Shown: in pieces, positions 1 to 64,000 of the stretch
Numbering within the stretch: the stretch's first letter is position 1
How the letters are laid out: each line of letters opens with the position of its first letter
Assembly (NCBI RefSeq): GCF_014054725.1
Contig: NZ_CP059563.1
Coordinates: forward strand, 893,749 to 957,748
Origin: Conchiformibius steedae
GTDB taxonomy: Bacteria > Pseudomonadota > Gammaproteobacteria > Burkholderiales > Neisseriaceae
Length of the DNA: 64,000 nt
Direction of reading: 5' to 3'
Program-made: the position numbers and the translations under genes
The notes under the pieces: model-generated
Database searches by the model: none
The model's input: only the letters and a program-made list of their open reading frames with translations
What the model was told of the DNA's origin: nothing

Positions 1-767
1 ATGGTTTAACAGGCTTGTGTTACGGCGTTTCTACTGCTTGCACTTCGGGGGCGCGTGCCTTAATCAGCGCCGCGCGATTGCTCAACAGTCAAATGTGTGA
101 TGCGGTGGTGTGTGGGGGCGTGGACACGCTTTCCCCTTTAACCATCAATGGCTTTGAATCTTTAGAAGTGTTGTCGGCAGGGCTGGCGCAACCGTTTTCC
201 GCCCACCGCGACGGCATCAATATCGGCGAAGCAGCAGCGGTGTTTGTGATGACCCGCGAAGCCCTGCCCGACAGCTTGCCCTTGCTTGGTTATGGAAGCA
301 GCAGCGATGCCTATCACATGTCGTCGCCACGCCCTGACGGACAAGGCGCAGCACAGGCATTTCAAGCCGCTTTGGATAAAGCAGGTGTGGCGGCAGACGC
401 AGTCGGTTGGATTAACCTGCACGGTACAGGCACACGGCTAAACGATGCCATGGAAAGCCGTGCGGTGGCGCAAGTGTTTGGCACCGCCACGTCCGCCACG
501 TCCACCAAACCCTTAACAGGGCATACTTTAGGCGCAGCAGGCGCATTGGAAGCCGCTTTGCTGTGGGGCGTGGTGTCCCGTACCGATAATCCGCAGGGCA
601 GATTGCCCCCGCAGTTGGGCGACGGCGTGCGCGACAGCGAATTGCCCGCGATTTTGCTGACTGATGCCCACAGTCGCTGGCGTGCAGGCAGGCGCATCGG
701 TGCGAGTGCTTCGTTTGCCTTTGGCGGTAATAATTGTGTGATTATGATAGGGGAACATCCGGTTTAA
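1..767 (+). CDS. beta-ketoacyl-ACP synthase, 5'-truncated by window edge (ApeO-like KS)
   Basis: KS active-site motifs (TACTSG Cys; HGTGT His) in the translated ORF; the frame runs open to the window start. Confidence 0.75.
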   Translation, partial: GLTGLCYGVSTACTSGARALISAARLLNSQMCDAVVCGGVDTLSPLTINGFESLEVLSAGLAQPFSAHRDGINIGEAAAVFVMTREALPDSLPLLGYGSSSDAYHMSSPRPDGQGAAQAFQAALDKAGVAADAVGWINLHGTGTRLNDAMESRAVAQVFGTATSATSTKPLTGHTLGAAGALEAALLWGVVSRTDNPQGRLPPQLGDGVRDSELPAILLTDAHSRWRAGRRIGASASFAFGGNNCVIMIGEHPV

Positions 768-800
768 TGGGTTGTCCTATCCAATAAAAAAGGAAGACTG

Positions 801-1304
801 ATGAACTATCCGCTTAAACCCGTTGATGCCTATGTACCGCACAGCGGGCGCATGGTGTTGTTGGACGAGATTAGCGCGTGTGATGAACACGGTTTGACTG
901 CCCGCGCCGCCATCCGCCCTGACCATATTTTGCTGCCTGCCGCCGCGCCTGCGCTGCCTGCTTATTTGGGAATGGAAATTATGGCACAAGGCGTAGCAGC
1001 ATGGGCAGGCATACACGCTGCCGAACGCGGCGAAGCAGTGCGTTTGGGTTTTTTGTTGGGAACGCGCAAACTGAATCTGCATTATGCGGAAATTCCTGTG
1101 GGTACGCAGTTGGATGTGTCGGTGGCGCAGTCGTGGCAGGACGAAAACGGCATGGGTGTGTTTGATTGTGAACTGCGTTGTCGCACGCCCGCCGCAGGAC
1201 ACGAAACCGCCATGCCCGCAGGCAGCCTGCTGGTGTCGGGCGCAATGAATGTGTACAGCCCGCGCAGCGAACAGGTTTTGCAAACCTTGCTAAACGGTGC
1301 GTAA
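801..1304 (+). CDS. FabA/FabZ-like hotdog-fold dehydratase (ApeP-like)
   Basis: 167-aa ORF with a hotdog N-terminus (YVPHSGRMVLLDEI); lies between KS and KR genes. Confidence 0.6.
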   Translation: MNYPLKPVDAYVPHSGRMVLLDEISACDEHGLTARAAIRPDHILLPAAAPALPAYLGMEIMAQGVAAWAGIHAAERGEAVRLGFLLGTRKLNLHYAEIPVGTQLDVSVAQSWQDENGMGVFDCELRCRTPAAGHETAMPAGSLLVSGAMNVYSPRSEQVLQTLLNGA

Positions 1305-1339
1305 AATTCAAACCTTTATCCCAATCACGAAAGCCATTT

Positions 1340-2068
1340 ATGAGTCAAACCATTTTAATTACGGGTTCTAACCGTGGCATCGGCAAAGCCGTTGCCTTTG
1401 CCTTGGCGCAAGACGGTTACGATATTGTCGTGCATTGCCGCAGCCGCCGTAGCGAAGCGGAAGCCGTTGCCGAACAGATACGCGGGCTGGGACGTGCAGC
1501 GCGTGTGTTGCAGTTTGACGTATCCGACCGCGCCGCCTGCCGCGCCGTGTTGGAACAAGATATTGAAAACCACGGCGCGTATTACGGCGTGGTGCTGAAT
1601 GCGGGATTAACCCGCGACAATGCCTTTCCCGCTTTAAGCGATGAGGACTGGGACAGCGTATTGCGTACCAATTTGGACGGTTTTTACAATGTGTTGCACC
1701 CCGTTATCATGCCGATGATACGCCGCCGTGCCGCCGGACGGATTGTGTGTATGGCTTCGGTGTCGGGGCTGGCGGGCAATCGCGGGCAAGTGAATTACAG
1801 TGCGTCCAAAGCAGGGCTGATTGGCGCAGCCAAAGCCTTGGCGGTGGAGCTGGCTAAACGCAAAATTACGGTAAACTGCGTTGCCCCCGGTTTGATTGAT
1901 ACCGAAATTGTGGATGAGCGCGTGCCGGTGGATGAAATTTTAAAAGCCGTTCCCGCGCAGCGCATGGGTACGCCCGAAGAAGTTGCCCACGCAGTACGTT
2001 TTTTAATGGCGGAACACGCCGCTTATATTACCCGTCAAGTGATTGCGGTAAACGGGGGATTGTGCTGA
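1340..2068 (+). CDS. 3-oxoacyl-ACP reductase, SDR family (FabG/ApeQ-like)
   Basis: N-terminal TGSNRGIGKAVA Rossmann motif and SDR catalytic region; start chosen at MSQTILITG, the longer upstream ORF extension is rejected. Confidence 0.8.
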   Translation: MSQTILITGSNRGIGKAVAFALAQDGYDIVVHCRSRRSEAEAVAEQIRGLGRAARVLQFDVSDRAACRAVLEQDIENHGAYYGVVLNAGLTRDNAFPALSDEDWDSVLRTNLDGFYNVLHPVIMPMIRRRAAGRIVCMASVSGLAGNRGQVNYSASKAGLIGAAKALAVELAKRKITVNCVAPGLIDTEIVDERVPVDEILKAVPAQRMGTPEEVAHAVRFLMAEHAAYITRQVIAVNGGLC

Positions 2069-3294
2069 TGCAAAGCAAACGTGTGGTGATTACGGGCGTG
2101 GGCGCGGTGTGCGCGTTCGGGCGCGAGTGGGACGAGATACAGGCGCATTTGGCAGCGGGTAAAAATGCGGTGAAAGCCATGCCGCAGTGGTCGGAATTTG
2201 AAGAATTGGAAGCGCTGTTGGCTGCACCTTTGCCTGCTTACCAAACGCCCGCGCATTGGACACGCAAGCAGTTACGCAGCATGGGACCTGTGGCGCAATA
2301 TGCGGTGGACGCGGCGGAACAAGCCTTACAAAACGCAGGTTTGCTGGGAAGTAATCTGATTTTAAACGGTAATATGGGCGTGGCAGCGGGTTCGTCTGCG
2401 GGCAGTACCGCCGATATTTTGGACGTGGGTTTGCTGTTGTCGCACCTGCCTAATCAGTTTAACGCCAATACTTATGTGCGTATGATGCCGCACACGGTGG
2501 CTGCCAATATCGCCATTTTTTTTGGTTTGAGCGGACGGGTAATTCCCACTTCCAGCGCCTGCACTTCAGGCAGCCAAGGCATTGGCTATGCTTATGAAGC
2601 GATTAAATACGGCAAAATTCCGATGATGCTGGCAGGCGGTTCGGAACAGCTTTGTCCTTCAGAAGTGTATGTGTTTGATTCTTTATACGCTGCCAGCCGC
2701 CGCAACGATGCGCCTGAAGCCACCCCGCGCCCTTATGATGCTGACCGTGATGGTTTAGTGATTGGCGAAGGCGCGTGCATGATGGTATTGGAAGAGCTGG
2801 AACACGCCCAAGCGCGTGGGGCGCAGATTATTGCCGAAATTGTCGGTTATGGCGCAAATTCAGATGGCACACACATTACCCGTCCCGAAAAAACCACCAT
2901 GCAGCGTTGCATGGAACTGGCATTGGCGGATGCGGGCGTGGCAGCGGCGGAAATTGGTTATGTGTGCGGACACGGCACCGCCACCGAGCAGGGCGACATC
3001 GCCGAAACCCAAGCCACCGCCGCCGTATTTGGGCGTGTGCCTTTAAGTTCGCCCAAAAGCTATTTGGGACACACTTTGGGGGCGTGCGGGGCGTTGGAAT
3101 CGTGGTTTGCCATAGAAATGATGCGCGGGCAATGGTTTGCACCCACGGTTAATTTGGATAATCCCGACCCGCGTTGCGGCGAAGTGGATTATATTGTCGG
3201 CAGCGGGCGCAAGATAGACACCCAATGGGTAATGAACAATAATTTTGCTTTTGGCGGCGTGAATACTTCTTTGATTTTTAAGCGTTGGGATTAG
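2068..3294 (+). CDS. beta-ketoacyl-ACP synthase (ApeR-like KS)
   Basis: SACTSG active-site Cys and a HGTATEQGD motif; its ATG overlaps the stop of the upstream reductase by 1 nt. Confidence 0.8.
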   Translation: MQSKRVVITGVGAVCAFGREWDEIQAHLAAGKNAVKAMPQWSEFEELEALLAAPLPAYQTPAHWTRKQLRSMGPVAQYAVDAAEQALQNAGLLGSNLILNGNMGVAAGSSAGSTADILDVGLLLSHLPNQFNANTYVRMMPHTVAANIAIFFGLSGRVIPTSSACTSGSQGIGYAYEAIKYGKIPMMLAGGSEQLCPSEVYVFDSLYAASRRNDAPEATPRPYDADRDGLVIGEGACMMVLEELEHAQARGAQIIAEIVGYGANSDGTHITRPEKTTMQRCMELALADAGVAAAEIGYVCGHGTATEQGDIAETQATAAVFGRVPLSSPKSYLGHTLGACGALESWFAIEMMRGQWFAPTVNLDNPDPRCGEVDYIVGSGRKIDTQWVMNNNFAFGGVNTSLIFKRWD

Positions 3295-3386
3295 TTTATC
3301 AGCTTTAAACCCTTGCCGATGCCCCGCGCAACGGTTATGATAAAGCACTTTATTTTCACAACCACACCATTTTTAAGGAGCTACAC

Positions 3387-4007
3387 ATGGCTTACACTTT
3401 GCCCGAACTGGGCTATGCCTACGATGCGTTGGAGCCGCATTTTGACAAAGAAACCATGGAAATCCACCACAGCAAACACCATCAGGCTTATGTAAACAAC
3501 GCCAACGCTGCTTTGGAAAGCCTGCCCGAATTTGCTGCATTGTCTGCTGAAGAGCTGATTGCCCGCTTGGCGGAACTGCCTGCCGACAAACAAACCGCTT
3601 TGCGTAATAATGCGGGCGGTCATGCCAACCACAGCTTTTTCTGGAAAGGCTTGAAAACGGGTACGCAATTGGGCGGTAGCCTGAAAGCGGCGATTGAGCG
3701 TGATTTTGGCAGTGTGGAAGCTTTTCAAGCCGAATTTGAAAAAGCCGCTGCCACCCGTTTTGGTTCAGGCTGGGCGTGGCTGGTGGCAGATGGCGGCAAA
3801 CTGAAAGTGGTTTCCACTGCCAACCAAGACAGCCCCTTGATGGGCGAAGCCGTAGCAGGCTGCAAAGGCACACCGATTATCGGTTTGGATGTATGGGAAC
3901 ACGCCTATTATTTGAAATTCCAAAACCGCCGTCCCGATTATGTTAAAGCATTTTGGAGCGTGGTCAACTGGGACGAGGCGCAAGCCCGTTTTGATGCTGC
4001 GGCTTAA
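3387..4007 (+). CDS. sodB: Fe/Mn superoxide dismutase
   Basis: [36 protein letters not shown] is a classic SOD N-terminus; AAGGAG RBS upstream. Confidence 0.95.
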
Positions 4008-4024
4008 TGCCTGAATAAAATCAA

Positions 4025-4075
4025 TAAAAAACACAGCGTTTGTGATAGTCAAACGCTGTGTTTTGTTTTGTAAGG
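4025..4075. terminator. bidirectional rho-independent terminator (sodB / laz)
   Basis: hairpin cacagcgtttg...caaacgctgtg followed by a T-run. Confidence 0.7.
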
Positions 4076-4078
4076 GGT

Positions 4079-4621
4079 TTAATCAGCCAAAACCACTTTG
4101 CCGTTCATCATGCTGGCATGACCGGGGAAGGTGCAGAAGAAAACGTATTCTTCGCCTTTGTTCAGCTTGGATACGTTTAACACCAGCGTGTCTTCTTCGC
4201 CGCCGCCCAACAGCTTGGTAGAAGCCAATACGCGCTCATCGTTGCTTTTCAGGTAGTTATTATCCACACCTGAAGACGTACCGTCAGCAGTTATGCCGTC
4301 TTTATCGGCAGCTTTGCTAATCACTAAATTATGCCCCATGGCTTGTTTGGGCTGTTTGCCGCTGTGTTTCAAGGTAACGGCAAATTCTTTACAGCCGGAT
4401 TTGACTTTGATTTCGTTGCTGTCAAATTTCATGTCGTCGCCGCCGCTTAATGTAAAAGTACATTCGGGGGGAATATTGGCAGCGGCAGATGAGGCGGCAG
4501 GGGCAACAGCAGCAGGGGGCGGGGTTTGTTCAGCGGCTTGTGGGGTTTCTTCTTTGTTGCCACCACAGGCACTTAATGACAAGGCAGCGGCAATCATCAG
4601 ACTGATATAAGGGGTTTTCAT
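4079..4621 (-). CDS. laz: lipid-modified azurin (lipoprotein; Ala/Pro-rich H.8-like linker + cupredoxin)
   Basis: MKTPYISLMIAAALSLSACGG lipobox; AAEQTPPPAAVAPAASS linker; azurin C-terminus FFCTFPGHASMMNGKVVL. Confidence 0.85.
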   Translation of the reverse strand: MKTPYISLMIAAALSLSACGGNKEETPQAAEQTPPPAAVAPAASSAAANIPPECTFTLSGGDDMKFDSNEIKVKSGCKEFAVTLKHSGKQPKQAMGHNLVISKAADKDGITADGTSSGVDNNYLKSNDERVLASTKLLGGGEEDTLVLNVSKLNKGEEYVFFCTFPGHASMMNGKVVLAD

Positions 4622-4731
4622 AATGGGTTCTCCATGCAGATGGGAAAAGAAAAGATAGGGAACACGGCTGAATGCGATAAAGCCTGTGTTTCCAACTGTT
4701 AATTTTAGCATAAACTGTGTTCAATTCGGCT

Positions 4732-6780
4732 TCAGGCTTTTAAAAATCCCGCACGGCTGCCCAACCAGCGTTGCAGGTGTTCGGCGGCGGTTTGGGGGTG
4801 GTGTGCCAATAATTCGGCGGCGGCAATGCGTGCGGCTTCCAATAATGGTAAATCGTTTTCCAAATCGGCAAAGCGCAACATCGGCAAACCGCTTTGACGT
4901 GCGCCCAGAAATTCCCCCGGTCCGCGAATCTGCAAGTCTTGACGGGCGATTTCAAAACCGTCTGTGTGTTGGTAAATCACTTTTAAACGTGCTTTTGAAG
5001 TTTCGCCCAAAGGCTCGGCAAACAACAATACGCAGGTGCTGTGCGCCGCGCCGCGACCCACGCGCCCGCGCAGTTGGTGCAGTTGTGCCAAACCCATGCG
5101 CTCGGCGTGTTCAATCACCATTAAAGCGGCATTGGGTACGTCCACGCCCACTTCAATCACGGTGGTGGCGACCAAAACCTGTATTTCGCCCGCAATAAAA
5201 CGCGCCATCACTTCGGCTTTTTCGGCGGCTTTCATGCGACCGTGCAGCAGTCCAATGGCGAGTTCGGGCAGGGCGGTTTGCAGTTGTGCCAAAGTATCGG
5301 TGGCGGTTTGCAGTTGCAGGGTTTCGCTTTCTTCAATCAGCGGACACACCCAATATGCCTGATAACCTTGCCGACAGGTATGCAGCACAAAGCCTTCCAC
5401 TTCGCGGCGGCGGTTGTGGCTGACCAATTTGGTGCGTATCGGCGTGCGCCCTGGCGGCAATTCGTCAATCACCGACACATCCAAATCGGCAAAAAAGCCC
5501 ATCGCCAGCGTGCGCGGAATCGGTGTGGCAGACATCATCAGCTGGTGTACGTCCTGACCTTTGTTTTTTAATGCCAAACGTTGTGCCACGCCAAAACGGT
5601 GCTGTTCGTCCACCACCGCCAAGCCCAAATTGTGAAACACAATATCGTCTTGAAACAGCGCGTGTGTGCCTACTGCCACGCGCGTTTGCCCCGACAGCAA
5701 AGCCGCTTTTGCAGTGTCTTTGGCTTTTTTGCGGGTGCGTCCCGACAACAGCACTGTTTCAATCCCCAAAGGCGCAAACCATTGGCAGAATTTTTGATAA
5801 TGCTGTTCGGCGAGGATTTCGGTGGGTGCCATTACTGCCACTTGAAAGCCTTGCGCGTCTTCCAATGCCGTTAATGCCGCCAACGCCGCCACCAAGGTTT
5901 TGCCGCTGCCCACATCGCCTTGTAGTAAACGGTGCATCGGTATGCTGCGCGACAAATCCGCCGCAATTTCCGCACACACGAGCTGTTGCGCCGCTGTGGG
6001 CGTAAACGGCAACGCCGCCAAAAACGGCGTAATCAAGCTGCCGTTGCCCCGAATCGGACGCGCCGAACCGCTTTCGCGCTGCTGGCGTGCTTGTTGCATG
6101 GAAAGCTGTTGCGCCAATAATTCGTCAAATTTCAGCCTTTGCAAGGCAGGATGATGACCGTTTAACAGCATTTGCGGCGACACATCGGGCGGCGGACGGT
6201 GCAGCAGTTGCAAACTGTCGTACAGCGGCGGCAGGCACAAACGGCGCAACAGGGCTTCGGGCAACAGTTCTTCGCGGCTGATGTGTGCCAATGCCGTTGC
6301 CACCGCACGGCGCAGCACCGTTTGCGGCAAACCCGATACCGTGGGATACACGGGTGTCAGCGTATCCGCCAAAGGTGTAGAGCTGGCAGCGCGGATTTTC
6401 GGGTGTATCATTTCCGCCCCGTAAAACCCGTGTCTGATTTCCCCCAAAGCGCGTACCGTTTTACCCACTGCCAACTGCTGTTGCTGGTTGGGATAAAAAT
6501 TTAAAAAACGCACAAACAGCCTGCTGCCTTCCGCATCGCAGATTTGCGCCACCAGCTGACGGCGCGGTTTGAACACCACTTCGCAATGCACCACCGTTCC
6601 TTCCACCTGACAAGGCGTGCCAAACGGTGCACGCGCAATTGATACAATGCGCGTTTCGTCTTCATAACGCAGCGGCAGGTGCAATGCCAAATCCCAAGCC
6701 TGATAAAGATGCAGTTTTTCCAATTTTTGGGCAAGGGTCGCGCTGATGTCGGGCAGGGAACGGACGGGAAGCATCATCAT
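4732..6780 (-). CDS. recG: ATP-dependent DNA helicase RecG
   Basis: GDVGSGKT Walker A and DEQHRFG helicase motifs; start set at the MMM cluster preceded by AGGAAAG. Confidence 0.9.
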   Translation of the reverse strand: MMMLPVRSLPDISATLAQKLEKLHLYQAWDLALHLPLRYEDETRIVSIARAPFGTPCQVEGTVVHCEVVFKPRRQLVAQICDAEGSRLFVRFLNFYPNQQQQLAVGKTVRALGEIRHGFYGAEMIHPKIRAASSTPLADTLTPVYPTVSGLPQTVLRRAVATALAHISREELLPEALLRRLCLPPLYDSLQLLHRPPPDVSPQMLLNGHHPALQRLKFDELLAQQLSMQQARQQRESGSARPIRGNGSLITPFLAALPFTPTAAQQLVCAEIAADLSRSIPMHRLLQGDVGSGKTLVAALAALTALEDAQGFQVAVMAPTEILAEQHYQKFCQWFAPLGIETVLLSGRTRKKAKDTAKAALLSGQTRVAVGTHALFQDDIVFHNLGLAVVDEQHRFGVAQRLALKNKGQDVHQLMMSATPIPRTLAMGFFADLDVSVIDELPPGRTPIRTKLVSHNRRREVEGFVLHTCRQGYQAYWVCPLIEESETLQLQTATDTLAQLQTALPELAIGLLHGRMKAAEKAEVMARFIAGEIQVLVATTVIEVGVDVPNAALMVIEHAERMGLAQLHQLRGRVGRGAAHSTCVLLFAEPLGETSKARLKVIYQHTDGFEIARQDLQIRGPGEFLGARQSGLPMLRFADLENDLPLLEAARIAAAELLAHHPQTAAEHLQRWLGSRAGFLKA

Positions 6781-6800
6781 CTTTCCTAATAAGGGACAAT

Positions 6801-7220
6801 ATGGAAACGGCATTATTGTACAGCTTGGGCGGATTGTTTGTGTCTGCCTTCACATCGGCCACCATTCTACCTGGAACGTCTGAAGCGGTGCTGGCAGCCT
6901 TGTTGTATGCCCACCCCAATAGCTGGCTGTGGGCGTGGCTGTTGGCGGGTTGGGGCAATACGCTCGGTTCGCTGGTCACTTACGGCATGGGACGCGCCCT
7001 GCCGCAGCGTTTGAATAAAATCCCGCCACGGGCGCAAACGCTGTTGCATCGTTACGGCGCATGGACTTTGCTGTTGGCGTGGGTGCCGATATTGGGCGAT
7101 GCTTTGCCTTTGGCGGCAGGGTGTTTGCGTTTGCCTGTGTGGTGGTGCGCGGCGGCGTTGGCAGTGGGTAAGTTTGCCCGTTATGCCGTGGTGGTGGCGG
7201 GCATGCTTGCCCTTGCCTGA
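6801..7220 (+). CDS. yqaA: inner-membrane protein YqaA (DedA/SNARE-associated family)
   Basis: LLPGTSEAVL and YGAWTLLLAWVPILGD motifs match E. coli YqaA. Confidence 0.75.
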   Translation: METALLYSLGGLFVSAFTSATILPGTSEAVLAALLYAHPNSWLWAWLLAGWGNTLGSLVTYGMGRALPQRLNKIPPRAQTLLHRYGAWTLLLAWVPILGDALPLAAGCLRLPVWWCAAALAVGKFARYAVVVAGMLALA

Positions 7221-7277
7221 GAATGCCTTTTTTGGCGTACAATCGCGCCGTAACAAATTTGATTTTAGGAAAACAAA

Positions 7278-7691
7278 ATGTATTTATGGTTAAAAAGCCT
7301 ACACCTGTTTTTTATGGTGGCGTGGTTTGCGGGATTGTTTTACCTGCCAAGAATTTATGTCAATCTGGCAATGGCGGAAAACAAACAGGAATACGCCCGT
7401 TTGCTATTGATGGCGCAAAAGCTGTTTAAGTTTATGACGCCTTGGGGCGTGGGGGCGTTGTTGTGCGGGCTGGCGATGCCGCTGGTGTCGGGGGCTTGGG
7501 CGGGCTGGGTGCACGCCAAAATCACCTTGGGCTTGCTGCTGGCGGGCTATCATGTGTGGTGCGGGGTGATTTTGCGCCGTTTTCAAAATAACCATAACCA
7601 GCGTTCGCACCGTTGGTTCCGCGTGTTTAACGAATTGCCCGTGTTTGTGCTGATGGCAGCGGTGTATTTGGCGGTGTTCAAACCGTTTTAA
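7278..7691 (+). CDS. hemJ: protoporphyrinogen IX oxidase HemJ
   Basis: MYLWLKSLHLFFMVAWFAGLFYLPRIYV is the HemJ/UPF0093 signature. Confidence 0.75.
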   Translation: MYLWLKSLHLFFMVAWFAGLFYLPRIYVNLAMAENKQEYARLLLMAQKLFKFMTPWGVGALLCGLAMPLVSGAWAGWVHAKITLGLLLAGYHVWCGVILRRFQNNHNQRSHRWFRVFNELPVFVLMAAVYLAVFKPF

Positions 7692-7703
7692 GGAACAGTA
7701 ACT

Positions 7704-8186
7704 ATGCACACTTTGGAAATTGAAAGACGTTTTTTATTGGCAGACGACAGCTGGCGCAGCAGCGCGGGCGAGCCGCAACGCTTGTATCAGGGCTATATCA
7801 GCGTGGAAAAAGAACGCACCGTGCGCGTGCGTATCGTAGGCGAACGCGCTTGGCTGACCTTAAAAGGCTATGTGTCGGACATCAGCCGCAGCGAGTATGA
7901 ATATCCGATTCCTGTGGCAGATGCGCGGGCGATGTTGGCGGATTTGTGCCTGTTTACGGTGGAAAAAAACCGTTATCGGGTGGCGCATGGCGGTTGGGTG
8001 TATGAAATTGATGAGTTTTTTGGCGACAACGCGCCTTTGGTGTTGGCAGAATTGGAATTGCCCGCCGAAAACACGCCGTTTGTGCCGCCACCGTGGCTGG
8101 GGCGCGAAATCACTGCAGACGGGCGTTTTACCAATGCGTATTTGAGCCGTCATCCTTACGGCACTTGGGGCGCAAACGGTATCTGA
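7704..8186 (+). CDS. CYTH-domain protein (CyaB/triphosphatase-like)
   Basis: EIERRFLL N-terminal CYTH motif; 160 aa. Confidence 0.65.
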   Translation: MHTLEIERRFLLADDSWRSSAGEPQRLYQGYISVEKERTVRVRIVGERAWLTLKGYVSDISRSEYEYPIPVADARAMLADLCLFTVEKNRYRVAHGGWVYEIDEFFGDNAPLVLAELELPAENTPFVPPPWLGREITADGRFTNAYLSRHPYGTWGANGI

Positions 8187-8205
8187 ATGCGCCAAAACGT
8201 GTCGC

Positions 8206-10422
8206 ATGGGCGCGTTTTTGTTAAAATTCAGGCTTTATGGTCGGATTTGTGTTGCTATGTTGATGTTTTACTTGCGTTACCGCCGTGGGTGGTTAAAAGT
8301 TGTGCTGTTGCTGGCGATGATTCCGCTGCTGTTGGCGGCGGGGGCGTATGCGGTGCTGTACCGTATTTCGGGCTACACGTTTTTGCAGCAGCAAACGGCG
8401 GCGGCGTTGGCAGGTACGCAGCGCAAGGCAAATTTTGATGCCGATGTGGGGCGCACGCTGTTTCCGCGTCCCACCATTGTGCTGCGCCATTTCAGTTTAA
8501 CCGAAGCAGACGGACAAACCCCTGTATTACGCGCCAAAGAAATGCGCGTGGGTTTGGCATGGCGCAGCTTGCTGGGTCAGCCCGAAGTGGAAAAGCTGGT
8601 GTTGCAGGACGTGGGTGCATTGGCGGTGCGCGGCGACAACGGGCAATGGAATTTCAGTGATTTTTTGGATAAACCTGCGGGCAACATCGCGGTAAACCGT
8701 GTGCAGATTGCCAATGGCAATTTGATGATACAGGCATTTGGTCGTCAGATTGAATTGAAAAACATGGATTACCGCCAATCGCGTGATGACGGCGCACATT
8801 TTCCCTATTCGCTGCGGGCAACGGCAACGCACCCTGCTTGGCAAAAATTGGAATTGTCGGCGCACGGGCAGGCGGTTTGGGATAAGGGTATGTTTACGCT
8901 GCCTGATTTGCTGGTGCAGTTTGACGGCATGGAAAACAATGAAAGTTTTTCGGGTAGTTTGTCGGGCAAGGTGCGCTTTCCCAATCGTGTGTTTCACGCC
9001 GAGCAGGGCAAGCTGATTTTCCGCAGCAACCGCTTTGCCAGCCACACCGATTTGAACATCGGGCGCATGTTCCAGCAAAACGACCATTTGCAAATTTATG
9101 ATGTGAATAGCGTGTTTACGGGTAATGACGAGCAACGCCGTTACAACGGTACACTCACAGTAAAACAGGCGCAGTTGGCGCAAGGGCATTTGTTGGTACC
9201 GCAGTTGGCGGCGGATTTGGCGGCACAGGCTTCGGGTAGCGAGCGTTTGCATGTGGATATTACGGGCGCGGCGGGTTGGCAACCCGAACAGGGTTTTGCG
9301 ATGCCTGATTTTAAATTATCCACCCGTCAGGAAAAGACAGGTGGTGTGCCGCGTTTTGTGTCGGAATGGACAGGCGGTTTGTCTTTGGGCGGCATGGAAA
9401 ATTGGCAAATTCAGGCGCAGGGTTCGTTTGACCGCCACCCCGCCATGTTTGAATTGAAACGCGATGGCGACAATATTGACGGACAAGTAGAATTGGCAAA
9501 ACTGAATTTGGGCAATTACTTGGACAATTTCAGCCGTCACGCCGACCACCCCTATCCCGCATGGCTGAAAGACCGTTTGAAAACCAATATTTTAATTACC
9601 ATCAATGCATTAAATGTACCGGGTTTGGAAATTTTCAATATCCGCACCGTATTAAAAGCCGATGAAGCACAGGCGCAGTTTTCGCCGCTGATTGCCGATT
9701 TGTACAGCGGGCACGCCGAAGGCAGTTTGAGCATCAGCAACAGCCGTCCCACCCAATACACTTTGAAACAAAAAGCTGAATCGGTGCAAATCCGTCCGTT
9801 GATGCAGGATTTGTTCCGCAACAGCAGCTTGAGCGGCAAAGGTAAAGCCGATTTGAACTTTACCACCAGCGGCAGCAACCGCCGCGAACTGACCGAAAAC
9901 CTGTCGGGCAGCTTAAACATCAATGTGGAAAACGGTTTTTGGCACGGTATCAGCATCCGCGAACTGATGAAAGCCGCCACCGCCGAAGATGCTGCCGAAG
10001 ACGGCACATTGGCATTGGGCGATGACGACACCAAACGTTCCACCCCATTTGATACCTTTGAACTAAAAGCAAAAATTCAAAACGGCGTAAGCAAGCACCG
10101 CACAGACGGACGCTTTAGCGCCCCCGCCGTGCGCATGATGGGGAAAGGCGAAACCAATTTGTACAGCGGTTTGATGAGCGAAGATTTGAGCATTGTCAGC
10201 AACAACGGGCGCGACACCCTGCCGCTGCGCTTGTCAGGTAGTATGGACAACCCATCTATCAGCTTGAATTACAATAAAATTACTTCAGGCTTAAACACCC
10301 CCAAAGAAAAACAACAAGCCGTAACAGGCGCGTTGAAAAAACAATGGGAATGGATTAAAGAGCAAAGCCGCAAAACCAAACAGGAAAGCGCGTCTGAGGC
10401 CGCCACCCCCAAACCCTGGTGA
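8206..10422 (+). CDS. AsmA-family outer-membrane assembly protein
   Basis: N-terminal TM helix followed by a long periplasmic domain of AsmA-like composition; the true start may lie at an internal M. Confidence 0.55.
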   Translation: MGAFLLKFRLYGRICVAMLMFYLRYRRGWLKVVLLLAMIPLLLAAGAYAVLYRISGYTFLQQQTAAALAGTQRKANFDADVGRTLFPRPTIVLRHFSLTEADGQTPVLRAKEMRVGLAWRSLLGQPEVEKLVLQDVGALAVRGDNGQWNFSDFLDKPAGNIAVNRVQIANGNLMIQAFGRQIELKNMDYRQSRDDGAHFPYSLRATATHPAWQKLELSAHGQAVWDKGMFTLPDLLVQFDGMENNESFSGSLSGKVRFPNRVFHAEQGKLIFRSNRFASHTDLNIGRMFQQNDHLQIYDVNSVFTGNDEQRRYNGTLTVKQAQLAQGHLLVPQLAADLAAQASGSERLHVDITGAAGWQPEQGFAMPDFKLSTRQEKTGGVPRFVSEWTGGLSLGGMENWQIQAQGSFDRHPAMFELKRDGDNIDGQVELAKLNLGNYLDNFSRHADHPYPAWLKDRLKTNILITINALNVPGLEIFNIRTVLKADEAQAQFSPLIADLYSGHAEGSLSISNSRPTQYTLKQKAESVQIRPLMQDLFRNSSLSGKGKADLNFTTSGSNRRELTENLSGSLNINVENGFWHGISIRELMKAATAEDAAEDGTLALGDDDTKRSTPFDTFELKAKIQNGVSKHRTDGRFSAPAVRMMGKGETNLYSGLMSEDLSIVSNNGRDTLPLRLSGSMDNPSISLNYNKITSGLNTPKEKQQAVTGALKKQWEWIKEQSRKTKQESASEAATPKPW

Positions 10423-10429
10423 TGCCTTG

Positions 10430-10475
10430 CGCCCGCTGCCGCCGTGTTTTGTCGTGCGCGGGCGTTTCGGTTAGA
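10430..10475 (+). terminator. rho-independent terminator
   Basis: cgcccgctgccgccgtgttttgtcgtgcgcgggcg stem followed by a T-run. Confidence 0.6.
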
Positions 10476-10494
10476 ATTCCCCTATTTTATTTAG

Positions 10495-11493
<999 letters not shown>

Positions 11494-11516
11494 ATTGAAA
11501 TTTTCAAACTGTTTTT

Positions 11517-12119
11517 ATGAACCAGAATAGTAATTTAATGCCAAACGGTGTGCCTGTCCGCCAAATCCGTGCCGTATATGACAACGATACCATCCGCGTT
11601 TATCAGGCATATAGCGATGCCATTGCCGATACGGCTTTGGCGAACGGACGTTTTGTATCGCCACTGTTTAAAATGACGCGGATGACTTGGATTAAGCCCT
11701 CGTTTTTATGGATGATGTACCGTGCGGGCTGGGGTTTGAAAGATGCAGGGCAAAAACGTATTTTGGCAATCGATATCCGCCGAGATGGTTTTGAATGGGC
11801 GTTGGCACACGCGATTGGCAGCCGCAAACCCGATAATATGGATGCAGCGCAATGGCAATACGCCAAAGAAACGCATCCTGTGCGGATACAATGGGACCCC
11901 GAACGCGATATTCATTTGCAGCCTTTGCCTTACCGTGCCATTCAAATCGGTTTGACTGGTGAGGCAGTTCAGCATTATGTGAATGATTGGATTGTAAGCA
12001 TAAATGAAGTAACCGATACGGCGCACCGCATCCGTGATTTGGTCGTGCAGGGCGAAACGGCTGCTGCTGCGGCTTTGCTGCCTGTAGAGTGTGAATATCC
12101 TTATATTAACTTGAGATAA
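11517..12119 (+). CDS. DUF4291-like protein (MTWIKPSFLWMMYRAGWG motif), function unknown
   Basis: 200-aa ORF with a strongly conserved-looking motif; first gene of the insertion between pheS and pheT. Confidence 0.6.
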   Translation: MNQNSNLMPNGVPVRQIRAVYDNDTIRVYQAYSDAIADTALANGRFVSPLFKMTRMTWIKPSFLWMMYRAGWGLKDAGQKRILAIDIRRDGFEWALAHAIGSRKPDNMDAAQWQYAKETHPVRIQWDPERDIHLQPLPYRAIQIGLTGEAVQHYVNDWIVSINEVTDTAHRIRDLVVQGETAAAAALLPVECEYPYINLR

Positions 12120-12123
12120 CAGT

Positions 12124-12444
12124 ATGTCAGAACTTTCTATTCAGCCCCTGATTAATGCCGTTAAGCGCTTGCATGAGGGCTGGTTGCGTTATCTGCAGGA
12201 TACCGATGATGCCCAAATTCGGGATGGTTTAATTCAGCGTTTTGAGTTTACCTATGAAATTAGCCATAAGATTTTAAAGCGTTATTTGGAATATACTTCC
12301 GCCAATCCAACCCAATTTGACGGCATGAGTTTTCAAGACCTTATCCGTACAGCCAACGAACAAAACCTACTATTAGGCGATTGGACGGATTGGAAACAAT
12401 ACCGCGATATGCGCGCCCGAACCAGCCACACTTATGACGAATAA
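12124..12444 (+). CDS. HEPN-domain protein, HI0074/HepT family (nucleotidyltransferase substrate-binding protein; candidate toxin)
   Basis: GLIQRFEFTYEISHKILKRYLEY core and a C-terminal RARTSHTYDE (Rx4HxY HEPN motif); the ORF ends 2 aa after the motif. Confidence 0.75.
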   Translation: MSELSIQPLINAVKRLHEGWLRYLQDTDDAQIRDGLIQRFEFTYEISHKILKRYLEYTSANPTQFDGMSFQDLIRTANEQNLLLGDWTDWKQYRDMRARTSHTYDE

Positions 12445-12524
12445 ACCGCGCTGGCGGTGGTGGCAGGTATAGAAAAGTTCTTAACTGAAGCCCAATTTTT
12501 ACAACAGCGTTTATCGGAAAAATA

Positions 12525-12767
12525 ATGGGATTGTCTATACCTTCCGAGCAGTTGCAAATCGTTCAAAGTATTTTGCAAAAACACGTTCCGCAACGTAGTG
12601 TGTTGGCATTTGGTTCGCGGGTTCAAGGCAATGCCAAGCCTTATTCTGATTTGGATTTTGCAATATTGGGCAATGAGCCGTTATCTATTGCCGAACACGC
12701 GGATTTAACAAGCGATGCAGTTGCAAATCGTTCAAAGTATTTTGCAAAAACACATCCCGCAACGTAG
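12525..12767 (+). pseudogene. N-terminal fragment of a minimal nucleotidyltransferase (MntA/HI0073-like), frameshifted by a tandem duplication
   Basis: GSRVQGNAKPYSDLD NTase motif; after ADLTSD the reading frame runs out of phase into repeat copy 2 and stops. Confidence 0.6.
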
Positions 12768-12885
12768 TGTGTGGGCATTTGGTTCGCGGGTTCAAGGCAA
12801 TGCCAAGCCTTATTCTGATTTGGATTTGGTAATATTGGGCAATGAGCCGTTATCTATTGCTGAACACGCGGATTTAACAAGCGAT
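12548..12885 (+). repeat. imperfect direct tandem duplication (2 x 169 bp) inside the MNT gene
   Basis: copy 1 at 12548-12716 and copy 2 at 12717-12885, about 5 mismatches; the unit length is not a multiple of 3. Confidence 0.9.
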
Positions 12886-13953
12886 TTTTCTGAAAGCGAT
12901 TTGCCGTGGAAAGTGGATATTGTGGATTGGTGCTTAATTAGTGATGAATTCCGTCAGATTATTCAACAACAATATTATGAGCTTCAAAAAATGAAAAAAT
13001 TAAGTTTTCCTGAATTGGCGATAAAAGTGATGCGTGAATTTAACCGTCCTGCTACGGTGGATGAATTGTGGCAGTATGTTCAAGAAAAACAACTTTATAT
13101 AGATTTGGAAGCCTATGATGCCAATCGTGGTGGGTTTAAAGGCAAAACACCAGACATTACTTTTTGCGCAAGAATCTATACTTTGGCAAAACAAGGGCGT
13201 TATTTTAAAGAGGTGGGTAATGCTTCGCCAAAACAGTTTGTTTTATTAGAGCATTCTTTGCCTAAGCACATTGATGTTGAACAGAGATTAAATGCTTCTG
13301 ATACCACTCAAGCCAAGAAGCAAATTAAAGAACGTGAGTTGCATAAATTTCTTAGCCATTATTTGTATCACAATAAAGCATTTGGCGCTTATTCGCGCAC
13401 TATTTTTCATGAAAGCAGCAAAAAAGGGCAAAAGGGCGAGGATAAATGGCTTTATCCTGATATGGTAGCGGTGCATTTTGAATATGAGGGTTATCAGCAT
13501 CATCATGTTTTAAGTTTTGTGAAGAAGTTTGATATTTTGCCAGTAAAGGTTTTTTCTTTTGAGTTAAAACGAGATTTGGGCTTCTCTAATTATAAACAAT
13601 CTTTTTTTCAGGCAGTCAGTAATTCCAGTTGGGCAAACGAGGGTTATTTAGTTGCGTTGAATATTGATTCGGACAGTCAGTTTCTTGAGGCATTGCAAAA
13701 ATTAAGTCAAAGCTTTGGTATTGGTATTATTCAGTTGGATATTGTGCAGATAGAAAACAGTAGGGTGATTTCGCCTGCACGTTATAAGGAAAAAATGGAT
13801 TATTCGGTGGTAAACGAGCTGGCAAGTAAAAATGAAGACTTTAAAGATTTTTTGAAAACGGTTACTGATTTTGACCCAAAAAGTAAAGAACGTTTTTTAA
13901 GTGAGTTTGACCCGATTTTAACGGCTGAAAAACTAAATGATACAATATATTGA
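12715..13953 (+). CDS. MNT (nucleotidyltransferase) domain fused to a HARE-HTH-like region and a C-terminal putative PD-(D/E)xK nuclease-like region
   Basis: starts at an ATG created at the duplication junction. Residues 1-95 form a polymerase-beta-type NTase (GSRVQG...SDLDL). Residues ~100-170 have the HARE-HTH pattern (PELAIKVMREF..PATVDELWQYV...GKTPDITF). The C-terminal region has a D...ELK arrangement. The gene is AT-rich. Confidence 0.55.
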   Translation: MQLQIVQSILQKHIPQRSVWAFGSRVQGNAKPYSDLDLVILGNEPLSIAEHADLTSDFSESDLPWKVDIVDWCLISDEFRQIIQQQYYELQKMKKLSFPELAIKVMREFNRPATVDELWQYVQEKQLYIDLEAYDANRGGFKGKTPDITFCARIYTLAKQGRYFKEVGNASPKQFVLLEHSLPKHIDVEQRLNASDTTQAKKQIKERELHKFLSHYLYHNKAFGAYSRTIFHESSKKGQKGEDKWLYPDMVAVHFEYEGYQHHHVLSFVKKFDILPVKVFSFELKRDLGFSNYKQSFFQAVSNSSWANEGYLVALNIDSDSQFLEALQKLSQSFGIGIIQLDIVQIENSRVISPARYKEKMDYSVVNELASKNEDFKDFLKTVTDFDPKSKERFLSEFDPILTAEKLNDTIY

Positions 13954-13971
13954 TAAGAAAGTGCAAAAGAT

Positions 13972-16332
13972 ATGCAATTCCCCTACTCATGGCTAAAAAC
14001 CCAAGCCAACCCCGATTTATCCGCCGAACAACTTGCCCACCTGCTAACCATGGCGGGTTTGGAAGTGGAAGACAGCGAAGCCGCCGCGCCCGATTTTTCG
14101 GGTGTGGTGGTGGCGGATGTAAAATCCGTTGAAAAACATCCCGATGCCGACCGTTTAAACATCACCCAAGTGGATGCTGGCACGGGCGAACTGTTGCAGA
14201 TTGTGTGCGGTGCGCCCAATGTGCGTGCGGGCATGAAAGTACCGTGTGCCTTGGCGGGGGCAGTGCTGCCGGGTAATTTCAAAATCAAACCGACCAAAAT
14301 GCGCGGACAGGTTTCCAACGGTATGTTGTGTTCCGCCAAAGAATTGGGGCTGCCTGAAAACGGCGTAGATGGTTTGCTGGAACTGCCCGCCGATGCGCCC
14401 GTTGGTACAAACTTGCGCGATTATCTGGATTTGGACGACACTGTTTTTACCTTAAAAATCACGCCCAACCGCACCGATTGTTTAAGCATCAAAGGTTTGG
14501 CACGCGAAACCGCCGCGCTGACCCAATGCGCGTTTACCCCGCCTGCCGTGCCTGCCGTTGCCGAACAGTCTGAACACCGCTTCCCCGTACGCATTGACGC
14601 GCCTGCCGATTGCGGACGTTTTCTCAGCCGCCCGATTCGCGGTGTGAACGCTCGCGCCGCATCGCCTGAATGGCTGGTGCGCCGTCTGGAACGCTGCGGC
14701 GTGCGCAGCATTTCCGCGTTGGTGGACATTGGCAATTATGTGATGCTGGAATTGGGTCAGCCGATGCACGTTTTTGATGCCGACAAACTTTCAGGCAGCC
14801 TGATTGTTCGCCGTGCCGAAAACGGTGAAACTTTAGCGTGTTTAAATGGAAAAACCGTTACCTTACAAGACAATACGCTAGTAGTTGCAGACGAAAAAGG
14901 CGCGTTAAGCATGGCGGGTTTGATGGGTGGCGAATCCAGCGCGGTCAGCGACGACACGCAAAACATTGTGTTGGAAAGCGCGTGGTTTGCGCCCGAAATT
15001 ATTGCAGGCAAATCACGCCAATACGGTTTTGGTTCGGATTCGTCTTTCCGCTTTGAACGCGGTGTGGATTTTGCCTTAACCCGCGAAGCGATGGAACGCG
15101 CCACCGCCTTGGTGCTGGAAATCTGCGGCGGCGAAGCGGGGCAGATTGTTGAAGCAACAGGCGATTTGCCCAAACGTGCGGCGGTAAACGTACGCACGGC
15201 GCGGGTGGCGAAGCTGTTGGGTGTAGATGTGCCTGCACCGCGCATTGAGCGTATTTTGGCGGATTTGGGTTTGCAGCCTCAGCCTACCGCAGACGGTTTT
15301 GCCGTGACTGTGCCGCCGTTCCGTTTTGATATTGCCATTGAAGCGGATTTGATTGAAGAAATCGCCCGCGTTTACGGTTACGAAAACATCCCCGACGATG
15401 CCCCGCGCGGACGTTTGGCGATGTTGCCGCTGCCTGAAAACCGCCGTCCGCGTTTTGACGTGTACCGCCACATGGCGAGCCGCGGTTTCCGCGAGATGGT
15501 CAGCTATGCCTTTACCGATGAAGCATGGGAACGCGATTTTGCCAATAACAACAATCCTATGCGTTTACAAAACCCCTTGGCGGCGCAATACAGCGTGATG
15601 CGTTCCAACCTGATTGGCAGCATGGTGGAAGTGTTGAAACACAATTTAAACCGCAAACACAGCCGCGTGCGCCTGTTTGAAATTGCCCGCGTATTTGCCA
15701 AAAATGCAGACGGCAGCGTGCGCCAACACGAGCGCATCGGTGCGTTGGCGCATGGCGCAGCCTTGCCCGAACAATGGGGCGAAAAAGCGCGCGCGGTGGA
15801 TTTTTACGATGTCAAAGCCGATGTGGAAAGCCTGTTGGCAGGGCAGAACGCGGTGTTTGTCGCCGCCGAACATCCCGCTTTGCACCCAGGGCGCAGCGCC
15901 AATATTGTGATTGACGGCAAAACCGTTGGTTTTATCGGCGAACTGCATCCCAAGTGGTTGCAGCAATACGATTTGCCCGCCGCGCCTTTGCTGTTTGAGC
16001 TGGATTTGGCGGTGGTGCAGCAGCGCGACAAAACCGTTTACCGTCCCGTTTCCAAATTCCAAGCGGTACGCCGCGATTTGGCATTTGTGTTGCCCGAAAG
16101 CACCGCTTATGCGGATTTGGAACAGGCGTTGCGCGGCGTGTCCAGCCCCTTAATCCGCGAAATTGCGCTGTTTGACGTGTATCGCGGCGCAGGTTTGCCC
16201 GACAATATGAAAAGCATGGCGGTGAAAATCCTGTTGCAGGACGACGATGCCACGCTCACCGATGAAGCGGTAGAAGCGGTGGTGGCGCAGTTGTTGGCGG
16301 CGGCGGAAAGCGTGGGCGCGAAATTGCGTTAA
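13972..16332 (+). CDS. pheT: phenylalanine--tRNA ligase beta subunit
   Basis: 786 aa with tRNA-binding, B3/4, B5 and FDX-ACB domain order; MQFPYSWLK N-terminus. Confidence 0.95.
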   Translation: MQFPYSWLKTQANPDLSAEQLAHLLTMAGLEVEDSEAAAPDFSGVVVADVKSVEKHPDADRLNITQVDAGTGELLQIVCGAPNVRAGMKVPCALAGAVLPGNFKIKPTKMRGQVSNGMLCSAKELGLPENGVDGLLELPADAPVGTNLRDYLDLDDTVFTLKITPNRTDCLSIKGLARETAALTQCAFTPPAVPAVAEQSEHRFPVRIDAPADCGRFLSRPIRGVNARAASPEWLVRRLERCGVRSISALVDIGNYVMLELGQPMHVFDADKLSGSLIVRRAENGETLACLNGKTVTLQDNTLVVADEKGALSMAGLMGGESSAVSDDTQNIVLESAWFAPEIIAGKSRQYGFGSDSSFRFERGVDFALTREAMERATALVLEICGGEAGQIVEATGDLPKRAAVNVRTARVAKLLGVDVPAPRIERILADLGLQPQPTADGFAVTVPPFRFDIAIEADLIEEIARVYGYENIPDDAPRGRLAMLPLPENRRPRFDVYRHMASRGFREMVSYAFTDEAWERDFANNNNPMRLQNPLAAQYSVMRSNLIGSMVEVLKHNLNRKHSRVRLFEIARVFAKNADGSVRQHERIGALAHGAALPEQWGEKARAVDFYDVKADVESLLAGQNAVFVAAEHPALHPGRSANIVIDGKTVGFIGELHPKWLQQYDLPAAPLLFELDLAVVQQRDKTVYRPVSKFQAVRRDLAFVLPESTAYADLEQALRGVSSPLIREIALFDVYRGAGLPDNMKSMAVKILLQDDDATLTDEAVEAVVAQLLAAAESVGAKLR

Positions 16333-16342
16333 TAATCAAACG

Positions 16343-16379
16343 GCACGGTAAAGCACCGTGCCGTTTTTCAGGCTGCCTG
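16343..16379 (+). terminator. pheT terminator hairpin followed by a DUS (AGGCTGCCTGAA)
   Basis: aacggcacggtaaagcaccgtgccgttttt hairpin; AGGCTGCCTGAA at 16368-16379. Confidence 0.7.
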
Positions 16380-16390
16380 AAAGGAAAATC

Positions 16391-17161
16391 ATGCTGACTT
16401 TAAGCAATATTTATCAATATCCCGTTAAATCTATGCGCGGCAATGCTTTAACGCACAGCCGTTTGGACGAAATGGGTGTGGCGGGCGACCGTGTGTGGTT
16501 GCTTGCCGAGCCGGACGGCACGTTTATCACCGCGCGCAGCTTTCCCGAACTGTTGCGCTGGCAGGCACAGATTGAAGCAGACGGCACGCTGCATCTGTTT
16601 GCCCCTGATGGCGACAGCCGCCGCATTGCCCCGTCTGCTTTGGCGGTTGGGCAAAATGTGCGTGTGTGGAAAGACCGTTTTTCCGCGCAGGGCGGCGACG
16701 ACGAAACCAATGCGTGGCTGTCGCACAAACTGGCGCGTCCCGTGCGTTTGCATTATATCGGCGGCGTTTCGCAGCGTTTATTGCAGGGGCAGACGCCCTT
16801 GTCGTTTGCCGACGGCGCACCGGTTTTGCTGACCCACACCGCATCGCTGGACACACTCAACCGCCAATTGGGTGAAAGCTTTAGCATGAACCGTTTTCGT
16901 GCCAATTTGGTGGTGGCGGGCGGCGAAGCCTTTGCCGAAGAAAGCTGGCAGCGCATCCGCATCGGCAGCGTGGTTTTGCGCCATTACAAACCCTGCACCC
17001 GCTGCGTGCTGACCACCATCTGCCCCGACACCCTTGCCAAACACCCCGCGCAACAGCCCTTATCGTGGCTGGCGAAAAACCGCCGCGCCCTGTTCGGCGT
17101 AAACCTGCTGGTGGAGCAGGGCGGTACCGTCAGCGTGGGCGACAGCGTAGAAGTTTGCTAA
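16391..17161 (+). CDS. MOSC-domain protein (YcbX-like)
   Basis: IYQYPVKSMRG N-terminus and a PCTRC motif near the C-terminus; AGGAAA RBS. Confidence 0.7.
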   Translation: MLTLSNIYQYPVKSMRGNALTHSRLDEMGVAGDRVWLLAEPDGTFITARSFPELLRWQAQIEADGTLHLFAPDGDSRRIAPSALAVGQNVRVWKDRFSAQGGDDETNAWLSHKLARPVRLHYIGGVSQRLLQGQTPLSFADGAPVLLTHTASLDTLNRQLGESFSMNRFRANLVVAGGEAFAEESWQRIRIGSVVLRHYKPCTRCVLTTICPDTLAKHPAQQPLSWLAKNRRALFGVNLLVEQGGTVSVGDSVEVC

Positions 17162-17325
17162 AAAATTATTGATTACAATAATTTGGGTGTAAAAAGCCGT
17201 GAAATCTGCCCCGTGTACCGTTCCCGCTAATGTAAAAAAATCATTTGTTTTCCACTATTCGCTTGATTTGTAACAAACAATTAGGGATAATCCACGCCTT
17301 AAACAAACACCCGAGGTACCATAAA

Positions 17326-17628
17326 ATGACACTCACCAAAGCAGAACTGGCTGATATTCTGGTCGAAAAAGTCAGCAGCGTCAGCAAAAACGATGCCAAG
17401 GAAATCGTGGAGCTGTTTTTTGAAGAAATCCGTGCCACTTTGGAGCGCGGTGAGGAAATCAAAATCTCAGGCTTTGGCAATTTCCAATTGCGCGACAAAC
17501 CGCAACGCCCCGGTCGCAATCCCAAAACAGGCGAAGAAGTGCCGATTACTGCCCGCCGCGTGGTTACCTTCCATGCCAGCCAAAAGCTGAAAGGCATGGT
17601 GGAGCATTACTATGACAAGCAGCGTTAA
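17326..17628 (+). CDS. ihfA: integration host factor alpha subunit
   Basis: [12 protein letters not shown]...[24 protein letters not shown] is the canonical IHF-alpha sequence. Confidence 0.9.
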
Positions 17629-17926
17629 ACTGCCGCCCGTACCCGCCAAACGCTATTTCAGCTTGGAAGAAGTCTGCCGTTTGGCGTGCATCAAGCCCGC
17701 GCAGCTTGCCGAATGGCAGCGGCAGAACGGCAGCATCGGCGGACACGGCGGCAGCCGTTTTACCCGCTTGGATGTGATGAAAATCAGGCAGTTGCAGCAC
17801 GGTATTGCCGATGTGTTTTCGCATGACGGCTTGGACAGCGAGGGCAATCCCGCTATCGGTGCAGACGAAATGCGTGGCGAGCTGACAAAAATGTTGGCAA
17901 AAATTGAAAAAACACTTGCCAACTGA
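17612..17926 (+). CDS. small HTH (MerR-like) protein overlapping the ihfA 3' end
   Basis: 104-aa ORF; the [24 protein letters not shown] segment looks like an HTH. Confidence 0.4.
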
Positions 17927-17959
17927 TTTAAGCACCGCTATAATGCTTTTTTCTTGAGT

Positions 17960-18036
17960 CGGAGTGTGGCGCAGTCTGGTAGCGCACTTGCATGGGGTGC
18001 AAGGGGTCGAAGGTTCGAATCCTTTCACTCCGACCA
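17960..18036 (+). tRNA. tRNA-Pro (anticodon GGG)
   Basis: canonical cloverleaf CGGAGTG...TAGCGCA, anticodon loop CATGGGGTG, GGTTCGAATCC T-loop, encoded CCA. Confidence 0.9.
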
Positions 18037-18152
18037 AAAATTTAAGAATCCCGCTGATTTGGCGGGATTTTTGCTGTTTGGCGATGGTGTCAGGCAGCTG
18101 ATTTAACCGCATTGGTTTTGCCAATGCGGTTTTTCTATGTGTTAAAGTTCAT

Positions 18153-18257
18153 AAGTTGATGAAAATAAAAACGAGACAAGGCGACAACGCCCGCCGTGTA
18201 CGTACAGTACATCAGGGCGTTGGTAACGCCGTATCGTTGCGATTTTCATCAACTTGA
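18153..18257. repeat. ~100-bp MITE-like repeat, copy 1 (TIR AAGTTGATGAAAAT / ATTTTCATCAACTT)
   Basis: terminal inverted repeats plus an internal CAACGCCC/GGGCGTTG stem; a near-identical core recurs at 35404-35491; the right TIR overlaps the mnmG stop codon. Confidence 0.75.
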
Positions 18258-20141
18258 TTTGGCATCAGCAAATCCGCGCTTTAAATGCACCATCAGCAGG
18301 GCAACGGCGGCGGGGGTAATCCCCGAAATGCGCGAAGCCTGACCCACGGTTTCGGGGCGGTGCTGGTTAAGTTTTTGTTGCACTTCGGCGGATAAACCTT
18401 TGACTTTGCTGTAATCAATGTTTTCAGGCAGCTTTAAGGTTTCCAAATCGCGGCGCGTGCCGATTTCTTCGTTTTGGCGTTCAATATAGCCCTGATATTT
18501 CACTTGAATTTCTACTTGTTCCACCACGTTTTCAGGCAGCGGCGCATCCGATGCAGCGCCGTCCAAAGTCATCAGCGCGGCATAATCCACATTGGGGCGG
18601 CGCAACAGGTCGTGCAAATTGGCTTCGCGGCTGAGTTTTTGTCCGAACACGCGCACTTGCTCGCTTTCAGGCAGCTTGGCGGGGGTGTACCAAGTGGATT
18701 TGAGGCGTTGGATTTCGCGTTCCACTTGCTCGCGTTTTTCGCTAAACGCTTGCCATTGCTCGGCGGAAACCAAGCCGATGCGGTAGCCGTCTTCGGTCAG
18801 GCGCATATCGGCGTTGTCTTCGCGCAGTTGCAAACGGTATTCGGCGCGGCTGGTAAACATGCGGTAGGGTTCGTTTACGCCTTTGGTAATCAAATCATCA
18901 ACTAACACGCCCAAATAGGCTTGTTCGCGGCGCAAAATCAGCGGTTCTTGTTCGCGCACATATTGAACGGCATTTGCGCCTGCCAGCAAACCTTGGGCGG
19001 CGGCTTCCTCGTAACCTGTTGTGCCGTTGATTTGTCCTGCAAAAAACAGCCCTTGAATGGTTTTGGTTTCCAAGCTGGCTTTGAGGTTGCGCGGGTCAAA
19101 ATAGTCGTATTCAATAGCGTAACCAGGGCGCAGGATGTGGGCGTTTTCCAAGCCTTTCATGCTGCGAACCAAGTCAATCTGTACGTCAAAAGGCAGGCTG
19201 GTGGAAATGCCGTTGGGATAGTATTCGTGGGTGGTCAGCCCTTCGGGTTCAAGGAAAATCTGGTGGCTGTCTTTGTCTGCAAAACGGTTGATTTTGTCTT
19301 CAATAGACGGGCAGTAACGTGGTCCAACGCCTTCAATTTTTCCTGTAAACAGGGGGCTGCGGTCAAAGCCTGAACGGATAATATCGTGTGTTTTCAAATT
19401 GGTGTGGGTAATCCAGCAGGAAACTTGGCGCGGGTGCATGGCGGCGTTGCCGCGCACGGACATCACAGGAACGGGGGTGTCGCCTGGTTGTTCGCTTAAT
19501 TGGGAAAAGTCAATGGTGCGCCCGTCAATGCGTGGCGGTGTGCCTGTTTTCAGGCGGGCAACGGGCAGGTTTAATTCTTTTAAACGCCCCGATAAGCCTT
19601 GTGCGGCGGGGTCGCCTGCGCGTCCGCCTGCGTAGTTTTCCATGCCGATGTGGATTTTGCCTGCCAAAAATGTGCCTGCGGTCAGTACTACGGCACGGGC
19701 TTTAAATTCCACGCCCATGGCAGTTTTAACACCCGACACGCGCTCGCCGTCTAGGGTAATGTCTTCCACTGCCTGCTGGAACAGCTCTAAATTTTCTTGA
19801 TTTTCCAGCATTTCGCGGATGGCGGCTTTGTAGAGTATGCGGTCGGCTTGGGCGCGGGTGGCGCGTACCGCCGCGCCTTTGCTGGCGTTTAAACGGCGGA
19901 ATTGAATGCCCGACATATCGGTTGCCAACGCCATTGCACCGCCCAGTGCATCCACTTCGCGCACGAGATGCCCTTTGCCGATGCCGCCGATAGACGGGTT
20001 GCAGGACATTTGTCCTAACGTTTCAATATTATGGGTGAGCAGCAGGGTGTGTGCGCCCATGCGTGCGGCGGCAAGTGCGGCTTCCGTGCCTGCGTGTCCG
20101 CCACCGACCACAATCACATCATAGGTTTTGGGGTAAATCAT
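18249..20141 (-). CDS. mnmG: tRNA uridine 5-carboxymethylaminomethyl modification enzyme MnmG (GidA)
   Basis: FAD-binding [22 protein letters not shown]-terminus; 630 aa. Confidence 0.95.
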
Positions 20142-20200
20142 GATTTTGTATTATTTTTACAGCAAAACGGCGGATTGTACGCGCTTTTGCGGCGGCAAAA

Positions 20201-20233
20201 AAGCTGCCTGAACACGCTTTTCAGGCAGCCTGT
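20201..20233. terminator. inverted DUS pair forming a hairpin terminator
   Basis: AAGCTGCCTGAAcacgctTTTCAGGCAGCCT. Confidence 0.7.
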
Positions 20234-20235
20234 AA

Positions 20236-21459
20236 TTAAGCCCGTTCCTTACGGAATGCTGTCGCGCCCTGTTGCCACAACATCCGTGCCAATACCGTCC
20301 ACGCACACAATTTCGGCTGCGGTGTTTTGCCCTGCGCCAACAGGTGCATTTGGCGGATATACCACTGCATATCCAGCATTCCGCCAACGGATTGGTCGAG
20401 CTTGGCGATGCCCAAACGCACAGGCGGCGTGTCCACACGTTCAAAGCTGCCTGAAAATAATTGTTTCGGCAAATCAGGCAATAAGGCAAACGGCTTGCCA
20501 ATGCCGACAAAATCGGTGTCGCCGCTGGACAAGGCTTCGCCCATGCCCGCCGCGCTGCGGAAACCGCCCGTTACCGCCAAAGGCACATTGCAACTGGCGC
20601 GTACTTCAGCCGCATAATCCAAAAAATACGCTTCGCGGCGGCGCGTACTTTCTTTGACCGCGCCCATCATTGCAGGCGCTTCATAATTTCCGCCCGAAAG
20701 TTCCAATAAATCCACGCCTTCGTTTGCCAACGCTTGAGCCACCTGCACAGAATCTTCTTCGCTAAAACCGCCTTTTTGAAAATCTGCCGAATTCAGTTTG
20801 ACCGACACCACAAATTCGGGCGCGGTACGGCGGCGGATTTCGCGGTAAATTTCCAGCAAAAAACGCATACGGTTTGCCAAACTGCCGCCCCATTGGTCGC
20901 TGCGGCGGTTGTGGTGCGGCGACAAAAACTGGCTGATTAAATAACCGTGCGCCGCATGAATCTGCACCCCTGAAAATCCGGCGCGTTCCGCCAGCGCCGC
21001 CGCTTCGCCAAAACACCGAATCAAATCAGCGATTTCGTTTTCCGCCAATTCGCGCGGCGGGTTGAAAAACGCCGCCACATTGCCCGTTAAGGGCACGGCA
21101 CTGGGCGCAACGGGCGTAGGCGACAAATCTTTGGGCGATTGCTTACCAGGGTGGTTCAGCTGCATTAACGCCAATGCGCCGTGTCGGGTAGCGGCTTGCG
21201 CCCAACGTTGCAGCATCGGCAGGTCGGCATCGTTTTCCAGTACCACCGCGCCCGCATTGGTTAGCGCAGTGCGGTCAATCATCACATTGCCCGTAATCAG
21301 TACGCCCGCGCCGCCGTCTGCCCAACGTTCATACAGGCGCACCAAAGCTTTGGTGGGGCGGCAATCGGGCGTGGCAAGCTGTTCATTCATCGCCGCTTTT
21401 AGCAAACGGTTGGGCGCAACCGCGCCATTGGGTAAAGTAAAAGATTGATGGGCAAGCAT
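20236..21459 (-). CDS. NADH:flavin oxidoreductase, Old Yellow Enzyme family
   Basis: OYE TIM-barrel motifs (HAAHGYLISQFLSP); start at MLAHQSF preceded by AGGAA. Confidence 0.8.
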   Translation of the reverse strand: MLAHQSFTLPNGAVAPNRLLKAAMNEQLATPDCRPTKALVRLYERWADGGAGVLITGNVMIDRTALTNAGAVVLENDADLPMLQRWAQAATRHGALALMQLNHPGKQSPKDLSPTPVAPSAVPLTGNVAAFFNPPRELAENEIADLIRCFGEAAALAERAGFSGVQIHAAHGYLISQFLSPHHNRRSDQWGGSLANRMRFLLEIYREIRRRTAPEFVVSVKLNSADFQKGGFSEEDSVQVAQALANEGVDLLELSGGNYEAPAMMGAVKESTRRREAYFLDYAAEVRASCNVPLAVTGGFRSAAGMGEALSSGDTDFVGIGKPFALLPDLPKQLFSGSFERVDTPPVRLGIAKLDQSVGGMLDMQWYIRQMHLLAQGKTPQPKLCAWTVLARMLWQQGATAFRKERA

Positions 21460-21493
21460 GGTTGTTCCTAGTAATAAAAGGTTTTCGGGAAGG

Positions 21494-21685
21494 TTAATCA
21501 TCTAAGTTTTGGCGGTAATCCGCCCACAAAAAAGCCTGATACACATCTTCAGGCAAAGCCGTTTCCGCATCGGGCGAATACAGCCAAGCTTCAAAATCCG
21601 CCGTGTTTTGCCGTCCGCTTAAAAACGGCAGTACATAGCGAAACCATTGGGGCAATGTGGGATTATGAGTATCTTGATTATTCAT
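21494..21685 (-). CDS. small hypothetical protein (63 aa)
   Basis: ORF lying directly between the stop of the TPR protein gene and the OYE gene; no recognisable motif. Confidence 0.25.
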   Translation of the reverse strand: MNNQDTHNPTLPQWFRYVLPFLSGRQNTADFEAWLYSPDAETALPEDVYQAFLWADYRQNLDD

Positions 21686-23581
21686 TTAATTGGGGAAAGT
21701 GTGTTTAAACCAATCCTGAAAAGCTGGGCTTTGGCGGATGCCGTCAAAATCTTTGTCCTGCTCAATATGGCTTTTGGACGGGAAATTATCGGCTGAAGCC
21801 GCCAATTTTAATTGTTCCACTACCTTATCGGCGCTGCTGTCTAAAAGCGCGTACACGCAGGCTAGGTTATATGCCAATTCAGCCGCGTGCTGCGGATAAT
21901 TTTGAATAAAATCTTCGGTAAGCTTTTTCGCTGCTACTAATTTTGCTTGCGCGGCTTGGTTTTGTTGATTTTGTTTTCTGGCGTCATATTCATTTCCTAA
22001 AGAAATCATCTTGTTACGAACAGGGTTGTAATAATCGGGCTCAATGTCTAGAGCCTTGTCGTATTGTTTATAGGCTTGATTCCATTTATCCCATGCTTCG
22101 TCCAAGTGGTTATTGTGTGCCAAAGCTTGTGCTTCATCGTCTAAAGCTGAACCCCAATTATTAGCAGCTTGATAAAAATCAGGCTTAATGCGTAAAGCCT
22201 TGTTGTACAGTTTATAGGCTTCACTCCATTTATCCCGTGCTTCACCAAAGCGATTATTTTTTGTCAAAGCCTGTGCTTCATTACATAAAGAAATAGCCCA
22301 GCTAGAGGCAATTTCATAATCACTGGGCTTGATACTTAAAGCCTTGCCGTATAGTGTATAGGCTTGGTTCCATTTCTCCCATGCTTCGTCAAAGCGGTTA
22401 TTTTGTGCTAAAGCCAGTGCCTCATTACCTAAAGTAACAGCCCAGTTAAAAGTAATTAGATAATCATCAGCTTTGGTGCTTGAAGCTTTGCTGTATAGTT
22501 TATAGGCGTGATCCCATTTCTCCCATGCTTTATCAAAGTTATTATTTTGTACCCAAGCTAGTGCTTCATTATCTAAAGCAGTACCCCAGTTGAGAGCGGC
22601 TGGATAAAAATCGGGATTGATATGTAAAGCCTTGTCGTACAGTTGATATGCTTGATTCCACTTATCCTGTGCTTCACCCAAACGGTTGTTTTGTGCTAAA
22701 GCCTCTGCTTGATGGTTTAAAGCATTGCCCCAGTTATAAGCAGCCTGATAGTTATCAGGGGCAAGCACTAAAACCTGTTGATAGCCTTGCTCAATATAGG
22801 GAAACCATACAGATTTTTGTAAGCGGCTACCTTGTTTATAAGCTTCATGTGCTTGATAAGCTGCATTAAATAGGGCATCAACATCATTCTGGCTGTGCTG
22901 TATTACCGCCTGCCATGCATAAAATGCCTGTTCGTGTTCCGTATAGCTTTTGGCTTGGTCGGATAATATAATGGCATGGGCGCGCAGCCGTTCGGCTAAA
23001 GGGATTTGTTCGTTATCTTGCAAATCGTTTGCGGCTTGTACGGCAGCTTGTTGTGCGGCTGCATTATCAGAGTTGGACTGGTAATCGCGCATTTGTTCGA
23101 TTTGTGCCATGTAGTCGGCGGCGGTTCGGTGTTGGCTTTTGATTTCCGATAAATATTTTTCAGCGTCTCCAGTATACTTCTTGGCTTCGTTCAAATATTT
23201 TTCGGTCTGGTCAATATATCCTTTGGCTTTGTTCAAATATGTTTCAGCTTGTTCGGTATGCCCTTTAGCTTCATTAATGGCTTGCTTTAAATTTTCCAGC
23301 ATATTGCTGCGCTCGCGCCAATAAAATGCCAAGGGCAAAATCAGGCTAAGTAAGCCGATTAGGGTCAGCCACCATGCGATGGTTTCTTGTTGGCTGTCTA
23401 AGGTTTCTTTGCGTAAATCCAGCATTTTCTCCTGAAATTGCAGCTCCAGCGTTTTTAAATCCTGTGTTGAAACAGTTGGCGTGGCAGCTTGTGATGCAGC
23501 TGTTACCGAAACAGTGGTTTCGGCAACAGCCATATTCAGCAGCAAGCACAGGACAAGCGGGAAAAGATAGGTGGGTTTCAT
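21686..23581 (-). CDS. TPR-like repeat protein with signal peptide, coiled-coil, one TM helix and five or more 46-aa repeats
   Basis: MKPTYLFPLVLCLLLNMAVA signal peptide; TM IAWWLTLIGLLSLILPLAFYW; repeats of the form NNRFDEAWEKWNQAYKLYDKAL.I.PD.Y.AA.NWG.AL..EA.AL; AT-rich. Confidence 0.7.
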   Translation of the reverse strand: MKPTYLFPLVLCLLLNMAVAETTVSVTAASQAATPTVSTQDLKTLELQFQEKMLDLRKETLDSQQETIAWWLTLIGLLSLILPLAFYWRERSNMLENLKQAINEAKGHTEQAETYLNKAKGYIDQTEKYLNEAKKYTGDAEKYLSEIKSQHRTAADYMAQIEQMRDYQSNSDNAAAQQAAVQAANDLQDNEQIPLAERLRAHAIILSDQAKSYTEHEQAFYAWQAVIQHSQNDVDALFNAAYQAHEAYKQGSRLQKSVWFPYIEQGYQQVLVLAPDNYQAAYNWGNALNHQAEALAQNNRLGEAQDKWNQAYQLYDKALHINPDFYPAALNWGTALDNEALAWVQNNNFDKAWEKWDHAYKLYSKASSTKADDYLITFNWAVTLGNEALALAQNNRFDEAWEKWNQAYTLYGKALSIKPSDYEIASSWAISLCNEAQALTKNNRFGEARDKWSEAYKLYNKALRIKPDFYQAANNWGSALDDEAQALAHNNHLDEAWDKWNQAYKQYDKALDIEPDYYNPVRNKMISLGNEYDARKQNQQNQAAQAKLVAAKKLTEDFIQNYPQHAAELAYNLACVYALLDSSADKVVEQLKLAASADNFPSKSHIEQDKDFDGIRQSPAFQDWFKHTFPN

Positions 23582-24507
23582 GCGGATTCCAAGTGTTGCA
23601 ATTGGTAAACGGTGCTAAAGCGGTGAGACGCGCCTGCGGGCAGGGTAATCAGTCCGATACCGTTATTAAAACAATCGGGTGCGCCGCTTAAATTTTCTAG
23701 GGCAATGCTGTCGCGCTGCGGGGGTAGATACACTTGCATAAAGGGATAGCTGGCATCGGGGCTGATGCTGAAGCGGTAGAGATTGTTTTGCAACACGCAA
23801 GCGGGGGTGTCGTGATTGGCTAAAATAAAACAGTGGTCTAACTCGGCATTTTGCAGGGATGCGGGCGCGGTAAAACGGGTGTCGTCCACTCTATTGCCTG
23901 TGGGCAGCAGGTCGTTATCAAACTGTAAACGGTGCTTGGCGTTGAGTTGCAGTGTCCAATCATCAGCTTGCCCGCCTAGGGTAAAGTAGGGATGCCAGCC
24001 GTCTGCCAAGGGCATGGGTTGATTGCTGTGGTTCTGCACTTCTGTGCAAAGGGTTAAGCCGTTTTCATTTAGCTCGTAACGGACAGTGATGCGGTAGGGG
24101 AAGGGATAGCCGTTGATGTTGCCTGTGTAATCGTGGCTCAGTTCCACCCATGCGCCTGTGGCGTTGCTGCCAATGCGGGTAACGGCAAATTCGGCGTTAT
24201 ACAATAAGCCGTGTATGGCGTGTCCGTTTAGGTGGTGGCTGCCTGTGTGGTAATCGGTACCGTTAAAATGATAATGTCCGTGTTTGAGGCGGCAGGCAAA
24301 GGGGCTGAGTTTGGCGGAAGCAAAACGTTCGGTAATGCGGGCGCGGGCATCGTGTTCATCGGCATAGGCGGCGATAACGTTGTGCCAATGCCCTTGATGA
24401 AACAGGGCAAAACGGTTTAAAACTGCGCCAAAGGTAAAAATATACACGTCGTGGCGTTGGTGGGCTTGCAAACGGGCATAACCTGCATCGTATTCGGCGG
24501 AAAACAT
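23578..24507 (-). CDS. aldose 1-epimerase family protein
   Basis: galactose-mutarotase-like motifs; start set at MFSAEYDAGY; its stop overlaps the TPR gene start (ATGA). Confidence 0.7.
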   Translation of the reverse strand: MFSAEYDAGYARLQAHQRHDVYIFTFGAVLNRFALFHQGHWHNVIAAYADEHDARARITERFASAKLSPFACRLKHGHYHFNGTDYHTGSHHLNGHAIHGLLYNAEFAVTRIGSNATGAWVELSHDYTGNINGYPFPYRITVRYELNENGLTLCTEVQNHSNQPMPLADGWHPYFTLGGQADDWTLQLNAKHRLQFDNDLLPTGNRVDDTRFTAPASLQNAELDHCFILANHDTPACVLQNNLYRFSISPDASYPFMQVYLPPQRDSIALENLSGAPDCFNNGIGLITLPAGASHRFSTVYQLQHLESA

Positions 24508-24808
24508 GGTGTGAAAAGTTAAAAGTTTAAAAACAGGATTATAACGCAGGCAGACGGGCAGGGGGTTAGGGCGTATCCCTATTGACTTATGCGGCGGTGT
24601 TGTTGGTATCAACCCGCGTCTGCCGCGTTAAAAATCCTTGCAAGGTGTTCAACCTTGCGCGGATTTTTGCCTTGCATACACGAGTTTCTACTCAAAAAAA
24701 CCGCTTGGCAAAGCAAATGGGGACACGCCCTAGAGCTTACCTGCTAAACTTGGGTTGAGCGGCGATTTACCGTACAATGGCGTTTTGGTTTTTTTATCCT
24801 GTCCGCTT

Positions 24809-26545
24809 ATGCACACCACCCCCGCCGCTGTTTTATACCGCAGGCTGTTTGTTTATTTAAAAAATTATTTAACGCTGTTTTTGCTGGCGGTGCTGTCGAT
24901 GGTGGTGGTGGCTGCCACCATGCCTTTGTTTGCGCGTTTGATGCAGCCTTTGATTGACGAGGGCTTTGTTGCCAAAAATATGGCGATGATGCAGTGGCTG
25001 CCGTGGGCGATTGTGGGTTTGTTTGTGGTGCGCGGGGTATTTAATTTTATTAACGAATACGCCAGTAGCCATATTTCGGGGCATTTGGTGCAAACGATAC
25101 GCCAAGAGCTGTATGCCAAATTATTGCGTTTGCCCGGTAATTATTTTGTGCGCCATTCCAGCGGGCGGGTGATGAGCCGTATTATGAACGATGCGGGACA
25201 GATTGCCGATGCGGGCTTTAATGTGATTACGGTAATTGCCAAAGACGGGGTGAGCGTGGTGGCATTGCTGGTGTATTTGCTGTATTTGGATTGGCAATTA
25301 ACGCTGATTACGCTGGTGGCTTTGCCCGCTATTGGTTTTTGTGTGCGCGTACTCAGCCGCCGTTTGCGCCATCTGTCTTCGCAAAGCCAGCAGTTTAACG
25401 GCGAAATGACGCAGTCTTTGCATGAAAGCATCAACGGCAGCCGTGTAATTAAAATTTATGGCGGACAAGCGCACGAACAGGCGCGTTTTTCGCGGGTGGC
25501 AGCGGAAGTGCGCCGAAATGGGGTGCGTCAAACGGCGGTTTCGGCTGCCAGTTCGGGCATTACCCTGCTGATGGTGGCGGCGGCATTGTCGCTGATTTTG
25601 TATTTTGCCGCACAACGGGCGCAACAAAGCGGTTTTAGCGCGGGCGATTTTATGTCGTTTCTAACCGCCATGATTATGATGTTTGACCCCATCAAACGCA
25701 TTACAGGCGTGATGCAGTCGCTACAGCGCGGTTTGGCGGCGGCGCAGAGCGTGTTTGATTTTTTAGACGAAGCCGAAGAGCCTGCAGACGGCACCTTGCC
25801 GCTGTCCGAACCTGTGGGCGATATTGTGTTTGATAATCTGGTGCACCGCTATCCCGATGCCGAGCGCAACAGCCTGAACGGTGTCAGTTTTACCGTGCCA
25901 GCAGGTAAAGTGTATGCGCTGGTGGGCGCATCGGGTTGTGGGAAAACCACTTTAGTCAATATGTTGCCACGCTTTTTTGACCCCGATTCGGGCAGCATCC
26001 GCATTGGCGGGTTGGATATCCGTCAAGCCGATATTGCCGCTTTGCGCGAAAAAATGGCATTGGTCAGCCAAGACGTAGTGTTGTTTAACGGCACCATCGC
26101 ATCTAATATTGCCTACGGCGCACAAAGCAGCGCATCGGAAACCGAAATTATCGCCGCCGCCCAAGCCGCTAACGCATGGGAATTTATCCAAGCCCTGCCG
26201 CAAGGTTTACACACCCCCATTGGCGAAAACGGCATGAAACTTTCAGGCGGACAACGCCAGCGCATCGCCATTGCCCGCGCCCTGTTAAAAAACGCCCCCA
26301 TTTTGATTTTGGACGAAGCCACCAGCGCACTCGACAACGAATCCGAACGTTTGGTACAAGCCGCTTTGGAAAAACTGATGGCACAGCGCACCACCATTGT
26401 GATTGCCCACCGTTTAAGCACCGTAGAAAACGCCGATTGCATTGTGGTGATGCACGAGGGCAGAGTGGTTGAGCAAGGCACACACGCAGAATTGCTTGCC
26501 GCCAACGGACGTTACGCCGATTTGCGCCGTTTTCAAGCCGCTTGA
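24809..26545 (+). CDS. msbA: lipid A export permease/ATP-binding protein MsbA
   Basis: 6-TM ABC exporter domain followed by NBD with Walker A GASGCGKTT, LSGGQRQR and ILDEATSALD. Confidence 0.9.
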   Translation: MHTTPAAVLYRRLFVYLKNYLTLFLLAVLSMVVVAATMPLFARLMQPLIDEGFVAKNMAMMQWLPWAIVGLFVVRGVFNFINEYASSHISGHLVQTIRQELYAKLLRLPGNYFVRHSSGRVMSRIMNDAGQIADAGFNVITVIAKDGVSVVALLVYLLYLDWQLTLITLVALPAIGFCVRVLSRRLRHLSSQSQQFNGEMTQSLHESINGSRVIKIYGGQAHEQARFSRVAAEVRRNGVRQTAVSAASSGITLLMVAAALSLILYFAAQRAQQSGFSAGDFMSFLTAMIMMFDPIKRITGVMQSLQRGLAAAQSVFDFLDEAEEPADGTLPLSEPVGDIVFDNLVHRYPDAERNSLNGVSFTVPAGKVYALVGASGCGKTTLVNMLPRFFDPDSGSIRIGGLDIRQADIAALREKMALVSQDVVLFNGTIASNIAYGAQSSASETEIIAAAQAANAWEFIQALPQGLHTPIGENGMKLSGGQRQRIAIARALLKNAPILILDEATSALDNESERLVQAALEKLMAQRTTIVIAHRLSTVENADCIVVMHEGRVVEQGTHAELLAANGRYADLRRFQAA

Positions 26546-26555
26546 AAATACTTAT

Positions 26556-26664
26556 GCCCCCACCCCCACCCTAACCCTCCCCCACTTGCGAGGGAGGGCA
26601 TATCAGAGTTTAAACGTATGGATTCCCTCCACCGTTTACGGGGGAGGGCTAGGGTGGGGGAATC
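26556..26664. repeat. G/C-rich nested inverted-repeat element (REP/MITE-like)
   Basis: CCCCACCCCCACCCTAACCCTCCCCC pairs with GGGGGAGGGCTAGGGTGGGGG across ~45 bp, with an inner GAGGGAGGG/CCCTCC pair. Confidence 0.7.
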
Positions 26665-26694
26665 AATCCAATTCATTAAACAGAAAGAAAAAAC

Positions 26695-27471
26695 ATGGCA
26701 GCTTTTAATACCCAAACCGTTTTATCCGTCCACCACTGGACCGATGCCTACTTTACCTTTACCTGCACCCGCGACGACAGCCTGCGTTTTGAAAATGGTC
26801 AATTTGTGATGATTGGGCTGATGGTAGATGGCAAACCCCTGTTACGTGCCTACAGCGTTGCCAGCGCCAACTGGGAAGAACATCTTGAATTTTTTAGTAT
26901 TAAAGTACAAGATGGTCCATTAACCAGCCGTTTGCAGCATTTAAAAGTGGGCGATGAAATTCTCGTCAGCAAAAAACCGACAGGCACGCTGATTTTGGGC
27001 GACTTAAACCCCGGTAAACACCTGTATCTGCTTTCTACCGGCACAGGCATTGCACCGTTTTTAAGCGTTACCAAAGACCCAGAAGTGTATGAACAATTTG
27101 AAAAAGTGATTTTGGTACACGGTGTGCGTTATCAAAAAGATTTGGCGTATTACGACCGCTTTACCCGCGAGCTGCCCGAACATGAATATTTGGGCGAGAT
27201 GGTGCGCGACAAACTGATTTATTACCCTGTGGTGTCGCGTGAGCCGTTTAAACACCAAGGGCGTTTGACCGATTTAATGAAAAGCGGAAAACTGTTTGAA
27301 GACATCGGTTTACCGCCGATGAACGCCCAAGACGACCGTGCCATGATTTGCGGCAGTATGGCGATGAACCGCGATACTGCGGCGGTTTTGGACAGCTTTG
27401 GGCTGACCGCTTCGCCGAAAATGGGGCAGCGCGGCGATTATCTAATTGAGCGGGCATTTGTTGATCAATAA
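26695..27471 (+). CDS. fpr: ferredoxin--NADP+ reductase
   Basis: RAYSVAS FAD-binding motif and a GTGIAP NADP motif. Confidence 0.9.
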   Translation: MAAFNTQTVLSVHHWTDAYFTFTCTRDDSLRFENGQFVMIGLMVDGKPLLRAYSVASANWEEHLEFFSIKVQDGPLTSRLQHLKVGDEILVSKKPTGTLILGDLNPGKHLYLLSTGTGIAPFLSVTKDPEVYEQFEKVILVHGVRYQKDLAYYDRFTRELPEHEYLGEMVRDKLIYYPVVSREPFKHQGRLTDLMKSGKLFEDIGLPPMNAQDDRAMICGSMAMNRDTAAVLDSFGLTASPKMGQRGDYLIERAFVDQ

Positions 27472-27491
27472 ATTGATTTAATTAAATTATC

Positions 27492-27523
27492 AGGCAGCGC
27501 GTATTATTCGGCTGCCTGAGTTG
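27492..27523 (+). terminator. hairpin terminator (DUS-like arms)
   Basis: caggcagcgcgtattattcggctgcctg. Confidence 0.55.
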
Positions 27524-27543
27524 TCTTATATATTGGGAAAACC

Positions 27544-28164
27544 ATGGCACAACGTTCCAAATCTTCCAAAGCATGGCTGCACGAGCATGTCAACGACCCT
27601 TATGTCCACCGCGCCCAAAAAGACGGCTATCGCGCCCGCGCTGCGTATAAATTATTGGAAATAAATGAAAAAGACAAGTTAATTCGCGCAGGAACGGTGT
27701 TGGCGGATTTGGGCAGTGCACCGGGGAGTTGGTCGCAAGTGGCATCGCAACTGGTTGGCACACAAGGAAAAGTGTTTGCGCTGGATATTTTGCCGATGCA
27801 GCCGATAGACGGCGTGGATTTTATCCAAGGCGATTTCCGTGAGCAGGCAGTGTTGGAGCAGCTGGAACAATTATTGAATGGGCGCGAACTTGACCTTGTA
27901 ATTTGCGATATGGCACCCAATATGGCGGGAAATGCCGTGATTGACCAAACGCGCAGTTATTATTTGTGCGAATTGGCATTGGATTTTGCCGCTGCCCATG
28001 TGAAAACGGGTGGGGCGTTGTTGGTCAAAGTCTTTCAGGGAGCGGGATTTCAGGCATTTCAGGCGGCGATGCGCGAAGTGTTTGCCACCGTGCAAACGCG
28101 CAAGCCCGATGCTTCGCGTAATCGCTCCAGTGAGCTTTATCTATTGGGCAGAAATAAACGCTGA
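27544..28164 (+). CDS. rlmE: 23S rRNA U2552 2'-O-methyltransferase RlmE (FtsJ)
   Basis: KSKAWLHEH...RAAYKLLEI and a DLGSAPGSWSQV SAM motif. Confidence 0.95.
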   Translation: MAQRSKSSKAWLHEHVNDPYVHRAQKDGYRARAAYKLLEINEKDKLIRAGTVLADLGSAPGSWSQVASQLVGTQGKVFALDILPMQPIDGVDFIQGDFREQAVLEQLEQLLNGRELDLVICDMAPNMAGNAVIDQTRSYYLCELALDFAAAHVKTGGALLVKVFQGAGFQAFQAAMREVFATVQTRKPDASRNRSSELYLLGRNKR

Positions 28165-28227
28165 CAAGGCTTGCTGCCTGATTTACAATCTGTTTCAAGT
28201 TTTGAATTTTGCAAGGAGCGTGTTCAC

Positions 28228-30249
28228 GTGGGGAACAACACCAAGAATCTTTTGTTATGGGGTGCGATTTTGCTGGCGATTTTCGCTGGCGTCAACGCCA
28301 TGCAGGACAAAAAAGCCGATGCGCAACAAATTGAGTACTCTCAATTTTTGCAGCAAGTGCGTGCTGGCGAAGTGAATAATGTTAATTTGGAAGGCTCGCC
28401 TGTAGGCTACATCATCAAGGGCGAGCGCAATGATTCCATCAAAAGTAAATTCAGTACCAATGCGCCGATGGATGATAAATTGGTACAAACTTTGGAAGAA
28501 AACAAGGTTCGTATTAAGGTAACGCCTGAAGAAAAACAGGGCTTTTTAAGCAGCTTGTTTTTGAGCCTGTTGCCTGTATTGCTGCTGATTGGCGTGTGGA
28601 TTTATTTTATGCGTATGCAGACGGGCGGCGGCAAAGGCGGCGCGTTCTCGTTCGGTAAAAGCCGCGCCCGTTTGTTGGATAAAGACGCCAACACGGTGAA
28701 ATTTTCTGATGTGGCGGGTTGCGATGAAGCCAAAGAGGAAGTTCAGGAAATTGTGGACTACCTGAAAGAACCAGGACGTTATCAGACTTTGGGCGGGCGT
28801 GTGCCGCGCGGTATTTTGCTGGCAGGCAGTCCTGGTACGGGTAAAACCCTGTTGGCAAAAGCCATTGCAGGCGAAGCGGGCGTGCCGTTTTTCAGCATTT
28901 CAGGCAGTGATTTTGTGGAAATGTTTGTTGGCGTGGGCGCAAGCCGTGTGCGCGATATGTTTGAACAAGCAAAGAAAAACGCACCTTGCATTATCTTTAT
29001 TGACGAGATTGATGCAGTGGGTCGTCAGCGCGGTGCAGGTTTGGGCGGCGGTAACGACGAGCGCGAGCAAACCTTGAACCAGCTGTTGGTGGAAATGGAT
29101 GGTTTTGAAAGCAATGAAACCGTGATTGTGATTGCCGCTACCAACCGCCCCGACGTGTTGGACCCTGCTTTGCAACGCCCCGGTCGTTTTGACCGTCAAG
29201 TGGTGGTGCCACTGCCCGATATTCGCGGACGTGAGCAGATTTTGAAAGTACACGCCAAAAAAGTGCCTTTGCACGAATCGGTGGATTTGGTGACGCTGGC
29301 ACGCGGTACCCCTGGTTTTTCGGGTGCGGATTTGGCGAATTTGGTTAATGAAGCCGCGCTGTTTGCGGGTCGCCGCAACAAAGCCAAAGTGGACCAAAGC
29401 GATTTTGAAGATGCCAAAGACAAAATCTATATGGGTCCCGAGCGCCGCAGCATGGTGATGCAGGAAGACGAAAAACGCGCCACTGCCTACCACGAATCGG
29501 GTCACGCGATTGTGGCGGAAAGCCTGCCGTTTACCGACCCCGTGCATAAAGTCACCATTATGCCGCGTGGACGTGCCTTGGGTTTGACTTGGCAGCTGCC
29601 CGAACGCGACCGCATTAGCATGTACAAAGACCAAATGTTAAGCCAAATCAGTATCCTGTATGGTGGACGCATTGCCGAAGATTTGTATGTGGGACGCATT
29701 TCCACAGGCGCATCCAACGACTTTGAACGCGCTACCCAAATCGCCCGCGAAATGGTTACCCGTTTCGGCATGAGCGACAAAATGGGCGCGATGGTGTATG
29801 CAGAAAACGAAGGCGAAGTGTTTTTGGGACGGACTGTTACCCGCTCGCAACATATTTCCGAAAAAACCCAGCAGGAAGTGGATGCGGAAGTGCGCCGTAT
29901 TTTGGACGAGCAATATGCCGTGGCGTATAAAATCTTGGACGAAAACCGCGACAAGATGGAAACCATGTGTAAAGCTTTGATGGAATGGGAAACCATTGAC
30001 CGCGACCAAGTGCGCGAGATTATGGAAGGCAAACAGCCCAGCCCGCCCAAAGATTACAGCGACAATGTGCGTCAAAACAGCGAACCTGAAGCGGCTGCGC
30101 CCGTAGCAGCAGAAGCCAAGCCTGAACAAGCAGTTGCCGATAAAGACGACCATGCGCCGTCTGCGGAAACGGTTAGCGCTGCAACTGCACCGCAACAGCC
30201 CGTTGAAACGGCAGACAATAAAACGTCTGACAGCGAAACCAAGGCTTAA
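28228..30249 (+). CDS. ftsH: ATP-dependent zinc metalloprotease FtsH
   Basis: GTG start 9 nt after AAGGAG; AAA+ motifs [18 protein letters not shown] and the Zn-binding HESGHA. Confidence 0.95.
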
Positions 30250-30267
30250 TCTGAATTGACTGAAACA

Positions 30268-30310
30268 AGCTGCCTGAAAGGAAATGATTCTTTTCAGGCA
30301 GCTTTTTTTG
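30268..30310. terminator. inverted DUS pair hairpin terminator after ftsH
   Basis: AAGCTGCCTGAAaggaaatgattcttTTCAGGCAGCTTTTTTT. Confidence 0.75.
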
Positions 30311-30436
30311 CGCTTTTGGGTTACAATCGCGCTGTGCTGTGGTTCTTGCGGCATCCAGCGGTTTTGTTTCATCAAGCAAGCCCGTGCGGGCGGCGTGCCG
30401 TACCGTATGCGGGATAAAGTGGGAACAGGCATATTC

Positions 30437-30510
30437 GTTGAATTAGCTCATGGGTAGAGCATAAGGTTGAGGATCTTAAGGTAGCAGGTTCAAATCCTGC
30501 ATTCAACTCA
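30437..30510 (+). tRNA. non-canonical tRNA-like gene, class I structure with anticodon GAG, no encoded CCA
   Basis: acceptor GTTGAAT/ATTCAAC, D-arm GCTCATGGGTAGAGC, anticodon arm TAAGG-TTGAGGA-TCTTA, 5-nt variable loop, T-arm GCAGGTTCAAATCCTGC. Confidence 0.55.
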
Positions 30511-30585
30511 TTTGAATTAGCTCAATCGGCAGAGCATAAGCCTTCCAAGCTTAGTGTAGGGGGTTCGAATCCCTCATTCAAAACA
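30511..30585 (+). tRNA. non-canonical tRNA-like gene, anticodon UCC (Gly-type loop CTTCCAA), no encoded CCA
   Basis: acceptor TTTGAAT/ATTCAAA, D-arm GCTCAATCGGCAGAGC, anticodon stem TAAGC/GCTTA, T-arm GGGGGTTCGAATCCCTC; begins 2 nt after the previous unit. Confidence 0.55.
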
Positions 30586-30641
30586 AACGGTAAGACGAAA
30601 GTCTGTGGTTCGACTCCACCTTGCCCTTGCGGCAATGTAAA

Positions 30642-39920: not shown

Positions 39921-39972
39921 ATGTTTTGCACCCCACCGCTGCGGTATTTGCCCGCAGCGGTAGATACGGGGA

Positions 39973-40635
39973 TTAGGGCTGTTGGGTAACAACCGATTGG
40001 ATACGAACGTCCACGCGGCGGTCGGGTTCGATACACGCGATAAGGGCAGAGCGTTTTTTCGCTTTGGAAACTTTTTTGCCCAAACGTGCCACTTCGGCTT
40101 GACAAGACGCAGTCATACGCGCTTGGCTTTCGCCCAAGCCCACGGCAGAAATCTTGCCGGCAGGTACGCCGCGGTTTACCAAGTAGTTGGCAACCACATT
40201 GGCACGACGCTCAGACAGCGCTTGGTTGTAGGCATCGCTACCCATAAAGTCGGTATGACCTTCCACGCGTGCTTTAACCACTTGTGCGTCAGACAATTGA
40301 GTAGCCAAGGCGTTCAAGGAATCCACAGCTTGCGGACGCAAGGTGTCTTTGTCGAAACCAAACAGGAAGTTGGACGAGAAAGTAACCACTTTTTCTACGG
40401 GTTCGGGTTGGGGCGGAGGTGGGGGAGGCGGCTCTTGTGCCGGAGGTGCAGCTGCATCGCCACACTCTGCCAAGCCTTCAGTGGCTTTGTTCAAATAGTT
40501 GTTTTCCCAGCATTCGCCATAGCTGTTGCGAACAACTTCGCCAGACTGTTCGCTGACGGTATAACCGTTGGCTGCGGCGCCGGCAGAGGCAAGCAGGGCA
40601 AGCATCATGGCGCTTAATTTGATTTGTTTGGTCAT
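39973..40635 (-). CDS. rmpM: OmpA-family peptidoglycan-associated outer-membrane protein RmpM (class 4 protein)
   Basis: signal peptide, proline-rich hinge [16 protein letters not shown], and OmpA C-domain (FDKDTLRP...[20 protein letters not shown]). Confidence 0.85.
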
Positions 40636-41015
40636 GTTATTCCCTCATCAAAAATGATTGGCAGAAAAACACGATATAACTTTGATATGCGTGTTCTGCC
40701 GACTTACGAGATTCAGGTAGGCCGCAACTGCAGGCGGAAACCTAAATTTTCAGGGTTAACTATAAAGAAAACAGGCGGTTTCTGTCAATAGAAAAAGCCG
40801 CTGCCCCCTTGGGGGGAAACCTGTGTTTTAACGGCTTAAATGGTTGTATGGATAAGTGAATCGGGTGGTTTGAGACGGTTTTTTTTTTGTTGTGGTTGTG
40901 TAAAAACAACATCGTTGCCGCCTTTGCTTTTGGCGGCGGGCGTGATACATTGCCGCTTTTGCCGTGGGTTGGCGGGCGCGTACGGCACGGAAAGTTTGAT
41001 AATAAAGGAGTTTTG

Positions 41016-41960
41016 ATGAAGCTGCAACAATTGCGCTATGCGGTGGAAACTTTCCGCCGCAACCTGAATGTGTCGGAAGCGGCGGAAGCGCTGTTTACCT
41101 CACAACCGGGGGTGTCCAAACAAATCAAGCTGTTGGAAGAAGAAATCGGCGTGCAGATTTTTATCCGCAACGGCAAGCGCATGGTGGCGGTAACGCCTGC
41201 GGGCAGAGCAGTGCTGGAAACCGCCGAGCGGATTTTGCGTGATGTGCAGCGCATCAAAACCATAGGCAGCGAATTTGCGGGCGGCGGGACGTTTACCGTA
41301 GCGGCTTCTTACAGCCATGCGCGTTATGTGTTGCCCGCAGCGGCGGCAGCATTTGCGGCGGATTATCCCGATGTGCGCTTGAATATTTTAACGGGTACGC
41401 CCGATGAAGTATCGGCAATGGTGTTGCGTGGCGAAGCGGATGTGGCGGTGTGCAGCGAGTTACCGCAAATCCTGCCTGCGCCTTTGCGCCAGCTGATGTG
41501 CGGGGCGTGGGCTTACGCGCTGTTGTTGCCGAAAACCCATAGTTTGGCGCAAAAAGAACGGATTTTATTAAGCGATTTGGCGGATTGTACGCTGCTTACC
41601 TATAATTATGCGGTATTGCCGCACGCGGCGTTTGCGCGGGCGTTTGCGAGGGCGCGGCTGCCGTGGCGGGCAACTTTATTGTCGGGCGACAACGATTTGC
41701 TGAAAGCCTATGCCCGTGCAGGCTTGGGCGTGGCGTTATTGGACGCGGCGGCGTGTGCTGATGAAGCCGAATCCCCGCAATGGACGGTGCGCGATGTTAG
41801 CCACTGTTTTGAACCTGCCTATACCCGCATTTTGTTGCGCGCCGATGTGCCTTTAAGCCGTTATGCTTACGACTGGCTGGCGCGTGTGTCGCCCGATTTG
41901 TCGCCTGAGCGGGCAAATGCGCTGCTGTATGACACGCCTGTAGATGATTTTTCAATTTAA
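41016..41960 (+). CDS. LysR-family transcriptional regulator
   Basis: MKLQQLRYAVETFRRNLNVSEAAEALFTSQPGVSKQIKLLEEEIG HTH. Confidence 0.85.
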   Translation: MKLQQLRYAVETFRRNLNVSEAAEALFTSQPGVSKQIKLLEEEIGVQIFIRNGKRMVAVTPAGRAVLETAERILRDVQRIKTIGSEFAGGGTFTVAASYSHARYVLPAAAAAFAADYPDVRLNILTGTPDEVSAMVLRGEADVAVCSELPQILPAPLRQLMCGAWAYALLLPKTHSLAQKERILLSDLADCTLLTYNYAVLPHAAFARAFARARLPWRATLLSGDNDLLKAYARAGLGVALLDAAACADEAESPQWTVRDVSHCFEPAYTRILLRADVPLSRYAYDWLARVSPDLSPERANALLYDTPVDDFSI

Positions 41961-41981
41961 TTTAAAAATAATATATTTAGG

Positions 41982-43226
41982 ATGGCAACCATGTCTGCAA
42001 TTTCTTCGTCTGATGTTGGCAACAAACTCGGTTTCGCCGCATTTTTGTGGAAGCGTTTTAAAGAAGCGCGGGTGCTTCAAGCGGCGGGCAGTCTGACTTT
42101 TACCACCCTGCTGGCTTTGGTACCGCTGCTTACCGTAATGCTGGTGGTGATTACCGCATTCCCCGTGTTTGGCGACGTTTCATCGCTGTTTGAACGCTGG
42201 GTAAACGATTTACTCGTCCCCAGCGGCGCATCGGCGGTATCGGACTATTTGGCGCAGTTTAAAACCCAAGCAGGCGGATTAACCGCGATGGGCTTGGCTG
42301 CCATGACGGTAAGCGCCTTGCTGCTGATGCAAACCATAGAACGTGCTTTTGACGGCATTTGGCGCGCCCGCAGCAAACGCCCTTGGTGGGTGCGTTTTTC
42401 GCTGTATTGGGCGATTTTAACGCTGGCGCCCGTGGTGGCGGGCGCGGGGTTGTCGGCTTCCACGCGCATGGCGCAATGGTTTCCGTCTTGGTCGTCTGGC
42501 AATATCGTTTGGGCGGGGCTGGCGTTTGATGTGGTGCTGCTGTATGTGCTGTACCGCTTGGTTCCCAACCGCCAAGTCCCCAATTTGCACGCTTTGGCAG
42601 GCGCGGTGCTGACGGCGCTGCTATTGGAAACCGCCAAATGGGGTTTTGGGATTTATGTGCGTAATTTCAATAGTTACCATGTGGTGTACGGCGCGTTTGC
42701 CGCCATGCCGCTGTTTTTGGTGTGGATGCACGTTTTGTGGTCTATGGTGTTGGGGGGTGCGGTGCTGACGGCGTGTTTGTCTGATTGGAACGGCGGCGCG
42801 GTTGAGCTGTCCGACAACGGGCGCGAGCGTTTTGATACCGCCGTGCAGGTGCTGTTGCTGTTGAAAACCGCCCAGCACGAAGGTAAAAACATGACTTTAC
42901 AAGATTTTGGCAAGCGCATCCGCGTCAATAGCGAGCGTTTGGAAGAGGTGTTGAACAAGCTGGCGGAAGACGACTACATCGGCATGGAAGCCAAAGGCTG
43001 GCTGTTAAAAACCGCTGCCGACCAAATCCAACTGAAAGATTTGTTTGAACGTTTGGTGTATCAACCGGGCTTGGAAGGCGACAGCGTGCCGCGTGCTTTA
43101 CGCGCCCTGATTTTGCCGGGACTGGAGCGTTTGGACATCAGCTTGAGCGATTTTGAGCGGAGTTTGGTGGAAGTGCCGGTGGTGTCGGACACGCCTGAAG
43201 CGGACGAGCTGAAACTGCCTGACTAA
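41982..43226 (+). CDS. YihY/BrkB-family membrane protein with a C-terminal extension
   Basis: AGSLTFTTLLALVPLL and multiple TM helices typical of YihY. Confidence 0.75.
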   Translation: MATMSAISSSDVGNKLGFAAFLWKRFKEARVLQAAGSLTFTTLLALVPLLTVMLVVITAFPVFGDVSSLFERWVNDLLVPSGASAVSDYLAQFKTQAGGLTAMGLAAMTVSALLLMQTIERAFDGIWRARSKRPWWVRFSLYWAILTLAPVVAGAGLSASTRMAQWFPSWSSGNIVWAGLAFDVVLLYVLYRLVPNRQVPNLHALAGAVLTALLLETAKWGFGIYVRNFNSYHVVYGAFAAMPLFLVWMHVLWSMVLGGAVLTACLSDWNGGAVELSDNGRERFDTAVQVLLLLKTAQHEGKNMTLQDFGKRIRVNSERLEEVLNKLAEDDYIGMEAKGWLLKTAADQIQLKDLFERLVYQPGLEGDSVPRALRALILPGLERLDISLSDFERSLVEVPVVSDTPEADELKLPD

Positions 43227-43270
43227 CAAACAAGGCTGCGGATTGTTCCCGCAGCCTTGTTTTGATTGGG

Positions 43271-44020
43271 CTAATTTTTTGCACCGTCAAAACTGCACAA
43301 AATCAATTCAAACGGAAAATCTTTTTCAGCGTGTTTGCTGCGGGTGCTTTCCTGATTGGCTTCTAAAAAACCGATATTGGTAAAGTATTTATTGGCAGAA
43401 ACTTCGGGTACGACTTCATGTTCGTGTTCCACGCCGATGCGCAGCAGGTGGGTGGTTTGAATCAGTCCGCCGTGCTGGTACACGCCTTTTTTGGCTTCAC
43501 ATGCCAAAGTTTGCGTGTTTTGATACAGGTTTGCCAGCACCAGCTCTACCGCCTGCTGCACGGGCAGGGTGGCTGCCGACCATTTTTGCAGATAGGCGCG
43601 GTGCTGTTCGGGGCTTTGGTGCAGCCAATAGTGATAGCTGGGCAGTTCCACGGCGGTGGTGCTGCCTGCGATATTGAGTTTTTGCTTGAGTGCGGTCAGC
43701 CATTCGTTTTCGCGCAAAGCGGCGCGGCTGGTGGTGTTTTGCAACCCTGCAATGGCTTGGTTAAGCTGTTCCAAATAGGCTTTGTCGGGTTCGGCAGCAG
43801 CGTTTTGCAACATGCGCTGGCGTTCCAATTCGTGCAGCAAATCGCGTTTGAGGTCGGCGCGGGAAGCGCATTCGCTTAATTCAAACAGGGTGCATACGGC
43901 GATATGGTGCTGCCATTTGTCGTCTGATTCGAGGGTTTCATTAAAACGCTGGGCGAGCTGTCCCAGTCGGATAAAATTGCGGACGCGTTCGGAAAGCGGA
44001 TAATCAAAGTAGAGTTTCAT
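43271..44020 (-). CDS. zapD: cell-division protein ZapD
   Basis: MKLYFDYPLSERVRNFIRLGQL is the ZapD/YacF family N-terminus; located next to coaE as in Neisseria. Confidence 0.8.
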   Translation of the reverse strand: MKLYFDYPLSERVRNFIRLGQLAQRFNETLESDDKWQHHIAVCTLFELSECASRADLKRDLLHELERQRMLQNAAAEPDKAYLEQLNQAIAGLQNTTSRAALRENEWLTALKQKLNIAGSTTAVELPSYHYWLHQSPEQHRAYLQKWSAATLPVQQAVELVLANLYQNTQTLACEAKKGVYQHGGLIQTTHLLRIGVEHEHEVVPEVSANKYFTNIGFLEANQESTRSKHAEKDFPFELILCSFDGAKN

Positions 44021-44044
44021 CGGTGTCCTTTTCGGGCAACGGGG

Positions 44045-44650
44045 TTATGGGGCGTAACGCTGTAAATAGTTTTGGTGTTGGCGGGCAACGGCAGCGGCTA
44101 GGTCTTGTGGGCTGCCGTGGTTGGGAATGATGTCGTCTGCCAAGGCAAAACGGCTGGCATCATCGGCTTGGGCGGTGATAATGGCGCGGACTTCGGCTTC
44201 ACTCAAACCATTGCGCTGCATCACGCGGGTAAGGCGCACATGTTCATCGCTGTGTATCAGCAGTACGCGTTGCACCAAGGGGCGGAAATGCGGGTGTTCG
44301 GTAAGGGTGGGCAGCTCCACCAGCCCGTAAACGGCGTGGCTGCGGGCTTGTTCGGTGCGGATTTGGGCGATAATCAGCGGATGCAGAATATGTTCCAGCT
44401 GCAGTTTGGCGGCGGGGTCGGTAAAAATCAACTGTCGCATTTTATCGCGCCGCAACAAGCCGTTTTCGTCCAACATCTGCCCGCCAAAGCTGCGGGCAAT
44501 AGCAGTTAGCGCGGGGCTGTCTGTGGTGCTGATTAAACGGCGGTTTACCGCATCGGCATCAATCACGGGAACACCAAAGCTTTTAAAATAAATGGCGGCT
44601 TGGCTTTTTCCGCTGCCAATGCCGCCGGTCAGTGCAATCCATGCCGTCAT
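44045..44650 (-). CDS. coaE: dephospho-CoA kinase
   Basis: ALTGGIGSGKS P-loop. Confidence 0.9.
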   Translation of the reverse strand: MTAWIALTGGIGSGKSQAAIYFKSFGVPVIDADAVNRRLISTTDSPALTAIARSFGGQMLDENGLLRRDKMRQLIFTDPAAKLQLEHILHPLIIAQIRTEQARSHAVYGLVELPTLTEHPHFRPLVQRVLLIHSDEHVRLTRVMQRNGLSEAEVRAIITAQADDASRFALADDIIPNHGSPQDLAAAVARQHQNYLQRYAP

Positions 44651-44653
44651 GAT

Positions 44654-45565
44654 TTAAAAGCCCGATTTGTGCAGCCACCAAGCAATTGCCGTGCCTGTGT
44701 GCGCGTGAAACAGGAACACCAGCCAGCCCGCCACCGCCAAACACGGACCAAACGCCATCGGTTGTCCGCGTGATACCCGTTTGAGCAATGCTGCTGCAAT
44801 CCCCACCAGCGAAGCCGCCAACACCACCACAGGCAACATCCCTGCGCCCACCCATGCGCCGATGGCTGCCAGCATTTTAAAATCGCCGTAGCCCATGCCT
44901 TCTTTGCCTGTCAGCAGCTTAAACAGATGATACAGCAGCCACAAACTCATGTAGCCTGCTACTGCGCCCCACACCGCTTGCGACAGCGGCACAAAGCCCG
45001 TGTGCAGGTTAAACAGCAAGCCCAGCCACAGCAGCGGCAAAGTCAGCATATCGGGCAACAATTGCGTATCGGCATCAATAAAAGTTAATGCCAACACAAA
45101 CGCCGTCAGCACACAACCCCACAACGCCACCGCGCTGCCGCCGTAACGCCACGCCACCAGCGCGAACAATACCGCCGTCAGCATTTCCACCAGCGGATAA
45201 CGCACCGAAATGGGCGCACGACAGCCAGCACATTTTCCGCGCAACAATAACCAACTGATAACAGGAATGTTCTGCCATGCTTTTACAGGCGCACCGCAAT
45301 TGCCGCAGCGCGAACGCGGCGTAATCAGATTAAACGCAGGTTCGGGCGTGTCCGGCACACCCAACAGCTTTTGCGCTTCAGCAGTTTTGTCGGCGGGCAA
45401 CCACGCAATCACCTGTTTGACTGCCGCTTCCAACATCTGCTTGGCAGCCAAAGCGTATTCGCGTTCCATCATCACGGGAATGCGGTAAATCACCACATTC
45501 AAAAAACTGCCCACCAGCAGCCCGAACAGGGCTGCGGCGGCAGTGACGAAAACGGTTTCTTCCAT
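44654..45565 (-). CDS. pilD: prepilin peptidase / N-methyltransferase
   Basis: GSFLNVVIYR and the CGNCGAP...CAGC zinc tetrad, followed by the A24 peptidase membrane domain. Confidence 0.9.
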   Translation of the reverse strand: MEETVFVTAAAALFGLLVGSFLNVVIYRIPVMMEREYALAAKQMLEAAVKQVIAWLPADKTAEAQKLLGVPDTPEPAFNLITPRSRCGNCGAPVKAWQNIPVISWLLLRGKCAGCRAPISVRYPLVEMLTAVLFALVAWRYGGSAVALWGCVLTAFVLALTFIDADTQLLPDMLTLPLLWLGLLFNLHTGFVPLSQAVWGAVAGYMSLWLLYHLFKLLTGKEGMGYGDFKMLAAIGAWVGAGMLPVVVLAASLVGIAAALLKRVSRGQPMAFGPCLAVAGWLVFLFHAHTGTAIAWWLHKSGF

Positions 45566-45569
45566 TGGC

Positions 45570-46847
45570 TTAACCGAATACGTTACCGATATTAAACAGC
45601 GGCAGATACATTGCCACCAAAATCACACCGATAATACTACCCAATACCACCATAATAATCGGTTCCATCAAAGACGACAGCATCGCCACAGCATTATCCA
45701 CTTCGTCTTCATAAAATTCCGCCACTTTGTTCAGCATATCGTCCAAAGCACCCGATTCTTCACCAATAGATGCCATTTGTACCACCATATTGGGGAAAAT
45801 CTGCGCTGCTTGCATAGATGAAGTCAGTGAAATACCCTGATTCACCTTGCTGCGGATTTCGTGTGTGGCTTCTTCATACAAAATATTGCCCGATGCACCC
45901 GCCACCGAATCCAAGGCTTCCACCAATGGCACACCCGCTGCAAACAGCGTGGCAGTGGTACGCGCCCAACGGGCAATGGTGGCTTTTTGCACAATCTGAC
46001 CGAAAATCGGCATTTTCAGCAGCCATGCATCTACTTTTTTCTGGAAAGCGGGCGAGCGTTGGTGAATTTGCACCAGCGCGACAACAAAGCCCACCAAGCC
46101 CAAAATAATCAACCAGCCGTAAGCCACGAATATATCGGAAATATTCATCATAAAGGCAGTCAGCGCGGGCAGTTCTGCGCCCAAGCCGTCATATACCTTT
46201 TTAAATTCGGGCAACACGAACATCATCATCACAATCACCAGCACAATCGCCACCACGATAACCGAAATCGGGTAAGTCAATGCGCTTTTTACTTTTTTCT
46301 TGATGGCTTCGGTTTTTTCTTTATAAGTGGCGAGTTTGTCGAGCAGGGCTTCCAATACACCGCCCGCTTCACCTGCCGCCACCAAGTTGCAATAGAATTT
46401 GTCAAAGTATTTGGGGTGTTTGGCAAACGCGCTTGCCAAAGACGTACCTTGTTCCACGTCGGCACGCACACTTAACAACATGCGCGTCATGGTGGCGTTG
46501 GAATGCCCTTTTGCCACAATATCAAATGCCTGCATCAGCGGCAAACCAGCTTTCATCATGGTGGAAAGCTGGCGGGTAAACACGGTTAAATCTGCCTGCG
46601 TGATTTTTTTGTCCCGCGTTTTTTTCATTTTGGTGATTTGCAGCACCTTTACCTGACGGCGCTGCAGCTTTTGGCGGGCTTCTTCTTCGTTGCGGGCAAC
46701 CACTTCACCGCGCACAATGGATTCGGTTTGCAGGTTGCGCCCTTCAAACTGGTAGCGGTTGCCTTTTTCTTTCTTTTTGGGCGAAAAGGCTGCGGCTTTT
46801 TTCGCTGGGACGGTTTTGACGGGTTTTTTGGCGGCCATAGACGACAC
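45570..46847 (-). CDS. pilG: type IV pilus inner-membrane platform protein (PilC/GspF family; PilG in Neisseria)
   Basis: two GspF repeats; 425 aa. Confidence 0.9.
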   Translation of the reverse strand: MSSMAAKKPVKTVPAKKAAAFSPKKKEKGNRYQFEGRNLQTESIVRGEVVARNEEEARQKLQRRQVKVLQITKMKKTRDKKITQADLTVFTRQLSTMMKAGLPLMQAFDIVAKGHSNATMTRMLLSVRADVEQGTSLASAFAKHPKYFDKFYCNLVAAGEAGGVLEALLDKLATYKEKTEAIKKKVKSALTYPISVIVVAIVLVIVMMMFVLPEFKKVYDGLGAELPALTAFMMNISDIFVAYGWLIILGLVGFVVALVQIHQRSPAFQKKVDAWLLKMPIFGQIVQKATIARWARTTATLFAAGVPLVEALDSVAGASGNILYEEATHEIRSKVNQGISLTSSMQAAQIFPNMVVQMASIGEESGALDDMLNKVAEFYEDEVDNAVAMLSSLMEPIIMVVLGSIIGVILVAMYLPLFNIGNVFG

Positions 46848-46926
46848 CTATTAAAAGTTAAAATCGGTTGATGGGGTAGGGCGTTTGCCGTTTCGTTGCG
46901 CTTTCTATTTGAAACGGCGGCAAACC

Positions 46927-48606
46927 CTATTCGTTGGTGGTGGCAATCACTTCTTCAAGCGAGGTAATGCCTTGCATCACTTTCAGCAAACCGGAACGGC
47001 GCAAATCCACCAAGCCTTCTTCGTAGGCAATATTGGCAATATCGACTTCGGTACCGTTGTTCATAATCACGGCTTTCATTTTTTCGGTCATCGGCATCAC
47101 TTCATACAAACCCGCCCGTCCTTTATAGCCTTTGCCTTTGCACACTTCGCAGCCTACAGGACGATACATCACCCAATCGCCTGCCAAATCTTCATCGGTA
47201 AAGCCTGCGCGTTTGAGGGCGGGTTCGGGCGGACGTTCCATGGGTTCTTTGCAGGAAGAACAGAGACGACGTGCCAAACGCTGCGCCATAATTAGATTGA
47301 CGGAACTGGCGATGTTAAACGGGGCAACACCCATGTTCAGCATACGCGACAGGGTGGCGGGGGCGTTGTTGGTGTGCAGGGTGGAAAATACCATGTGACC
47401 CGTTTGGGCGGCTTTAATGGCGATGTCGGCAGTACCCAAGTCACGAATCTCACCAATCATGATGATGTCAGGGTCTTGACGCAGGAAGGCTTTGAGTGCC
47501 GCTTCAAAGGTTAAGCCCTGTTTGTCGTTGACGTTTACCTGATTGATACCAGGTAAGTTAATCTCGGCGGGGTCTTCGGCGGTGGAAATGTTCACATCGT
47601 CGGTATTCAGAATGTTCAGGCAGGTATAAAGTGATACGGTTTTACCCGAACCCGTAGGACCTGTTACCAACACCATGCCGTAAGGACGGTGAATGGCTTC
47701 CATAATCAATTCTTTTTGGAAGTCTTCAAAACCCAGTTGGTCGATGTTCAGCGTGGCGGCATCGGAGTTCAAAATACGCATCACCACTTTTTCGCCAAAC
47801 AGGCAGGGCATGGTGTTCACACGGAAGTCAATGGCTTTCGTGCCTTTACCAAATTGCAGCTGGATACGTCCGTCCTGCGGTACGCGTCGTTCGGAAATAT
47901 CCAGTTTTGCCATTACTTTAATACGCGATGCCAACTGGCTACGCAGGTTGAGCGGCGGTTGCACCACTTCGCGCAACTGACCGTCCACACGGAAACGCAC
48001 CCGTGCCATTTGTTCGTAAAATTCAAAATGGATATCCGATGCGCCTGCATTGAGCGCGTCTGACAAGACTTTTTGGATAAAGCGGGCGATGGGACCGTCT
48101 TCTTCTTCCTCGCCGTCCACAATCATGGTTTGCGCCTGGGCTTCCTGCAAGGCGCTGTCTGCGCCCATTTCGCGCAACAGGCTGGTGCTGCTTTGTCCGA
48201 ACCATTCCAGAAAATTGCTTAAGTGGTCATCGCGCACCAGCACCAAATCAACAGACAAACCGCTGGAAAACACCAGTTTTTGCAGTGCTTGGATATTGGT
48301 GGGGTCGGATACGCCCATAAACAGTTTTTTGCCGCGTTTGAACAAAGGTACGCAGCGGTGTTCCGCCATTTGGTTTTCGTCCAGCAAATCGGTCATCAGC
48401 CCGCGCCGCGAAAACGCATTAAGGTTAAACTGCGGGTAGTTGAACATGCGCGACAGCAAAGACGACAAATCTTGGGGGGTAATGATTTTGTCGTTAAAAA
48501 TGGTTTGCAGAAAGCTGTTGTTTTCGGCTGCTTGTTGGTATTTGCTGACTTTTTCTTGCGGTATCAGCTTCTGTTGCAGCAGAACACGAAATAAACCGAT
48601 GCTCAT
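46927..48606 (-). CDS. pilF: type IV pilus assembly ATPase (PilB/GspE family; PilF in Neisseria)
   Basis: Walker A GPTGSGKT, and a CxxC...CxxC tetracysteine motif. Confidence 0.9.
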
Positions 48607-48733
48607 AAGACGTGCCTTGTGGTAAGGGGTTTTGTAACAAAATTAAGTGCAATTATACAAGATTATCAGGTGTTTTGGGATTTCTGCGCGTGTGTGGCGG
48701 GGCGGCTGCGTTTCAATCGCACAACAAACGGCT

Positions 48734-49426
48734 TTATTCGGGCAGTTTGGCGCTGTTCATGCGCTTGAGGATAATTTCGGTTTTGCGGCGCAGGCGTGGG
48801 TCGTTGGGTTGGTCGGCGTAGCGCAGCGGCGCGGATACGCGGGCAGCAAGCGCGGCGGCTTGGCGCGGGTTCAGCTGTTTGGCAGACACGCCGTAAAAAT
48901 GTTGGGCAGCAGCTTCTGCGCCGTAAATGCCGTAACCCCATTCAATCACGTTTAAATACAAGGTGTAAATGCGTGTTTTGTCGGTGGTGGCTTCCAATAT
49001 GGCGGTAAGCGCGGCTTCTTCGGCTTTGCGCCAATAGCTGCGTTCTTCATTTAAAAACAGGTTTTTAACCAATTGCTGACTAATAGTAGAACCACCTGCG
49101 CGGATTTCCCCTTGGGCGCGGTTGCGGCGGGCGGCTTGACGGATGCCGTCCCAATCAAAACCGCCGTGAACGGCAAAACGCGCATCTTCCGAGGCAATCA
49201 AGGCTTTTTTTAAATGGGGCGAAATATCCTGATAATCCACCCAACGGTAATCGCGTTTGACTTCGGGTTTGCGTTCTGCCAACTGCGCCATGCGTGTGTT
49301 CATAAAGGCAGTGGACGAGGGTGCAAGTGTGCGCAGTCCGATGATGCTGCCATAAGCATACATATTAAATGCCAATAATAAAAACAAGGGGGTAAGCAAC
49401 AAATAGGCAAAGTATTTCATTGGCAT
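48734..49426 (-). CDS. mtgA: monofunctional biosynthetic peptidoglycan transglycosylase
   Basis: GT51 motifs EDARFAVHGGFD and GGSTISQQLVKN. Confidence 0.9.
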   Translation of the reverse strand: MPMKYFAYLLLTPLFLLLAFNMYAYGSIIGLRTLAPSSTAFMNTRMAQLAERKPEVKRDYRWVDYQDISPHLKKALIASEDARFAVHGGFDWDGIRQAARRNRAQGEIRAGGSTISQQLVKNLFLNEERSYWRKAEEAALTAILEATTDKTRIYTLYLNVIEWGYGIYGAEAAAQHFYGVSAKQLNPRQAAALAARVSAPLRYADQPNDPRLRRKTEIILKRMNSAKLPE

Positions 49427-49482
49427 TCCTTTTTTGGTTCAAACCCCGCCGCAGAAGGGGACTGCTGTAGGTTGGGGGTGTA

Positions 49483-50358
49483 TTAGCCGCAGTCGGGGGT
49501 GTGGAAATATTCGGCTTCGTCGCAGGGCGTGCTGACAGGCAGCGGCAGACGGCGGTGGCGCAGTGCGTCAATCACTTCGGCGGTGGCAGGCGAAAAACCG
49601 CGCCACAAACGGTAGGATTCGGCTGCCTGACACACCAGCATGCCCAAACCGTCGGCGGTGGCGGCTGCGCCGTTTTGCGCGGCAAAATCCATAAAGATGG
49701 TGCTTTCTTCGCCATAAGCCATATCATAGGCAAGGCGGCAGTCGGCAAATACGGCAGACGGTACGGCAGGCATATTGCCGTGCAAACTGCCCGACGTGGC
49801 GTTAATCACAATATCAAAACCGCCGTTCAGCACGTCAAACGGCAAAGCTTCAATATCAAAACGCTGTGCCAGTGCCAAGGCTTTATCGTGGCTGCGGTTG
49901 GCAAGGGTAAGCCGTGCGCCTGCTGCCAATAAGGGCGAAATCACCCCACGCGCCGCACCACCTGCGCCCAACAGTAATACTTTCGCACCGTTTAAATCCG
50001 TATCGCAATGGTTTTGCAAATCGCACACCAACCCCGCGCCATCGGTATTGTCGGCACGCAGTTTGCCGTTTGGCAGGGCAATCAGCGTGTTGGCTGCGCC
50101 TGCCGTTTGCGCCCTGTCGCTGTGTTCGTCTGCCAAATCAAAAGCATATTCTTTAAACGGTACGGTAACATTCGCACCGTTTGCGCCCGCGCCGAAAAAG
50201 GTTTCTATTGCACAGGCAAAGCTGTTGCGGTCAATATCGGCAGTGATGCGGCGGTATTCAATATAAGTGCCTTCTTGCTTGGCAAACAGGCGGTGGATTT
50301 GCGGCGAACGGCTGTGGGCAATCGGGTTGCCGAAAACGGCATAACGGGGTGTGGTCAT
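49483..50358 (-). CDS. aroE: shikimate dehydrogenase
   Basis: [17 protein letters not shown] and GAGGAARG motifs. Confidence 0.9.
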
Positions 50359-50645
50359 ATTCAAACGTAAAAAACAAATCGTACAACAAGGGGCAGCAGG
50401 CGCAGCCCGACAAAACAGGTAAAAAAACAAACAAGCCTCTGTGCTTGCCGTTTTAAGTCAGTATACAAGCAATTACTGTACAAGTTGGCGTGGTTTTCTG
50501 CTATAGTGGGGAAAAAGCCGCGCACATTTGCCTGCGCTTAACCGATTTTAAAATTTAGATAATTGATTCTAATTGATTTTACCTAAAGAAAACACTTTGT
50601 GTGAATTTATTAAAATTCCTTTTTGTTTGAGTTTGAAAGCCCGCC

Positions 50646-51707
50646 ATGCCGCTTGATTTTATCCGCCCCGACATCCGCGCCATGCACGCCTACCACGTTG
50701 CCCGCCTGCCTGCCGATTGGCTGAAATTGGACGCAATGGAAGTGCCTTACACCTTCCCCACAGCCTTGCAAAACGAACTGGCAACCGCACTCGCGCATAC
50801 CGAAATCAACCGCTATCCCAATCCCGCCGATTCTACTTTACCCGCCGCTCTGCGCCGCGCCTTTGCCATTCCCGAACAGGCACACATCGCCCTAGGCAAC
50901 GGCTCGGACGAATTGATTCAGTTTATCAGCTTATTATTTGCCCGCGCAGGCGCGAAAATGCTGGTGTTGGAACCCAGTTTTGTGATGTACCGCCGCAATG
51001 CCGAATTATTTGGTATGGAGTGTATCGGCGTCCCCTTAAAAAGCGATTTTTCTTTGGATTTGCCTGCCGTGCTGGAAGCGGTGAAAATCCACCAACCCGC
51101 ACTGATTTTTCTCGCCTATCCCAACAACCCCACAGGCGTGGCGTTTGCCCGTGCCGAAATAGAGGCCGTGATTGCCGCTGCGCAAGGCTTGGTGGTGATA
51201 GATGAAGCCTATGGCGCATTTAGCGGCGACAGCTTTTTAGCGCAAGCAGGCACACCCGAAAACCTATTGGTTTTGCGCACCTTAAGCAAAATCGGTTTTG
51301 CAGGATTGCGTTTGGGTTATGCTGCAGGTGCGCCCGCCGTTATGCAGGAACTGGCGAAAATCCTACCGCCTTATAATATGAACTGTTTAAGCCTGACCGC
51401 CGCCGAATTTGCCCTGAATCATATGGATGTGGTAAACCAACATATTGATTTATTGAAACAAGAACGCGAACGCCTGTTTGCTGCCTTGCAAGAGATAAAC
51501 GGCGTAACCGTATTTCCCAGCCAATCCAACTTTATTACCGTGCGCCTTCCCGATGCCGAAGCTGCGTATCAAAAATTATGGGATAACAAGATTTTGGTGA
51601 AAAAACTGCACGGCAGTCATTCTTTATTGGATAACTGCCTGCGTTTAACCATTGGTACGCCCGAACAGAACGATGCTGTGTTGTTGGTGCTGACTCATTT
51701 GGCATGA
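50646..51707 (+). CDS. hisC: histidinol-phosphate aminotransferase
   Basis: class II aminotransferase; the PLP lysine lies in LRTLSKIGFAGLRLGY. Confidence 0.9.
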   Translation: MPLDFIRPDIRAMHAYHVARLPADWLKLDAMEVPYTFPTALQNELATALAHTEINRYPNPADSTLPAALRRAFAIPEQAHIALGNGSDELIQFISLLFARAGAKMLVLEPSFVMYRRNAELFGMECIGVPLKSDFSLDLPAVLEAVKIHQPALIFLAYPNNPTGVAFARAEIEAVIAAAQGLVVIDEAYGAFSGDSFLAQAGTPENLLVLRTLSKIGFAGLRLGYAAGAPAVMQELAKILPPYNMNCLSLTAAEFALNHMDVVNQHIDLLKQERERLFAALQEINGVTVFPSQSNFITVRLPDAEAAYQKLWDNKILVKKLHGSHSLLDNCLRLTIGTPEQNDAVLLVLTHLA

Positions 51708-52519
51708 TTACTATGAAAACGCATCACATCGGCGATTTGTTTGGGCGAATAATAGTACGTTAGCGCATCCAAAAATGCCAAAGTGTACTCACAAACCTGT
51801 GCGCGGTCTTTCTCATTGCGAATTTCCTTAGGCTCGGGAATATCGCTGATTTTTTCCAGCACGCCGCGCAATACAGGTTCTACATCTTTCTGTTTCGGCT
51901 GCGGTCGGTCGGGGGTGTAACTGCGTATCACTTTGGCAAATGCCTCTGCACTTGCCCGAATCTGCTGTTCAGGAATCGCAGACATTAAATCCTTATCGGG
52001 GTCCCAGCGTTTTTCGGGCGATATGGCTTGAAAACACGCTTCACTGCCCATTTTATGGCGGATTTCGGCGAGATTTTGCAGGTTTACCCGCACATATTCG
52101 GCAATTGCCGCATCGTCTGCGCCGTTTAGGTATTTGGTCAGCATCACTGTCTGGCTGCGCATAACAGCATAACGCTGTAATTTTTTTCGTGTTTCCGGTT
52201 TGCTCATACGGGGGTCGTCTTGTACCAGTGCTTTCATTTCATCACGCAATTTGTTAAATGTCAGTGGGTCTTTTTCCTTAATTGCTGCGAAAGCAGGGTT
52301 TTGTAACATAATGGTTTCAATATTGGTTTTTGATTTGCCGGATGCCATGAGCTTGGGACCTGCCAGTTTATGAAAAGTAAAGCTAAACAGGCAAAGCAGC
52401 AACAGCGTACACAAAGCCCGCAACATGGTTGATTCTTCAAACAAGGCTGTTGCTATTTTTCGTGCAACAATGGCAGAGGCTACTATCGCCAACAGGCTGA
52501 TAACTGCATCAATAATCAT
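51695..52519 (-). CDS. hypothetical membrane-anchored protein (2 N-terminal TM helices plus a helical soluble domain)
   Basis: 274-aa ORF antisense to the his genes, AT-richer than its neighbours; no recognisable domain. Confidence 0.5.
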   Translation of the reverse strand: MIIDAVISLLAIVASAIVARKIATALFEESTMLRALCTLLLLCLFSFTFHKLAGPKLMASGKSKTNIETIMLQNPAFAAIKEKDPLTFNKLRDEMKALVQDDPRMSKPETRKKLQRYAVMRSQTVMLTKYLNGADDAAIAEYVRVNLQNLAEIRHKMGSEACFQAISPEKRWDPDKDLMSAIPEQQIRASAEAFAKVIRSYTPDRPQPKQKDVEPVLRGVLEKISDIPEPKEIRNEKDRAQVCEYTLAFLDALTYYYSPKQIADVMRFHSNHAK

Positions 52520-52615
52520 GGTAAAATTCCTTTTTCTTAAACAAGATTAATAGATTTTAACACCCTTTTATACAGCCTGAAAGCTGTTTTTCCTTTAAAC
52601 AAAGAAAGTTAAATC

Positions 52616-53209
52616 ATGCGAACCGCCACCGTTTCACGCAACACCAGCGAAACCCAAATCACCGTTTCTGTTAATTTGGACGGCACGGGCAAAGCCCGTT
52701 TTGACACAGGTATTCCCTTTTTTGAACATATGCTTGACCAAATCGCCCGCCACGGCTTGATTGATTTGGACATTACTTGCAAAGGCGATTTGCATATTGA
52801 CGACCATCACAGTGTGGAAGATGTGGGCATTACTTTGGGACAGGCGTTGCGCCAAGCATGGGGCGACAAAAGCGGTATTGCCCGCTACGGTCATGCCTAT
52901 GTGCCTTTAGATGAAGCCTTGAGCCGTGTGGTGCTGGATTTGTCGGGGCGTGCGGGACTGCATTATCATGTGGACTACACCCGCGCCCGCATTGGCACAT
53001 TTGATGTGGATTTATTTGAAGAATTTTTTCACGGTTTGGTCAATCATGCCATGATGACCTTGCATATTGACAACTTGCGCGGCAAAAACGCACATCATCA
53101 GGCGGAAACCATTTTTAAAGCCTTTGGACGCGCGTTGCGGATGGCGGTGGCGCACGATGAGCGCATGGCGGGACGGATGCCGTCCACCAAAGGCACGCTG
53201 ACTGCCTAA
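52616..53209 (+). CDS. hisB: imidazoleglycerol-phosphate dehydratase
   Basis: [19 protein letters not shown] and [14 protein letters not shown] motifs. Confidence 0.95.
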
Positions 53210-53482
53210 AACGCGCCCTTTACCATGCATGCTTCAGGCAATGAAATAAAACAAGCTGCTTGTGCGTTTGAATGTAATTTATTTCGTTGTCTGATTGGGC
53301 TGTGTAGTTTAACAAGCTACCCGAATTGGGGTGAACCCGATTTTCTTGTCAAAAAATTTTATTATTTTGTAAAGATATGTCATTTTTACACGGCAGTAAG
53401 CTGGTATTAGCGACATTTTCTTGTTAGACTGTGATTACTCTGTAGTTGAACAACATTTTTGGGCAAAATAACTGCATCAGAA

Positions 53483-54887
<1,405 letters not shown>

Positions 54888-54907
54888 GCAGCGTTTGTTA
54901 AAGCCTA

Positions 54908-54948
54908 ATTAAACAATCCCCTGTTTCTGCATGGAAACAGGGGATTTG
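54908..54948. terminator. bidirectional hairpin terminator (gdhA / hemC)
   Basis: aatcccctgtttctgcatggaaacaggggatt. Confidence 0.75.
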
Positions 54949-54984
54949 GTTTTGCAGGTGCAGTTAGCTCAAAAAGTCAATGAA

Positions 54985-55923
54985 TCAGCTTTCTGACAAC
55001 ACTGCCGCTATCAATTCTGTTGCGCCGTCATCTGCCAGTTTTTTGGCAACGGCGCGACCCAGCGCATCGGCATAGGGGGCAGGGGCTTGTGCCGAAGCGT
55101 TCAGCGTGTGTGAGCCATCAGGATGCCCGACCAAACCGTGTAAAGTCAGTAAACCGTTGTCGTCGCCCGTGCAGTAAGCCGCCAACGGTACTTGACAACT
55201 ACCACCCAAAGCGCGTGCCAAAGCGCGTTCGGCGGTCACGCAAGCGGCGGTTTGTGCGTGATTTAACGGCAATAAAACTTCAATTAAATCCGTGCGGTGC
55301 GCGGCAATTTCAATGCCCAACGCGCCTTGTCCTGCTGCGGGCAAGCTGTCGGCGGGCGACAACACATTGCGGATGCGTTCCTGCAAGCCCAAGCGTTCCA
55401 AGCCCGCTGCCGCCAAAATAATGGCATCGTATTCGCCCGCATCCAGCTTCGCCAAACGGGTTTGCACATTGCCGCGCAGAGGACGCACAGTTAAATGCGG
55501 AAAACGGGCGCGTAACTGCGCTTCACGGCGCAGGCTGGACGTGCCGACTACCGCACCATCGGGCAAGGCACTTAAATCATTAAATTGATTGGAAACAAAG
55601 GCATCAAAAGGATTGGCGCGTTCGCCGATGGCAGCCAGCGCAAAACCTTCGGGCAAAACCATCGGCACATCTTTAATGGAATGCACCGCCAAATCGGCGC
55701 GACCGTCTTGCAGAGCCTGTTCCAATTCTTTAATAAACAAACCTTTACCGCCGATTTTGGACAGGGTTTTGTCTAAAATCTGGTCGCCTTGGGTGGTCAT
55801 CGGCAAAATACTGACGGCGCAATCGGGGTAAAGCATTTGCAATTGTGCCTGAACGTGCCGCGCCTGCCACATCGCAAGCGGGCTTTCGCGGCTGGCAATA
55901 ATCAGGGATTTGGGTGTTTTCAT
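54985..55923 (-). CDS. hemC: hydroxymethylbilane synthase (porphobilinogen deaminase)
   Basis: [13 protein letters not shown]...[11 protein letters not shown]. Confidence 0.95.
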
Positions 55924-55938
55924 TATAAATTCAGTCTG

Positions 55939-56694
55939 TTAGTGCGACATAATTTGGCTTAAAAACTGCTTGGCGCGGTCGGTTTGCGGATTTTCAAAGA
56001 AACTTTTCGGGTCGGCGGATTCCAAAATCTGCCCGTGGTCAATGAAAATCACACGGTCGGCCACTTCGCGGGCAAAACCCATTTCGTGGGTGACACACAT
56101 CATGGTCATGCCGCTTTGCGCCAAATCTTTCATTACTTTCAATACTTCGCCCACCATTTCGGGGTCCAGCGCGGAAGTAGGCTCGTCAAACAGCATCACA
56201 CGCGGTTCCATCGCCAAGCCGCGGGCAATCGCCACGCGCTGCTGTTGTCCGCCTGAAAGCTGGGTGGGCAGCGCATCTTTTTTGTGTGCCAAGCCCACTT
56301 TTTCCAATAACGCCAATGCTTTGGCTTCGGCATCGGCGCGAGGTACGCCTTTTACCTTTACAGGCGACAAGACAATGTTTTCCAAAACGGTTAAATGCGG
56401 ATACAAATTAAAGTGTTGGAATACAAAACCCACTTCGGTACGGACTTTGTTTAAATCGGTTTTTGGGTCGGCAACATTGATGCCATCTACCCAAATTTCG
56501 CCTGAAGCAATGGTTTCCAGCTGGTTTACCGTGCGAATCAGCGTGGATTTACCGCTGCCCGAAGGTCCGCACACCACCACCACTTCGCCTTGGCGGATAT
56601 CCAGATTGACACCGTTAATCACATGCAGGTCTTTGAAATATTTGTGAACGTTTTTAAAGCTCACCATAATTTTGTTTTTGTCGGTTACGGTCAT
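55939..56694 (-). CDS. polar amino-acid ABC transporter ATP-binding protein (GlnQ/ArtP-like)
   Basis: [28 protein letters not shown] and [10 protein letters not shown] motifs; the start could be the internal M 9 codons in. Confidence 0.85.
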
Positions 56695-57473
56695 TGTGCG
56701 TTTTCCTGTATCAGATAATTGCTTAATTGCACATAGTTTTGTGGTGGAATGGCTTCGGCGCGTTGTTGCGGCGAAATGCCCACGGCTTGCAAATCGTCAT
56801 CGCTTGCCAAGTGTTTTAAATTATTGCGGATGGTTTTGCGGCGTTGATGGAAGGCATCGCGTACCAAGTCGCTAAAATGTTTGAAATTTTTTGCCGTGCC
56901 AATGCGCCCTGCCAAGGGAATCATGCGTACCACTGCCGAATCCACTTTGGGCGCAGGCTCAAAAGATTCGGGGGGAACGTCCAGCAGTTTTTCCATTTCA
57001 AAAAAGTATTGCAGCATCACACCCAATCTGCCGTAATCGTTGCTTTCAGGCAGGGCAACCATGCGTTCAACCACTTCTTTTTGCAGCATAAAGTGCATAT
57101 CGACAATATCATCGGCGTAGTCGCTTAATTTAAACAGCAGCGGCGTGGAAATATTGTAGGGCAGGTTGCCGACAATTTTCTTTTTGCCGGCAATGCTGTT
57201 GAAATCAAACTGCAAAACATCGCCTGCGTGAATGTGTAATTTGTTGGCAAAAGCTTGTTTTTGCAGATGGGCGATGATGTCGCGGTCTATCTCGCAAACG
57301 TGCAGGGCGTTCAGTTGTCGGCACAACGGTTCGGTAATCGCGCCCAATCCGGGTCCGATTTCAATCACAATATCATCGGCATTCGGGCGAACGGCGCGGA
57401 CGATGTCGCCGATAATGCGGGTGTCGTGCAGGAAGTTTTGCCCGAAGCGTTTGCGGGCGCGGTGCGGGGTCAT
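56691..57473 (-). CDS. rsmA: 16S rRNA (adenine1518/1519-N6)-dimethyltransferase
   Basis: [10 protein letters not shown] and [10 protein letters not shown] motifs; start set at [15 protein letters not shown]. Confidence 0.9.
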
Positions 57474-57507
57474 GGCGGTGGAAAAACGGGTAAAGGGGCG
57501 TATTGTA

Positions 57508-58083
57508 TCAGTTTTCGGCGGGGGTTTCGGCTTCGGCTTCGGGTGCGGCGGCAAGAAATTGGGAAAACGCCCATAAATCGTCAAAAATTAAGGTGTTTTC
57601 AGGTAATCTGTCGGCGTGTTCGGCAAGGGTTTTTTCGCCTTTCCCTGTTTTAACCAACACGGATTTTCCGCCTGCTGCTGCCATTGCCTGCAAATCGCGC
57701 AAGCTGTCGCCCACCAAATAGGTTTCGGCGGCATCGGCTTGAAAACGCTCTAAAATATCCAAGACCATACCTGGTTTGGGCTTGCGGCAGGTGCAGCCGT
57801 GGTCGGGCAAGTGCGGACAAAACCAAATACCGCTGATTTCGCCACCTGCCTGATGAACCAGTTTGTGCATTTTGGCGTGCATTTCGCTTAAGCTTTGTAC
57901 CGTAATCAGTTTGCGCCCGATGCCCGATTGGTTGGTGGCAACGGCAATGGTGTAGCCAGCTTGGGTTAAAAAGGCGATGGCGTCCATGCTGCCGTCTATT
58001 GGCTGCCATTCGTCGGCAGATTTCACAAAGTCGTCGCGGTCGTGGTTTATCACGCCGTCGCGGTCGAGGATAATCAGTTTCAT
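57508..58083 (-). CDS. gmhB: D-glycero-beta-D-manno-heptose-1,7-bisphosphate 7-phosphatase
   Basis: HAD motif [11 protein letters not shown]; start set at MKLIIL. Confidence 0.85.
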
Positions 58084-59111
58084 GCGGGGGCTTTCGGAAT
58101 CAGACGGATTTTGCGTAATAAATATTGCAGGTAATAACGGATGGCTTCTGATTGACGGTTTTTCTGCCATAAGTATTTGGCGTAATGGCGGTATTCAGAA
58201 GTATTCCGTAAATACGGCGGTTGTGGGTAGGCGGTGTCGCGCCACGGGCTGCGTAGGGCATATTGGGCATAAGTAGGGGTTTTTTCAGGGATAATCTGCC
58301 AAGGTTTGGGGCTGCCGGCAAAATGGACGATACGGGCGGGGTGTTCCGATAAATCATCGGGCCAATCGGTGTCTTTGGGATAGCAGTTGTAACGTTTGGG
58401 AATCAGGCAGACATCGTTTTGAAAAAAGATATTAAGCATATCTTGGTCGGCAAAAGTTAAAACATGGGCATTCAAACGTGAAACGGTTTCGGCTAGGGCA
58501 GAATCGGTTTGGCGGCTGTGCCATTTTTTGATATCAATGAGCAGTACGCCCGAATTAAAATAAATGCTCTGCGGCTGAAAACCCAATGTTTGCAAATAGC
58601 TGTCGTGGTATTGTCCCGACAGGGTTTTGAGTTCTAATATGCAATCGGCTGCCGCGCCAATGGTGCAACCGCGCAAATCCATATCAAGCAAGGGGGAAAG
58701 GTCGCCCAAACACAGGGTATCAGCATCTAAATACAAAACCCTATCCACGCCTTGCTGCGATAAGATGGCGGGCATAACCAAACGGTAGTAAGCCACAGCA
58801 GGCAGGGTGTGTGTTTGTAAACCGGAAAATGCGGCATCGTTTAAATAATAGGTGCTGATGCAAAAATTGTCTTTAACCGTGCGTAATTGTCGGAAGCGTT
58901 CGGCTTCGGCATCAGGCATATCGCCGGTAAACAGGTGGAAATGCAGCGGAATATCGGGGTGGTTTTCCAAAATGGAAAAAATGGCAATGCCGACATAGCG
59001 TAAATAGGCGGGGTTGGCGGCAAAGGCGATATGGTACGCTGTTCCTGTCAGAAGGGTGTGAATCAGTTGCTCGGAACGCAGCAGTAAGTTTTGTTGGGCG
59101 AACATGGTCAT
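58080..59111 (-). CDS. family-8 glycosyltransferase (LOS glycosyltransferase, LgtC/RfaJ-like)
   Basis: GT8 motifs YLDADTL and the HF.G..KPW C-terminal motif. Confidence 0.75.
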   Translation of the reverse strand: MTMFAQQNLLLRSEQLIHTLLTGTAYHIAFAANPAYLRYVGIAIFSILENHPDIPLHFHLFTGDMPDAEAERFRQLRTVKDNFCISTYYLNDAAFSGLQTHTLPAVAYYRLVMPAILSQQGVDRVLYLDADTLCLGDLSPLLDMDLRGCTIGAAADCILELKTLSGQYHDSYLQTLGFQPQSIYFNSGVLLIDIKKWHSRQTDSALAETVSRLNAHVLTFADQDMLNIFFQNDVCLIPKRYNCYPKDTDWPDDLSEHPARIVHFAGSPKPWQIIPEKTPTYAQYALRSPWRDTAYPQPPYLRNTSEYRHYAKYLWQKNRQSEAIRYYLQYLLRKIRLIPKAPA

Positions 59112-59118
59112 CACTTTA

Positions 59119-60192
59119 TTAGGGAAGTTGTGCAATGTGTTCGGCGATTTGTGCATTCAACCACTGCGAGGCTGTATCCAGCGGAAAATGGCGGGTGCTT
59201 TTGGATATTTCGCCCGTATCGGCAAAAATAATCTGGTAGGGAACGCCTGTGTTGGGTCGGGGTTGCCAAAGAGCGATGTTGTCGGGCAAATTGGCATAAA
59301 AAGCCAACAACGGTCGGGAAAAAGCACACGCCAAATGCACACTGCCGCTATCCACACACACGGCAATATCGGCAGCAGCAACCAAGCCCGTATATTCGCG
59401 CACATTGGTGGGCGGGGCGAGTGTCAAACGGATATCGGCACGGCAGCGGGCGCGAAGATAGCGCAGATAGGTTTCGGAAAAACGGGCGCGGCAAAGCAGA
59501 AACTCGGTACGCGCAGCATCGGCAGCGGGAATGCGGTTCAGCAGTTCGGCAAGTTCGGCGGTGGGAATGCGGCGTTTGTGGTAACTGCCCTGCGGTGCGA
59601 GCAACACGCGCACTGTATCGGGTTGCCATGCTTGGCGTGCCGCTGCAATTTCATTTTCGGGCAATGCCAGTTCAAATTTTGCCTGCGGTAATTCGCGCCC
59701 GCGTGCCAGCACCGAATGTATCAAACGGTCTGCCATGTGGCAGTTCGGCGGCGGCGGACAGTGAAAATCGTAATTTTTAACGTTTTCAACAGTATAGTAT
59801 TTTTTGTCGCGCTTATGAAAAATAATGCTGATTTCGGGCGCAAGCAGCGCATCTAAAGCAATATTAATGCTGTAAAACGATTCGTAAAAATCCAACAGCA
59901 CCTGCCATTTTTTGCGTTGATGAAAATAACTGGCACGGGTGTCGTCAATCAGTTCGTCAAAATGCGGGCAAAGTGCCAAAACATCACGGTTGCGCGGGGT
60001 TACAAAAATCCCCAGCCTGCAATGCGGGTAAGCGTGTTTGATTTGGGCAGCATAGGCGCAGTTGGCAACGGCATCGCCCACAGCATCGCCCACAGGACGG
60101 ATTAATACCGATTGCAGACGGGAAAAGTCAAAATCGGTACGCGGCGTTTTGTTGGCAAACAGGCGGGTCAGGATTTTTTTGGACAGGTACAT
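59119..60192 (-). CDS. family-9 glycosyltransferase (heptosyltransferase-like)
   Basis: GT9 fold with a IRPVGDAVGDAVAN N-terminus and a C-terminal VCVDSGSVHLACA motif. Confidence 0.7.
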   Translation of the reverse strand: MYLSKKILTRLFANKTPRTDFDFSRLQSVLIRPVGDAVGDAVANCAYAAQIKHAYPHCRLGIFVTPRNRDVLALCPHFDELIDDTRASYFHQRKKWQVLLDFYESFYSINIALDALLAPEISIIFHKRDKKYYTVENVKNYDFHCPPPPNCHMADRLIHSVLARGRELPQAKFELALPENEIAAARQAWQPDTVRVLLAPQGSYHKRRIPTAELAELLNRIPAADAARTEFLLCRARFSETYLRYLRARCRADIRLTLAPPTNVREYTGLVAAADIAVCVDSGSVHLACAFSRPLLAFYANLPDNIALWQPRPNTGVPYQIIFADTGEISKSTRHFPLDTASQWLNAQIAEHIAQLP

Positions 60193-60207
60193 GGTTGCAG
60201 CCGTGGA

Positions 60208-60645
60208 TTAATAATGTTTGAGCGTTTTGCGCCAGTTGTCAAAAGCGGCTTGAAACACGGGATTAAGTACGCGCTGGTGTAAGGGAATATCTGCCACGCG
60301 GTAAAATCCATCTTCGTCTTCCAAGCCTAGAGCGGTAAAGTAGTCACTTAAAAAATGCCCGTAACCTTCGTCTTCATCAGCGTAATAATATTGGGTAAAA
60401 CGGTTGCCTAAATCATTGAAGCAGGTGGTGTCAATGCCGCCGTGAAGCTGGCTTAAGACAAAAGTTGCGCCTGAAATTTTGCCTTGCAGCATCATGTTGA
60501 AAGTAGGTAGTTCGGCGGCTTCGGGGCTGTGCAGGTTTTGGGAAGCTGCCCATGCGAAATAATAGCCGATATGGTGGGCGGCGTGTTTGGGTGGTACGCC
60601 CACGGGCAGGGCGGCAAAGTGGAAGCTGATGTGGTCGTAATGCAT
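60208..60645 (-). CDS. hypothetical protein embedded in the glycosyltransferase locus
   Basis: 145-aa ORF with good coding appearance; no recognisable motif. Confidence 0.45.
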   Translation of the reverse strand: MHYDHISFHFAALPVGVPPKHAAHHIGYYFAWAASQNLHSPEAAELPTFNMMLQGKISGATFVLSQLHGGIDTTCFNDLGNRFTQYYYADEDEGYGHFLSDYFTALGLEDEDGFYRVADIPLHQRVLNPVFQAAFDNWRKTLKHY

Positions 60646-60654
60646 AACGGTATT

Positions 60655-61725
60655 TTATTCGGAAAAAAGGTTGGTTAAGTGTCGGCTGATGTGTTCGGGG
60701 CTGACTTCGTTAATATGGTGGCGGTAAAACAACACTTGTGCGCCAGGCGACTGGGGTTGCCAGTTGGCGAAATTTTGTGGGTCTTCGCGGTAAAACGCCA
60801 AAACGGGTTTATGAAAGGCATCGGCAATATGCACGGTGGCGGTGTCGGGGCTGATCAGGCTGTGCGCCAAACGGATGATTTCAATGGTTTGGCTGATGCG
60901 GGTGGCGGGAAAACACACGATTTGCGGCGAATGCGCGGCAGCAAGCTGGATTAGCTTGTCGTTGAAAGCGGGTGCGCCCAGCAGCACAAAACGCCGTTGT
61001 GGAAAATCGTGGGCAAGCTGTTTAAGAATATCATTAATTTGACTGTTGCCGAAACAGCGGCTGCGCGATGCGCCGAAAAAATTAACGGCGGTATAGTGAT
61101 TGCTTACTAATTGATTTTCTTGTAAAAAAGCATCGGCGGTTTGCTGGGCTTCGGTATCGGCAGGCAAATCGGCGAGGGTATCAATGTCTGTAATGCCTAA
61201 TAACTCAAGGGCTTGGCGGTACACTTGGGCAAAATGCAGCTGTGTGTTGTTGATGCTGCGGGCAAACAGGCGGTAATCGGCTTTTAAATAACCAATGCTG
61301 AACGGCGCAGCCAGCAGGCGCAGCAGCAGCAAATCGCGGTTACGCAGCAAAACAGTGGGGTCTATTAGGGCATCGTATTGTTTACGCAGCTGAAAACCGA
61401 TGCGTAAATAGTCGCGCAGGTGTTTGGGACGGACAAAATAAATGTCGTCAATATGGGGGTTGTGCTCAAAAAAGAATTGGTTGTTGTGGTTGCACAGCAC
61501 GCCGATGCGGATGTCGGGGCGGGTGCGTTTGATTTCGCGGTAGGCAAAAGAGCTGACAATGCAGTCGCCGATTTTACCGTCTTGGCGCAAAAACAACACG
61601 GAACGGATATGGTCGGGAATGGAGGTGGTGCAAGGGCGGTCAAGCAGGCGTTTGCCCCAGCGCAGGCGCAGACCTTGCAGCTTGGCTTTGAATGATTTAA
61701 ACAACAGTTTGGCGCGTGGGGGCAT
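60655..61725 (-). CDS. family-9 glycosyltransferase (heptosyltransferase-like)
   Basis: GT9 fold; C-terminal ISPDTATVHIADAF motif. Confidence 0.7.
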   Translation of the reverse strand: MPPRAKLLFKSFKAKLQGLRLRWGKRLLDRPCTTSIPDHIRSVLFLRQDGKIGDCIVSSFAYREIKRTRPDIRIGVLCNHNNQFFFEHNPHIDDIYFVRPKHLRDYLRIGFQLRKQYDALIDPTVLLRNRDLLLLRLLAAPFSIGYLKADYRLFARSINNTQLHFAQVYRQALELLGITDIDTLADLPADTEAQQTADAFLQENQLVSNHYTAVNFFGASRSRCFGNSQINDILKQLAHDFPQRRFVLLGAPAFNDKLIQLAAAHSPQIVCFPATRISQTIEIIRLAHSLISPDTATVHIADAFHKPVLAFYREDPQNFANWQPQSPGAQVLFYRHHINEVSPEHISRHLTNLFSE

Positions 61726-61750
61726 GGTGGGGACAGACTGAAAATTCAGA

Positions 61751-62686
61751 TTATAGCGTGTCTGCTGCCGATGCTTCAAAAAACTTCAAAACGGTGTCGG
61801 GCAGCCAGCGCAAATGTCCGCGTCCGCCTGCGGAAACAAAACCGCAATGTCCGCCGTGTTCGGGTTGCAGCAGTTGCACGCTGGCGGAAACCTGATGCGG
61901 CTGTGGTAAAAAGGGCGGGGGTAAAAAGGGGTCGTTTTGGGCGTTGATGATGAGGGTGGGACGGGTAATGTTTATCAGGTGGGGCAAGGCAGCGGCGCGG
62001 GCGTAGTAGTCGTGTTCGCTGGCAAAACCGTGAATAGGGGCGGTGTAAGCGCGGTCAAACGCACCCAGCGACAGGCAGCGTTGCGGCGGCTGCGGGACTT
62101 TTTTAAGTAGGGTATGCAAAAAATAAGGGGTGTACAGTAGCCACGCCAAACCGCGTTCCAAAGCGGCGGCGGCGTTGGGCAAATCCAAAGGGGCAGACAC
62201 CACGGCAGCGGCATCAAGCAAGGCATTATCGCCTTGTTCGCCCAAGTATTTTGCCAAGGCGTTGCCGCCTAAAGACACACCTACAACATACAATTTGCGG
62301 TAACGGCGGCGCAAAACGGCGAGCATGTGCGCCACTTCGCGGGTGTCGCCGCTGTGGTAGGTGCGCCGTGCATCCACACCGCCGCAGCTGCGGAAATGGG
62401 CGACCACGCCATGCCAACCGTGTGCGGCAACGGCATGCATCAGGGCAGTGGCGTAATGGCTGCGGCTGCTGCCTTCCAAGCCGTGCAACAGCACCACGGC
62501 GGGCGCATCGGGCTGCGGCGCATCAACAAAATCATAAGCGGCGAGGTCTTCGCCATAGCTGTCGGCAATCAGTTCGCGGCGGTAGGCAGGCGGCGGCGCT
62601 TGCAGGGTTTTGGCGTACAGGGTTTGGGCATGACCGTTGGTCAGCCAGCTGGGGGGAATCAGTGGTGCGGGGGTAAAATGGGGCAT
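61751..62686 (-). CDS. alpha/beta-fold hydrolase (YheT-like)
   Basis: VVLLHGLEGSS and a GVSLGGN nucleophile elbow. Confidence 0.75.
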   Translation of the reverse strand: MPHFTPAPLIPPSWLTNGHAQTLYAKTLQAPPPAYRRELIADSYGEDLAAYDFVDAPQPDAPAVVLLHGLEGSSRSHYATALMHAVAAHGWHGVVAHFRSCGGVDARRTYHSGDTREVAHMLAVLRRRYRKLYVVGVSLGGNALAKYLGEQGDNALLDAAAVVSAPLDLPNAAAALERGLAWLLYTPYFLHTLLKKVPQPPQRCLSLGAFDRAYTAPIHGFASEHDYYARAAALPHLINITRPTLIINAQNDPFLPPPFLPQPHQVSASVQLLQPEHGGHCGFVSAGGRGHLRWLPDTVLKFFEASAADTL

Positions 62687-62761
62687 GGCAAGGATATAAA
62701 ATCAGATAAAATAAAGAAAAATCGGACAGCCGACAGACTGTCCGAATAATCATTTTGTATT

Positions 62762-63232
62762 TTAATGCAATTTTTCCTGATGCGCCATAATGCGTTCCCA
62801 TTCCAAACGGTAGCTTTGCAGCTCGTCAAATTCGGGGAAGTTGTCGCGCCCCGAAAATGCCATTTCGTCTAATAAATCGCCCAGTAATTCAACGGGTTCA
62901 ATTTCTGTGCCGTAAAGCTGCGGGTCAAAGGCAATGCCTGCCAGCACTTGGTCTTGGTCCATATCAATCAGAATATCATACATAAAATCGATTAGCCCGA
63001 TGGATACGGTGCGGTAGTCTGCCCATTCTTCCTGACGGCATTCGTTGGCGGCGGCGGCGTTGTGCCAAAAACAATACACGGTTTCAGGCTCGCCAAAACG
63101 GTTTTCATACACTTCTGACGGGCATTCGGCGAAATAGTCTTCGCCATCTTGTAGGGTGTAAACGGTGCCGGTGGCGACAACGGTGCGGATAAAATCGCTA
63201 TAGGCGGGGTCTTGATTCGGGTAGTTCATCAT
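62762..63232 (-). CDS. DUF2750-like acidic protein
   Basis: 156 aa, acidic; VYCFWHNAAAA motif. Confidence 0.4.
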   Translation of the reverse strand: MMNYPNQDPAYSDFIRTVVATGTVYTLQDGEDYFAECPSEVYENRFGEPETVYCFWHNAAAANECRQEEWADYRTVSIGLIDFMYDILIDMDQDQVLAGIAFDPQLYGTEIEPVELLGDLLDEMAFSGRDNFPEFDELQSYRLEWERIMAHQEKLH

Positions 63233-63243
63233 GGTTTTGCTTA

Positions 63244-63759
63244 TTATTCAGGGGTATCTGCGGATTCTGCTTCGGGTGGGGTGTCCATGGCGGCTTTGAG
63301 TGCCTGATAGAGGGCGCGGTAGTGCTTGGGCGGTTTTTGTTGGGCTTGTTCTTTGCGGGCGTTGCGGATAAGGGTGCGCAGTTGTCCGACATCGGCATCG
63401 GGGTACTGGGCGATAAAGCCGGTAAGGGCGTCGTCGCTGTCTAATAATCGGGTGCGCGCCTGTTCCACGCGCTGCAAAAAGGCGTTGTGGGCTTGGTGGT
63501 CGCCTTTGAGTTTGGCTAAAAAATCTTGAATGGGGGCGGGGTCGGTATCGCGCATCAAACGCCCGATATACTGTGCCTGACGTTTTAATGCGCCGTTGGC
63601 GGTGATGTTGCGGTAGTCGCGCACGGCTTGATACAGCTCTTCGGGCAGTCCGATTTTTTTGAGGGTGGAATCGGACAGGCGCGTGAGTTCCATGCCCAGC
63701 TGCTGCAGGTGGTGCATGTGTTTTTTAACGGCGGTTTTGCTGGGGGCTTGTTCGTTCAT
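63244..63759 (-). CDS. yjgA: ribosome-associated protein YjgA/DarP (DUF615)
   Basis: C-terminal LRTLIRNARKEQAQQKPPK matches the E. coli YjgA LRTLIRNAKKEKEGNKPPK. Confidence 0.8.
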   Translation of the reverse strand: MNEQAPSKTAVKKHMHHLQQLGMELTRLSDSTLKKIGLPEELYQAVRDYRNITANGALKRQAQYIGRLMRDTDPAPIQDFLAKLKGDHQAHNAFLQRVEQARTRLLDSDDALTGFIAQYPDADVGQLRTLIRNARKEQAQQKPPKHYRALYQALKAAMDTPPEAESADTPE

Positions 63760-63863
63760 GGCGGTACGGCGGTGGGAAAAAACGGGGTATTGTAGCAAAT
63801 CGGGCTGGGTGGTGAAGCAGTATGGGTATATAGGGAAAATTAATTTGTTTTTAATGCAAAAAT

Positions 63864-64000
63864 ATCTTGTTGTTTAGTGGGGGCGGGCGGGGCGCAGTTT
63901 GTGCGACAACACCAGATTGCGCTTGAGCGGCAGGGGGTGGGCGTGGTGGTCCTGCAGGGCAAAAAACCAGTAGGCGCGTTGGTTTTTTTGGTAGGGGTGG
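63864..64000 (-). CDS. 3' end of an unidentified gene, truncated by the window edge
   Basis: open frame on the minus strand ending ...LKRNLVLSHKLRPARPH*. Confidence 0.25.

Follow-up and report, generated by a model that had tools for sequence, protein, structure and literature searches.

In Conchiformibius steedae DSM 2580, pheS and pheT are separated by AT-rich DNA in which a nucleotidyltransferase of the MntA type continues in frame into about 310 further residues. The question that this locus raises is whether the insert is a toxin-antitoxin (TA) defence module, with the antitoxin coupled to a DNA sensor or effector, as a sequence-only reading of the region had proposed, or has another origin. 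The insert is probably a patchwork of separately acquired cassettes at a known Neisseria hotspot, in which the fusion is a species-specific read-through into a gene of the HrgA family. The window is the whole stretch of DNA that was analysed (64,000 nucleotides), and all positions refer to it.

Composition and gene content of the pheS-pheT slot

The insert (11517-13953) has a GC content of 0.412, against a mean of 0.516 (sd 0.029) for 2437-nt windows of the 64 kb, and is the lowest-GC window of that size in the whole stretch. GC falls along it, from 0.484 in the DUF4291 gene through 0.435 in hepT and 0.416 in the nucleotidyltransferase (MNT) region to 0.355 in the last gene, for which z = -4.3 at its gene size. 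All insert genes are on the same strand as pheS and pheT. The low-GC, same-strand insert that had been claimed is thus present (0.41 against 0.52 for the window), and its foreign AT-rich character is upheld. The count of three genes stands in part: the DUF4291, HEPN and MNT genes are there, but a nonsense codon in hepT, a duplication in mntA and the separate start of the HrgA-like gene make the insert one of four gene units, two of them damaged, instead of three intact genes (Table 1).

Pfam detects no integrase or transposase in the slot, no tRNA or Rfam match lies inside it, and promoter and terminator scans gave chance-level results. No repeats bound the insert, and apart from the 169-bp tandem duplication in mntA only short, chance-level repeats were found. 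The uptake dialect of Conchiformibius is AG-simDUS, and no DNA uptake sequence occurs inside the insert.

Table 1. Features of the pheS-pheT slot
Feature	Position	Strand	Remarks
pheS	10498..11493	+	upstream conserved flank; Pfam tRNA-synt_2d, E 1.1e-104; GC 0.527
DUF4291 gene, 200 aa	11517..12119	+	PF14124, E 2.5e-71, profile positions 1-180 of 180
hepT (HI0074-family HEPN toxin gene), 106 aa, truncated	12124..12444	+	PF08780, TIGR01987
Premature TAA (12442-12444) and orphaned hepT tail	12442..12525	+	tail translation identical to intact alleles
mntA 5' fragment, 80-aa ORF	12525..12767	+	native start ATG 12525; NTP_transf_2 and Polbeta matches at aa 13-64
Tandem direct duplication, 169 bp, inside mntA	12548..12885	+	repeat search; alignment with single-copy L001
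MNT domain of the 412-aa ORF	12715..12990	+	GSX10DXD encoded at 12781-12825
Fusion junction (ctt caa AAA ATG aaa aaa)	12982..12999	+	AAA at the mntA stop position, HrgA-like start directly after
HrgA-family gene, 320 aa	12991..13953	+	own ATG 12991 (MKKLSF...)
Predicted HARE-HTH/winged helix, HrgA N-terminus	about 12991-13260	+	
PD-(D/E)xK nuclease-fold domain	about 13330-13770	+	D157 at 13459-13461; E191-x-K193 at 13561-13569
pheT	13972..16332	+	downstream conserved flank; Pfam B3_4, tRNA_synthFbeta and others

The DUF4291 gene

DUF4291 is a predicted atypical ADP-ribosyltransferase (ART) family with the motifs QAY, WIK and [AS]IQ (PMC12522546). The first gene of the insert was rightly read as DUF4291-type, its translation contains these motifs as VYQAY, TWIKP and RAIQI, and its product is predicted to be an ART-like protein. 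The closest relatives outside C. steedae, which come from Burkholderiales, Pseudomonas and metagenomes, share at most 72% identity with it, one 75% match aside.

Damage to the HepT/MntA pair

The call of a HI0074-family HEPN protein was confirmed by 96.4 bits to PF08780 (cut-off 31.8) and 72.6 bits to TIGR01987 (cut-off 55.8), and the RX4HXY motif, defined together with the HepT/MntA mechanism in PMC7641770, is read as R97-ARTS-H102-T-Y104, encoded at 12412-12435. The match covers only positions 3-99 of the 126 of the profile, short of a complete HEPN domain of about 130 aa. Codon 107 (Glu) is TAA in the window, GAA in the alleles L014 and L100, and CAA in L002, which is probably from a related member of the Neisseriaceae; intact HepT has 133 aa (L014). 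The orphaned tail of 27 codons still reads TALAVVAGIEKFLTEAQFLQQRLSEK up to the TAATG overlap at 12523-12527, where the natural hepT stop (TAA, 12523-12525) overlaps the ATG of mntA. The HI0074 structure (PDB 1JOG) aligns across the tail missing from the window protein, and the truncated HepT would be expected to be inactive.

In mntA the reading frame is shifted by the 169-bp duplication, the two copies of which (12548-12716 and 12717-12885, spacing 169) are 96% identical, with 6 differences. The 80-aa ORF that begins at the native start therefore consists of 64 native codons followed by 16 out-of-frame codons, and the ATG at 12715, which opens the 412-aa ORF 12715-13953, exists only at the join of the copies, where copy 1 ends in AT and copy 2 begins with G. 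Fusion alleles free of the duplication (P0001, P0136, P0137) begin seven codons earlier and encode 419 aa. The nucleotidyltransferase call holds, and NTP_transf_2 was found where it had been predicted, at the N-terminus of the 412-aa product: PF01909 (NTP_transf_2) gives 41.6 bits (cut-off 21) and PF18765 (Polbeta) 42.9 bits (cut-off 26.9). GSRVQGNAKPYSDLD fits GSX10DXD, a motif found in both duplication copies, and the score to the NCBIfam MntA equivalog NF047752 is below its cut-off (39.4 against 60 bits). Where L014 and L002 have a stand-alone MNT (98 and 89 aa), the window has an 80-aa fragment and a 412-aa fusion, and no small MNT (<150 aa) beside the HEPN gene.

It is very improbable that the duplication, the nonsense codon or the fusion arose by sequencing or assembly error, a reading that can appeal to the existence of single-copy alleles and to the composition of L001, which is what a collapsed duplication would give. 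Three separate SRA runs each yielded a contig that matches the window at 100% identity and begins inside copy 2, as expected at a true repeat, the nonsense codon recurs in L001 and L101, the fusion junction is found in L001, L100 and L101, and the NCBI annotation of the genome lists the same 412-aa and 106-aa products. Exact-sequence queries with the window pheS and with the 412-aa product gave no record. The converse, that L001 is itself a collapsed assembly of the duplication, is conceivable and disfavoured by its differences from the window elsewhere; as the contigs that match the window exactly are interrupted at the repeat, L001 is treated as a true single-copy allele.

The extension as an HrgA-family gene

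The nucleotidyltransferase is in frame with the region of about 310 aa, as had been stated. Judged by homology, this "extension" is a complete gene of the known HrgA family (former DUF511). BLASTP aligns residues 3-319 at 33% identity (E 5e-56) with a Helicobacter-plasmid protein that PGAP names HrgA, through which the link to the H. pylori prototype is drawn, the motifs WLYPDMV, FSFELK and SNSSWANEGYLVA are common to both proteins, and the ATG at 12991 is where stand-alone homologues begin. The protein has the PD-(D/E)xK fold with its E...PD...(D/E)xK motifs. Its HARE-HTH score is 21-22 bits, below the threshold of 25.9, and family relatives reach 86.9 bits. Of the domain calls made earlier on the extension, the nuclease-like one is borne out and the HARE-HTH one is probably right, though below threshold in this protein itself. 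A 2011 study had already assigned to HrgA/DUF511 the architecture of a HARE-HTH/winged helix followed by PD-(D/E)xK (PMC3045609). That study gives the function as unknown and the gene as one without a conserved methylase, swapped with hpyIIIR by homologous recombination (PMC3045609). The nonsense codon in hepT, the duplication in mntA and the HrgA identity of the extension had all escaped the sequence-only reading.

A DNA reader joined to a nuclease, with no methyltransferase, is an architecture compatible with modification-dependent cleavage. The HrgA-like protein probably works on its own as a DNA nuclease that the winged helix directs, and it is possibly modification-dependent in the manner of type IV enzymes.

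Fusion junction and haplotypes

The AAA codon at the junction aligns with TAA in L014. A slip in the A-tract (A5 to A6) is rejected as the origin of the fusion, since the 98-aa MNT ends in YYKLQ and its TAA aligns with the AAA; it is also at odds with the junction of L002, which has about 30 extra nt between the MNT and HrgA genes, holding TGA, a DNA uptake sequence and a GGGGGAG ribosome-binding site. In L002, HepT, MNT and HrgA-like are three separate genes, in the same order as in the window and beside pheT, at 79%, 69% and 59% identity to the window, respectively.

Four haplotypes are distinguished in C. steedae. Haplotype A (L014-L017) has DUF4291, a 133-aa HepT, a 98-aa MNT and pheT, with no HrgA gene; the 3' end of pheS is seen for L014 only. 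Haplotype D (L100) has the 419-aa fusion and a HepT uninterrupted at least from residue 28 and open through codon 107, haplotype B (L001, L101) combines the fusion with the nonsense codon at Glu107, and haplotype C (the window and L010-L012, 100% identical) adds the duplication to the features of B. The order of these states can be read either way, as loss of HrgA in A or its gain in B-D, and as loss or gain of the stop codon. The fused ORF is open in four alleles, all in C. steedae, and keeps every invariant nuclease residue. The view that the fusion always accompanies the HepT nonsense codon, as pure decay, is rejected by L100, in which codon 107 is open and the fusion present.

In the HrgA codons L100 and L001 show 2 differences in 960 nt (pS = 0). 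L100 and the window have zero differences from 13139 to 14000 and then 7-15 per 200 nt from 14001 to about 15400, with pS = 0.19 in the adjacent pheT. Haplotypes that agree at about 99.8% in the HrgA block are about 5% apart in pheT from 14001 on, so the block was exchanged recently, and the presumed recombination boundary at the 5' end of pheT is sharp at 14001. That the fusion was kept by selection across 3% divergence is rejected, because the block is recently shared; without synonymous divergence, it provides no evidence of selection on the fusion.

Distribution of HrgA-like genes

The HrgA family is a widespread solitary gene without a conserved partner. Its spread is patchy, in bacteria and archaea, and 97 immediate neighbours from 53 non-redundant loci match 129 Pfam families, none more than twice, with one D12 methyltransferase among them. 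None of the 80 HrgA-family loci retrieved has a HepT or MNT relative of the window pair, and a search of 1.84 billion representative proteins gave, among its 150 top-scoring matches, none that aligns with residues 1-92 of the query, and hence no MNT-HrgA fusion; the longer of these 150 carry tandem HARE-HTH domains, not MNT. The order pheS-HrgA-pheT, with HrgA as a separate gene, is found in N. polysaccharea, a Neisseria sp., Kingella and Alysiella. The comparison with related Neisseriaceae that had been suggested thus returned other genera with a separate HrgA-like gene in this slot. Conservation of the insert genes between pheS and pheT across the family, at native GC and without HEPN or MNT matches, had been named as a refutation of the sequence-only reading; an HrgA-like gene is indeed kept there in several genera, but its GC is low in those genera too, and the HEPN and MNT matches are real.

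This distribution bears directly on the defence module that had been proposed, in which HepT, MntA and the HARE-nuclease would form one system, the fusion would couple antitoxin AMPylation of HepT to DNA sensing or cleavage, and engagement or defeat of the DNA arm would set HepT free. In its favour, four alleles keep the fused ORF intact and one of these has a HepT open through codon 107 beside it, the HepT-MNT-HrgA order is common to the window and L002, linkage or fusion of HEPN domains to REase-fold DNases is frequent (PMC3710099), and the "type I specificity subunit" model of PADLOC has an MNT-like N-terminus (E 5e-21). Such a module is nevertheless unlikely, as the fusion was seen only in C. 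steedae, HrgA genes stand alone elsewhere, including in the slot of other Neisseriaceae, haplotype A keeps the TA pair without HrgA, HepT and MNT are both disrupted in the window strain, and selection on the fusion lacks evidence. PADLOC, which had been recommended as a check, yields no system match: DUF4291, HepT and HrgA have no match, and the matches of MNT are limited to generic PDC-S09 models and to the MNT-like terminus of the type I S-subunit model.

A related reading, which we regard as quite unlikely, is that MntA::HrgA functions as a bifunctional protein in which an AMPylating antitoxin is joined to a HARE-HTH/PD-(D/E)xK DNA nuclease; the window strain would then be a later inactivated derivative. 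If it were true, DNA sensing or cleavage by the HrgA part would, in L100-type haplotypes with an intact HepT, govern whether the HepT RNase is released or restrained.

There is only a slight chance that the HrgA-like gene is a selfish element, with nuclease-aided insertion or maintenance between linked housekeeping genes and with the fusion and the TA damage as collateral. HrgA-like genes are always wedged on the same strand inside conserved pairs (pheS/pheT, ispG/hisS), often overlapping the upstream gene by 4 nt, their GC is below that of the flanks in 15 of the 16 hosts examined, their spread is patchy, and the block is near-identical between diverged haplotypes, with sharp edges. Yet the neighbours vary between phyla with no common target sequence found, no terminal repeats surround the block, the gene is stable across Moraxella species in a way that resembles vertical inheritance, and transformation with flank homology already explains exchange in Neisseria and Helicobacter (PMC3082526, PMC3045609). 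A tblastn search found no phage record with an HrgA-like gene.

Origin of the insert

The content between pheS and pheT varies in Neisseria, where the slot carries restriction-modification (R-M) systems in N. meningitidis and falls under the definition of a minimal mobile element (MME) (PMC3082526, PMC7973814). In Conchiformibius the slot likewise has conserved flanks and differing whole-gene cassettes (four haplotypes in C. steedae, HrgA alone in other genera), with neither mobility genes nor bounding repeats.

In the patchwork reading that we favour, cassettes would be swapped between the conserved pheS and pheT flanks by transformation and homologous recombination, and the parts are a DUF4291 gene, a decaying HepT/MntA type VII pair and a solitary HrgA-family gene. 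By analogy with Shewanella, the ancestral pair would have been an RNase toxin neutralised by AMPylation. The toxin is cut by the nonsense codon just past its catalytic motif and the antitoxin gene is broken by the duplication. Within C. steedae, mntA would have lost its stop codon (TAA in other haplotypes, AAA here) together with the spacer, so that it reads straight into the HrgA start codon. The fusion is probably a tolerated accident, not an adaptive coupling. The adjacency of HepT, MNT and HrgA recurs in two taxa, which counts against the accident; a functional theme of HEPN proteins linked or fused to restriction nucleases is known (PMC3710099). Two further points weigh the same way: four alleles keep the fused ORF open together with all invariant nuclease residues, and the HepT of haplotype D, if it is active, requires a fused protein that still serves as antitoxin, in which case the fusion would be more than debris.

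On this account a seemingly new defence architecture becomes an explained case, a recombination hotspot of a naturally competent family with a decaying type VII TA pair, a DUF4291 gene and an HrgA nuclease-like gene, in which four haplotypes would record stop-codon loss, toxin inactivation and antitoxin disruption. HrgA-like genes, so far familiar mostly from the H. pylori gene that takes the place of a restriction enzyme, belong to a large solitary family with strong conservation, present in both bacteria and archaea. In Neisseriaceae, HrgA fills the slot of the N. meningitidis R-M systems, a parallel that could guide work on its function, and haplotype D is a natural setting in which to ask whether an MNT antitoxin can bear a C-terminal fusion of 320 aa.

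Comparison with known systems

With the Neisseria MME and its NmeBI and NmeDI cassettes, the slot shares the pheS and pheT flanks, different cassettes across strains and genera, the lack of integrase, transposase or bounding repeats, a low-GC cargo and a sharp divergence boundary in the flank. It differs in a cargo of TA pair, DUF4291 and HrgA in place of type II R-M genes, and in a Conchiformibius host with the AG-simDUS dialect and no uptake sequence in the insert. The DUF4291 protein resembles the predicted ART family in its full-length Pfam match and all three motifs, and differs from it in having no Macro, NUDIX or TetR neighbour.

HepT/MntA type VII systems and the window pair have in common GSX10DXD, RX4HXY with Tyr at 104 as in Shewanella HepT (PMC7641770), adjacent genes overlapping by TAATG, and above-threshold matches to PF08780, TIGR01987 and NTP_transf_2. 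In the window, however, the HEPN gene is upstream of the MNT gene, HepT lacks its last 27 residues, mntA is split by the frameshifting duplication and has lost its stop codon, and MNT scores below the NF047752 cut-off.

The HrgA-like gene agrees with H. pylori HrgA/DUF511 in its length of about 320 aa, the PD-(D/E)xK domain with all three motifs, the absence of a conserved methylase neighbour and a slot where other strains have R-M genes; it probably also agrees in an N-terminal winged helix of RNA polymerase delta/HARE-HTH type and in being exchanged through homologous recombination by a host that is naturally competent (PMC3045609). It differs in its start codon, fused in frame to the upstream mntA, in its location in the pheS-pheT slot instead of the hpyIII locus, and in having no matching model in current Pfam. 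Like the DpnI-like winged-helix fusions and Mrr type IV enzymes, it is a solitary winged-helix reader with a PD-(D/E)xK nuclease and without a cognate methyltransferase (PMC11037411), whereas its predicted winged helix lies at the N-terminus and belongs to the HARE-HTH subtype, and HrgA proteins share 35-60% identity across phyla, far above the conservation usual among restriction enzymes.

Composition and domains of the insertion between pheS and pheT

The DNA between pheS and pheT of Conchiformibius steedae is best explained as a composite array of cassettes in a hotspot that is already known, made up of a DUF4291 gene, a type VII toxin-antitoxin (TA) pair and a solitary nuclease-like gene of the HrgA family (formerly DUF511). 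The gap between pheS and pheT is 2.4 kb. The GC content of 11517-13953 is 0.412, the minimum when the 64 kb is scanned in 2437-nt windows (mean 0.516, sd 0.029), which bears out the AT-rich split of pheS and pheT described in the sequence-only reading, and it drops stepwise along the insert from 0.484 in the DUF4291 gene to 0.435 in the HEPN gene, 0.416 in the MNT part and 0.355 in the last gene. The domains named in that reading, DUF4291, an HI0074-family HEPN toxin (HepT) and an N-terminal minimal nucleotidyltransferase (MNT, the antitoxin encoded by mntA), were recovered by Pfam and NCBIfam. The products of pheT, the DUF4291 gene, the HEPN ORF and the 412-aa ORF are identical to NCBI proteins of the DSM 2580 genome. 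Sites resembling promoters or terminators are no more frequent than expected by chance, no Rfam family or tRNA was found in the pheS-pheT slot, and no uptake sequence lies inside the insert.

Features of the pheS-pheT region and its surroundings
Feature	Position	Strand	Remarks
pheS	10498-11493	+	upstream flank
DUF4291 gene	11517-12119		full-length Pfam match, E 2.5e-71
HEPN ORF	12124-12444		PF08780 and TIGR01987 (HI0074)
mntA tandem duplication, 169 bp	12548-12716 and 12717-12885		six differences between copies
412-aa ORF	12715-13953		NTP_transf_2 and Polbeta, N-terminal (Pfam/NCBIfam)
HrgA-like gene	12991-13953		residues 93-412 of the 412-aa ORF; 320 aa, starts MKKLSF
pheT	13972-16332	+	downstream flank
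ihfA-like gene	17245-17628		after pheT and the MOSC gene
tRNA-Pro(GGG)	17960-18036		after pheT and the MOSC gene
631-aa TPR-repeat protein gene	21686-23581	-	flanked by Oxidored_FMN and aldose 1-epimerase genes

The DUF4291 protein has all three motifs of an atypical ART family that was predicted bioinformatically (PMC12522546). Proteins of Burkholderiales, Pseudomonas, Acinetobacter and other groups share 62-72% identity with it, and one metagenome protein shares 75%. Its best 120 matches include no named Neisseriaceae protein besides that of C. steedae, which suggests that this gene may have been acquired separately from the other cassettes.

Just past pheT, overlapping inverted elements that resemble uptake sequences (TTCAGGCAGCCTGAA type) are found at 16367-16381, at the start of a MOSC-domain ORF (16358-17161). 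The neighbourhood of pheS, pheT, ihfA and tRNA-Pro has been reported as core defence hotspot 1 of Pseudomonas aeruginosa (bioRxiv 10.1101/2022.11.11.516204). The TPR-repeat gene has the second-lowest GC content in the window, about 0.40.

The HrgA-family gene

The 320-aa region had been taken for an extension of MntA; from its matches, it is a separate gene of a known kind, and its fusion was found in C. steedae only. The segment matches more than 7500 proteins, and the best 120, which are 46-66% identical, are all shorter than 365 aa and start where the window segment starts, except P0001, the window's own fusion. A full-length match to plasmid genes labelled "HTH domain-containing protein" and "HrgA protein" was obtained by tblastn, and BLASTP against a Helicobacter plasmid HrgA gave E 5e-56 with motifs in common. 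HrgA/DUF511 proteins have 310-320 aa, with a winged helix like that of RNA polymerase delta and a predicted PD-(D/E)xK domain, and have no conserved methylase; in H. pylori, hrgA and the restriction gene hpyIIIR swap by homologous recombination (PMC3045609, PMC2588503).

Across 34 sequences, E114, P156-D157, E191-x-K193 and FFQAVSNSSWANEGYL show little or no variation, and together with the fold these residues suggest that HrgA acts as a DNA nuclease; it may conceivably sense modification in the manner of type IV enzymes. The HARE-HTH domain proposed earlier gives a sub-threshold match in the window protein (residues 97-129, Pfam/NCBIfam), and the assignment holds at family level, since longer members have two such domains with scores up to 87 bits. 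Tandem HARE-HTH pairs precede the nuclease domain in the family members P0273, P0278, P0340 and P0371, and P0274 and P0306 are extended at the C-terminus by more than 110 aa that match nothing in Pfam.

A scan of representative genomes gave at least 551 loci with an HrgA-like gene, in Moraxella, Neisseria, Kingella, Eikenella, Cardiobacteriaceae, Campylobacter, Helicobacter pylori, Wolinella, Bacteroidales, Bacillota and archaea, with lengths of 245-377 aa at the 77 loci with a callable ORF. No phage record with an HrgA-like gene was found.

Distribution of the fusion

HMMER was run in full with the 419-aa fused form as query against 1.84 billion representative proteins, and none of the best 150 matches aligns to query residues 1-92. 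In a Pfam scan, the seven proteins longer than 400 aa have HARE-HTH only (tandem in four), with N- or C-terminal extensions. At L002, a locus probably from a related Neisseriaceae and with the same uptake-sequence dialect as the window, HepT (134 aa, 79% identical), MNT (89 aa, 69%) and HrgA (328 aa, 59%) are encoded by separate genes upstream of pheT (74% identical). The MNT-HrgA spacer of L002, of about 30 nt, contains TGA, a DNA uptake sequence and a GGGGGAG ribosome-binding site, elements that are missing from this position in C. steedae. The MNT-HARE-nuclease ORF is best explained as a read-through fusion confined to C. steedae.

The window dialect is AG-simDUS, with 3 full copies and 13 ten-base cores. 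In L002 the uptake sequence AGGCTGCCTGAA (AG-simDUS) is found at 5236-5256, a short way upstream of hepT, and at 5963-5980, where it overlaps the stop codon of mntA; the TA pair is thereby bracketed. The MNT domain (12715-12990) is matched with E 5e-21 by positions 10-100 of the PADLOC model PDLC03138, a "type I specificity subunit", which implies that this model includes fusions of MNT with HsdS or that its seed alignment is contaminated.

Damage to hepT and mntA

Three genes had been seen in the insertion, an observation that is confirmed, but a nonsense codon in hepT and a duplication in mntA had been missed. The HEPN ORF covers only positions 3-99 of the 126 of the profile and stops with TAA at 12442-12444, two codons past R97-x4-H102-x-Y104. 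The 27 same-frame codons after this TAA still encode a normal hepT tail, and the natural stop overlaps the MNT start (TAATG, 12523-12527). In other haplotypes of C. steedae the codon at the premature stop reads GAA, and L002 has CAA there. The solved HI0074 structure is alignable through the tail that the window HepT has lost. In Shewanella, where the HepT/MntA mechanism was worked out, HepT is an RNase that bears RX4HXY, and three AMPs are added to its Tyr104 by MntA through GSX10DXD (PMC7641770). The truncated HepT is probably inactive, since most of the helix after the catalytic motif is lost.

The native mntA ORF (ATG 12525) is frameshifted by the tandem duplication, as 169 bp is not a whole number of codons, and it stops at 12767 after 80 aa. 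ATG 12715 of the 412-aa ORF spans the junction of the copies, taking two bases from the end of copy 1 and one from the start of copy 2. Separate SRA runs gave three contigs with 100% identity to the window, each beginning inside copy 2, which is the expected effect of a real repeat on short-read assembly. At L001, another C. steedae locus, the single copy (852-1052) has the sequence of copy 1 in its 5' part and that of copy 2 in its 3' part, as recombination between the copies would produce. The duplication may therefore be able to revert, or it may have originated between two alleles.

Haplotypes and recent exchange

Haplotype A (L014-L017) has an intact hepT of 133 aa and a stand-alone mntA of 98 aa ending in YYKLQ-TAA; it has no HrgA-like gene, with 13 nt in place of a 961-bp block. 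In the other haplotypes HrgA is in frame with mntA, and the AAA codon before the HrgA ATG aligns with the TAA of haplotype A. In haplotype D (L100) hepT continues past codon 107 to its natural stop and mntA is fused (419 aa); haplotype B (L001, L101) has the same 419-aa fusion with hepT E107*; haplotype C, that of the window, has E107* and the duplication, with an 80-aa fragment and the 412-aa fused ORF. In this strain the TA pair would have been inactivated by the toxin nonsense codon first and the antitoxin duplication second.

Over the 960 nt of HrgA codons, L100 and L001 have 2 differences, neither of them synonymous; pS is 0.07 for their MNT parts and 0.19 for pheT between L100 and the window. 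L100 and the window have 0 differences over 13139-14000, after which each 200 nt contains 7-15 (14001 to about 15400). From this near-identity beside diverged MNT and pheT sequences, the HrgA block with its fused junction was exchanged recently among lineages that had diverged, as a minimal mobile element is expected to be, in which different cassettes are swapped by homologous recombination between conserved gene pairs (PMC3082526, PMC7973814). The transfer left too little time to read selection on the fusion from substitutions.

Haplotype D is the main caveat to the reading of decay. If its HepT is active, the toxin would still need to be neutralised by the fused protein, and the fusion is then at least tolerated as antitoxin. 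For this reason functional coupling of antitoxin and nuclease is kept in consideration, as an improbable reading. Linkage or fusion to restriction nucleases is common among HEPN genes (PMC3710099).

Genomic neighbours and comparison with known systems

Among 97 immediate neighbours of HrgA-like genes at 53 non-redundant loci, 129 different Pfam families were found, none more than twice, and tblastn detected no relatives of the window HepT or MNT in 80 loci. HrgA-like genes have no conserved partner. The proposal of a TA-based defence module is partly supported: its HEPN/MNT and HARE-HTH/nuclease domain calls hold, but a functional unit with HrgA, which lacks such a partner, is not supported, and the TA pair is damaged in this strain; PADLOC found no system at the locus.

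The HrgA-like gene is typically wedged, on the same strand, between housekeeping genes (pheS/pheT in Neisseriaceae, ispG/hisS in Moraxella, beside an ABC-F gene in H. pylori), and its GC content is below that of the flanks in 15 of 16 hosts checked. The pheS-pheT pair, described earlier as normally adjacent, holds a low-GC HrgA-like gene in other Neisseriaceae. This slot is occupied at L003, L006, L021 and L026, the ispG-hisS slot at L009, L018-L025, L031 and L099, and L044 and related H. pylori loci have the gene wedged likewise in a conserved housekeeping pair; such genes often overlap by 4 nt. At L099 (4699-5687) the gene is split into ORFs of 87 and 228 aa and is thus pseudogenised, its C-terminal part being 66% identical to the window gene. 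In Alysiella filiformis (L006), a 96-aa ORF (5678-5968) that lies between pheS and the HrgA-like gene has no Pfam match, and no relationship with MNT or HepT of the window is detectable.

Strains of N. meningitidis differ at the pheS/pheT locus, which carries type II restriction-modification (R-M) systems (PMC3082526, PMC7973814). The slot of the Neisseriaceae HrgA-like genes is that of the NmeBI and NmeDI R-M systems of this species, and the presence of HrgA there parallels the replacement of hpyIIIR by hrgA in H. pylori.

What the first reader, a model, noticed from the sequence alone, without database searches (positions are those of the whole stretch)
12548..12885. Imperfect 169-bp tandem duplication that splits the MntA-like gene and creates a junction ATG
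Copy 1 (12548-12716) and copy 2 (12717-12885) differ at about five positions. The unit is 169 bp, which is 3n+1, so the ORF beginning at 12525 (MGLSIPSEQLQIVQ...) leaves frame at the junction and stops at 12767. The junction sequence agcgAT|Gcag creates a new ATG at 12715 that is in frame with copy 2 and the whole downstream fusion protein, but it has no obvious Shine-Dalgarno. Unequal recombination between the copies would restore a single ~470-aa ORF with the native RBS. This could therefore be an inactivated gene, a reversible duplication-based ON/OFF switch of a toxin-antitoxin/defence gene, or an assembly artefact.
Basis: seen in the sequence. Interest (0 to 1): 0.6.

Follow-up and report, generated by a model that had tools for sequence, protein, structure and literature searches.

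The report
Old tandem duplication in decaying antitoxin gene
A real 169-bp tandem duplication, found only in the type strain of the dog-mouth bacterium Conchiformibius steedae, splits the antitoxin gene of a toxin-antitoxin pair whose toxin gene also carries a stop mutation, so it looks like ordinary gene decay rather than a genetic switch.

Summary
The 169-bp copies (12548-12716 and 12717-12885) differ at 6 sites, not about 5. Collapse would give a 419-aa ORF, not about 470 aa. The window is Conchiformibius steedae DSM 2580.

The duplication is not an assembly artefact. NCBI annotates the 412-aa junction-ATG ORF. Short-read assemblies of at least 8 sequencing runs break exactly where a two-copy k=31 graph predicts.

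Five contigs from other C. steedae strains carry one copy. Against them, each copy has 3 private substitutions and the two copies share none. That matches the strain's private divergence in the flanks, so the duplication is old, not a fast switch.

The partner toxin gene (HepT-like, 12124-12444) has a strain-specific nonsense codon (GAA to TAA at 12442) just after its RX4HXY motif. Both halves of this type VII-like module are therefore damaged.

The junction-ATG ORF still encodes the whole nucleotidyltransferase domain. It is fused, through a lost stop codon at a cassette junction, to a winged-helix plus PD-(D/E)xK nuclease-like protein. The island sits in the pheS-pheT site.

Two same-strain contigs show single-copy mosaics. 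Raw reads are needed to tell real collapse from graph simplification.

The parts
12548..12716 (+). Copy 1 of the 169-bp tandem duplication. It carries GSX10DXD and 3 private derived substitutions, all nonsynonymous: 12585 A>G (I>V), 12604 G>T (W>L), 12659 G>T (L>F).
12717..12885 (+). Copy 2 of the duplication. It carries 3 private derived substitutions: 12756 T>C (synonymous), 12830 C>T (A>V), 12861 C>T (synonymous).
12715..12717 (+). Junction ATG: AT from the end of copy 1 plus G from the start of copy 2. It replaces native codon E8 and is in frame with copy 2 and everything downstream.
   Evidence: About 3.7% of all possible frameshifting duplications in this gene would give such an ATG.
12525..12767 (+). 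ORF1, 80 aa. It has the native start and an N-terminal nucleotidyltransferase fragment with GSX10DXD, followed by a frameshifted tail and TAG.
12715..13953 (+). ORF2, 412 aa (= WP_169733440.1 / URD67117.1). It contains the complete MNT/Polbeta nucleotidyltransferase domain, lacking only native residues 1-7, fused to the 320-aa winged-helix/nuclease-like protein.
12988..12990 (+). AAA codon where C. steedae strains without the downstream cassette have the nucleotidyltransferase stop codon TAA. Similarity between the two cassette types ends here, and this creates the in-frame fusion.
12991..13953 (+). Coding sequence of a protein that is a stand-alone 316-340 aa gene elsewhere (= QMT34522.1). 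It has an N-terminal winged helix (weak HARE-HTH match) and a C-terminal PD-(D/E)xK-like domain with invariant D157, E191, K193.
12124..12444 (+). Truncated HepT-like (HI0074 / NTase_sub_bind) toxin gene, 106 aa. RX4HXY lies at residues 97-104 and the protein ends at a premature stop.
12442..12444 (+). Strain-specific nonsense codon TAA. Five other C. steedae contigs have GAA and Alysiella crassa has AAA (Lys). It removes the last 27 residues.
12445..12525 (+). Former 3' end of hepT, still in frame. Its original stop TAA (12523-12525) overlaps the nucleotidyltransferase ATG by one base (TAATG), the site of the lost translational coupling.
11517..12119 (+). DUF4291 gene, the first gene of the low-GC cassette (41% against 52% for the window).
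10498..11493 (+). pheS, the conserved left flank of the variable pheS-pheT site.
13972..16332 (+). pheT, the conserved right flank of the variable site.

Best explanation
This is a genuine, one-off, non-homologous 169-bp tandem duplication inside the MntA-like nucleotidyltransferase (antitoxin) gene of a HepT/MntA-type (type VII-like) toxin-antitoxin cassette. The cassette lies in the pheS-pheT variable site of Conchiformibius steedae DSM 2580.

Shown: the duplication shifts the frame by +1, so the native start yields only an 80-aa fragment. A fortuitous junction ATG opens a 412-aa ORF that keeps the whole nucleotidyltransferase domain, fused to a downstream winged-helix/PD-(D/E)xK nuclease-like protein. 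The partner toxin gene has a strain-specific nonsense codon (E107*) two residues after its RX4HXY motif, which deletes its last 27 residues.

Inferred: with the toxin disabled, selection on the antitoxin is relaxed. The duplication was therefore tolerated, became fixed in this lineage, and has persisted long enough for each copy to gain three private substitutions. The truncation also uncouples the antitoxin start from toxin translation. The locus is thus a decaying toxin-antitoxin module in which both partners are damaged, not a high-frequency switch. Unequal recombination or slippage between the copies can restore a 419-aa ORF in principle. It is expected to be rare, and nothing obvious would select for it.
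For: The repeat and reading frames are confirmed.

One assembly of this strain is PacBio and a second genome project exists.

Logan contigs from 6 runs end at 12577. Contigs from 3 runs start at 12831 or 12798. A k=31 graph of the two-copy sequence predicts exactly these breaks, and a single-copy sequence predicts none.

Other C. steedae strains are single copy. L039-L042 have HepT (133 aa) plus a 98-aa nucleotidyltransferase. L038 has a 419-aa fusion. They differ from the window by 2.3-3.9% over the flanking and locus DNA.

All five contigs carry A, T, G, G, C, C at the six variable sites, so each copy has 3 derived changes and the copies share none. The window's private divergence in the flanks is 7/575 and 27/1505, against 3/169 per copy. 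None of the four derived amino-acid states occurs in any of the four natural protein alleles.

The toxin codon is TAA in the window only and GAA in the five others. The intact allele matches HI0074 profile positions 7-121 of 123, the window's only 7-97.

GSX10DXD and RX4HXY are both present. They are the motifs that define HepT/MntA pairs (PMC7641770).
Against: ORF2 lacks only 7 poorly conserved N-terminal residues. Its junction ATG has as good (that is, as poor) an SD as the native start, so the antitoxin-nuclease fusion may still be made and 'inactivated' may be too strong.

The order of the two lesions cannot be inferred.

The six differences could alternatively mean that the copies came from two alleles, for example through illegitimate recombination during transformation, rather than from long in-situ divergence.

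Two same-strain Logan contigs (L025, L033) are single-copy mosaics of copy 1 and copy 2, and 4 of 7 runs in one series pass position 12577 without a break. My coverage-gap simulation does not readily explain this.
Confidence: 0.75

Rival explanations
1. Reversible duplication-based ON/OFF switch. Unequal recombination or slippage between the two copies collapses the duplication at appreciable frequency. This restores the 419-aa MntA-nuclease fusion with its native start, so cultures are mixtures of two-copy (OFF) and single-copy (ON) cells.
For: Two Logan contigs are identical to the window over 5-6 kb outside the repeat, apart from the last base of L033 at its contig end. Both carry a single unit, with haplotypes GTTTCT (L025, SRR17498950) and GTTGTT (L033, SRR17498947). 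Each is a prefix of copy 1 joined to a suffix of copy 2, with different crossovers, as collapse predicts. In the series SRR17498939-53, 4 of 7 runs pass 12577 without the expected break, and all four follow the copy-1 branch. Random coverage gaps gave 'path intact, junction lost' in at most 6.5% of simulations. Duplication-based phase variation exists in pneumococcal cap3A (Waite et al. 2001, as cited in PMC11163986).
Against: Both crossovers lie exactly where a k=31 graph merges the copies (a 54-nt and a 30-nt identical stretch). The two haplotypes are also possible outcomes of bubble popping in the assembler if the 85-nt junction path is dropped (and my reasoning). The copies have diverged by 3.6% with no shared private change, whereas frequent collapse or gene conversion would homogenise or remove them. 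From my own knowledge, not tested here: deletion between about 170-bp repeats that are 4% diverged is rare in mismatch-repair-proficient cells. Reaching a majority in several cultures would therefore need strong selection, which a dead toxin does not supply. Runs whose accession numbers suggest dates from about 2016 to 2024 all show the two-copy signature (the dating is an inference).
Confidence: 0.12
2. Assembly artefact: the genome has one copy and the assembler duplicated it, or the reverse.
For: Tandem repeats of a few hundred bp are a classic place for mis-assembly. Two Logan contigs show one copy.
Against: The copies differ at 6 sites, and an artefactual duplication of one template would give identical copies. 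The 412-aa ORF that exists only with the junction is annotated by NCBI on 3 contigs. PacBio reads easily span 338 bp. Independent short-read assemblies contain both copy variants and break at the two-copy branch points.
Confidence: 0.02
3. Functionally neutral remodelling. ORF2 is translated from the junction ATG, or by reinitiation near the ORF1 stop (GTG 12769 lies 2 nt after TAG 12767). It works as a normal nucleotidyltransferase-nuclease fusion, so the duplication merely swapped the 5' end and added an 80-aa leader ORF.
For: ORF2 retains Pfam Polbeta positions 3-78 of 93 and GSX10DXD. The missing 7 residues are variable in length and sequence among relatives. The SD strength at 12715 equals that of the native start. 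Copy 2 has 2 synonymous and 1 nonsynonymous change, against 0 and 3 in copy 1. An in-frame junction ATG is expected for only about 3.7% of frameshifting duplications, which hints at survivorship.
Against: There is no expression data. The synonymous/nonsynonymous contrast rests on 6 sites and is not significant. Ribosomes translating ORF1 run over the junction ATG. The toxin it would neutralise is truncated.
Confidence: 0.3

Closest known systems
HepT/MntA (HEPN/MNT) type VII toxin-antitoxin pairs, e.g. Shewanella oneidensis SO_3166/SO_3165 and Haemophilus HI0074/HI0073
   Same: The Pfam pair PF08780 (NTase_sub_bind) plus PF01909/PF18765 sits on adjacent genes. RX4HXY lies at residues 97-104, the same numbering as SO_3166 Y104. 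GSX10DXD is present in the nucleotidyltransferase. In intact alleles the stop and start overlap.
   Different: The gene order is toxin first, then nucleotidyltransferase. In the pairs tested in PMC7641770 the MNT gene is upstream. The nucleotidyltransferase scores below NCBIfam's MntA equivalog cut-off (39-45 against 60 bits). In this strain the toxin is truncated, and the antitoxin is split by the duplication and fused to a nuclease-like protein. Neither toxicity nor AMPylation has been tested.
Duplication-based phase variation of pneumococcal capsule gene cap3A (Waite et al. 2001, as cited in PMC11163986)
   Same: A tandem duplication inside an ORF turns the gene off, and precise loss of one copy would turn it on again.
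   Different: From my own recollection of the cap3A work: there the duplications are recent, arise repeatedly at different sites, have identical copies and revert at measurable rates. Here there is one fixed junction, the copies are 3.6% diverged, reversion has not been demonstrated, and the downstream ORF is left nearly intact.
Minimal mobile elements of Neisseria (Saunders & Snyder 2002; Snyder et al. 2007), including the pheS/pheT site (PMC3082526)
   Same: Conserved pheS and pheT flank alternative whole-gene cassettes with no mobility genes. The contents seen are the nuclease-like gene alone (Neisseria and Kingella MAGs), DUF4291-HepT-MntA (four C. steedae contigs), or both (DSM 2580 and L038). 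The island has low GC.
   Different: The genus is different (Conchiformibius). The cargo is a toxin-antitoxin pair plus a nuclease-like gene, not the type II restriction-modification system reported for meningococci. One cassette junction falls on a stop codon and fuses two genes.
Restriction-endonuclease-fold (PD-(D/E)xK) proteins with an N-terminal HARE-HTH/winged helix
   Different: There is no sequence match to any solved structure, NCBIfam model or PADLOC model. The HARE-HTH Pfam hit is below its cut-off (21.3 against 25.9 bits). Every source that names it calls it hypothetical (one says 'membrane protein', another 'HTH HARE-type domain-containing protein').

Membership tests
HepT/MntA type VII (Class I HEPN/MNT) toxin-antitoxin | MNT-domain protein with a GSX10DXD motif | tested here: met
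   GSRVQGNAKPYSDLD is present in both copies, at ORF1 residue 30 and ORF2 residue 23. PF01909 scores 41.6 bits against a cut-off of 21, and PF18765 scores 42.9 against 26.9. The motif definition is from PMC7641770.
HepT/MntA type VII (Class I HEPN/MNT) toxin-antitoxin | Adjacent HEPN-type protein (PF01934 or PF08780) with an RX4HXY motif | tested here: met
   PF08780 scores 96.4 bits. TIGR01987 HI0074 scores 72.6 against a cut-off of 55.8. RARTSHTY lies at residues 97-104. The protein is truncated at residue 106 in this strain.
HepT/MntA type VII (Class I HEPN/MNT) toxin-antitoxin | Score above the curated NCBIfam MntA_antitoxin equivalog cut-off (NF047752, 60 bits) | tested here: not met
   The scores are 39.4 bits for the window's ORF2, 45.3 for the intact 98-aa allele and 44.6 for the 419-aa allele. 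It is MntA-like but not an NCBIfam equivalog.
HepT/MntA type VII (Class I HEPN/MNT) toxin-antitoxin | The toxin is an RNase that arrests growth, and the antitoxin neutralises it by oligo-AMPylation of the motif tyrosine | not testable with these tools
   This needs toxicity and AMPylation assays.
Duplication-mediated phase variation (cap3A type) | A tandem duplication within an ORF that disrupts the reading frame | tested here: met
   169 = 3n+1, and ORF1 stops at 12767.
Duplication-mediated phase variation (cap3A type) | Precise reversion to single copy at measurable frequency within a clonal population | tested here: inconclusive
   Two same-strain Logan contigs are single-copy mosaics. Their crossovers coincide with k=31 graph merge points.
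Duplication-mediated phase variation (cap3A type) | Recent, recurrent events: identical copies, and different junctions in different variants | tested here: not met
   The copies differ at 6 of 169 sites, with 3 private derived changes each. There is one junction only, and the five other strains' contigs are all single copy.
Minimal mobile element (pheS-pheT site) | [quoted passage not shown] | tested here: met
   Between pheS and pheT, L009 and L005 carry the nuclease-like gene alone. L039 shows the full pheS-to-pheT site with DUF4291-HepT-NTase, and the shorter contigs L040-L042 show the same genes up to pheT. The window has both cassettes. L038 shows HepT, the fusion and pheT, but the contig starts within hepT. 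The definition is in PMC3082526.
Minimal mobile element (pheS-pheT site) | No transposase, integrase or other mobility gene in the cassette | tested here: met
   The only genes between 11494 and 13971 are DUF4291, HepT-like, the nucleotidyltransferase and the nuclease-like gene.
Minimal mobile element (pheS-pheT site) | Exchange by homologous recombination in the flanks after natural transformation | not testable with these tools
   The only evidence is circumstantial: DUS-like 12-mers are abundant in the window.
PD-(D/E)xK nuclease superfamily (the 320-aa C-terminal part) | A restriction-endonuclease-like fold with a conserved D...(D/E)xK motif | tested here: met

The most novel reading that the evidence does not exclude
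The diverged 169-bp duplication is a working recombinational switch. Under this reading, DSM 2580 cultures contain large subpopulations in which the two copies have collapsed at different crossover points, as in the contigs from SRR17498947 and SRR17498950. Collapse re-creates a 419-aa MntA-nuclease fusion with its native start. The two-copy state would be kept in nature by selection despite frequent loss.
Probability: 0.1. Interest if true: 0.5.

Novelty: new member of a known kind. Interest (0 to 1): 0.2.

Why it matters
Its importance is mainly practical.

First, it documents a toxin-antitoxin module caught decaying on both sides, with a toxin nonsense codon and an antitoxin frameshift duplication, inside a classic Neisseriaceae cassette-exchange site. 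This is the expected fate once a toxin is disabled.

Second, it warns annotators that WP_169733440.1 (412 aa) is the product of a junction-created start codon in a disrupted gene, and that the gene fusion comes from a stop codon lost at a cassette junction.

Third, it shows how the break points of short-read assemblies can stand in for read-level evidence of a tandem duplication.

If the minority reading were right and frequent collapse occurs in culture, this would be a rare case of duplication-based phase variation outside pneumococcal capsule genes.

The uncharacterised winged-helix/PD-(D/E)xK protein may be a more rewarding target than the duplication itself. It is widespread in Moraxella, Neisseriaceae and Campylobacterota and occupies a site known for restriction-modification cargo.

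Tried and rejected
- An exact look-up of the 412-aa and 80-aa ORFs in the contig index found nothing, although the 412-aa sequence is in the protein collection.
- Both scans of the JGI metagenome collection returned nothing, one for the junction 26-mer and one for the normal right-hand boundary. The collection apparently lacks C. steedae, so the negative junction result is uninformative.
- I could not link the SRR run numbers to a BioProject. The preprint's supplement is not held and no paper mentions the runs. That the runs are DSM 2580 cultures is inferred from 100% identity and from accession chronology.
- I considered a microhomology-mediated origin. The flanks show only a shifted 'CGA', which would give a 168-bp in-frame unit. 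The real unit is 169 bp with no microhomology at the junction.
- I considered that an A-tract slip at caaaaaATGaaaaaa caused the fusion. I rejected this because strains lacking the downstream cassette have TAA where the window has AAA, and similarity ends there.
- The Shine-Dalgarno argument is uninformative because all starts at this locus are weak.
- The promoter and terminator scans were at background level.
- PADLOC gave only a spurious-looking 'Type I specificity subunit' hit to the nucleotidyltransferase domain, plus weak PDC-S09 hits.
- A profile search of the PDB by sequence found nothing for the 320-aa protein.
- A coverage-gap simulation did not explain the single-copy contigs well. 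I could not run the real Logan/Minia pipeline.

Full report
**1. The observation**

Tandem Repeats Finder reports a single array at 12548-12885 with period 169, 2.0 copies, 96% matches, no indels and score 634.

A base-by-base comparison shows six mismatches, not about five. They are at 12585/12754, 12587/12756, 12604/12773, 12659/12828, 12661/12830 and 12692/12861. No other spacing under 2 kb in the 64-kb window shares 25-mers.

The ORF from ATG 12525 runs out of frame at the junction and stops at 12767, giving 80 aa. The junction GCGAT|GCAG makes ATG 12715, which heads a 412-aa ORF ending at 13953. Removing either copy restores a 419-aa ORF, not about 470 aa.

**2. Anatomy and surroundings**

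The repeat lies in a low-GC island (41% against 52% for the window) between pheS (10498-11493) and pheT (13972-16332). The island holds the following genes:
- a DUF4291 gene (11517-12119);
- a HepT-like gene (12124-12444), matching PF08780 at 96 bits and TIGR01987 HI0074 at 72.6 bits;
- the duplicated nucleotidyltransferase gene, matching PF01909 and PF18765.

The toxin-like protein has RX4HXY at residues 97-104. Each repeat copy carries a full GSX10DXD motif. These two motifs define HepT/MntA type VII pairs, in which MntA AMPylates the motif tyrosine (PMC7641770).

ORF2 lacks only native residues 1-7, which are variable among relatives. It covers Pfam Polbeta positions 3-78 of 93. ORF1 has the motif but loses everything after residue 64.

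**3. Organism, and why this is not an artefact**

The 412-aa ORF is identical to URD67117.1 / WP_169733440.1 of Conchiformibius steedae DSM 2580, which was seen on 3 contigs. Its 320-aa tail is identical to QMT34522.1. The strain has a PacBio assembly, CP059563, and a second genome project, GCF_023547005.1.

Look-ups of the flanking proteins returned Logan short-read contigs that are 100% identical to the window:
- Contigs from six runs end at exactly 12577.
- Contigs from two runs start at 12831.
- One contig starts at 12798.
- One contig ends at 12658.

A node-centric k=31 de Bruijn graph of the two-copy sequence predicts unitig ends at 12577, 12584, 12634, 12658 and 12691. It predicts starts at 12798 and 12831, among others. 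A single-copy sequence predicts no break at all. The reads of at least eight runs therefore contain both copies and the junction.

**4. Other strains, and the age of the duplication**

Five contigs from other C. steedae-like strains differ from the window by 2.3-3.9% over the flanking and locus DNA and carry one copy:
- L039-L042 have DUF4291, HepT (133 aa) and a 98-aa nucleotidyltransferase with its own TAA stop, followed by pheT. L039 also shows the end of pheS.
- L038 has an intact HepT 3' end, a single-copy 419-aa fusion, and then pheT.

All five have A, T, G, G, C, C at the six variable sites. That assigns three derived changes to each copy:
- Copy 1 has I>V, W>L and L>F, all nonsynonymous.
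- Copy 2 has two synonymous changes and A>V.

No private change is shared by both copies. The window's private divergence in the flanks is 7/575 on the left and 27/1505 in pheT, which is comparable to 3/169 per copy.

None of the derived amino-acid states occurs in the four natural protein alleles. I infer that the duplication is old. Even allowing a faster neutral rate, its age is a substantial fraction of the branch that separates DSM 2580 from the sampled strains.

An alternative is that the copies came from two alleles joined by illegitimate recombination. Either way, the copies have not been homogenised or lost for a long time.

**5. The partner toxin is also damaged**

Codon 107 of the HepT-like gene is TAA (12442-12444) in the window. 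It is GAA in all five other C. steedae contigs and Lys in Alysiella crassa.

The old reading frame continues intact to TAA 12523-12525, which overlaps the nucleotidyltransferase ATG (TAATG). The truncation removes 27 residues, corresponding to HI0074 profile positions 98-121.

I infer that the toxin is inactive. That would relax selection on the antitoxin. The truncation would also abolish translational coupling to the 12525 start. Which lesion came first cannot be told.

**6. The 'fusion' and the site**

Residues from ATG 12991 onward form a stand-alone 316-340 aa protein in Moraxella, Neisseria, Kingella, Eikenella, Alysiella, Campylobacter and Wolinella. Only the C. steedae cluster has it fused.

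In a Neisseria MAG and a Kingella MAG it is the only gene between pheS and pheT. Where strains L039-L042 have CTTCAA-TAA, the window and L038 have CTTCAA-AAA-ATG, and similarity between the two cassette types ends there. The fusion is therefore a by-product of a cassette junction that fell on the stop codon.

Alternative cassettes between conserved pheS and pheT without mobility genes fit the 'minimal mobile element' concept described for Neisseria. There, the pheS/pheT site carries a restriction-modification system (PMC3082526).

**7. Is it a switch?**

Two contigs from the same strain background carry a single unit. They are L025 (SRR17498950) and L033 (SRR17498947). Outside the repeat L025 has no difference from the window, and L033 differs only at the last base of the contig, over 5-6 kb in each. 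Their haplotypes are GTTTCT and GTTGTT. Each is a prefix of copy 1 joined to a suffix of copy 2, as collapse would give.

Both crossovers, however, lie in the 30-nt and 54-nt identical stretches where a k=31 graph merges the copies. If the 85-nt junction path is dropped, an assembler that pops bubbles can output these haplotypes (and my reasoning).

A simple simulation of random coverage gaps gave 'main path intact, junction path broken' in at most 6.5% of replicates. Yet 4 of 7 runs in the SRR17498939-53 series pass 12577, and all four follow the copy-1 branch. This remains unexplained (note).

Three points count against a real high-frequency switch:
- The copies have diverged, as set out in section 4.
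- There is no obvious selective benefit when the toxin is dead.
- From general knowledge, deletion between short repeats that are 4% diverged is rare in mismatch-repair-proficient cells.

I put the switch reading at about 0.1.

**8. Translation of ORF2**

All starts at this locus have weak SD pairing. The values are -3.5 kcal/mol at 12525, -3.3 at 12715, -1.9 at 12991, and 0 to -1.6 at pheS and pheT. The lack of an SD therefore says nothing.

GTG 12769 lies 2 nt after the ORF1 stop, so reinitiation is conceivable, though this is only an inference. About 3.7% of all possible frameshifting duplications in this gene would create an in-frame junction ATG. That is a mild coincidence which could reflect survivorship. 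Whether ORF2 is made is open.

**9. Comparison with known systems, and verdict**

The module works like a Class I HepT/MntA pair and meets the motif and Pfam criteria. It fails NCBIfam's MntA equivalog cut-off (39-45 against 60 bits), and its gene order is toxin first.

The duplication resembles cap3A-type phase variation only in form. It fails the criteria of identical copies and recurrent junctions.

The finding is real and correctly described. Biologically it is an ordinary, strain-specific, long-standing disruptive duplication in a decaying toxin-antitoxin cassette. I rate it a new member of a known kind, with interest 0.2.

Noticed in passing
window 12442-12444 (and 12445-12525): The HepT-like toxin gene has an in-frame TAA where five other C. 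steedae contigs have GAA. The old frame continues to a TAA that overlaps the next gene's ATG.
   Followed up: yes
window 12985-12993; L039 1455-1470: The nucleotidyltransferase is fused to the downstream gene because the TAA stop seen in other strains is AAA here. Sequence similarity between the two cassette types ends exactly at that codon.
   Followed up: yes
window 12991-13953; L001-L019: This is an uncharacterised 316-340 aa protein family with a winged helix plus a PD-(D/E)xK-like domain and invariant D157/E191/K193. It is widespread in Moraxella, Neisseriaceae, Campylobacter and Wolinella. It has no NCBIfam or PADLOC model and only a sub-threshold Pfam HARE-HTH hit. In Neisseria and Kingella MAGs it sits alone between pheS and pheT.
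   Followed up: partly
window 11494-13971; L005, L009, L038-L042: The pheS-pheT intergenic site holds at least three alternative cassette contents among Neisseriaceae. This fits the 'minimal mobile element' idea.
   Followed up: partly
L025 (SRR17498950), L033 (SRR17498947), L022 (SRR17498939), L028 (SRR17498951): In one run series, 4 of 7 Logan assemblies pass position 12577 without the break that a two-copy genome should cause, and two give complete single-copy mosaics. Chance coverage gaps do not readily explain this in simulation.
   Followed up: partly
whole window (e.g. the 12-mers AAGCTGCCTGAA x6 and GCTGCCTGAAAA x7): An over-represented DUS-like 12-mer resembles the AGGCTGCCTGAA dialect, which itself occurs 3 times. 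The canonical Neisseria GCCGTCTGAA is absent.
   Followed up: no
window 12715-13000 (protein residues 4-94): PADLOC's 'Type I specificity subunit' model PDLC03138 hits the nucleotidyltransferase domain at 5e-21, over profile positions 10-100 of 485. The likely reason is that the profile includes HsdS proteins with a fused N-terminal nucleotidyltransferase, so this is a trap for automated defence annotation.
   Followed up: no
window 11517-12119: A DUF4291 gene travels with the HepT/nucleotidyltransferase pair as one cassette in all C. steedae contigs that reach that far upstream. Its role and any link to the toxin-antitoxin pair are unknown.
   Followed up: no
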